NCBI GenBank assembly: GCA_023402175.1 | Contig: JAEXCN010000099.1 | Location: forward strand, 25,178 to 57,177 | From: Pseudomonadota bacterium | GTDB lineage: Bacteria > Myxococcota_A > Polyangia > Polyangiales > Polyangiaceae | Reading direction: 5' to 3' | DNA: 32,000 bases | In this document: positions 1 to 32,000 of the stretch, piece after piece | Numbering within the stretch: the first letter of the stretch is position 1 | Layout of the letters: each line of letters begins with the position of its first letter | Notes under the pieces: generated by a model | The model's input: the letters and a program-made list of their open reading frames with translations, nothing else | Databases searched by the model: none | Told to the model about the DNA's origin: nothing | Translations under genes and position numbers: made by a program

Positions 1-395
1 TTCTGCTCGACGACGTGGAACTTGTGATTGAAGCGGATCGTCAGCTTCTGCGGCGGGAAGATCGCCGCCGACGGTCCGGTGTCTTGCTCGAACGCGCCCG
101 GCGGAAGCCATTTGAGCGGGACGCGCGCGTTGCTCGCGAGAGGCGCGAGCCCCGACGAGAGCTTCGCCTGCGCGACGGGTGACGAGTGCGCCGGACCGGC
201 GGGCCCGGGCTCTTCCTGCGGGACGACCGAGGCGGAAGGTGCTGCCTCCGTCGTCGGCGGCGGCGCGGGCGTCTCCTGCGCGAACGCCGTCCCGATCGCG
301 CCGAGGATGACGACGACGAGGACGATGAGAGCGCCGAGGCCTCGGCGCGCCTCCGTCTCCTCCGTCCTCTCGATGTCGCTCGCTGCCGGGTTCAT
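1..395 (-). CDS. partial CDS (N-terminus in window, runs off left edge): membrane-anchored protein, possibly c3/c7-cytochrome-like
   Basis: ATG at 395 (revcomp reads MNPAASDIERTEE...). One hydrophobic helix GLGALIVLVVVILGAIGTAF, a Pro/Ala linker, and ...TIRFNHKFHVVEQ at the edge. Absent from the ORF track because no stop lies in the window. Starts 10 nt after the stop of the upstream beta-barrel gene. Confidence 0.5.
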   Translation of the reverse strand, partial: MNPAASDIERTEETEARRGLGALIVLVVVILGAIGTAFAQETPAPPPTTEAAPSASVVPQEEPGPAGPAHSSPVAQAKLSSGLAPLASNARVPLKWLPPGAFEQDTGPSAAIFPPQKLTIRFNHKFHVVEQ

Positions 396-405
396 GTCCT
401 GCTTC

Positions 406-2028
406 TCACTTCGAAAGGGCGATGGTGAGCCAGACCATTGCGCGGAAGCGCTGCCCGGCGATGCGGTTCATGTCGTGCTGGAAGTCCGCCAGCACCATCG
501 AGCGGGGAAACATCTTGTATCCCGCGCCGAGGACGTAGCCGAAGTTGGTCGCGTCGCGATCCGGACGGAGCTTGTCGTTCCACTGCCACACGCCCGTGCG
601 CGCCTGGAGGACGTAGCGCGTCTCGAGCGTGCGCTCTCCGTAGAGATCGAGCCCGACGCGGTCGCCGGTGTGATGGAGGTCGGCGGCACCACGCGCGCCG
701 ATGAAGCCCTCGCCGATGCGGTAGCGACCGGCGAGGTTCGCGCCTCCCATCGCATCGATCCCGCTCGACGGGTAGTAGTTGCCCTCGTACAGCCCGTTCG
801 GGGACGTCTGGAACGTGAGGTCCTTCTCGGGCTCCGTCTGAACGGTGAACGCGCGCGCGCGGAGCGCTCCCGACACCGAGACGCGCGGATCCGGATCCCA
901 CGACGCGCGGAGGCCGATGTCGTTCATCGGCATCGCCATGAAGAAGTTCCAGATGGAGTCGCCGTCGAACGTCGGCCGGAAGTAGTCGTAATCGACGCTC
1001 AGCGTGAGCTTCTGCGTCGTGTACCAGTCGAGCGAGGCGTAGATGTTCGCCATCGTCTTGACGTAGAGGTCGTACGCGAAGCCTGCCTTGATGCCGCCGA
1101 TCGTCGGCAGCGAGCCGTCGACCGCGTAGCCGACGCGCTCCTGCGAGATGCGCGTCCCGTCGTACGTCGCGTTCGTGCGGATGCCATTCGTGAACTGCGA
1201 GACGTTCGACGATCCCGTGTTGTAGACGCGACGATACGTCAGTCGGCCGTGCAGCCAGGTGATGCCGGCGGACTCGAGGGCAGCTCCGATCGCGGGCGCG
1301 ATGTCGTTCGGCTGGAACGACGGATAGAGCGTCGGATCGCGCTCGTAGTCGGTTCGATCGCCGCGCCAGATGCCGTCGCGTTCGTAGCGCGACGTCGCGA
1401 ACGGCAGTCCGCCGCGCTGCTCGAGCCCTCCGTACAGCTCGAGCGCGAAGTAGTACGGCGTCGTGACCTTCACCTGCCCGCCGTCGAAGGACCACCAGCC
1501 GAGCGCGTCGGTCACGTACTGCCGGCCGAGGCGGAAGCCGAGCAGGCCGTTCAAGAACCGCCGCCCCTCGATGTAGCCGTACATCAGATCGACGGGCCCG
1601 CGGGAGAACCCCGGGACGAGGCGGTCCGGACGGTTCACCGCCGTCTCTTCGGCACTGCCGCCGTAGTCGGCGTCGTATCGGAGGCGCGCGCGGAACGTCA
1701 GCGTCGGGGCGCGAGGGTCGTCGACCTTGTCGAACAGATCGTACGCGGCGACGCCGAGCGTCGTCGTCAGTCGCCGCCGCGCGATGATGGTCTGCCCGGT
1801 GGGGCTCCGCATCTCGTAGAACTGCGCGGCGGTCTCGCTCGTGATCTCGGCATCGATGGGGCGATCGGCCGGCGGCGGCGCCTTGATCGTCGGGCCGACG
1901 GACGACGCGGTCGCGTTTCCGTTCGGTGACGTCGACGACGTGTCCTGCGCGCTCGCGGCGGCCGTCGCGAGCGTCGAGGCCGAGAGTGCCGCGCCGAGCA
2001 GGAAGAAAAGGGAAGGGCGAACACGCAT
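406..2028 (-). CDS. putative outer-membrane beta-barrel protein (540 aa)
   Basis: In-frame ATG at 2028 inside the 406..3933 ORF gives MRVRPSLFFLLGAALSASTLATAAASAQD (signal peptide). The rest is rich in alternating aromatic/Gly/Arg strands (YGYIEGRRFLNGLLGFRLGRQY...). The upstream part of the track ORF is antisense to the kinase gene and is rejected. Confidence 0.6.
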   Translation of the reverse strand: MRVRPSLFFLLGAALSASTLATAAASAQDTSSTSPNGNATASSVGPTIKAPPPADRPIDAEITSETAAQFYEMRSPTGQTIIARRRLTTTLGVAAYDLFDKVDDPRAPTLTFRARLRYDADYGGSAEETAVNRPDRLVPGFSRGPVDLMYGYIEGRRFLNGLLGFRLGRQYVTDALGWWSFDGGQVKVTTPYYFALELYGGLEQRGGLPFATSRYERDGIWRGDRTDYERDPTLYPSFQPNDIAPAIGAALESAGITWLHGRLTYRRVYNTGSSNVSQFTNGIRTNATYDGTRISQERVGYAVDGSLPTIGGIKAGFAYDLYVKTMANIYASLDWYTTQKLTLSVDYDYFRPTFDGDSIWNFFMAMPMNDIGLRASWDPDPRVSVSGALRARAFTVQTEPEKDLTFQTSPNGLYEGNYYPSSGIDAMGGANLAGRYRIGEGFIGARGAADLHHTGDRVGLDLYGERTLETRYVLQARTGVWQWNDKLRPDRDATNFGYVLGAGYKMFPRSMVLADFQHDMNRIAGQRFRAMVWLTIALSK

Positions 2029-2220
2029 CGCTGGAGAACGCCGCGGCGTCGTCCTGCAGCGCGGCGGGAGCATCACGAACCGCTGTGCTTGTGTCAACGT
2101 CGATCCACCGCCGAGGTGGGCTCGGCGGTGCTGGGCGATCCTCGCTCGACCGAATCCCCCACGGCAGATGCCCCGAGACCCGCGTTTTGATCGCAACTTG
2201 TTGACGCATCGCGGCTCCGG

Positions 2221-3663
2221 GTGGCACGCTCCATGGGCCGCGGCATGACCGAGAGCGCCCAAAGATATCGCGTTGTCGAGAAGCTCGAGTCGGGCGGTAT
2301 GGCCGAAGTGTTCCGCGCCGAGAGCGAGGGGCTTCAGGGCTTTCGCAAGCAGGTCGCGATCAAACGCGTTCTGCCGCACCTGAGCGAGAAGAAGCGCTTC
2401 ATCGCGATGTTCCTCGACGAGGCGCGCATTTCGGCTCAGCTGACGCATTCGAACTGCGTCCAGGTCTTCGACATCGGCGTCGGCGACAGCGCGTACTTCA
2501 TCGTCATGGAGTACGTCGACGGCGCGAACCTGAAGTCGATCGCCGAGTCGCTCAAGAAGCAGGGAAAGGACTTCCCGGTCGCGGCCGCCGCGTTCATCGC
2601 GCACGAGATCTGCAAAGGCCTCAGCTACGCGCACGAGCTGACGGACCAGAACGGGATGCCGCTCAACATCGTCCACCGCGACATGTCCCCGCCGAACGTC
2701 CTCGTGACGAAATACGGCGAGGTGAAGATCGTGGACTTCGGCCTGGCGAAGGCGAGCTCGCAGCTCGAGAAGAGCGAGCCCGGCATCATCAAGGGCAAGT
2801 TCTCCTATCTGTCGCCCGAGGCCGCGATGGGCCAGGAGGTCGACAAGAAGACGGACATCTTCGCGGTCGGCATCATCCTCTGGGAGCTGCTCGCAGGGCA
2901 GCGTCTGTTCCTCGGCGAGACCGACTTCCAGACGGTGAAGAAGGTCCAGCAGGCCCAGGTGCCGCCGATCTCGCAGGTCAATCGCAAGGTTCCGCCGGAG
3001 CTCGAGCGCATCGTCAACAAGGCCCTCGCGCGCGACATGCTCCAGCGGTACGGCTCCGCGAGGGAGCTCGGTCAGGACCTCGTTCGCTTCCTCTACGCGT
3101 ACGGTCAGCCGATCGGCACGTTCGACGTCGCGACCATCGTGCAGAGCACGATGCGCGAGAAGCAGCGCGTGAGGCCGCCCCAAGGCTCGATCATCGACAA
3201 GCTGATCGAGGAGGCGCTCTTCGAGTTCACCTCGCTCAAGGAAGACGGCGCGCCGTCCGAGGGCGCCATCAAGGTCGGAGCCGCCGCTCCGTTGAACCCC
3301 GGGCAGTTCGTCGATCCGACCAACTGGGCCGAGGAGATCGCGATCCAGGAGAAGCGCCCGGTCCAGACGTTCGAGCAGATGCGCCACTCGCTGCCGGGCG
3401 AGGTGTTCGAGCAGGGGAACCTCTCCGCGCTCGAGGAGGAGCCGCTGCCGGGATCCGCTCCGCAGCCGTCGCTCTCCGTCTCGACGACGCAGCATTCGCA
3501 CTCGAGCCCTCCTCCAGCGAGCTCCCAGCGCTCGGGGCGGGAGCCAGGCAAGACGGCGAAGAGCGGCGGGGCGAGCAGCGCGGCGATCGGCGTCGTGTTG
3601 TTCCTCGTCGTTGCCGCCGCCGCCGGGGCGGCCTGGTTCTCGGGGCTGATACCCCATCAATAG
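2221..3663 (+). CDS. Hanks-type Ser/Thr protein kinase with C-terminal membrane anchor
   Basis: Motifs GGMAEVF...VAIKRV, HRDMSPPNVLV, DFGLAKA and SPE. Ser/Pro-rich linker, then the TM helix AAIGVVLFLVVAAAAGAAWF. The start may instead be ATG 2233 or 2245. Confidence 0.9.
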   Translation: MARSMGRGMTESAQRYRVVEKLESGGMAEVFRAESEGLQGFRKQVAIKRVLPHLSEKKRFIAMFLDEARISAQLTHSNCVQVFDIGVGDSAYFIVMEYVDGANLKSIAESLKKQGKDFPVAAAAFIAHEICKGLSYAHELTDQNGMPLNIVHRDMSPPNVLVTKYGEVKIVDFGLAKASSQLEKSEPGIIKGKFSYLSPEAAMGQEVDKKTDIFAVGIILWELLAGQRLFLGETDFQTVKKVQQAQVPPISQVNRKVPPELERIVNKALARDMLQRYGSARELGQDLVRFLYAYGQPIGTFDVATIVQSTMREKQRVRPPQGSIIDKLIEEALFEFTSLKEDGAPSEGAIKVGAAAPLNPGQFVDPTNWAEEIAIQEKRPVQTFEQMRHSLPGEVFEQGNLSALEEEPLPGSAPQPSLSVSTTQHSHSSPPPASSQRSGREPGKTAKSGGASSAAIGVVLFLVVAAAAGAAWFSGLIPHQ

Positions 3664-3667
3664 TTGA

Positions 3668-4468
3668 ATGCGCGTGGCGTCCGATGTAGCCATCGGCTGG
3701 ATGGGCGCGCTCGGACGTCGTACTGCCGTCTTGCTCCTCGCGGGGAGCGGGGTGTCGTGCGCGCTCTTCACGTCGCCGAGCGAGGGGCGGAGCGGGCCGT
3801 GCCCTGCCGGCATGGCGTACGTCACCATCGAAGAGTCGCCGCGTCGCTCGTACTGCATCGACAGGTGGGAAGGGTCGATCGTCGAGCTCCGCGGCAACAA
3901 GGAGGTCGCGCACCCTCCGTACGAGCCGGTCACGAACCTGAAGGTGAAGGCCGTCGCGAAGGCGGGCGTCGTCCCGCAAGGCTACATCTCGAAGAACGAG
4001 GCGGAGGCCGCGTGCAAGGCCGCACGCAAGCGACTCTGCTCCGGCGAGGAATGGCAGTTCGCGTGTCGCGGCAAGAAGCCGACGACGTTCCCGTACGGCG
4101 ACGAGCGCAAAGAGGGCTACTGCAACGACTCGGGGAGGGCGCCGCTCGCGACGCTGAACCCTGGGCTCGGTGACGCGATCTACTCGTCCGCGGAGGCGCT
4201 CAACGATCCGCGCATCAACAAGGCGCCGAACACGGTCGCGAAGACGGGCGAGTTCTCGAAGTGCAAGAACGCCTTCGGCGTCCATGACATGGTCGGCAAC
4301 CTGCACGAGTGGACGGCCGACGTGAACGGCTCGCGCGGCGTCTTCCGCGGCGGCTACTACCAGGACACGCACCTCAACGGCGACGGGTGCAAGTACAAGA
4401 CTGTCGCGCACGACGTGACGTATCACGACTACTCGACTGGCTTCCGCTGCTGCGCTGACGCTCGCTGA
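3668..4468 (+). CDS. FGE-sulfatase (SUMF1/formylglycine-generating enzyme-like) domain lipoprotein
   Basis: Signal ...VLLLAGSGVSC, plus GVHDMVGNLHEWT, RGG and STGFRCC motifs typical of the FGE-sulfatase fold. Begins 5 nt after the kinase stop. Confidence 0.8.
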   Translation: MRVASDVAIGWMGALGRRTAVLLLAGSGVSCALFTSPSEGRSGPCPAGMAYVTIEESPRRSYCIDRWEGSIVELRGNKEVAHPPYEPVTNLKVKAVAKAGVVPQGYISKNEAEAACKAARKRLCSGEEWQFACRGKKPTTFPYGDERKEGYCNDSGRAPLATLNPGLGDAIYSSAEALNDPRINKAPNTVAKTGEFSKCKNAFGVHDMVGNLHEWTADVNGSRGVFRGGYYQDTHLNGDGCKYKTVAHDVTYHDYSTGFRCCADAR

Positions 4469-4483
4469 CGCGCATCCCGCGGC

Positions 4484-5203
4484 TCACTTGCACTCGATGG
4501 GTCGTCCCGGGCGGTTCGTCACGATGCAGCCCGTCTTGCACGTCAGCGACTTCGTGAAGACGCCGCCCTGGCAGACGAGCTCCGTCCTGCCGTCGACCGA
4601 GCAGACGACCTGTCCGGGGATCCCGCATGGATCGCCTGCGAGCGAGAGCGTCTCGTCACACGAAGGCGTCTCGCCCTTGCTCCAGCATCCGTACTGGCCG
4701 CGGCAATAGCGGTACATCTCGAACTTGCCGTTCCGGCAGATGAGCATCTGCTTCTGGTCGACGTCGCACGCGACCGCGCCTTGCGTCTTGCAAGGATCAC
4801 CCTTCTCCGCCACGGACGTGTCGCACGACACGGAGCGCCCGAGCATCGAGCATCCGGCCTTGCCGCGGCATTCGAGGTACGGCTCGAATCGCCCGCCCTT
4901 GCAGACGAGGGCGTGCTTCTGATCGGGCGAGCACGCGTATTCGTCGTCCTCGCCCATGCAGGCGTCGCCGGCACTGGCGACGGACGTATCGCAGTTGGCG
5001 TGGTCCTGGTACTTCGAGCAACCCGTCGGGCCTCCGCAGGCGACCTCGACGAACGTGCCGCCGCGGCAGGCGATGGCCGTCTTCTTGTCGACGCAGGTGG
5101 ACTCGGCGCCCTTGCAGCTACTGCCCGCCTTCTTCTTGCACGCGGTGCCGAGCAAGGCGGAGGCGGCCAATGCGAAGACGATGACGACCTGCCTCTTCCT
5201 CAT
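4484..5203 (-). CDS. Cys-rich lipoprotein with four ~50-aa tandem repeats
   Basis: ATG 5203 gives MRKRQVVIVFALAASALLGTAC (lipobox). This is followed by four repeats of C-x-D-x(4)-L/I-x-C-x-x-G-x-F-x(4)-C-x(3-4)-GC...CD-x-S/T-x-A-x-x-GD-x-C. Confidence 0.7.
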   Translation of the reverse strand: MRKRQVVIVFALAASALLGTACKKKAGSSCKGAESTCVDKKTAIACRGGTFVEVACGGPTGCSKYQDHANCDTSVASAGDACMGEDDEYACSPDQKHALVCKGGRFEPYLECRGKAGCSMLGRSVSCDTSVAEKGDPCKTQGAVACDVDQKQMLICRNGKFEMYRYCRGQYGCWSKGETPSCDETLSLAGDPCGIPGQVVCSVDGRTELVCQGGVFTKSLTCKTGCIVTNRPGRPIECK

Positions 5204-5259
5204 GATTCGATGGTCCCTCGGCGAGGAGGCGCACGATCCCGACGTCGCTCGTGCTGGCG

Positions 5260-6567
5260 TCAGGCGCCTCCCGGATCGGGACAAGCGTAGAACGCGGCCA
5301 GCACCTTGGTCATCATTGCTGGATCCTTCGCGCCGCCGAGCTCGCGGACCGAGTGCATGCTGAGCATCGGATTGCCGACGTCGACGGTGCGGATCCCGAG
5401 CAGCGTGGACGCGATCGGCCCGATCGTGCTCCCGCAGGGGAGGTCCGTTCGGTGTGCATAGTGCTGCACCGGCACCTCGGCCTTCGCGCAGAGCTCCCGG
5501 AAGAGGACCGCGGTCGGCCCGGAGGTCGCGTACCGCTGCTGCGCGTTGATCTTGATGACCGGCCCGCCGTTGAGCACCGGCTTGTGACGCGACTCGTGAC
5601 GTCCCTCGTAGTTCGGATGGACGGCATGGGCCATGTCGGCCGAGACGCAGAGCGAGCCGGCGAGCGCGCGGTGGTAGTCCTCGCGTGAGCCACCCCGTCC
5701 GGCGACGATCCGCTCGAGCGCACGCGGCAAGAACCCGGAGTGCGCGCCGTACGCGCTCTCGCTGCCGACCTCCTCGTGATCGAAGAGGGCGACGACGGGA
5801 ACGACGTCGCCGGCTGCAGCACGTGGCGCGGCATCGATCAGCGCGCGGAGGCCTGCGTGGCACATCGCCTGGTTGTCGAGGCGGGCGGAGAAGATCATCT
5901 CCTCGTCGCGACCACCGAGCGTCGGCGCGACGACGTCGTAGAGCATCAGCTCGCTGCCGACGATCGTCTCGCGAGCGACCTTCAGCTCGTCGGCGAGGAG
6001 GGCGTTCAGGTCCTTCTCGGAGTCGCCCGCGAGGCCGAAGATCGGCGCGAGGTGCTCCTGACGGTTTAGCTTGAGCCCTTCGTTGACCTCGCGATCGAGG
6101 TGGATGGCGAGCTGCGCGACGCGGAGCATCGGCTTCGTGAAGCGCACGAGCTTCGTCTCGACACGGTCGCCCTCGCGGACGAACACGCGCCCGGCGAGCG
6201 ACAGGTCACGATCGAGCCACGAGTTCAGGAGAACGCCGCCGTAGACCTCGACCCCGAGCTGGGCATAGCCCTCCTTCTTGTACTCGGGGTTCGGCTTCAG
6301 CCGCAGGTTCGGGCTGTCGGTGTGGGCGCCGACGATGCGGAAGCCGGAGATGCGCTTGCCCTCGGGGATCACGAACGCGAAGACGCTCGAGCCGCCGTGC
6401 GCGAACGTGTACCCGCCCGGCTGGAGATCGGTCCAGCTGTCGGCCTCGGCGATCGGCCGGAACCCGGCGGCGACGAGCCGCTCGGTGGCGCTCCGGACGG
6501 CATGGAACGGGGTCGGGGAGGCGCCGAGGAAGGCGAGGAGGTCCTCGAGGATCGGGTCGGTCTTCAC
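5260..6567 (-). CDS. apeB: M18-family aminopeptidase (aspartyl aminopeptidase / aminopeptidase 2)
   Basis: 435 aa. N-terminus ...LLAFLGASPTPFHAV, then GAHTDSPNLRLKP, DHEEVGS and SADMAHAVHPNY motifs. Confidence 0.9.
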   Translation of the reverse strand: MKTDPILEDLLAFLGASPTPFHAVRSATERLVAAGFRPIAEADSWTDLQPGGYTFAHGGSSVFAFVIPEGKRISGFRIVGAHTDSPNLRLKPNPEYKKEGYAQLGVEVYGGVLLNSWLDRDLSLAGRVFVREGDRVETKLVRFTKPMLRVAQLAIHLDREVNEGLKLNRQEHLAPIFGLAGDSEKDLNALLADELKVARETIVGSELMLYDVVAPTLGGRDEEMIFSARLDNQAMCHAGLRALIDAAPRAAAGDVVPVVALFDHEEVGSESAYGAHSGFLPRALERIVAGRGGSREDYHRALAGSLCVSADMAHAVHPNYEGRHESRHKPVLNGGPVIKINAQQRYATSGPTAVLFRELCAKAEVPVQHYAHRTDLPCGSTIGPIASTLLGIRTVDVGNPMLSMHSVRELGGAKDPAMMTKVLAAFYACPDPGGA

Positions 6568-6631
6568 GGTCCGCGCATCCTAGTCCGACCCGGCCTTGCG
6601 TGAGAGGCGGAGCGGCGGTAGTAACTCAGGC

Positions 6632-6799
6632 ATGAGTGACGACAACGCGATGGAACGGGAAATCCCCGCGGAGGAGGAAGATGCCGGCACCGACCTCGCC
6701 GCGATCGATCGCACGGGTCACGACGCACGCCTGACGCCGCCGATCGGCGCCGCGCTCAGCGTGCTCTGGTGGGTCGAAGGCGAGCCGGTCCCTCGCTGA
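6632..6799 (+). CDS. small hypothetical acidic protein (55 aa)
   Basis: ATG 6632 within track ORF 6596..6799. High GC3, divergent from apeB, weak RBS. Confidence 0.25.
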   Translation: MSDDNAMEREIPAEEEDAGTDLAAIDRTGHDARLTPPIGAALSVLWWVEGEPVPR

Positions 6800-6917
6800 G
6801 GCCGAGGCCCCCGCCGGTCCACAGTAGTCGCCGTTGTTTGCCCGGGCCGTGCCCCGCGGTGCCGACGTCACGCATGACGTTCGACCCCGCAGGGAGCTTG
6901 GCCCCGGACGACGTCGG

Positions 6918-7682
6918 CTAGCGCTTCTTGCCCTTCGCGGGCTTGCCGGCGGGCTTCCTCGCGACCGGCTTCTTCGCAGCCGCCTTCTTCGCGGCGGGCT
7001 TGGCGGCGACCTTCTTGGTCACGGCCGGCTTCGCGGCAGCCTTGGGCTTCGCGGCCGGAGCCTTCGCTTTCGCTTTCGCCTTCGCGGGCGGCGCGGCCTT
7101 CGCCGGAGCCTTGGCCTTCGCCGGAGGCGGCGGAGGAGGAGGCTTGGCGACCACCTTCTTGCTCGGCGGCGCAGCCTTCACCGGCTTCGTCTTCTTCGGG
7201 GCCTCCTCGACCTCTTCCTCCTCTTCTTCCTCGTCGATCGGCGGCGGCGGAGGTCGCGGCGGAGGCGGCTTTCTCGGGTCGGGGAGGTACTTGCTGAAGA
7301 AGGTCCGCATCGGCGTGAAGTACTTGTCGTTCCACGTCTCGCGGGACTTCTCGCTCTGGCCTTCGGGGATCTCCGTGTGGAGGACCGTCAAGCGGGTGCT
7401 TCCACCGAGCGCCTCGAAGTGCAGCTCGGCGCGCGAGTCCGCCGCCTCCCGTGGAAAGTCGGTCGAGCGCCAGCTCATGACGATGCGCCGACCGAGGTCG
7501 AGGTTCACCAGCTTGCCGCTGATGTACCCATCGAGCGCGGTGAAATTTCCACCAACCTGCGAGTCGATCTTGGCCGCCCCGCCGGTCATCGCACTGTGCT
7601 GCTCGGCATTCAGCCAAGCGAGGTAGAGCGTGGTGGGAGCCGCCGGGATCGTCGTCGAGACGCGGAGGGCCTCCTTCTTCAT
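6918..7682 (-). CDS. SRPBCC/AHSA1-like domain protein with histone-H1-like Lys/Ala/Pro tail
   Basis: ATG 7682 (MKKEALRVSTTIPAAP...WLNAEQHSAMTG...) gives an Aha1/START-like core. It is followed by a PPPRPPPPP-EEEEEE linker and a ~90-aa AKPAAKKAAAK tail. Confidence 0.75.
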   Translation of the reverse strand: MKKEALRVSTTIPAAPTTLYLAWLNAEQHSAMTGGAAKIDSQVGGNFTALDGYISGKLVNLDLGRRIVMSWRSTDFPREAADSRAELHFEALGGSTRLTVLHTEIPEGQSEKSRETWNDKYFTPMRTFFSKYLPDPRKPPPPRPPPPPIDEEEEEEEVEEAPKKTKPVKAAPPSKKVVAKPPPPPPPAKAKAPAKAAPPAKAKAKAKAPAAKPKAAAKPAVTKKVAAKPAAKKAAAKKPVARKPAGKPAKGKKR

Positions 7683-7868
7683 GAGGAGCAGCGTAACTCG
7701 GTCGACGAGACAGAAGCTAAAATCTCGCTTGCTGAACGACGATGATTTCGGCGCCCGTTCGGGACATCGAAACAACCCCGGAACGGCTGGGCCCCGGTAA
7801 TCCGGCTCGTTTCGAGCCTCGTATGGGGTCGACAACTCGGCGCCAGCTAAAGAGCCGTATTTCCAGGG

Positions 7869-7952
7869 CGGAAGTCAGGCGACTCGAACACCATACCTTG
7901 CGGTACGCACCGGGTAGCGGCCGGGCCCGCGACCATTGGCGGTTTGACTTCC
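7869..7952 (-). tRNA. tRNA-Ser(GCU), class II, 84 nt
   Basis: Acceptor GGAAGTC/GACTTCC. D CCGC-CAATGGTC-GCGG. AC loop CCGCTAC (C33). Variable arm TACC-GCAA-GGTA. T-arm TGGTG-TTCGAGT-CGCCT. A8. Confidence 0.75.
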
Positions 7953-7988
7953 ATAAGCCACGTCGTCGTCGGCCCCGAAGGAACAATC

Positions 7989-8045
7989 GTCAGCTCACCG
8001 GGGTTGAACCGGCAGCCTCTGCTCTCGGCCACGTTGGCGAGCAGT
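7989..8045 (-). pseudogene. truncated tRNA-like remnant (hairpin plus T-arm, ~57 nt)
   Basis: Hairpin CTGCTC...GAGCAG followed by T-arm GCCGG-TTCAACC-CCGGT. No complete cloverleaf and only 5/7 acceptor pairs. Confidence 0.4.
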
Positions 8046-8118
8046 ACGGGGCGAGAGGATCGAACTCTCCTAGCCCTGCTTGTGAGGCAGGTGTCATCAC
8101 CAGATGAGCGGGCCCCGC
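8045..8118 (-). tRNA. tRNA-Val(CAC), 74 nt, degenerate D-stem
   Basis: Acceptor GCGGGGC/GCCCCGT (G1-U72). AC CCTGC-CTCACAA-GCAGG. T GAGAG-TTCGATC-CTCTC. C8, and D-stem GCTC/TGAC mispaired. Confidence 0.65.
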
Positions 8119-8157
8119 GTTCTCCGCCCCGAACCGCAGCTCGGAGCGTTTTGCCGG

Positions 8158-8231
8158 TTCCGGAGGAGGGATTCGCACCCCTCATCCCAGCGGTTCAAAG
8201 CCGCGGATCTTTGCTCTTGGACCACTCCGGA
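8158..8231 (-). tRNA. tRNA-Gln(UUG), 74 nt, non-canonical
   Basis: Acceptor TCCGGAG/CTCCGGA. AC loop CTTTGAA. T-loop TGCGAAT (G55). D-loop CAAGAGCAAA lacks GG. Confidence 0.6.
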
Positions 8232-8285
8232 TCGGGCGCGTCGTGAGCGCTCGTACTCGAGCGCGTCCAGGGCAAGACGCGCCGG

Positions 8286-8354
8286 TCGCTACGGGCAGAG
8301 TCGAACTGCCTGGGCCGCGCTCATGAGGCGCGCCCTCCTCCGAGGAACGCAGCG
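8286..8354 (-). tRNA. tRNA(CAU) Met/Ile2-type, 69 nt, mini D-arm
   Basis: Acceptor CGCTGCG/CGTAGCG. D CCTC-GGAG-GAGG (4-nt loop). AC CGCGC-CTCATGA-GCGCG. T GGCAG-TTCGACT-CTGCC. Confidence 0.65.
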
Positions 8355-8389
8355 ATGCTTGCGTTCTGCACGGATGCGAACGCAGGCGG

Positions 8390-8460
8390 AGCGGTGACCG
8401 AGAATCGCACTCGGATCTCGAGCGTGGCGGGCTCGGGTTCTACTCTTGAACTATCACCGC
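8390..8460 (-). tRNA. tRNA-Gly(GCC), 71 nt, non-canonical
   Basis: Acceptor GCGGTGA/TCACCGC. D GTTC-AAGAGTA-GAAC (no GG). AC CGAGC-CCGCCAC-GCTCG (C33). T CCGAG-TGCGATT-CTCGG (G55). Confidence 0.7.
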
Positions 8461-8566
8461 AGAGGCCGGGCGATGACACCCATCGCGCACGGGTAGAGCG
8501 GCCCTCGCACCGTCCTCATCCTTCGCTACCAGTGAGGTGCCCCGCTCTCTGGCCGTGGGCGGCACG

Positions 8567-8623
8567 TGAAAAGAGCTCGTCCCCAAGTCATGTCCGCTTG
8601 GAGCTGTCCCTCGTGGGGACGAG
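8567..8623 (-). terminator. possible intrinsic terminator downstream of rsr
   Basis: Minus sense: 10-bp GC stem GCTCGTCCCC/GGGGACGAGC followed by TCTTTTC. The apical loop is long (30 nt), so the call is weak. Confidence 0.35.
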
Positions 8624-8705
8624 CAGGTGATCGGCAACGAGGGGCGTGAAGACGGGCCTTCACGGGCATTTGCCGGATGAATTCGATCGAGTCGCAGATC
8701 GACAA

Positions 8706-10313
8706 TCAGATCGAGACGGACTCGATCTCGTGGAGAAAGGCGGAGCCGTCGGCGTCACCTTTCGCGAACGCGGCCACGATCTCGAAGACGGCATCGGAGA
8801 AACCGCCGACGTTCAGCACATCGCTGCGGTTCGCGACCTGCGTGGTCGCGTAGGGCTGCAGGTCGACGAGCACGAGCCTGGCGCGCGGATTGTTCGCACG
8901 GAGTCGCTCCCATTCCTCGGCCATGACGGTCGCTCTCGTCGCGTTCGATGCGCTCGGATCCACAGCGCGTGGCTCGAGCCTGAAGTCCGCCCACGACTGG
9001 TTGTCGGAGACGAAGACGACGAGGTCGGGGGCCATGCCGCGCGCATTGAGCCACCGCAGCGGCGCAGCGCACGAGGTCCCGCCGCTCGGGAGCGACGAGA
9101 GGAGCTCGGCGTTGGTGACCACCGAATCCAGCGCGTTGAGCTGACGACGAAGGGGGACGACGTCGTCCGAGAACGGCAGGACCGTCGCGCGCTCGTTCTT
9201 CCGGAGCAGCGCGGCAGTCGCGAGCGCGGCGACGTCGATGCAACGGACCTTGGAGGAGGCAGTCCCGCGCCGGCCCGTGACTGGAGAGTGCATCGACCCT
9301 GACACGTCCGGACACAGCGCGACGGAGCCGGCGACCTCGGGCACGTTCGCGACGGCGTGCTCGACGGAGCGAGCCAGCGCGTTGACGATCCCCGGCGGCA
9401 TGCTGGTCTCGACCGCGCGATATGCGGCGAGGAGCTGATAGGGGAGTGTGCGCGAGCGCTTCACGGCCTCGGCATCCGAGAGCTTCTCGGCGACGAGATC
9501 GACCATCGCGGGATCGGTGAAGACGCCGTGACGGTAGAGCGTGTTGAGGTTCTGGCGGAGCTGATTGAACGTCATCTTCTTCGCCAGCTCGGTCCAGTGC
9601 TGGGCGCGCAGTGGGAGAGCGGTGAGCATCTCGAACGGCACGTCCGGCAGAGGCTCCCGATCGTTCTTCTTCCAGGCTTCGAATGCCTGGGTGAGCGGCG
9701 GGAGCTTGGAGCAGTCCACGTTCTTTCCGATGAGGTAGCCGTAGAGGGCCTCACGAACGGCATCGGCTTCGCCCTTGTCGTTCCGCGGGGGAGGGCGAAC
9801 CATCTTGATGACGTCCGACATGGACGGGCTCTGACCGATGGACTGGCGGAAGATGGTCTCGGGGCTCTTCGCTGCGAACCATTCGCGGAGCGCTCGCTTC
9901 GGGGCCGAGCCGAACGACTTGCGGCCCGTGACACCGGAGCGAACGATCGCCACGAACGTCCGCAGCATCCGCGCGTCGTCGATGACGCGTGGGAAGACAC
10001 GCAGCATGAGGGCGACATCGCGCGCGGCGAGCCAGGCGACGAGGAACGCCGGGACGTCCTTCATCCTGCCGTGCTTGCGGCAATACACGGCCGTCTTTGC
10101 GACGAGCTCCGGGCTCACCGAGCTCGCGAGTGCCGCGACGTTCTCGAGCTGCTGCTCGTCGGTCGCGTAGAACGTGCCGTGAAACGTGCCGGTGACTGCG
10201 TATTGCGCCAGAGCATGCTCGGGCGGGAGCGCGTATGCCAGGCCGCCGGCTTCGTTGAATGCGTCGGCAACGGGGGCATTTCCTCCGTGACCAAATAGAT
10301 GCTTGTTCGGCAT
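8706..10313 (-). CDS. rsr: Ro60-related protein Rsr (TROVE domain plus vWA/MIDAS domain), 535 aa
   Basis: ATG 10313 preceded by AAGGAGAAACC. N-terminus NEAGGLAYAL...GTFHGTFYATDEQQ (TROVE-like). C-terminus ALCPDVSGSM (DxSxS MIDAS)...GGTSCAAPL...VFVSDNQSW. The track ORF extends to 10988 only because the upstream tRNA genes lack stops. Confidence 0.85.
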   Translation of the reverse strand: MPNKHLFGHGGNAPVADAFNEAGGLAYALPPEHALAQYAVTGTFHGTFYATDEQQLENVAALASSVSPELVAKTAVYCRKHGRMKDVPAFLVAWLAARDVALMLRVFPRVIDDARMLRTFVAIVRSGVTGRKSFGSAPKRALREWFAAKSPETIFRQSIGQSPSMSDVIKMVRPPPRNDKGEADAVREALYGYLIGKNVDCSKLPPLTQAFEAWKKNDREPLPDVPFEMLTALPLRAQHWTELAKKMTFNQLRQNLNTLYRHGVFTDPAMVDLVAEKLSDAEAVKRSRTLPYQLLAAYRAVETSMPPGIVNALARSVEHAVANVPEVAGSVALCPDVSGSMHSPVTGRRGTASSKVRCIDVAALATAALLRKNERATVLPFSDDVVPLRRQLNALDSVVTNAELLSSLPSGGTSCAAPLRWLNARGMAPDLVVFVSDNQSWADFRLEPRAVDPSASNATRATVMAEEWERLRANNPRARLVLVDLQPYATTQVANRSDVLNVGGFSDAVFEIVAAFAKGDADGSAFLHEIESVSI

Positions 10314-10403
10314 GGTTTCTCCTTTCCGAGCTCGTGTGAGGTGTCGGTCGTGCGCTTGCTCCGGCGCACGATCGTGTGTTGTTCCGGTTTCGAAGAGATG
10401 AGG

Positions 10404-10477
10404 CGTTCCCGACGGGATTCGAACCCGTGTTCCTGGCTTGAGAGACCAGAGTCCTTGGCCGTCTAGACGACGGGAAC
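10404..10477 (-). tRNA. tRNA-Glu(CUC), 74 nt, canonical
   Basis: GTTCCCG TC GTC-TAGACGGCCAAG-GAC T CTGGT-CTCTCAA-GCCAG GAAC ACGGG-TTCGAAT-CCCGT CGGGAAC G. Confidence 0.9.
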
Positions 10478-10519
10478 CGACGAGGAGCGCGCGGAGGCGC
10501 GGGCGCAGTCGAAAGATGA

Positions 10520-10647
10520 AGGTCGTCCGAGTGTCTCGAGCATCGGTGTTGACTTGGGAGTCGAACCCAAAACGGTCAGCTTCTGAGGCTGGTGTCCTTC
10601 CATTGGACGAGTCGAGTGCGTGTGAGCTCGGGTCGAGCGGACGACCT
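10520..10647 (-). ncRNA. Y-RNA-like candidate: tRNA-like domain (anticodon CAG, short variable loop, weak acceptor) clamped by a long terminal stem module
   Basis: 10-bp H1 AGGTCGTCCG/CGGACGACCT, 7x7 internal loop (CTCGACC / AGACACT), 5-bp H2 CGAGC/GCTCG, then TCACACGC. This leads into D GTCC-AATGGAA-GGAC, AC CCAGC-CTCAGAA-GCTGA and T TTGGG-TTCGACT-CCCAA. The same module occurs in units A-D. Lies about 200 nt upstream of rsr. Confidence 0.5.
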
Positions 10648-10721
10648 GGATGCAGCGGCTGGAGTCGCACCAGCGTCTCGAGCTTATGAGGCTCGCGGGG
10701 TGGCTCCTCCCCCACGCTGCA
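10647..10721 (-). tRNA. tRNA(CAU) Met/Ile2-type, 72 nt plus encoded CCA
   Basis: Acceptor TGCAGCG/CGCTGCA. D GGGG-AGGAGCCA-CCCC. AC CGAGC-CTCATAA-GCTCG. T GCTGG-TGCGACT-CCAGC (G55). T73-CCA. Confidence 0.75.
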
Positions 10722-10760
10722 ATGAGTCTCCGGATCGAGAGTGTTCTCGCGTCTGGAGGG

Positions 10761-10830
10761 CACCTTCGCCGGGAGTCGAACCCGGAGAACGAGCTTCGGA
10801 GGCTCGGCCCTGATTCCGCAGGACGAAGGT
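10761..10830 (-). tRNA. tRNA-Arg(CCG), 70 nt
   Basis: Acceptor ACCTTCG/CGAAGGT. AC CGAGC-CTCCGAA-GCTCG. T CCGGG-TTCGACT-CCCGG. D-arm CCTG-CGGAAT-CAGG shifted by 1 nt. Confidence 0.7.
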
Positions 10831-10834
10831 AGGG

Positions 10835-10923
10835 AGGAAGAAAGAGGTCTCGAACCCCACACGCTCTTCCGAGCGTGCGCATTGCTTTCGAGGCAAGCCC
10901 GGCGCCCAGCCGGTTTTTCATCC
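10835..10923 (-). tRNA. tRNA-Ser(CGA), class II, 89 nt
   Basis: Acceptor GGATGAA/TTCTTCC (one U-U). AAA linker. D CCGG-CTGGGCG-CCGG. AC loop CTCGAAA. Variable arm ACGCTC-GGAA-GAGCGT. T-loop TTCGAGA. Confidence 0.75.
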
Positions 10924-10930
10924 ATGTCAG

Positions 10931-11003
10931 TGGTCGGTGAGGGAATCGAACCCCCTACGCAGAGCTTTTCAAACTCCCGCTCTACCAATTGAGCTTACCG
11001 ACC
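10931..11003 (-). tRNA. tRNA-Phe(GAA), 73 nt, canonical
   Basis: GGTCGGT AA GCTC-AATTGGTA-GAGC G GGAGT-TTGAAAA-GCTCT GCGTA GGGGG-TTCGATT-CCCTC ACCGACC A. Confidence 0.9.
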
Positions 11004-11015
11004 GTTTCAACGTGC

Positions 11016-11090
11016 TGGCCTCCCCGCCAGGAATCGAACCTGGACAACTGGCTTCGTAGACCGGTGCGTGGGATCCACCACGACGAGGAG
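11016..11090 (-). tRNA. tRNA-Arg(ACG), 72 nt plus encoded CCA
   Basis: Acceptor CTCCTCG/CGGGGAG. AC loop CTACGAA (stem has a C-A mismatch). T CCAGG-TTCGATT-CCTGG. 5-bp shifted D-stem CGTGG/CCACG. Confidence 0.7.
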
Positions 11091-11094
11091 AGGG

Positions 11095-11182
11095 AGGAAG
11101 GCAGAGGACTCGAACCTCACGCGGCTCGACACCGCGCGAATCGCGTTCCAGACGATCTCCGCCCCCGGCGGATTTGCCTTCC
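11095..11182 (-). tRNA. tRNA-Ser(GGA), class II, 88 nt
   Basis: Acceptor GGAAGGC/GCCTTCC. AAA linker. D TCCG-CCGGGGG-CGGA. AC ATCGT-CTGGAAC-GCGAT. Variable arm CGCGG...CCGCG. T-loop TTCGAGT. Paralog of Ser(CGA). Confidence 0.75.
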
Positions 11183-11216
11183 GGGTATTGCAATGCGCCT
11201 GCTCATGCGAGCGCGG

Positions 11217-11291
11217 TCAGGACGGCAGGATTCGAACCTGCGCTCTCCAGTCCCCCAGACTGGCGCTTTTGCCGGGCTAAGCTACGCCCTG
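11217..11291 (-). tRNA. tRNA-Pro(GGG), 75 nt
   Basis: CAGGGCG TA GCTT-AGCCCGGCAA-AAGC G CCAGT-CTGGGGG-ACTGG AGAGC GCAGG-TTCGAAT-CCTGC CGTCCTG A. Confidence 0.85.
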
Positions 11292-11390
11292 AGGCTTTCA
11301 CGTAGTCGTGGAAATCAAGAATAAAGTGGTCCAGTTTCACGTCATGGACCAGGACGCGGGAGCTCTGTCGACGCTCACGCGATCGACGCC

Positions 11391-11924
11391 TCATGCAGAG
11401 AGCGGAGCCGAAGCCGTGTAGCCGTCGCAGTACGGCTGCCAGACATCCGGCAGATCACCCTCATCGAGACGGATCGGCGGCACGGCGGGCAGCCAGGTCG
11501 GCTTCTTCGGCTGCCGCAGCAGCTTCATGCCGGCCTGCTCAGGCGTGCGGCTCCCCTTGCGATCGTTGCATGCGTAGCAGGAGGTGACGATGTTCTCCCA
11601 AACCGTCTTTCCTCCCTGCACGCGCGGGATGACGTGGTCGTAGTTGAGGCCTCTGATCGGCTTCTTGTCACCGCAGTACTGGCAGCGGAACCTGTCGCGC
11701 GTAAAGACGTTCATCCGGGAGAAGCGGACCGACTGCTTCGTCGACACCGACCCCTTCTTCAGGCGGACCACGGCGGGCGTCATCATCGCGATGCTCGGGG
11801 CACGGAGCTCCGCGTCCCAGGTCTCGATGACTTCGACCTTGCCGAGATAAGCCAGCACGACGGCGCGCTGCCAGGGAATGATCTTGTGAGGCGCCATCCA
11901 TGGAGTCAGCATCAGCGTTTGCAT
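11391..11924 (-). CDS. HNH endonuclease (177 aa)
   Basis: CQYCG...DHVIPRVQGGKTVWENIVTSCYACNDRKG (HNH with Cys4 zinc motif). N-terminus IIPWQRAVVLAYLGKVEVIE is typical of the small stand-alone HNH family. Same strand as the tRNA array. Confidence 0.85.
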   Translation of the reverse strand: MQTLMLTPWMAPHKIIPWQRAVVLAYLGKVEVIETWDAELRAPSIAMMTPAVVRLKKGSVSTKQSVRFSRMNVFTRDRFRCQYCGDKKPIRGLNYDHVIPRVQGGKTVWENIVTSCYACNDRKGSRTPEQAGMKLLRQPKKPTWLPAVPPIRLDEGDLPDVWQPYCDGYTASAPLSA

Positions 11925-12064
11925 GGGTCACCGTTTCTTTCTCGTTTTCAAGGCTCGATCTCCTTTTCGGAGGGATGAAGAAGTCGTGCGGGATGCACGA
12001 CGACGGGCGTCATCAGAGATAGCGAACGGACGGTGCGCTGATGTTGCTCGGATATGGCGAGTAG

Positions 12065-12149
12065 TGTCACCGGAGGGAGTCGAACCCTCAAACTCGCAAC
12101 GGAGCCCAGCATCTCGGGCTGGCGTGTATTCCAGTTCCACCACGGTGAC
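12065..12149 (-). tRNA. tRNA-Leu(GAG), class II, 85 nt
   Basis: Acceptor GTCACCG/CGGTGAC, A73. 3-bp D-stem. AC CCAGC-CCGAGAT-GCTGG (C33). ~16-nt variable arm. T GAGGG-TTCGACT-CCCTC. Confidence 0.8.
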
Positions 12150-12186
12150 GTGTCGCGTCCGTCTCGCGCTCGGCGATCTTGGACGT

Positions 12187-12266
12187 TGGTACCGACGGAG
12201 GGATTCGAACCCTCACAACACACAGTTTCTGAGACTGCGGCCTCTACCAGATTGGGCCACGTCGGC
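12187..12266 (-). tRNA. tRNA with Leu anticodon CAG but only a 7-nt variable loop (77 nt plus CCA)
   Basis: GCCGACG TG GCC-CAATCTGGTAGA-GGC C GCAGT-CTCAGAA-ACTGT GTGTTGT GAGGG-TTCGAAT-CCCTC CGTCGGT A CCA. Leu-like D-arm but no long variable arm. Confidence 0.65.
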
Positions 12267-12298
12267 ATGAAGCGCGATCCGCAGGGCGGCTTGCGCGG

Positions 12299-12373
12299 TC
12301 TGTGCAGGAGGATTCGAACCTCCAATCCCTCCGACCCGAACGGAGTGCTCTAGCCAGGTTGAGCCATGCACAG
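12299..12373 (-). tRNA. tRNA-Pro(CGG), 75 nt, canonical
   Basis: CTGTGCA TG GCTC-AACCTGGCTA-GAGC A CTCCG-TTCGGGT-CGGAG GGATT GGAGG-TTCGAAT-CCTCC TGCACAG A (C1-G72, A73). Confidence 0.9.
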
Positions 12374-12412
12374 AGAAACGACGATGATCGACGGGAGCTC
12401 GAGCCATCGCCG

Positions 12413-12484
12413 TGGTGGACCAGTCGGGAGTCGCACCCGAACCATCTGCTTGCAAGACAGACGTCTCCCCTCGGAGACAAGCCC
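12413..12484 (-). tRNA. tRNA-Ala(UGC), 69 nt plus CCA, mini D-arm
   Basis: Acceptor GGGCTTG/CTGGTCC with G3-U70. D CTCC-GAGG-GGAG (4-nt loop). AC TCTGT-CTTGCAA-GCAGA. T TCGGG-TGCGACT-CCCGA (G55). Confidence 0.7.
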
Positions 12485-12523
12485 ATGTTGAATCACTGCA
12501 TGACGGCGGGACTGGCCCGCCGG

Positions 12524-12596
12524 TGCGGCGCGCAGGGATCGCACCTGCCTCCTCCTGCTCGTCATGCAGGCGCAGTCGCTAGACTGCCAGCGCCGC
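12524..12596 (-). tRNA. tRNA-Val(GAC), 73 nt
   Basis: GCGGCGC TG GCAG-TCTAGCGA-CTGC G CCTGC-ATGACGA-GCAGG AGGAG GCAGG-TGCGATC-CCTGC GCGCCGC A. G55, and no GG in the D-loop. Confidence 0.75.
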
Positions 12597-12619
12597 TCTT
12601 CTCGTCGAAGAGAGCTTCG

Positions 12620-12692
12620 TGGATCACCTGCGAATCGAACGCAGTGCGGGCTCCTTATCAGAGAGTCCAGGGTGACCAACCCGTCGTGATCC
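12620..12692 (-). tRNA. tRNA-Ile(GAU), 73 nt
   Basis: GGATCAC GA CGGG-TTGGTCAC-CCTG G ACTCT-CTGATAA-GGAGC CCGCA CTGCG-TTCGATT-CGCAG GTGATCC A. Confidence 0.8.
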
Positions 12693-12715
12693 GTCGTTTA
12701 TGTCTGGTGAACGAT

Positions 12716-12787
12716 TGGAGAGCCGAGAGGGAGTTGAACCCTCGCGCGCCGTTTTGCAGACGACGATCCTCCCCGGAGAATCGGCTC
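12716..12787 (-). tRNA. tRNA-Cys(GCA), 69 nt plus CCA, mini D-arm
   Basis: Acceptor GAGCCGA/TCGGCTC. D TCC-GGGGA-GGA. AC GTCGT-CTGCAAA-ACGGC. T GAGGG-TTCAACT-CCCTC. T73-CCA. Confidence 0.65.
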
Positions 12788-12852
12788 GAAGAAGTGGGCG
12801 CAGTTCCCTGTTGGCCGACGTCACGTGCGCGTCGGACGTTGGGGCTGCGCGG

Positions 12853-12923
12853 AGCGGGCAGAGGGAATCGCACCCTCATTGTCAGTTTGGAAGACTGCGG
12901 TCCTACTGTTGGACGATACCCGC
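12853..12923 (-). tRNA. tRNA-Gly(UCC), 71 nt
   Basis: GCGGGTA TC GTCC-AACAGTA-GGAC C GCAGT-CTTCCAA-ACTGA CAAT GAGGG-TGCGATT-CCCTC TGCCCGC T. G55, and no GG in the D-loop. Confidence 0.75.
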
Positions 12924-13119
12924 AGGATATGAATCGAAGTATCGCAAGCCTCGACGAGATTGACGAAGACGTAGGTGATCGGCAGCTCGCGCTGCCGGGC
13001 ACCATGATGCACGAGCGAGCAGCAGCCGCTCTTGCATCATCGGCACATTGAAGCCGCCCGCGAAGGCAGCTTCCGTTCGCCCCGCAAGGAGAGAGTCCAC
13101 CGAGGTGGTCTCCTGAGAA

Positions 13120-13225
13120 GCGCTCGGCTGGAGTCCGCGGAGCGCTCTCTGACTCTCCCTATGCCATCGCTAGGTCGGTCGCCCGACGTTCGCTACCTTA
13201 GGACCGTTATAGTTACGGATGTAGT
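13120..13225 (-). ncRNA. 23S rRNA domain IV (H69-H71) look-alike fragment inside a ~400-nt non-tRNA spacer
   Basis: Minus sense 13218..13189 reads CCGTAACTATAACGGTCCTAAGGTAGCGAA, which as I recall it is the universally conserved 23S segment and contains the I-CeuI site. It is followed by GTCGGG..CCGACCT..CGATGGC..GAGAGTCAGAGA..CCGCGG, patches colinear with 23S H70/H71 but with the loops deleted. Confidence 0.6.
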
Positions 13226-13322
13226 CCTCGTCGGCATTCGAGACCGACGCTGATGTTGCTCGTGTCGTGTGAGATCTGTTGTTCGTAATTTTCGAGATCG
13301 CTGCCCAGGGATGGGGCAGCGC

Positions 13323-13398
13323 TGGTGGAACCGGCCGGACTCGCACCGGCAACCTCCTCGATGCCATCGAGGCGCTCTCCTGGCTGAGCTACGGCCCC
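13323..13398 (-). tRNA. tRNA-Ala(GGC), 73 nt plus CCA
   Basis: GGGGCCG TA GCTC-AGCCAGGA-GAGC G CCTCG-ATGGCAT-CGAGG AGGTT GCCGG-TGCGAGT-CCGGC CGGTTCC A CCA. G3-U70, G55. Confidence 0.85.
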
Positions 13399-13425
13399 TT
13401 TCGTTCGGATGTCCTTCGCGTGTGG

Positions 13426-13499
13426 TGGTGGAGCGACGGGGAATCGCACCCCGATCCCTGCAATGCGAATGCAGCGTTCTCCTGTTGAACTATCGCCCC
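13426..13499 (-). tRNA. tRNA-Ala(CGC), 71 nt plus CCA
   Basis: GGGGCGA TA GTTC-AACAGGA-GAAC G CTGCA-TTCGCAT-TGCAG GGAT CGGGG-TGCGATT-CCCCG TCGCTCC A CCA. G3-U70, G55. Confidence 0.8.
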
Positions 13500-13533
13500 A
13501 GGGTCCCCACGTGGTGGGGAGCAGACAAGTCGG

Positions 13534-13604
13534 CAGGCCGCGAAGGAATCGAACCCTCTCTCCGGGGGTTGGAATCCCGGCTGGTCACCATGACTCTACG
13601 GCCT
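13534..13604 (-). tRNA. tRNA-Trp(CCA), 71 nt, aberrant D-arm
   Basis: Acceptor AGGCCGT/GCGGCCT, G73. AC CGGGA-TTCCAAC-CCCCG (A31-C39 mismatch). T GAGGG-TTCGATT-CCTTC. The D region pairs only as GTC-ATGGT-GAC. Confidence 0.65.
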
Positions 13605-13631
13605 GTGCTCTCGAGCGCGGTGCGCTTGCAG

Positions 13632-13703
13632 CGCCTCGTAGGGGAATCGAACCCCTCTCGCCCCATAGACAGTGGGGTTGCGACGCCAGTCGCATCACGA
13701 GGC
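13632..13703 (-). tRNA. tRNA-Asp(GUC), 72 nt
   Basis: GCCTCGT GA TGCG-ACTGGCGT-CGCA A CCCCA-CTGTCTA-TGGGG CGAG AGGGG-TTCGATT-CCCCT ACGAGGC G. Position 37 is U. Confidence 0.75.
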
Positions 13704-13727
13704 AATGAACGTCGATATTCGTGGCGG

Positions 13728-13799
13728 TGTCCTCGGCAGGAGTCGAACCCGCGTCTGCCGGTTTAGAAGACCGGCGCCTCTCCGCTCGGCCACGAGGAC
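13728..13799 (-). tRNA. tRNA-Arg(UCU), 72 nt
   Basis: GTCCTCG TG GCC-GAGCGGAGA-GGC G CCGGT-CTTCTAA-ACCGG CAGAC GCGGG-TTCGACT-CCTGC CGAGGAC A. The D-arm looks like a class II type. Confidence 0.75.
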
Positions 13800-13820
13800 G
13801 TTCTTGCTCTCCTGGCTCGG

Positions 13821-13885
13821 CGTCCCCGGCAGGAGTCGAACCTGCGTCGACCGGATTAGGAGCCTATCCGTTCGGCCAGGATGAC
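13821..13885 (-). pseudogene. tRNA-like paralog of Arg(UCU) with ~7-nt deletion in the anticodon arm (65 nt)
   Basis: GTCATCC TG GCC-GAACGGATA-GGC T CC..TAATCCGG TCGAC GCAGG-TTCGACT-CCTGC CGGGGAC G. Two acceptor mismatches and no 5-7-5 anticodon arm. Confidence 0.5.
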
Positions 13886-13929
13886 AGAGGCTGTCTGCGC
13901 AGGCGAAGAGTGGATCGGTGCGCGGCCGG

Positions 13930-14002
13930 GGTAGCGTACGGGAATCGCACCCGCCTCCACTGAGTCACAATCAGCCCTCGTCACTAGACGAGTAACGCTA
14001 CC
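13930..14002 (-). tRNA. tRNA-His(GUG) with encoded G-1, 73 nt
   Basis: G-1 GTAGCGT TA CTCG-TCTAGTGA-CGAG G GCTGA-TTGTGAC-TCAGT GGAG GCGGG-TGCGATT-CCCGT ACGCTAC C73. G55. Confidence 0.8.
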
Positions 14003-14084
14003 ATGTATTCAGATGCTCATTCGAGTCGGTGATGTCAACCTCGAGCCTGAATTTCGTCTGCCGTTGATAGGCACTTCGTCGAAC

Positions 14085-14159
14085 TGGTGCTCCCGATCGG
14101 AATCGAACCGATACCTTCCGCTTGAAAGGCGGAGATCCTGACCACTAGATGACGGGAGC
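14085..14159 (-). tRNA. tRNA-Glu(UUC), 72 nt plus CCA
   Basis: GCTCCCG TC ATC-TAGTGGTCAG-GAT C TCCGC-CTTTCAA-GCGGA AGGT ATCGG-TTCGATT-CCGAT CGGGAGC A CCA. Confidence 0.85.
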
Positions 14160-14165
14160 AAACGT

Positions 14166-14308
14166 GTCGTCCGAGTGAGAAGGTCGTTGTCATGTGAATG
14201 ACGGGTTGACTGCCCGTTGCCTTACCACTTGGCTACGATGGCGAAACGCCAGCGGCTGGATTCGAACCAGCGATTCGATTGCGTGTAGGACCTGTTCGAT
14301 CGGACGAC
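14166..14308 (-). ncRNA. permuted tRNA-like ncRNA unit A (Y-RNA/YrlA-like candidate)
   Basis: Minus-sense order: H1 GTCGTCCG, loop ATCGAAC, H2 AGGTC, CTACACGCAATCGAATC. Then T-arm GCTGG-TTCGAAT-CCAGC, acceptor 3' strand CGCTGGC, cap GTTTC, acceptor 5' strand GCCATCG, TA. Then D GCC-AAGTGGTAA-GGC, hairpin ACGGG-CAGTCAA-CCCGT, H2' GACCT, loop TCTCACT, H1' CGGACGAC. Confidence 0.5.
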
Positions 14309-14457
14309 GACGAGGGGGCCGTAGAGCGCCGACGATGATCGGCGCGGTAAAGGAGCGCCTCGTCAGGTGCGTGCCTGCGAGGCGTGGAGCTCAGAGGCGA
14401 GCTCGGCAAGCTCGGCGGCGTCCGGTGCGTTGGACGCGCGGGCTGCTGAAGAAAAGT

Positions 14458-14627
14458 CCTCACCCGAGTGAAAAAGCCGGTTGGATGGTTCCATCATTCA
14501 AGATGAGTGCCTTTACCAGTTAGGCTATCGCTGCGTACGATTTGCGGTGGCGGGCACCGTGAGCAGCGAGTCGGATTCGAACCGACATTTCCTCGATTGC
14601 GTGTAGGGCATCTTCGGTCGGGTGAGG
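14458..14627 (-). ncRNA. permuted tRNA-like ncRNA unit B
   Basis: H1 CCTCACCCG/CGGGTGAGG, loops ACCGAAG / TTTCACT, H2 ATGCC/GGCTT, CTACACGCAAT. T GTCGG-TTCGAAT-CCGAC. Acceptor TCGCTGC, 28-nt cap, GCAGCGA. D GCC-TAACTGGTAAA-GGC. Hairpin TCATC-TTGAAT-GATGG. Confidence 0.5.
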
Positions 14628-14663
14628 GAAATCGGAATGCGCTTAGCTCGCTGCGCGAGCATC

Positions 14664-14744
14664 TGGTCCCCCGTGATGGAATCGAACCACCTACCGAAAG
14701 GCACCGGGTTACGACCGGCTGCTCCGCCATGGAGCGAACGAGGG
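14664..14744 (-). tRNA. tRNA-Tyr(GUA), 78 nt plus CCA
   Basis: CCCTCGT TC GCTC-CATGGCG-GAGC A GCCGG-TCGTAAC-CCGGT GCCTTTCGGTA GGTGG-TTCGATT-CCATC ACGGGGG A CCA. C33, 11-nt variable region. Confidence 0.75.
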
Positions 14745-14752
14745 AAGAGGGG

Positions 14753-14909
14753 CACCCGAGTGAGAAAGCCGTGTTGTCGTCTGAATGGACGAGCGCCTTA
14801 CCATTAGGCCACGCTGGAATAGGTGTTTTGGAGCTCGATGGCTCACGGCTCCAGCGGACGGAATCGAACCGTCGTGTCTCATTGCGTGTAGGGCATTCCC
14901 TGGCGGGTG
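14753..14909 (-). ncRNA. permuted tRNA-like ncRNA unit C
   Basis: H1 CACCCG/CGGGTG, loops CCAGGGA / TCTCACT, H2 ATGCC/GGCTT, CTACACGCAAT. T GACGG-TTCGATT-CCGTC. Acceptor CGCTGGA, 31-nt cap, TCCAGCG (identical to the tRNA-Asn acceptor). D GCC-TAATGGTAA-GGC. Hairpin TCGTC-CATTCA-GACGA. Confidence 0.5.
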
Positions 14910-14913
14910 ACGG

Positions 14914-14985
14914 AGCCCACGTCCGGAGTCGAACCGGATCCTCCCGTGTACGAGACGGGTGCTCGACCATTCGAGCTGCGCGGGC
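14914..14985 (-). tRNA. tRNA-Thr(CGU), 72 nt, canonical
   Basis: GCCCGCG CA GCTC-GAATGGTC-GAGC A CCCGT-CTCGTAC-ACGGG AGGA TCCGG-TTCGACT-CCGGA CGTGGGC T. Confidence 0.9.
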
Positions 14986-14988
14986 AGG

Positions 14989-15042
14989 GGCCCCATGTAC
15001 TCATGGGGAACGAAAGAGGCGGGCCCCATGTACTCATGGGGA
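14989..15042. repeat. two direct copies of a 21-bp hairpin element (GGCCCCATGTACTCATGGGGA), period 33 bp
   Basis: Copies at 14989-15009 and 15022-15042. Each contains the inverted repeat CCCCATG-tact-CATGGGG. A related CCATG-ttgct-CATGG occurs at about 15486-15500. Confidence 0.7.
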
Positions 15043-15118
15043 AAAGAAGGTGCTCGCGGTGCGCGCGTCGCCTGGGTGGGAGGCGCGCGCGCCGGCGCGA
15101 GCGGGTGAGAAGAATGTC

Positions 15119-15264
15119 TCGTCCGAGTGGAGAAGCCGGTGCAAGTGCTCGTATGCGAAACGAGTGCCTTCCCATTAGGCTAGCAGCCCTGTGCCTTGCG
15201 GCTGGTGGACCACGTTGGAGTCGAACCAACATGTTGTGCGTGTAAGGCTTGTCCGAGCGGACGA
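15119..15264 (-). ncRNA. permuted tRNA-like ncRNA unit D (tRNA-Ala-type body)
   Basis: H1 TCGTCCG/CGGACGA, loops CTCGGAC / CTCCACT, H2 AAGCC/GGCTT, TTACACGCACAACAT. T GTTGG-TTCGACT-CCAAC. GTGGTCC-A-CCA, 13-nt linker GCCGCAAGGCACA, then GGGCTGC (7 pairs including G3-U70). TA, D GCC-TAATGGGAA-GGC, hairpin CTCGT-TTCGCAT-ACGAG (CGC). Confidence 0.55.
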
Positions 15265-15269
15265 AGAAG

Positions 15270-15341
15270 CTCCAGCGGAAGGAATCGAACCTTCGAAGGA
15301 CCGGTTAACGGCCGGCTGCCTGACCATTCGGCTTCGCTGGA
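15270..15341 (-). tRNA. tRNA-Asn(GUU), 72 nt
   Basis: TCCAGCG AA GCC-GAATGGTCA-GGC A GCCGG-CCGTTAA-CCGGT CCTTC GAAGG-TTCGATT-CCTTC CGCTGGA G. C33, U1-A72, G73. Confidence 0.8.
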
Positions 15342-15521
15342 ATACGTGCTCGTCGCGTTCGTGCCGCGCTGCTGCCGTCTCGACGAACCCGATCTCTTCC
15401 GAGGCAGGACGACGAAGCGGTCAGCGCGCACGAGACGCGACGAGCCTTGGCGCCAAGTTGTCATAGAGCGAGGGACCTCGAGCTCCCCATGTTGCTCATG
15501 GAGAACGAGACCGAGAGTCCT

Positions 15522-15595
15522 TGGTTCCGAGCACAGGATTCGAACCTGTCTTCCTGGTTTCAGAGGCCAGTGTCCTGCCGCTAGACGAGCCCGGA
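15522..15595 (-). tRNA. tRNA-Gln(CUG) with Glu-type body, 71 nt plus CCA
   Basis: TCCGGGC TC GTC-TAGCGGCAG-GAC A CTGGC-CTCTGAA-ACCAG GAAG ACAGG-TTCGAAT-CCTGT GCTCGGA A CCA. Close in body to Glu(CUC) at 10404. Confidence 0.75.
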
Positions 15596-15653
15596 GCAGG
15601 CGGCGGCGTGCGAAGGTCGCAAGTCGCCGGTGCCACGTCGTTCGACGCAGCAG

Positions 15654-15726
15654 TAGGTCCGGAGGGAATCGAACCCTCACCACCCCGGGTAAGAGCCGGG
15701 TGCGCTTCCGATTGCGCTACGGACCT
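15654..15726 (-). tRNA. tRNA-Lys(CUU), 73 nt, canonical
   Basis: AGGTCCG TA GCGC-AATCGGAA-GCGC A CCCGG-CTCTTAC-CCGGG GTGGT GAGGG-TTCGATT-CCCTC CGGACCT A. Confidence 0.9.
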
Positions 15727-15788
15727 GTATTTGGCGCGATGCGACGAACCGGGGCAGCACTGCCCGCAGCCGCACGCATCGCGGTGAG

Positions 15789-15861
15789 TGGGACGCGAGG
15801 GAGTCGAACCCTCATCCCTCGGCTTAAAAGGCCGGTGCTCGGCCGATTGAGCTAGCGCCCC
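15789..15861 (-). tRNA. tRNA-Lys(UUU), 73 nt, canonical
   Basis: GGGGCGC TA GCTC-AATCGGCC-GAGC A CCGGC-CTTTTAA-GCCGA GGGAT GAGGG-TTCGACT-CCCTC GCGTCCC A. First gene of the array in the direction of transcription. Confidence 0.9.
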
Positions 15862-16172
15862 GCAGTTTCGACAAACAATCGCGTTTGAACAGACGCGAGC
15901 GGCTCAGATGCCAAGCTTGAGAAACATGATTGATTCGTCCAGATGAAGTTAGGTTGATGGACGCCGTCTCGAGGACGCGCCCGTGTCTGGGTGCCGATGT
16001 AGGTCGGACGCTCGACGCTGGGACGAGCCGATCCGTGCGGCTTCGGGCCGCGATCTGGGACCGACCTCGACGAGGTGGAGAGGCCGAGGATGTCGACGCG
16101 CCCGGTACGCCCAAGCCCCTTTGCGGGGCACGGCGAAACGCACGAACGTCGGGACGAGCTAACCCGAGGCCC

Positions 16173-16212
16173 AGAAACAAGAAAGGCCACCTCGGGATAT
16201 CCCGGGCGGCCT
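16173..16212 (-). terminator. intrinsic terminator (minus strand) upstream of the tRNA array
   Basis: Minus sense: hairpin AGGCCGCC-CGGGATATCCCGA-GGTGGCCT followed by TTTCTTGTTTCT. Sits 40 nt after the stop of the small ORF 16254..16541. Confidence 0.55.
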
Positions 16213-16253
16213 CTGCGAACGGCTCCGAACGATGGAGACGATACGAGGGACCG

Positions 16254-16541
16254 CTAGGGGTCGCCTTCCTCCTGCTTGGCGCTCGAATCGAGCGGACGAG
16301 GGGCGGCGAGCATGCGGCTACCGGCCTGGTCGAGGCCAGAGAGACCGCCGAAGAGCGACAGAGAGACCGAGCTCACGTTGGAGTTGTGGCTATTCAGCCC
16401 GACGGCGGCCCCGCCAAAGGCAGGGCGACGCCACGCGCGATGCAGCCGTCCCTCGGACGCGAGATACGCCACGCCGGTGCGCGGGAGCGCCTCGGTCGTC
16501 GTCGTCCTCTTGTCTTGGAAGGAGAGAATCACGCGGAACAT
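16254..16541 (-). CDS. small hypothetical protein (95 aa)
   Basis: High GC3 and followed by a good terminator, but the RBS is poor (GGAG 13 nt from the ATG) and no family is recognisable. Confidence 0.3.
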   Translation of the reverse strand: MFRVILSFQDKRTTTTEALPRTGVAYLASEGRLHRAWRRPAFGGAAVGLNSHNSNVSSVSLSLFGGLSGLDQAGSRMLAAPRPLDSSAKQEEGDP

Positions 16542-17052
16542 GCACGCCCGGGATCTCCGGACGCGCCTCCATTGGTGGAGAGGTTGCTTCTGTAGACGTT
16601 CCAGGCAGGAGCGTCATTCAAGCTATAGCTCGCGATGTCGGACGACGCAAGGATCTAAATCGAAAAAGTGATCGCCGCGGAGCACTCGACGCAGACGGAT
16701 CAAACGCGGTTGTTGGGCAACGCGGGCAGAATCCATCGATCTTCTGCGACTCGGAAGCTGCGAGCGACCAGCGATGGGCTGGGCCGGTGACCTACGCGAC
16801 GAGCCTGGCGCGTCGCGCGCCTCGCGTTCGTCGGGATCGTTCACGTGTACGGTCCGCCAGCTCCGCCCGAGACGAATCTGACCTGTCAGCGATGAGAAGA
16901 CGACAACAATGCTGGCGCTGGGGGGATGTCTTGGCGTTCACCCGCTGGCCCGCGGGCCGGCCCGATCTGGCCCGGGCCAGGGGGCGCGATGCGTAACTCA
17001 TCGGAATGACGGCAACGAGGTGCAGGCATGCCCATCGCAATGCTGCCCCGTC

Positions 17053-18612
17053 ATGCTCGCCATCGCGCATAGCGCCGTTCTTGCGGGGATCGAGTCTTCA
17101 CCGGTTCGCGTCGAGATACAGGCCGAACGAGGCATTCCGACATTCGAGCTCGTCGGGCTCGCCGAGGCGGCCGTCCGGGAGAGCCGTGTGCGGGTGAAGA
17201 GCGCGCTCGCGGGAGTAGGCGTCGACATCAGCGAGTTCCGAGTCACGGTCAACCTCGCGCCTGCCGACGTGAAGAAGAGCGGCAGCTCCTTCGACCTGGC
17301 GATTGCGCTCGGGACGTTGGTCGCGCTCGGCGTTCTTCCCGAAGGAACGCTCGACGACGTGCTCGTCCTCGGAGAGCTGTCGCTCAACGGTAACGTCCAG
17401 AACCTGCGCGGCGTGGTCGCGCATCTGCTCGGCGCGAAGAAGCGCGGAGTCGCACGCGCGATCGTACCGTTCGCGAACGAGCGCGAAGCGGCACTGGTCG
17501 ATGGTGTCGAGGTCGAGCTGGCGTCGACGCTCGCCGAGGTCGTCGATGCGCTCTGCGGGCGTGCATCTCTCCGGACCCCGCGCCCCGCGCCGGCGGACGT
17601 CGTTCGACGCCCGGTCGACGATCTCGCCGACGTGCGCGGCCAACACGGCGCGCGACGTGCGCTCGAGATCGCCGCTTCCGGTGGGCACAACCTCCTCATG
17701 ATGGGACCTCCCGGCGCAGGAAAGACGATGCTCGCGCGCCGCCTGCCCGGCATCCTTCCGCTGCTCACGCGCGAAGAGGCCCTCGAGGTGATCGCGATCC
17801 ACGGCGTTGCCGGGCTGGTCGGTAGCGCGTCGAGCGTTGCCGTCGAGCGGCCCTTCCGCGCTCCTCACCATACCGCGAGCGACGTCGCGCTCGTGGGCGG
17901 CGGCGAGCACGCGCGGCCAGGTGAGGTCAGTCTCGCGCATCACGGCGTCCTCTTCCTCGACGAGCTCGCGGAGCTACGGCGTACCGCGCTCGAAGCCCTG
18001 CGCCAGCCGCTCGAGGACGGGACCGTGACGATCTGTCGGATGCGCATGACACTGACGTTTCCCGCTCGTCCGATGCTCATCGGAGCGACGAACCCGTGTC
18101 CCTGCGGAAACTTCGGCGACGGGACCAATCGGTGCAATTGCAGTCACGAGGCGATCCGCTCGTATCGCCGGAGACTGAGCGGTCCGCTGCTCGACCGTGT
18201 GGATCTGCACGTCGTTCTTCCGCGCGTCGATCTCCGGGAGCTGCACGCGACCGGTGGCGGTGAGCCGAGCGCCGCGGTCCGAGCGCGTGTCGAGAAGGCG
18301 CGTGCGGTCCAGCATGCTCGCTTTCGCGCCGGAGAGGTCGCGGCTCAGACCAACGCGCATCTCGCCCAGCGCGACGTCGAGCGCATCTGCAAGCTCGATA
18401 CGAAAGGGCGAGCGCTTCTCGCACAGGCCGTCGAGCGACGGGGCCTATCGGCGCGTGCGTACGGCAAGGTTCTCCGCGTCGCACGGACGATCGCGGACAT
18501 GGACGGAGCGACGGCGATTGCGCCGGGGCACGTCGTCGAAGCCGTCGCGGGTCGCGTGCTCGATCGCGATCAGTCGAACGGCCGCCCAATTTCCGAGACC
18601 GACGCGGCCTGA
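17053..18612 (+). CDS. comM: YifB/ComM-family Mg-chelatase-like AAA+ ATPase
   Basis: ATG 17053 gives [21 protein letters not shown], a typical N-terminus (Lon-protease-like ChlI domain). Walker [23 protein letters not shown], and a C-terminal Mg_chelatase_C region. Confidence 0.9.
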
Positions 18613-18701
18613 CGGCCGATCGGCACTCCGAACGGCTCGCGTCGCGGTCGCCGGCGACGTGTGCCCGTGAACAGATCGGCGAGATCGAAGGAGACGAGGA
18701 A

Positions 18702-19730
18702 ATGCTCGAGCAGCTCGCAGATAAGATGAAGGTCCTCAAGGGCGTCGTGGTGTCCGTCGAGAAGCAGTTCGGAAAGGGCGCCATCATGTCGCTCGGCGAC
18801 GAGGGCGCGCTCGAGCCGGTGCCGTCGATCCCAACGGGGTCGCTCGCGCTCGACCTCGCGACCGGAGTCGGCGGATATCCGCGCGGTCGCGTCGTCGAGG
18901 TCTACGGCCCCGAGTCGAGCGGAAAGACGACTCTCTCGCTGCATGCGATCGCGCAGGCGCAGCGTGCCGGCGGCATCTGCGCTTTCATCGACGCGGAGCA
19001 CGCGTTCGATGCGGCGTATGCACGGTCGATCGGTGTCGAGACGGACAAGCTTCTCGTCTCGCAACCGGATACCGGCGAGCAGGCGCTCGACATCGTCGAC
19101 ATCCTCGTTCGTTCGGGCGCGGTCGATCTGGTCGTCGTCGACTCCGTCGCGGCGCTCGTCCCGCGCGCCGAAATCGAAGGTGAGATGGGCGACAGCCACA
19201 TGGGCCTGCAGGCGCGGCTCATGAGCCAAGCGCTCCGCAAGCTGACGGCGATCGCGCATCGGACGAACACCACGATCATGTTCATCAACCAGCTTCGCCA
19301 GAAGATCGGCGTCACGTTCGGCAACCCCGAGACGACGACCGGCGGCAACGCGCTGAAGTTCTACGCATCGATGCGGCTCGACGTGCGGCGCATCGGCCAG
19401 GTGAAGGTCGGCGACGAGCTCGTCGGAGGCCGCACGCGGGTGAAGCTCGCGAAGAACAAAATGGCGCCGCCGTTCTGTGAGGCGGAGTTCGAGATCCGCT
19501 ACGGGCGCGGCGTCGACGGGCTGAGCGAGCTCATCGATCTCGGCCTCGCGCGCGGGCTCATCGAGAAGAACGGCAATCACCTCGCATTTGCGGGCACGAC
19601 GCTCGGCAACGGGCGCGAGCGCTCGCGCGAGACGATCGCGGCGAGCGCCGAGCTCCAGACGACGCTACGTCAGGCCATCCTCGCATCGGGGCCGGTGCGG
19701 CCGGGTCGTCGCGCCGAGGCCGACGCGTAG
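18702..19730 (+). CDS. recA: recombinase RecA
   Basis: [27 protein letters not shown] and [15 protein letters not shown] motifs. GGAG RBS upstream. Confidence 0.97.
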
Positions 19731-19877
19731 CGCGGCGACCATCGCGAAGGCCTGCGATGGGCCGAGGGCCGAACACCCTCGGCGAAGCAGGGCGAGGCGG
19801 CTCTTCTCTCGCTCACCCCCCCGAGGGAAGGGCCGCCTCGCCGCGGCCAGGGGACGTGATCTTCACTAGCGCCGTCG

Positions 19878-20282
19878 TCACCGGCGCCGCCCGCGGAAGC
19901 GGGCATCGAGTGAGATCGGTCCCGGGCCGTGCGCCGCGACGAACAAGAACAACCAACAGTAGAGGGCAGCCAGCTCTCCCTTGTTGACGGCCGGCACCCA
20001 GTGCGAGCCAGCCAGCTCGAACTTGAAATGGAACTGGAAGTAGGCGACGGCCATCGTGCCGGCAGTCAGGATCGCGGCCGCTCTCGTGAAGAGACCGAGC
20101 GCGATGAGCAGTCCTCCGACGAGCTCGATGAGCCCACCGACCCACAGCTGGGATCCCATCGTCGGGCGTGATGTTGCTGCAAACCAGCCGAGGATCTTCT
20201 GGGCGCCGTGCGACGCGAACATGAGACCGGCGACGATCCGCAACACAGCAAAGCAGAGCTTCTCGAGACGCTCGAACCGCAC
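19878..20282 (-). CDS. DoxX-family membrane protein
   Basis: 134 aa with four TM segments, and RIVAGLMFASHGAQKILGWF is typical of DoxX. Confidence 0.85.
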   Translation of the reverse strand: MRFERLEKLCFAVLRIVAGLMFASHGAQKILGWFAATSRPTMGSQLWVGGLIELVGGLLIALGLFTRAAAILTAGTMAVAYFQFHFKFELAGSHWVPAVNKGELAALYCWLFLFVAAHGPGPISLDARFRGRRR

Positions 20283-20741
20283 GCGCGGACCATACTGCAG
20301 CCGGACGCGCGTTTGATCGATTCTCCCTCGGTTGAGCTAGTCCCTGCAGGTATTCGACGTCCGTAGTTCGGCCGTTCGCGACGCGAGGCGTCCGCGCCGT
20401 CCAAACCTGCGCGCCGCCACGCGACGCGCGCCGACGTCGGCAGCTCAACCGGCGGTCGCTCCGCGGCACAATCAATCGGTGGCCAACAAAAGAGCTCGGT
20501 GGCCGATAAAAAAAGCCCCTTCCCAGTTTCCCGGGAAGGGGCGGAGCCGAGCGCATGCGGAGGGGAGGAGGGAGGAGGGGAGCTCCGTCACGCGCCAGCC
20601 AAATCTTCGATTCGTTCGTCGTTGAGGTGAGTCGTGGAGGTGAGGGTAAACGGTTTTTCTAGGAAGTCCGCCAAAAAATGAGCGTGCGAGCTGCTCGTCG
20701 GGAGGAGTGCGAGCGAGCAGCCGACGCGAAGAGGACGTCCC

Positions 20742-20890
20742 GGAGGAGTGAAACGAGGAGGAATGAAACGAGGAGGAGTGAAGCGAGGAGGAATGAAACG
20801 AGGAGGAATGAGACGAGGAGGAGTGAAACGAGGAGGAGTGAAACGAGGAGGAGTGACGAGGAGGAGTGACGAGGAGGAGTGACGAGGAGG
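20742..20890. repeat. tandem repeat: ~8 copies of the 15-mer GAGGAGGARTGARAC, then 3 copies of a 12-13-mer GAGGAGGAGTGAC
   Basis: Read directly from the sequence. It creates the HSSSF and RRSETRR repeat ORFs on both strands. Lies upstream of the SDR gene. Confidence 0.85.
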
Positions 20891-21229
20891 CGGGGCGGGT
20901 AGCTCCACTTTCGGAGCGCTGCGCGGTGAGCACCTTGTAGCTCGTGTACATACATGTGGTATGCCGAGCCTTGGCCATCGCCAAGTAGCTGTCTTTGCTT
21001 GGTTTCGTCAGGAGCGCGGCCCCCGCGGTACCCAGCTCATGAGGGGAAAGAGATCCACCCCCCACACGCGACCGAGGAGATCGGGGAAGCGCCTGCGCGC
21101 GAGCGGTCGCTGAATTCGTGCTCGGGCCGGGTGCGCGGCTTCCGATGGCGGAGCTCGGTCGAGCCCCCTCGTGCGCGACCACCTCGTCACCTCCGCTGGG
21201 CGGCACCGATCTTGGTTCGACGACGGCGC

Positions 21230-22117
21230 ATGAGGAACGAGCCGCAACAGGACCCCAGGACTCGAGCGAAGAAACCCCCGTTCCGCGAGGGCACGCAGCC
21301 GGCGCCTGCACGCGAATCACGCATGCGCGAGAAGCCAGACCATGGGGAAGAGACCTACCGCGGGCATGGCAGACTCGTTGACCGTGTGGCGCTGGTCACC
21401 GGCGCGGATAGCGGCATCGGCCGCGCGGTTGCGCTCGCCTACGCGCGCGAAGGAGCCGACGTCGCCATCTCGTATCTGAGCGAGCACGAAGATGCGAAAG
21501 AGACCGAGCGTCTCGTCACGGATGCTGGACGGCGAGCGCTGCTGCTGCCGGGCGACATCTCGGAGCGAGCCACCTGCGACCGTGTCATCAACTCGACCGT
21601 CGACACGTTCGGCCGGATCGACATCCTCGTGAACAATGCCGCGTTCCAGGGCAAGTCCGTCGAGAACTTCGAGGACATCGACGACGAGCGCGTCGAGCAA
21701 ACGTTCCGGACCAACATCGTCGCGATGTTTCGGCTCGTCCGCCGTGCGCTTCCGCACATGAAGCCGGGCTCTGCGATCATCAACGTCGCGTCGATCCAGG
21801 CGTATCAGCCGTCGAGCGGGATCCTCGACTACGCCGCGACGAAGGGAGCCATCGTGACGTTCACGAAGGGCCTCGCGCAGGAGGTGATCAAGCGAGGGAT
21901 CCGCGCGAACGCGATCGCGCCTGGCCCCGTGTGGACTCCGCTCATCGTCCAGTCGTTCGCCGAGGAGAAGGTGCAGAGCTTCGGCGAAGGAGCTCCGATG
22001 GAGCGCCCGGCTCAGCCCGCCGAGATGGCGCCTGCGTTCGTGTTCCTCGCGAGCGACGAGTCGCGCTACGTGAACGGCGAGGTCCTCGGGTTGACGGGCG
22101 GCAAGCCACTCGCGTGA
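21230..22117 (+). CDS. SDR-family oxidoreductase (YghA/YhdF general-stress type)
   Basis: ATG 21230 (MRNEPQQDP...KPPFREGTQP...YRGHGRL). TGADSGIG, NNAA, Y-x3-K (YAATK) and PGPVWTP motifs. Confidence 0.9.
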   Translation: MRNEPQQDPRTRAKKPPFREGTQPAPARESRMREKPDHGEETYRGHGRLVDRVALVTGADSGIGRAVALAYAREGADVAISYLSEHEDAKETERLVTDAGRRALLLPGDISERATCDRVINSTVDTFGRIDILVNNAAFQGKSVENFEDIDDERVEQTFRTNIVAMFRLVRRALPHMKPGSAIINVASIQAYQPSSGILDYAATKGAIVTFTKGLAQEVIKRGIRANAIAPGPVWTPLIVQSFAEEKVQSFGEGAPMERPAQPAEMAPAFVFLASDESRYVNGEVLGLTGGKPLA

Positions 22118-22402
22118 TCACGGCCACCTGGAGCATCACACCATCAGCGGTAGCGAGGACCCTCCCCGCGCGTCTCGGCGCGCGTCGGTGTGGAGATGGT
22201 CGAGGTCGTGGGCAGCCTGCTTCCATTCGCGCGAGCCTCCGACGCGTGATCGCCGCCTCATCGCCTCATCGTTGGTCATCCCATGCTCGCGCTCGCGTCG
22301 GCATCATGTCGCGATGCGCGTGAAGTCATTCCCCTCGTCGTGCAATCGCTGCCCGCGAAACCGTCGGCGAATGGCGTCGCCGCAGGTGCGGTGCGCAAGT
22401 CG

Positions 22403-23575
22403 AGCAGGCCCGCGTGCGTTACTTCTCCCAGCGCAAGTAGAGGTCGGCTCGCCCGCACGAGGCAAGGCGCCGGTGAGCGCGGCGAACGACATGCGCTCGC
22501 CGCTGCGGAGCGATCGTTCGCTCGGCGAACGACGTGCGCCACTGCGCGTGGAGGGATCGTTCGGTCGGCGAACGACGTAGGCCCATGGGCGTGGAGGCGC
22601 CGCTCGCGCGAGGAACGACGTGGGCCCGTGCGTGGAGGGATCGTTCGGTCGGCGAACGACATGCGCTTGCCCGCGTGGAGAGCTCGTTCGGTCGGCGAAC
22701 GACGTGGGCCCGTGGGCGGGGAGGGATCGTTCGGTCGGCGAACGACGTGGCGGCCCCATGCGCGAGGAGTCATTGTTCGCTCGGCGAACGACCCCACGTG
22801 GAGCCCTCGTTCGTTTGGCGAACGTCCCCGCGGTAAGGCATCGTTCGCCCGGCGAACGACCCCGCGGGAAGGCGTCGTCGCCCGGCGAAAGACCGAACGA
22901 CCCGGGCCCGTCCGCATGGAGTCATCACGCGTGCGCTACTTCTCCCAGCGCAAGTAGAGGTCGGCGCCCACGCACAGGGCAGAGGTGGCGGTGAGCGCGG
23001 CGAACGACATGCGCTCGTCCGCGTAGATTCATCGTTCGTTCGGCGAACGACCTCGCGGTAAGGCACGTTCGCCCGGCGAACGACCTCGCGGTAAGGCAGG
23101 TTCGCCCGGCGAACGACCCCGCGGTTAGGCATCGTCGCCCGGCGAACGACCCCGCGGTAAGACATCGTCGCCCGGCGAACGACCTCGCGGTAAGGCAGGT
23201 TCGCCCGGCGAACGACCCCGCGGTAAGGCATCGTCGCCCGGCGAACGACCTCGCGGTAAGGCACGTTCGTTCGGCGAACGACCCCGCGGTAAGGCATCGT
23301 TCGCCCGGCGAGCGACCTCGCGGTGACGCACGTTCGCCCGGCGAACGACCCCGCGGTAAGGCATCGTCGCCCGGCGAACGACCCCGGCCGTGCGCGTGGA
23401 GTCACCACGCGTGGGTTACTTGTCCCAGCGCAAGTAGAGGTCGGCGCCCACGCACAAGGCAGAGGTGGCGGTGAGCGCGGCGAACGACGTGTGCTCGTCC
23501 GCGTGGATTCATCGTTCGCTCTGCGAACGACGTGTGCTCGTCCGCGTGGATTCATCGTTCGCTCTGCGAACGTCT
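22403..23575. repeat. composite repeat field: ~22 copies of the palindrome CGTTCGCC-C-GGCGAACG, including a 33-bp tandem array (about 23033-23390), plus three copies of a ~115-bp module
   Basis: Module copies at about 22403-22515, 22917-23033 and 23397-23512 (..TTACTTCTCCCAGCGCAAGTAGAGGTCGGCG..GGTGAGCGCGGCGAACGAC..). There are no unique spacers. Lies between convergent genes. Confidence 0.85.
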
Positions 23576-23716
23576 GCCGGAGATGCCGCGTCCGGCCGCG
23601 TGCGTCCGTATCCGGTGAGCGCGAGAGCGCGGTCGGCAACGACGGGGAGGCCGGCATGAAGGCGTTCGGACCCTCGGATCAGCTTATTCTGCGAATGCTC
23701 ACGGGGAGGCGTGCGG

Positions 23717-24712
23717 CTACGGAGGGCCGGGGGCGTTCGGCGTGGCGTTGCTCTGGGGCGCCGCGGCAGCTTCTTCGTCCTGCTTGTCCCAGCGCGCTTT
23801 CAGCCACGGGTAGACCGTCTCGCCCATCGCGTGGAGCTGGATGACGTGATCCTTTGCGCGCGTCCCCTCGAAGCCGCGGATGTGGAAGCTGCCTTTGTCG
23901 ACGGCATAGATCTGATGCATGTCGTGCGGACCCGTCATGACCGCGGGGACCTTCTCGAGAGCGATCATCTCGAGGAGCTTCGCCACACACTCCTGCACGC
24001 TGGGGTACGGGCCCGTCGGGATCGTCGTGTGGGTGATCGCGAAGAGCTTCTCGTCGCGAGCTGCGGCCTCCGCGAGTTTCGCGAACTTCTCGAGCGCCTG
24101 CACGTTCACGGTTCGCTTCTTCGGGTTCGTGAAGTTCGTGAAGAACCCGTCGGCGAGGAGGACGGCATCGACGCGTGGAGCGACACTCTCGGTCAGCACA
24201 CGAGAGACCGAGCTGAAGCCGGCGCTCCACGCGGACAGCGCGATTCGCCGAAGCTGGGCGCCCTCGGCCCGCCCGCTCTTCATGATCTCCGCGTGAGCAT
24301 TCTCGAGCAGGCGGTCGAATGCCTCGGGTCTCTTGAATGCGTTCGAATACGGCTCGGTGCCGGCGCCGAGGTTCACGCTGACGACTGCGACATTGAGCTT
24401 CGCGTGCTCGATGTTCGCTTCTTGCCAGCGGCCTTCACCGTGGAAGTGGACGATGAGATCGTAGCCGCCTCTTTTGGCCGCGAACCACGGTGGGAGGTAA
24501 AGCTCCGCGCCTGTTGCGAGACTCGCGCGGTATGCCGTGGCGGTCTCGAGCTGTTTCGGCGTCTCGACCTCGGGGGTGCGTGGTTGACGCTCCGTCGTGC
24601 TCGCGGATCGAGCAGGCGGAGGCGTCGGTGGTCGGTCGTGAGAACAAGCCCCGAGCACCGTGAAGAGCGTCGCGAGGCTCGCGACGTACGCGGTTCGTAG
24701 TGCCGTTCGCAT
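23717..24712 (-). CDS. lipoprotein, possible alpha/beta-hydrolase-like (331 aa)
   Basis: ATG 24712 gives MRTALRTAYVASLATLFTVLGAC (lipobox), with IVHFHGEG... and LSAWSAGF motifs. The upstream part of the track ORF is rejected. Confidence 0.65.
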   Translation of the reverse strand: MRTALRTAYVASLATLFTVLGACSHDRPPTPPPARSASTTERQPRTPEVETPKQLETATAYRASLATGAELYLPPWFAAKRGGYDLIVHFHGEGRWQEANIEHAKLNVAVVSVNLGAGTEPYSNAFKRPEAFDRLLENAHAEIMKSGRAEGAQLRRIALSAWSAGFSSVSRVLTESVAPRVDAVLLADGFFTNFTNPKKRTVNVQALEKFAKLAEAAARDEKLFAITHTTIPTGPYPSVQECVAKLLEMIALEKVPAVMTGPHDMHQIYAVDKGSFHIRGFEGTRAKDHVIQLHAMGETVYPWLKARWDKQDEEAAAAPQSNATPNAPGPP

Positions 24713-25249
24713 TGCCCGCGGCCCTGCCAGTGTCGTTCCGACAGCCGCCGTTCGCGCCGGTCCTCCGGCTCCTGCGGCGTCTGTCGTCCGTGATGTTCGT
24801 GTTCGTCGCGTCCGTCGTGTTCGTACCGTCTGTAGGAGCGTCGTCAACGCCGTTCGAAGCGCCGTTCGAAGCACCGTGCAGACTGCAAAGTTTCGATATT
24901 GGGCGAGCGCGTCGGATACCGGGTTCATCGCAATTTTCCCGTGTGCTTTCAGCGACGCACCGGTCTCTGAGGGGCGCGAGCAGCAGGGGTGATGGACGCC
25001 CGTCTCAGGGAAATTCCGTTGTTCCGTGCACGCTCCTCCAAATTGTGCCGGAAGTTCGAGGGGGAGCAACTTAGCTGCATCTGGGCATCACCCTTGCCTA
25101 CACACATTTGGTCATGCCGAAGGTCGAAGCTGCCTGAGTCAGCATCTTCTCCCTACTCGGATCGGCATGCGCTCTCCCAATCGCTCCCACCACTGTCGAA
25201 AGGGGGCCTCGGCTGCGCGCTCTAGTCGGGACCCTTCTTGAGAGATCGT

Positions 25250-26953
25250 ATGGCCAATCCGAAAGTCCCTGCCCGACCCCAGACACCGTCCGCTCCCGTC
25301 GCTCCGATGGCCCCGCAGATCCCACTCGCGGGAAGGAGCAATTCAGGGATCGCTCCTCGAAGCCCGCAGGCGCCGCTTCCGCCGTCGGTGCCGCCGCCGC
25401 CGCCGCTTCCGGCCAACATGGGGAGCAGCCCGCCGCCCGCGAGCGTAATGTCGGCGAAGATCCCGCCGCCGCCGCCGCTTCCAGGGACGCATGCTTCGAC
25501 GTCGGGCTCGTCCGCCTCGCCGAACCCGACGATGCCGGACATCCAACCCGATCGGCCGACCGGCAAGACCATTCACACGGTCCGGCAGCTCATCGAGACC
25601 GTCGCTGTCCCGCGGATCTCGCTCGCGGTCGAGCGTGAAGGCGGGATGCCCGTGCAGCGAACGATCGTGCACGACGGCGACCTCTGCAAGATCGGCTCGC
25701 ACGCGTCGAACGACATCGTCCTTCGCGACCCGATGGTTTCTCGATTCCATTGCCGCCTCGTTCGCGAGGACGGGCTCTGGCGGCTCCGTGACTCGGGATC
25801 GATGAACGGTACGAAGCTCGACGGCGTTCGCGTTCGCGACGCCGACATCGTCGAAGGCGGCGTGCTCACGATCGGCGATTCGATCGTTCGCCTCCGCGCG
25901 GGCGCTCCGCAGAAGGAAGACATCGTCCCGATGCTGCCGTCCTTCGGCGCGCTCGTCGGAACGAGCCTCCCGATGCGCCGGCTGTTCGGTCTGCTCGACA
26001 AGATCGCGCAGAGCGACATCAACGTCCTCATCGAGGGCGAGAGCGGCACCGGCAAGGAGCTCGTCGCGACGGAGATCATGCAGCGCAGCTCGCGCGCGGA
26101 CAAGCCGTTCGTCGTCGTCGACTGCGGGGCGATCAGTCCGAGCCTCGTCGAGAGCGAGCTGTTCGGTCACGTTCGCGGCGCGTTCACCGGAGCCGACCGA
26201 GATCGCATGGGCGCCTTCGAGGCGGCGGACGGCGGTACGGTGTTCCTCGACGAGATCGGCGAGCTCCCGCTCGAGCTGCAGCCGAAGCTCCTTCGCGCGC
26301 TCGAGGCGCGGGAGATTCGGCGCGTCGGTGAGACCCGCGCACGCCGGGTGAACGTGCGCGTCATCTCGGCGACGAATCGCGATCTCGAGCGCGAGGTCAA
26401 CAAGGGCCGCTTCCGCGAGGATCTCTACTTCCGCCTCGCCGTCATCAGCGCGCGCGTGCCTCCGCTCCGCGAGCGCCTCGACGACATGCTGATCCTCGTG
26501 CGCACGTTCCTCCAGCAGCTCGGCGTCCCCGAGGAAGAGCGCCTGTTCCCGACGCAGGTGCTGCAGGACATGGCGAAGCACGACTGGCCCGGCAACGTCC
26601 GCGAGCTGCGGAACTACGTCGAGCGGAGCGTCGTGCTCCAGTCGGCGAGCCCCACGCTTCGCCGTGGTCAGGGCGCCGGACCTTCTGCGGCAGGCCCCCT
26701 CAACGGGATCGATCTGTCGGTGCCGTTCCGGATCGCCAAGGACGCGGTCATCGACTCGTTCGAGCGCTCGTACCTCTCGCAGCTTCTCGAAGCGGCGGGC
26801 GGCAACATGAGCAAGGCTGCACGCATGGCCGGCATGGACCGCATGTATCTGCATCGCCTCGTCCAGAAGCACGGGCTTCGAGGTGGGCGTGGCGCTCAAG
26901 GCGGATCCGGAGAACAACATCCGTCGATTCGCGTCGGTTCGATGAAGGAATGA
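25250..26953 (+). CDS. sigma54-dependent transcriptional activator with N-terminal Pro-rich region and FHA domain
   Basis: FHA ([26 protein letters not shown]...NGTKLDG). AAA+ ([29 protein letters not shown]). Fis-type HTH ([20 protein letters not shown]). The track start at 25238 is TTG. The ATG is at 25250. Confidence 0.9.
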
Positions 26954-27123
26954 GCGTGCGCGGCACGCGGTGCCGCGCAATTCGAGCACAGTCCGGAAAG
27001 AGGGCCGTCATGCGGCCGCGGGGTCGCTTCCTCGAGAGGGGGAACGACCTCGTGACTTTTCGAGCTGACCGCTCGCGTCGCGCACGCCAGCTCTCGTCGC
27101 GCGCGAGGCTGGAGGCGCAGGCT

Positions 27124-28740
27124 TCAGAAGTCGCGGGCGATCTCTCCAGCGGCGCGAAGCCCGGAGAGCGCGCCACCCTCCATGAATCCTTGCCAGCTGT
27201 AGAACGAGTCGGTCGTCTCGCCGGCGAAGTGAAGGTTTCCGACGGGCTTTGCCTCGTTGCCGGCGACCGTCGTGAAATAGCCCGGAGCGTTGGCCGTGTA
27301 CGCGCCTTTCGTCCACGGCGACTGCGGCCACGACTCGAGGTGGCAGACGATGTTGCCCTTGTTGTCGCGACGCGCGCGCGCCTTCGATCCCGGCACGAGG
27401 CGCTCGAAGTCGTCGAGGAAACGTGAGGCGTCGGCCTGCGCGTTCGAGAGCGACCGGGCGAGCTGGCCGCCGGTGTAGTCGGTGATGACGGCACGCTGCG
27501 CGTTCGCGAGCGACGAGTTCGTCTCCCACGTCGTCTGGAGGCACGGCAGATCGCTGTAGCAAGCGCCGCTGCAGCCCTGCTCGACCCAGGGCCGCCCCGC
27601 GAAGCCGACCATCAGCTTCGAGTTGTCGCCGTAGACGGTGTTCTGGATCGCGCGCTTCTTCCAATCGGGTAGAGCCAGGCTCGCGTGCAGGTCGATCTCG
27701 CGGAGGAGGTGGAACGGAAGTGCGAGGACGACGGCGTCGTGGGTCACCGTCACCGTGCGACCGCCCTCGATGAAGGTGAGCTCGATGCGCCCATCCGAGA
27801 GCTTCTTCACGGCGACGAGCTTCCTGCCGAACCGGATCTGTCCCGAGAGCTTCGCCGCGAGCCCGACCGGGATCTGCTGGTTTCCGCCGACGACGTGATA
27901 GCGCTCGTCGCTGGAGTTGCCCCAGAGGCGAAGCTTCGATTGTCGCGACGCCTTCGCGAACAGCAGGAACGCGAGCGAGCTCATTCGATCGACGGGGACG
28001 CCGTACTCGATCTCGTATGCGACCGAGAGAAGCGCCTTGATGTGCGGCGGAGCCCCGCGCCGTTCGAGCCACTCGGCGAGGCTCATTCGATCGAGCGTCG
28101 CGTCGGCAGGGGTGAACGCGTCGGCCGTCGGCGAACGGACCGCGCGGAGGTCGTCGCGCATCGCATCGACGAGGACGCGATATTCCTCGACGAGCCGCGA
28201 CTCCGGGATGGTCTCGCCGCCGAAGCGATAGAAGGTGTCGCGTTTGGGCTTCGTGATCTCCTCGAGCGAGAGGTTCAGCTCACGCGCGTAGCCGATCATC
28301 GTCTTGTGGCCCGTGTCGATCAGCTCGCCGCCGCGTTCGATGACTTGTCCGAGCCAGTCGACCGGGCCGGCGAATGCTCCGCCCATCGAGCAGATTCGCC
28401 CGCCGACGCGTGTGTTGCCTTCGTGGATCGTCGCCTTCACGCCGACCCGCGTGAGCTCGTACGCGCAGGACAGACCGGCAATGCCCGCTCCCACGATGCC
28501 GACGTCGGCGGTGATCTTCTTGAGCGATGCACGCGTCTGCGCGATCGGATCGTCGCCGTCGTCCGTCGGCGCGGCGCAACCAGCGAGCACGCGTGGAGCG
28601 GCCAGCGCAGCGACGCCGACGCCCATGCCTTGGAGCACGCTTCGACGCCCGATTCGCTGCGTCGCGCGATGTTGCGGTTCGTTCGTGTCGGCGGTGCGGA
28701 TCGTCTCGAACACGCGGCGGAGGAGGGGAGTACGCGCCAT
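27124..28740 (-). CDS. FAD-dependent amine oxidase (flavin monoamine oxidase family) with Tat signal
   Basis: GRRSVLQGMGVG twin-arginine motif, DVGIVGAGIAGLSCAYEL dinucleotide fold, and C-terminus ...LHFAGETT..GFMEGGALSG. Confidence 0.85.
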   Translation of the reverse strand: MARTPLLRRVFETIRTADTNEPQHRATQRIGRRSVLQGMGVGVAALAAPRVLAGCAAPTDDGDDPIAQTRASLKKITADVGIVGAGIAGLSCAYELTRVGVKATIHEGNTRVGGRICSMGGAFAGPVDWLGQVIERGGELIDTGHKTMIGYARELNLSLEEITKPKRDTFYRFGGETIPESRLVEEYRVLVDAMRDDLRAVRSPTADAFTPADATLDRMSLAEWLERRGAPPHIKALLSVAYEIEYGVPVDRMSSLAFLLFAKASRQSKLRLWGNSSDERYHVVGGNQQIPVGLAAKLSGQIRFGRKLVAVKKLSDGRIELTFIEGGRTVTVTHDAVVLALPFHLLREIDLHASLALPDWKKRAIQNTVYGDNSKLMVGFAGRPWVEQGCSGACYSDLPCLQTTWETNSSLANAQRAVITDYTGGQLARSLSNAQADASRFLDDFERLVPGSKARARRDNKGNIVCHLESWPQSPWTKGAYTANAPGYFTTVAGNEAKPVGNLHFAGETTDSFYSWQGFMEGGALSGLRAAGEIARDF

Positions 28741-28934
28741 GCGATTGCCTCGTCACGTGCTCCGATGTCGTGCGCCGGAGCTGTGTGCGACGACGTGGGT
28801 GCATCCGCCGTGCCCCCGCAAGAGTCACGTCGCGACGAATGCTTGCGAGAGGCGTGTCCGGGACGGCGGTGCGTCGTCGATCCAGCGGGACGCCCCAGGC
28901 GCGCACGCGGATCGTCACGCGCGCGCTCAGCGGG

Positions 28935-30554
28935 TCAGGCGCTCTTCTTCGGGCGGACGATGGCGAGCACCATCGAGAGATCGCTCTTTCCGAGCTCGCC
29001 CATCACGACCAGAGCGACGGCATACGCCACCGCGATCGCCGGTGCGACGACGAGCGTTGCCATCTTGCCGAAGCGCGGAAGATAGAGCCCGAGCGCAGTC
29101 GCGCCGGCGATGCACAGGCCGACGCGGAGCGCTGTCTTCAGCGGGACGAACGCGCCTGCGGCGCGCCGCGCGCTGATGATGCCGAAGACGAGCGAGGTGC
29201 CGAGCGCTCCGGCAGCAGCGGTCGCGGCCCCCATGACTTGCAGGCGACCGAATCCGGCATTCGGGACGAGCACCATGCACGCGCCGACGAGCAGCGCGAG
29301 CGCGATTGCCGTGAGCGACATCGCGACTCGCTCGCGGCCGAGGCTCACGAGGATCGTCGTCGCGAGGCCGAGCATCGCGAAGGCGGCCTGGCCGAGGACG
29401 AGGATGCGCAGGGCCGGACCACCGGCGGCGGCGATCTCGGCGTCGTACGCGATACGGATCAGCGACTCGGGAATGGCGACGATCACCGTGACCATGAGCC
29501 CGCACACGATCGCGCCGATGCGCGACCCCCGCGAGACGAGCTCGGCGACGCGCGCATCTCCCTCTTCCTTCTTCGCACGCGCGAGCATCGGGAAGAGCAC
29601 CTGCGTGACGCTGAACAGGAGCTGGTAGGGGAGAAAGGCGAAGAGCTGACACGCTCGATACACCGCGACCCACTCATTCGCCGCTTGCGCCGGCTCTGCC
29701 GCGATGCCGCCAGGCGTGAGCGGCAGCGGCGTGCGCGCCGCCGCGAGCGACAGGTAACGACCGAGCATGAAGATGTCGGCCTGCATCAGGCCGTTGACGA
29801 AGAGCTGCGCGATCATCACCGGGACGATCAGCCGAACGTACGTGGCGAACGTCGGAACGCCGGGCGGACGCGCGGCCGCGTCGAACGTCGCGCCCGTGCC
29901 GGTCCAGCGAAGCGCGAGAAGCAGGACGCCGACGGCGGCGAGCACGGCGCCGAACGTTGCGCCGAGCATGCCGGGGAGCGTCCCCGCCGCGACGGCGACG
30001 CCGCGCGCATTGCGCACGAAGAACCAACCGATGCCGAGCATGCCGACGGTCCGCAACGTGGCGGCGACCATGTCGAGGCCGGCCTGCCTCGTGAACATGC
30101 GCCGGCCGTTGATGTACCCGACCAACGGAGCATAGACGCCGTAGACGGCGAGGACGCCGGCCATCGCTGCGAGCGGCGCCAGAATCTCCGGCGCGCCCTG
30201 GATGCGCGCGACGAGCGGCGCGGCCAGCAAGAGGATCCCGGTCGCGACCGCGGCGATGCCGAGATGCGCTCGCAACGTCGCCCTGAGCGCCTCGCGTTCG
30301 TAGGCGCCCGCCGCCGCTACCGTCCGGCTCACTCCCTGCGTCGAGCTGGCGACGATGACGTTGTTGAAGACGTTCGAGACGGCGAATACGCGTGCGAGCG
30401 CGCCGTAGTCGGCTCTTCCGATCGCGCGCGGAAGGAGCGCTTGCTGCACGAGTCCCGTCAGGATGAAGAAGACCTTCGCGACGAGGACGGCGAGCCCTCC
30501 GCGTCCGGCTTGCTTCTGTTCTTCGTTTGCCCCCGCGGTGCTCTTGTTCGTCAT
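28935..30554 (-). CDS. MOP-superfamily polysaccharide/oligosaccharide flippase (Wzx/MurJ-like)
   Basis: ATG 30554 (MTNKSTAGANEEQ...). About 12-14 TM helices, and the LPRAIGRADYGALARVF..N.......QGVSR pattern typical of polysaccharide biosynthesis proteins. Confidence 0.8.
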   Translation of the reverse strand: MTNKSTAGANEEQKQAGRGGLAVLVAKVFFILTGLVQQALLPRAIGRADYGALARVFAVSNVFNNVIVASSTQGVSRTVAAAGAYEREALRATLRAHLGIAAVATGILLLAAPLVARIQGAPEILAPLAAMAGVLAVYGVYAPLVGYINGRRMFTRQAGLDMVAATLRTVGMLGIGWFFVRNARGVAVAAGTLPGMLGATFGAVLAAVGVLLLALRWTGTGATFDAAARPPGVPTFATYVRLIVPVMIAQLFVNGLMQADIFMLGRYLSLAAARTPLPLTPGGIAAEPAQAANEWVAVYRACQLFAFLPYQLLFSVTQVLFPMLARAKKEEGDARVAELVSRGSRIGAIVCGLMVTVIVAIPESLIRIAYDAEIAAAGGPALRILVLGQAAFAMLGLATTILVSLGRERVAMSLTAIALALLVGACMVLVPNAGFGRLQVMGAATAAAGALGTSLVFGIISARRAAGAFVPLKTALRVGLCIAGATALGLYLPRFGKMATLVVAPAIAVAYAVALVVMGELGKSDLSMVLAIVRPKKSA

Positions 30555-31720
30555 CGGCTCTGGAGCTGCTGCGCCGGGCGGAGCGCGACGGGACGCTGAG
30601 GCAGATCGATCGTCCTCGTCGACTCGACGAGCGTGCAGCCGTCCTTGCGTTCGAAGACGTGCACGGCGTACCCGGCGCCGCCGCGGCGACGATCGCCGAC
30701 GTAGAGGGTGCTGCCTCGCCAGGCGAGCCCCTGGAGATCGTAGCCGGCAGTGGGCCCGAGCACGGGGCTCTGTTTGGTGGAGAAGATCTGGCCGCTGTCG
30801 GGATCGAACGTCACCACCCACGTCGGGTTAACGTCCTTCTCTGGGCCGGCGATGATGGCAGCGCCACAGCCGTCGGTCACCGCGATCTCCGCGACGCTGC
30901 CGCCGAGGTCGCGCTCGCGTACGACGAGGCGCGATGTCGACGTGGCGGTGTCGAACCGCTCGATGCCAGCGAGCTCGTCGTCGGCGGCGTCGAAGTTCCC
31001 GGGCTCGGCCATGAACAGCACGCCTGCGACCTCGGACATGGGGTTGAACGGGTTCCTGCCTTGCAGGTCGAACACCGCCTCGGCCTTGCGCGTCGCGACG
31101 TCGATGCGAAGCATCTGCGACGTCTGCTTCGACCGCAGCGAGTCCGTGTCGTCGAGGCGCTCCAGCGTGACGAACGCCTTCGCAGCGCCGTCGATCATGA
31201 CGATGTGCACCGCGTCGGGCTGCGGGTTGCCGTCCTCGTCGTAGTCTTTCAAGTCGAGCGACGTGGGCTCGAGGAGGCCGTCCTTGAAGAACGCGATCCG
31301 GCCCGCCGTGTAGAGAGGCACGACGACGGTCCCATCGGGAGCAGCCGCTGCATCGTGCGGATTGGCGGACCGCTTCTCTCCGGTGATCGGATCGGTCGGC
31401 GCGAGCGAGCTCACGCTCATGCGCGCCTTCGGCGTCCCGCACGCCGCGTCGACCTCGAACAAGAGATCGTTGTCGCGCGCGAGGAAGAACGCTCGACCGT
31501 TCGCCGATGCCAGCATCGGATCGCCGCCCAGATCCGAGCCCGCCGCGCACGCGCCGGGCGCTCCGCAGAGACGGCTCGACGAATAGTCACTCGCCGCGAC
31601 GATGAGCTCGACGCCGTCGCACGGAGCCGACCCCGGTGCGTCGTCGGAGCCGCAACCCGGAGCGACCACGGCGATGGCCGCGATCGCGACGAGCGGAAGG
31701 GCAGAAAGGGCTGACCTCAC
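30551..31720 (-). CDS. lipoprotein, possible beta-propeller fold (389 aa)
   Basis: MRSALSALPLVAIAAIAVVAPGC lipobox. Its stop overlaps the flippase start in ATGA (translational coupling). Confidence 0.7.
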   Translation of the reverse strand: MRSALSALPLVAIAAIAVVAPGCGSDDAPGSAPCDGVELIVAASDYSSSRLCGAPGACAAGSDLGGDPMLASANGRAFFLARDNDLLFEVDAACGTPKARMSVSSLAPTDPITGEKRSANPHDAAAAPDGTVVVPLYTAGRIAFFKDGLLEPTSLDLKDYDEDGNPQPDAVHIVMIDGAAKAFVTLERLDDTDSLRSKQTSQMLRIDVATRKAEAVFDLQGRNPFNPMSEVAGVLFMAEPGNFDAADDELAGIERFDTATSTSRLVVRERDLGGSVAEIAVTDGCGAAIIAGPEKDVNPTWVVTFDPDSGQIFSTKQSPVLGPTAGYDLQGLAWRGSTLYVGDRRRGGAGYAVHVFERKDGCTLVESTRTIDLPQRPVALRPAQQLQSR

Positions 31721-31735
31721 GCCCGGAGTTGTACC

Positions 31736-32000
31736 TCACTGGAGGTGGTTGCGGTCGAGAAGCTTGCCGTCTGCTCCGAGCCCAGCCTTCCGGTAACGAT
31801 CCTCGGTCGTGAGGCCAGGCTCTTCCGGTGGCGCCGTGATGTCCTCGACGACGATCTGACTTCGATACTCGCCCACTCCGAGCTCGGGCCGTACCTGGAT
31901 CGACAGCGTCTTCGAAGGATCCGCTCCGACGACGACGCCGTCGAATCGAATCTCGTTCCGTCCGGTCGAGGTCGTGCCGTCCTTCACACGCTTGCGGACG
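31736..32000 (-). CDS. partial CDS (C-terminal end; open to right edge), unknown function
   Basis: The reading frame stays open upstream of the track GTG at 31987 (...VRKRVKDGTTSTGRNEIRFDG...). Stop at 31736, 16 nt before the next gene. Confidence 0.5.
   Translation of the reverse strand, partial: VRKRVKDGTTSTGRNEIRFDGVVVGADPSKTLSIQVRPELGVGEYRSQIVVEDITAPPEEPGLTTEDRYRKAGLGADGKLLDRNHLQ

Follow-up and report, generated by a model that had tools for sequence, protein, structure and literature searches.

The YrlA RNAs (Rfam RF02553, e.g. in Salmonella Typhimurium) are Ro60-linked Y RNAs encoded on the same strand as rsr. Their ends are paired, and a T-arm, an acceptor-like hairpin and a D-arm follow each other in permuted order. 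The T- and D-arms are conserved, a 5′ GNCGAAN0-1G motif is the putative Rsr contact, YUAY opens the variable region and covariation of positions 15 and 48 was reported by Chen et al. (PMC4201824). The YrlA of M. smegmatis has a length of about 147 nt and a 7-bp acceptor stem. It is a substrate of RNase P both in vivo and in vitro, with the cut at the equivalent of G1, its 5′ half gains CCA, of which CA is added after nibbling, and both halves remain bound to Rsr (PMC4201824). In Deinococcus radiodurans, the Rsr-bound Y RNAs Yrn1 and Yrn2 are co-transcribed with a tRNA, and Yrn1 contains a T-arm and perhaps an anticodon-like arm of 5 bp (PMC4201824). That YrlA resembles permuted tRNAs and may be processed further was pointed out before, and a splicing endonuclease is unreported for bacteria (bioRxiv 10.1101/312249).

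Two further systems share features with the locus studied here. The permuted tRNA genes of Cyanidioschyzon merolae and Thermofilum pendens have the 3′ half first, a closed acceptor and paired termini; a bulge-helix-bulge, a splicing endonuclease and a ligase lead to decoding tRNAs. Two-piece tmRNAs have a permuted order around the acceptor stem, the G3·U70 alanine identity and a two-piece RNA with a CCA end.

Layout and Fold of Unit D

In the window (the whole stretch of 32,000 nt analyzed) a 146-nt element, unit D, was located on the minus strand (Table 1). It reads T-arm, GUGGUCC-A-CCA, a linker of 13 nt, GGGCUGC, UA, D-arm and a hairpin of 5 bp with a 7-nt loop, and its 5′ and 3′ ends pair together. 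This is exactly the layout described in an earlier note on this DNA, and the circularly permuted tRNA-like RNA proposed there is supported. The acceptor comprises four Watson-Crick pairs and three wobbles (G3·U70, U5·G68 and G6·U67). Direct reading confirmed these seven pairs as well as the encoded A73-CCA and the linker to G1. As likewise noted, the wobbles exist in the minus-strand RNA only; all 31 tRNAs and rsr are also found on this strand.

Table 1. Coordinates of unit D, its structural elements and neighboring features in the window.
Feature	Position	Strand	Basis or remark
Unit D, complete YrlA-like Y RNA	15119..15264	-	Covariance model R1; 146 nt
Outer terminal stem, 5′ strand UCGUCCG	15258..15264	-	Minimum-free-energy fold; pairs with 15119-15125
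Inner terminal stem, 5′ strand GGA-C-AAGCC	15246..15254	-	Pairs with 15129-15137
Single-stranded conserved motif UUACACGCA	15237..15245	-	Family consensus CUACACGCAA
T-arm GUUGG-UUCGACU-CCAAC	15214..15230	-
Acceptor 3′ strand GUGGUCC (positions 66-72)	15207..15213	-	U70 = 15209
A73-C74-C75-A76, encoded	15203..15206	-	Direct reading; A73 = 15206, CCA = 15203-15205
Linker GCCGCAAGGCACA (13 nt)	15190..15202	-	GCC-GCAA-GGC tetraloop hairpin + ACA
Acceptor 5′ strand GGGCUGC	15183..15189	-	G1 = 15189, G3 = 15187
D-arm GCC(U)-AAUGGGA-(A)GGC	15166..15180	-	With A14, A15, G18, G19
Anticodon-arm mimic CUCGU-UUCGCAU-ACGAG	15148..15164	-
Inner terminal stem, 3′ strand GGCUU-C-UCC	15129..15137	-	Minimum-free-energy fold, family covariation
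Outer terminal stem, 3′ strand CGGACGA	15119..15125	-	After CACU(CGG) motif, 15126-15131 region
Unit A, paralogue	14163..14315	-	R1 120.1 bits; closed 5-nt acceptor loop
Unit B, paralogue	14456..14633	-	R1 99.7 bits; closed 28-nt acceptor loop
Unit C, paralogue	14748..14918	-	R1 86.7 bits; closed 31-nt acceptor loop, no CCA
Type-2 element	10519..10652	-	R1 39.8 bits, T/acceptor block skipped; fold z -2.8
rsr, Ro60 orthologue (535 aa)	8706..10313	-	TROVE and Ro60 vWA domains (Pfam PF05731, PF25045)
tRNA gene array	8044..15861	-	31 ARAGORN tRNAs and extra Rfam calls
tRNA with GUU loop	15270..15341	-	Rfam tRNA, 52 bits; missed by ARAGORN

Covariance model R1, built without unit D, scored the element with 98.8 bits (E 1.6e-22), and the full-length match extends from 15115 to 15272. 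The terminal stem contains a 3x3 internal loop and a bulge, which is not a bulge-helix-bulge. The motif UUACACGCA starts with YUAY, as does the variable region of YrlA, for which this sequence is a hallmark. A15 forms a Levitt pair with U48 (15231), which fits the family-wide 15:48 covariation described below.

When unit D was folded alone, the three acceptor pairs beside the T-arm were predicted to be weak (p about 0.01-0.02), since extension of the T-stem is an alternative, and the cloverleaf-like fold lay 2.4-4.5 kcal/mol above the fold of minimum free energy. The linker hairpin GCC-GCAA-GGC is kept in five orthologues (L011, L055, L012, L063 and L009) with covarying flanks. Judged by these alignments, the linker is a conserved hairpin and no inert spacer.

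The Rfam model of YrlA (RF02553) gave 16.6 bits for unit D and 21.6 bits for unit A, its best match in the window, compared to a gathering score of 69. Its positions 29/30-81 align to units A and D over the T-arm, the acceptor hairpin and the D-arm in the same order. The YUAY sequence is CUAC in units A to C and UUAC in unit D. The 5′ GNCGAAN0-1G motif is approximated by the family consensus NCCGAAG and by CUCGGACAAG in unit D.

Genomic Neighborhood

The Y RNA units and rsr are embedded in the tRNA gene array. Unit D is one of four paralogous units in the window (87-120 bits with R1, a model from other genomes), and the acceptor loops of the other three are all closed and lack CCA. Unit A and unit D are located 3.85 kb and 4.8 kb upstream of rsr on the same strand, separated from it by tRNAs, an HNH gene and other units only. 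The distance of unit D slightly exceeds the 4 kb typical for YrlA. On its other side, a tRNA (GUU loop) stops 6 nt short of the terminal stem. The array contains two ordinary tRNA-Ala genes, including one with CGC.

Immediately upstream of rsr, a type-2 element was found in which the terminal stem of the units and the motif CACACGCA enclose a non-permuted tRNA-like core of D-arm, anticodon-like arm and T-arm. It has counterparts in other loci. The orientation of D. radiodurans Yrn1 is closer to this element than to unit D; relative to unit D, the arms of Yrn1 follow in reverse order, and neither a D-arm nor an acceptor is clearly present in it. A further R1 match at 13730-13886 (47 bits) was rejected as a unit; it consists of a degenerate tRNA-like piece followed by a tRNA-Arg and has neither the ACACGCA motif nor the stem.

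The rsr product shares 45% identity with the TROVE protein of Myxococcus phage Mx1. A megablast search of 14000-16000 against phage records gave no match. Myxophage Mx1 and actinophages contain modules that closely resemble the chromosomal ones, in which a tRNA array is combined with Ro60 and Y RNAs, and R1 also matches tRNA-tRNA junctions in Mx1.

A Family of Probable Y RNAs in the Myxococcota

About 138 full-length homologues were identified in roughly 64 Myxococcota loci. In the six-helix family fold, 93.7-95.0% of the cells are paired, compared to 67-68% in shuffles and 29-44% with slid partners, and 30 to 31 of the 34 pairs show compensatory changes. These were found in 7 of 7 pairs of the outer terminal stem (helix 1, 96% paired), 5 of 6 pairs of the inner terminal stem (helix 2), 7 of 7 pairs of the acceptor (helix 4) and 5 of 5 pairs of the anticodon-arm mimic (helix 6); the T-arm (helix 3) is 99-100% paired. 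The terminal stem with the flanking motifs CCG..., YUACACGCA and CACUCGG is the most conserved part among the about 138 homologues. In the family alignments A2 and A3, the columns of CUACACGCAA are invariant and CACUCGG is nearly so. The 15:48 pair is A15:U48 in 52 units and G15:C48 in 49 (101 of 137 compared to 51 expected).

The family mimic includes a complete anticodon arm, with a 7-nt loop in 112 of 125 units, U33 in 89% and a purine at position 37 (R37) in 90%. The acceptor helix has a length of 7 bp in every unit. A73 was present in 57 of 130 units, and AC followed by C, U or A in 51 of 130. At gathering thresholds, Rfam returned only tRNAs in the window and eight related loci, and the units of these eight loci had no Rfam cover beyond partial tRNA matches. 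The orthologue group of unit D has six members. A metagenome scan for the T-loop and acceptor pattern detected only more copies from the organism of locus L012 and ordinary tRNA 3′ ends, so the group stays at six.

Compared to YrlA, the units have, after the D-arm and before the 3′ strand, an additional anticodon-arm mimic (5 bp, 7-nt loop), carry the invariant motif CUACACGCAA, always have an acceptor helix of 7 bp and occur in tandem arrays. In addition, many of them pair with a Ro60-like protein without a match to Pfam TROVE. The family probably represents a previously undescribed myxobacterial branch of the YrlA-type Y RNAs.

The units adjoin rsr in 7 other loci. In 32 loci, they are located directly upstream of a gene for a 583-aa protein, the usual neighbor of the family RNAs, which is annotated only as a vWA-domain protein. 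The Pfam TROVE model did not match it, a profile search against the PDB returned vWA domains only, and hhalign with the Rsr of the window gave a probability of 1.6%. The link to Ro60 came from the predicted structure alone, whose best matches are crystal structures of Ro60/TROVE proteins over the full length, and the protein thus looks like a divergent Ro60. The unit loci encode Ro60 or a Ro60-like protein and no ligase.

Alanine-Type Acceptor and Anticodon-Like Triplet

By direct reading, the acceptor of unit D has G3·U70, a 7-bp helix, A73 and an encoded CCA, as in tRNA-Ala. In the family, G·U was found at 3:70 in 18 of 112 unique stems and in 22 of 672 cases at the other six positions (odds ratio 5.7, p 1.3e-6, with the unique stems treated as independent, which they are not fully). 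A73 goes with G3·U70 (14 of 18 compared to 31 of 94, p 5e-4, for the same not fully independent stems). The complete set of G1-C72, G2-C71, G3·U70 and A73 is present in 19 units from 16 loci, about one seventh of the family; 18 of these units have C74 and 12 have C74-C75. G3·U70 is kept in about 15 different stem sequences while positions 4-7 covary. On this comparative evidence, the alanine-like acceptor features recur in the family well beyond chance. Within the orthologue group of unit D, the 3:70 pair is mixed (G·U in three, A-U in two and G-C in one), so that this group gives no support for selection on G3·U70.

The loop UUCGCAU of unit D is identical to the anticodon loop of the tRNA-Ala(CGC) at 13426-13499, as had been pointed out earlier. 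It is common to only one orthologue (L011), and the triplets of the group are CGC, CGC, CGU, CGU, CAA and CAA. In the family, the triplets beside alanine-like acceptors include CCA, ACG, UUG, GAA and AUU, and 15 of 17 such acceptors carry non-alanine triplets. The CGC loop was therefore rejected as an identity signal, being conserved neither in the orthologues nor in the family. The association of alanine-like acceptors with many unrelated triplets argues against decoding, which by such units would cause mistranslation.

Identity of Unit D and Alternative Explanations

Taken together, we consider it likely, with good confidence, that unit D is a Y RNA of the YrlA class, i.e. a presumably Ro60-bound tRNA mimic that is not re-ligated into a decoding tRNA. 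The Y-RNA-like mimic, which the earlier note had kept as a fallback, is the best-supported identity. The Rfam YrlA score far below the gathering threshold, the only approximate 5′ GNCGAAN0-1G motif and the somewhat long distance to rsr speak against this assignment.

Within the YrlA class, the acceptor may never be opened, and the alanine features would then be unused relics of a tandem tRNA transcript, an origin that corresponds to the dimeric-tRNA model of Sim and Wolin. In this case, an internal loop made of the ACCA and ACA sequences would separate the 7-bp helix from the GCC-GCAA-GGC hairpin. This reading is possible rather than probable. It fits the closed acceptor hairpins of most described YrlAs and of units A, B and C, the YrlA of S. 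Typhimurium, which is not cut by RNase P, the linker hairpin kept in the orthologues of unit D and the drift of 3:70 between G·U, A-U and G-C among them. Furthermore, N73-CC or CCA is likewise encoded by tRNA genes of the array, which would make a junction of two tRNAs resemble unit D, and the R1 matches at junctions in Mx1 point in the same direction. However, G·U persists at 3:70 in the covarying stems and is tied to A73/C74, although it lies one transition from a more stable pair. In addition, the 7-bp length common to all acceptor helices of the family is the RNase P determinant noted for the YrlA of M. smegmatis.

According to the model of a permuted tRNA-Ala gene, which goes back to the earlier note, cuts at G1 and after CCA would be followed by excision of the terminal stem and ligation of the ends (e.g. 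by RtcB), and the resulting tRNA-Ala(CGC) would have a long variable arm and serve in decoding. All tRNA arms are present in permuted order, G3·U70, A73 and CCA are encoded, the loop equals that of tRNA-Ala(CGC), linkage of rsr with rtcB is frequent in other bacteria, and such processing has been suggested for YrlA as a whole. We nevertheless regard it as highly improbable. The terminal stem to be excised is, with its flanking motifs, conserved more strongly than any other part of the family; covariation was found in both stem helices, and the stem also encloses the non-permuted core of the type-2 element. It has a 3x3 internal loop where the genes of C. merolae and T. pendens have a bulge-helix-bulge, a bacterial splicing endonuclease is unreported in the literature, and neither RtcB nor another ligase was detected among the 20 ORFs of the window scanned with Pfam, in line with loci that encode a Ro60-type protein. 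The replacement of CGC by CGU and CAA in orthologues, the unrelated triplets of the family and the two ordinary tRNA-Ala genes already present in the array further contradict this proposal. Compared to the permuted genes of both organisms, the terminal stem of unit D is conserved as a functional element and the anticodon is unconstrained.

A functionless pseudogene, made of the 3′ half of a dead tRNA gene and the 5′ half of the gene behind it, could be suspected from other degenerate tRNA-like pieces in the array (e.g. 13800-13886) and from the partial R1 matches at tRNA-tRNA junctions. To this we give almost no credence: according to the alignments, it is already contradicted by the covariation, with full-length conservation and compensatory changes in all six helices of about 138 copies, the motifs foreign to tRNA are conserved, and the units are constantly linked to Ro60-type genes. 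Practically negligible is a two-piece (permuted) tmRNA-like ribosome-rescue RNA, which the order of a T-arm and CCA piece before the G1 piece and the alanine identity of the acceptor would suggest, since ARAGORN and Rfam found no tmRNA in the window but do detect it in phages Mx1 and GMA2, and unit D is Ro60-linked and not SmpB-linked, has neither a tag reading frame nor pseudoknots within its 146 nt and contains full D- and anticodon arms, both of which tmRNA lacks.

Proposed Maturation

For the YrlA-class Y RNA favored here, the following route is suggested. Unit D would be part of the transcript of the tRNA array, from which the enzymes acting on the flanking tRNAs would release it. Its tRNA-like domain would fold into an L-shape, as supported by the 15:48 covariation. 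Rsr would bind the terminal stem, its presumed docking site, as suggested by the linkage and the family. RNase P probably cuts 5′ of G1, because the acceptor is a 7-bp helix with G1 and A73-CCA, and the linker tail would then be trimmed back to CCA. The RNase P cut at G1 and the CCA maturation foreseen in the earlier note have a direct precedent in M. smegmatis, and by this analogy unit D is probably opened and CCA-matured in the same way. The product would be a two-piece RNA in which helices hold the halves together. The YrlA of M. smegmatis is similar in length and in its 7-bp acceptor, whereas unit D encodes all of ACCA, has the additional anticodon-arm mimic and is located within a tRNA array. 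G3·U70 is unreported for the M. smegmatis RNA, which was compared by description only.

Two points speak against this route. The hairpin right after CCA could give a closed, extended and uncut acceptor arm, and the bottom of the acceptor helix is thermodynamically weak.

G3·U70 and A73 could, more speculatively, permit charging by alanyl-tRNA synthetase, and unit D is possibly alanylated. The complete scheme, in which a subset of the myxobacterial Y RNAs including unit D is opened by RNase P, CCA-matured and charged by AlaRS to give a Ro60-tethered two-piece alanyl-tRNA-like RNA, is put forward tentatively and is rather unlikely to hold in full.

Significance

The role of the tRNA-like domain of bacterial Y RNAs has been a standing question since 2014. 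Opening of the acceptor and addition of CCA were previously known in one species, M. smegmatis, and aminoacylation was mentioned only as a possibility. With the complete mimic, the 7-bp acceptors and the alanine sets of the myxobacterial family, the charging hypothesis can be put directly to the test by standard assays and by point mutants. Furthermore, the analysis uncovered a widespread 583-aa Ro60-like protein. If the charging hypothesis is true, the tRNA-like domain of Y RNAs would gain a biochemical activity. An alanyl RNP could use recognition by EF-Tu or the ribosome, or a tRNA-like protection against exonucleases, and could in this way connect Ro60-linked RNA surveillance with the translation machinery.

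Unit D Is Probably a New Variant of YrlA-Type Y RNA

Unit D, read on the minus strand from position 15264, starts with UCGUCCG-CUC-GGA-C-AAGCC-UUACACGCA-CAACAU-[GUUGG-UUCGACU-CCAAC]-GUGGUCC-A-CCA-GCC-GCAA-GGC-ACA and continues to position 15119 with GGGCUGC-UA-[GCC-UAAUGGGAA-GGC]-A-[CUCGU-UUCGCAU-ACGAG]-CACUUGCACC-GGCUU-C-UCC-ACU-CGGACGA. The elements on which an earlier note had based its reading as a permuted tRNA-Ala were all found in place on this strand. GGGCUGC and GUGGUCC form 7 acceptor pairs, three of which (3:70, 5:68 and 6:67) are wobbles. A73-CCA is encoded and followed by a linker of 13 nt, and the hairpin loop UUCGCAU is identical to that of the anticodon arm in tRNA-Ala(CGC) (13426-13499). 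Two properties had been overlooked: the linker contains a GCC-GCAA-GGC tetraloop hairpin, and in unit D folded alone an extended T-stem outcompetes the three acceptor pairs beside the T-arm. The ends of the RNA form a bulged stem of 7 + 3 + 5 bp in all predicted folds. For the isolated RNA, the cloverleaf-like fold was predicted at −49.9 to −52.0 kcal/mol, compared to a minimum of −54.4 kcal/mol.

The family was scanned with the pattern CTACACGCAA-N6-20-GGTTCGANTCC in one genome per species, resulting in 72 loci, nearly all from Myxococcota (Polyangiaceae, Labilithrix, Kofleriaceae, Nannocystaceae and Haliangiales). Six helices (outer stem, inner stem, T, acceptor, D and anticodon-like arm) were imposed on an alignment of 43 units with short acceptor loops. 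Here, 93.7% of the cells were paired, compared to 68% in shuffles and 29-44% with slid partners, and compensatory changes were identified in 30 of 34 pairs. A covariance model built on this alignment, from which unit D was left out, detected about 138 full-length units across the loci (Table); on the larger, model-fitted alignment the paired cells reached 95.0%. Tandem runs of up to six units are common. In three Myxococcota MAG contigs (L014, L038 and L042), 5 or 6 full-length units lie in tandem upstream of a Ro60-like gene, and both the anticodon-like triplet and the acceptor stem differ from unit to unit; L014 has a seventh, weaker match.

Position 15 of the D-loop covaries with the nucleotide directly 5′ of the T-stem (A:U 52, G:C 49; 101 of 137 units versus 51 expected), and unit D has A15:U48. 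Judged from the alignment, this is the Levitt pair of tRNAs, which argues for an L-shaped tertiary fold under selection.

YrlAs were described as RNAs encoded near rsr on the same strand, with ends paired as a stem, a variable region opening with YUAY, conserved T- and D-arms arranged in permuted order around an acceptor-like hairpin, and covariation between G15:C48 and A15:U48 (Chen et al., 2014; PMC4201824). All of these features were found in the units analyzed here. The Rfam YrlA model aligns to exactly the core of T-arm, acceptor hairpin and D-arm, with 21.6 bits for unit A and 16.6 bits for unit D, where gathering requires 69; agreement with the published 5′ motif GNCGAAN0-1G is only approximate.

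The units are linked to Ro60-type genes. They adjoin rsr in 7 loci, and in 32 loci a conserved protein of 583 aa is encoded directly downstream of them. In this protein Pfam recognizes a vWA domain only, and its database clusters (at least 1279) are labelled just "VWA domain-containing" or "hypothetical". The top five full-length PDB matches of its AlphaFold model (mean pLDDT 73.6) are Ro60/TROVE crystal structures (9kop, two chains of 2i91, 1yvr and 9l5y; E 3e-8 to 5e-7), and the other matches are vWA domains alone. From this modelled structure, the protein is probably a divergent Ro60 clade. Given the YrlA features and the Ro60 linkage, the family belongs to the YrlA-type Y RNAs as a divergent branch of the myxobacteria, and unit D is a new variant of this type.

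Table. Features of the Y RNA units, the tRNA array and related loci
Feature	Position	Strand	Remarks
Unit A	14163-14315	minus	layout as unit D; covariance model 120 bits
Unit B	14456-14633	minus	layout as unit D; covariance model 100 bits
Unit C	14748-14918	minus	layout as unit D; covariance model 87 bits
Unit D	15119-15264	minus	covariance model 98.8 bits, E 1.6e-22
(C)CUACACGCAA motif (approx.)	15237-15245, 14876-14886, 14591-14601, 14281-14291		units D, C, B and A, respectively
Type-2 (fifth Ro-type) element	10519-10652	minus	immediately upstream of tRNA-Glu and rsr
tRNA gene array	8044-15861	minus	at least 31 tRNA genes
rsr (Ro60 orthologue)	8706-10313	as unit D	TROVE and Ro60-vWA domains; within array
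HNH endonuclease gene	11391-11924	minus	within array
tRNA, GUU anticodon	15270-15341	minus	adjoins unit D; C for U at position 33; Rfam 52 bits, missed by ARAGORN
tRNA	12416-12484	minus	Rfam 31.7 bits, missed by ARAGORN
Degenerate tRNA-like piece	13800-13886	minus	upstream of tRNA-Arg(UCU); D-arm, T-arm, poor acceptor, no proper anticodon stem
583-aa protein (MT..LPESQMGPAERLLDVVLGSSAHLWHNRPG...)	L037:1701-3464	minus	outside the window, also in 31 other loci; directly downstream of Y RNA units
Myxococcus phage Mx1 locus (L073)	OR576727.2 44912-70561		TROVE gene in tRNA array with HNH endonucleases and tmRNA

Differences From Described YrlAs

In contrast to the described YrlAs, the myxobacterial units contain a true anticodon-arm mimic, placed after the D-arm and before the 3′ strand; the YrlA of S. 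Typhimurium is without an anticodon loop. The loop is 7 nt in length in 112 of 125 units, with Y32 in 96%, U33 in 89% and R37 in 90%, and its centre is unconstrained (38 different triplets). A further difference is the (C)CUACACGCAA motif between terminal stem and T-arm, which is invariant in the approximately 138 units and apparently single-stranded. The acceptor helix also differs, being 7 bp in all units. Among the YrlAs tested by Chen et al. (PMC4201824), that of M. smegmatis was the sole RNase P substrate, and the 7-bp length was given as the reason.

The branch also includes a second element type, in which the same terminal stem surrounds a non-permuted tRNA-like core. The type-2 element of the window shares the stem GGUCGUCCG.../...CACUCGGACGACC and the CACACGCA motif with the units, and its core has the order D-arm, anticodon-like arm, T-arm. 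ARAGORN calls this core tRNA-Leu(CAG), though a long variable arm is missing. Counterparts, called as odd tRNAs by ARAGORN, were found in loci with the Ro60-like protein, for example at L037:3650-3788.

The tRNA Array and Related Loci

The window is bacterial DNA with a G+C content of 66% that also encodes recA, a comM-like Mg-chelatase gene, a sigma-54 activator and a Ser/Thr kinase. Two ordinary tRNA-Ala genes are present in the array, and, as in unit D, N73-CC or CCA is encoded by tRNA genes of the array. A 47-bit match of the unit model at the degenerate tRNA-like piece was rejected as spurious. Between unit D and tRNA-Thr, CCCCATGTACTCATGGGG occurs in two identical copies (14991-15008 and 15024-15041), and a looser copy lies near 15483-15504. 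It is an imperfect palindrome whose ends are able to pair as a hairpin, and the copies may be processing or termination hairpins.

The Rsr of the window shares 74% identity with its counterpart in Myxococcales bacterium 68-20 (L012). The same array occurs in that bacterium, and units A, B and D have orthologues in it. The closest phage relative is the TROVE protein of Mx1 (45% identity, full length). The Mx1 locus has a tmRNA that is unannotated in the record (L073:1735-2112; Rfam 117.7 bits) and a weak candidate unit (L073:249-388; 33 bits). Ro genes of actinophages likewise lie within tRNA arrays. An HNH gene within the array was also seen in the phages Mx1, Francob and HyRo. The HNH gene of the window hints that the array is, or formerly was, mobile. 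Based on this gene and the likeness of the arrays in the window, Mx1 and actinophages, tRNA array, Ro60 and Y RNAs look like a shared module, possibly a mobile one. In Gordonia phage GMA2, a Pistol ribozyme match above gathering (L076:6416-6472; 56.8 bits) was found between the YrlA and the tRNA array, adjoining a tmRNA and a Ro-like gene.

Alanine-Type Acceptor Features

The acceptor statistics were determined for 130 units with clean acceptor helices, corresponding to 112 unique stems. At 3:70, a G·U pair whose G lies on the 5′ strand was found in 18 unique stems, versus 22 of 672 for the six other positions pooled (odds ratio of 5.7, Fisher p 1.3e-6; the unique stems are phylogenetically non-independent). 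A73 was found in 14 of these 18 stems versus 31 of the 94 others (p 5e-4, with the same non-independence). G3·U70 is kept in about 15 different stem sequences, while positions 4-7 vary by compensatory substitution. The complete set G1-C72, G2-C71, G3·U70 and A73 is present in 19 units from 16 loci, of which 18 have C74, 12 have C74-C75 and 3, including unit D, have full CCA. The alanine-type acceptor pointed out in the earlier note is thus no coincidence but recurs across the family. The YrlAs of mycobacteriophage HyRo and of GMA2, which are of the known type, differ in having closed acceptor hairpins without any alanine-type features.

The orthologue group of unit D has six members (window, L011, L055, L012, L063 and L009), to which a metagenome scan added none. 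At 3:70, three members have G·U, two A-U and one G-C; A73-C74 is constant, and five of the six members also have C75.

Processing and Possible Aminoacylation

The likeness of YrlAs to circularly permuted tRNAs was noted, and further processing speculated upon, by Wang et al. (bioRxiv 10.1101/312249), so the permuted-tRNA idea is not new. Of the processing proposed in the earlier note, cutting up to a CCA end is plausible, with the M. smegmatis YrlA as a precedent. Subsequent ligation to a decoding tRNA-Ala found no support. The CGC triplet of unit D is shared with the L011 orthologue only, the other orthologues having CGU or CAA. Within the family, alanine-like acceptors are combined with CCA, ACG, UUG, CUA, GAA, AUU, CAA, GUA and other triplets, so that ligated, decoding products would place alanine at a wide range of codons. 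Removal of the terminal stem would sacrifice the part of the family with the highest conservation and the best covariation; this stem has a 3x3 internal loop and a bulge instead of a bulge-helix-bulge. No RtcB domain was found in the window ORFs scanned. Ordinary tRNA-Ala is moreover already supplied by two genes of the array.

The units are probably co-transcribed with the tRNA array and freed by tRNA-processing enzymes. The distance from the tRNA end to the unit D stem is 6 nt, and that from units C and A to the next tRNA start is 5-9 nt. In D. radiodurans, Y RNAs are made by co-transcription with a tRNA and release (PMC4201824). Rsr would bind the terminal stem. RNase P might then cut 5′ of G1 (15189) and the linker tail be trimmed to CCA (15203), giving a two-piece RNA held by helices. 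For unit D the odds of this opening are about even, since the arm might just as well be held closed by the conserved hairpin that follows CCA. Alanylation of unit D appears rather unlikely, if conceivable. To a specialist, the surprising parts would be the full anticodon arm and the alanine identity set that recurs in the family, and with them aminoacylation of a Y RNA becomes a concrete, testable hypothesis.
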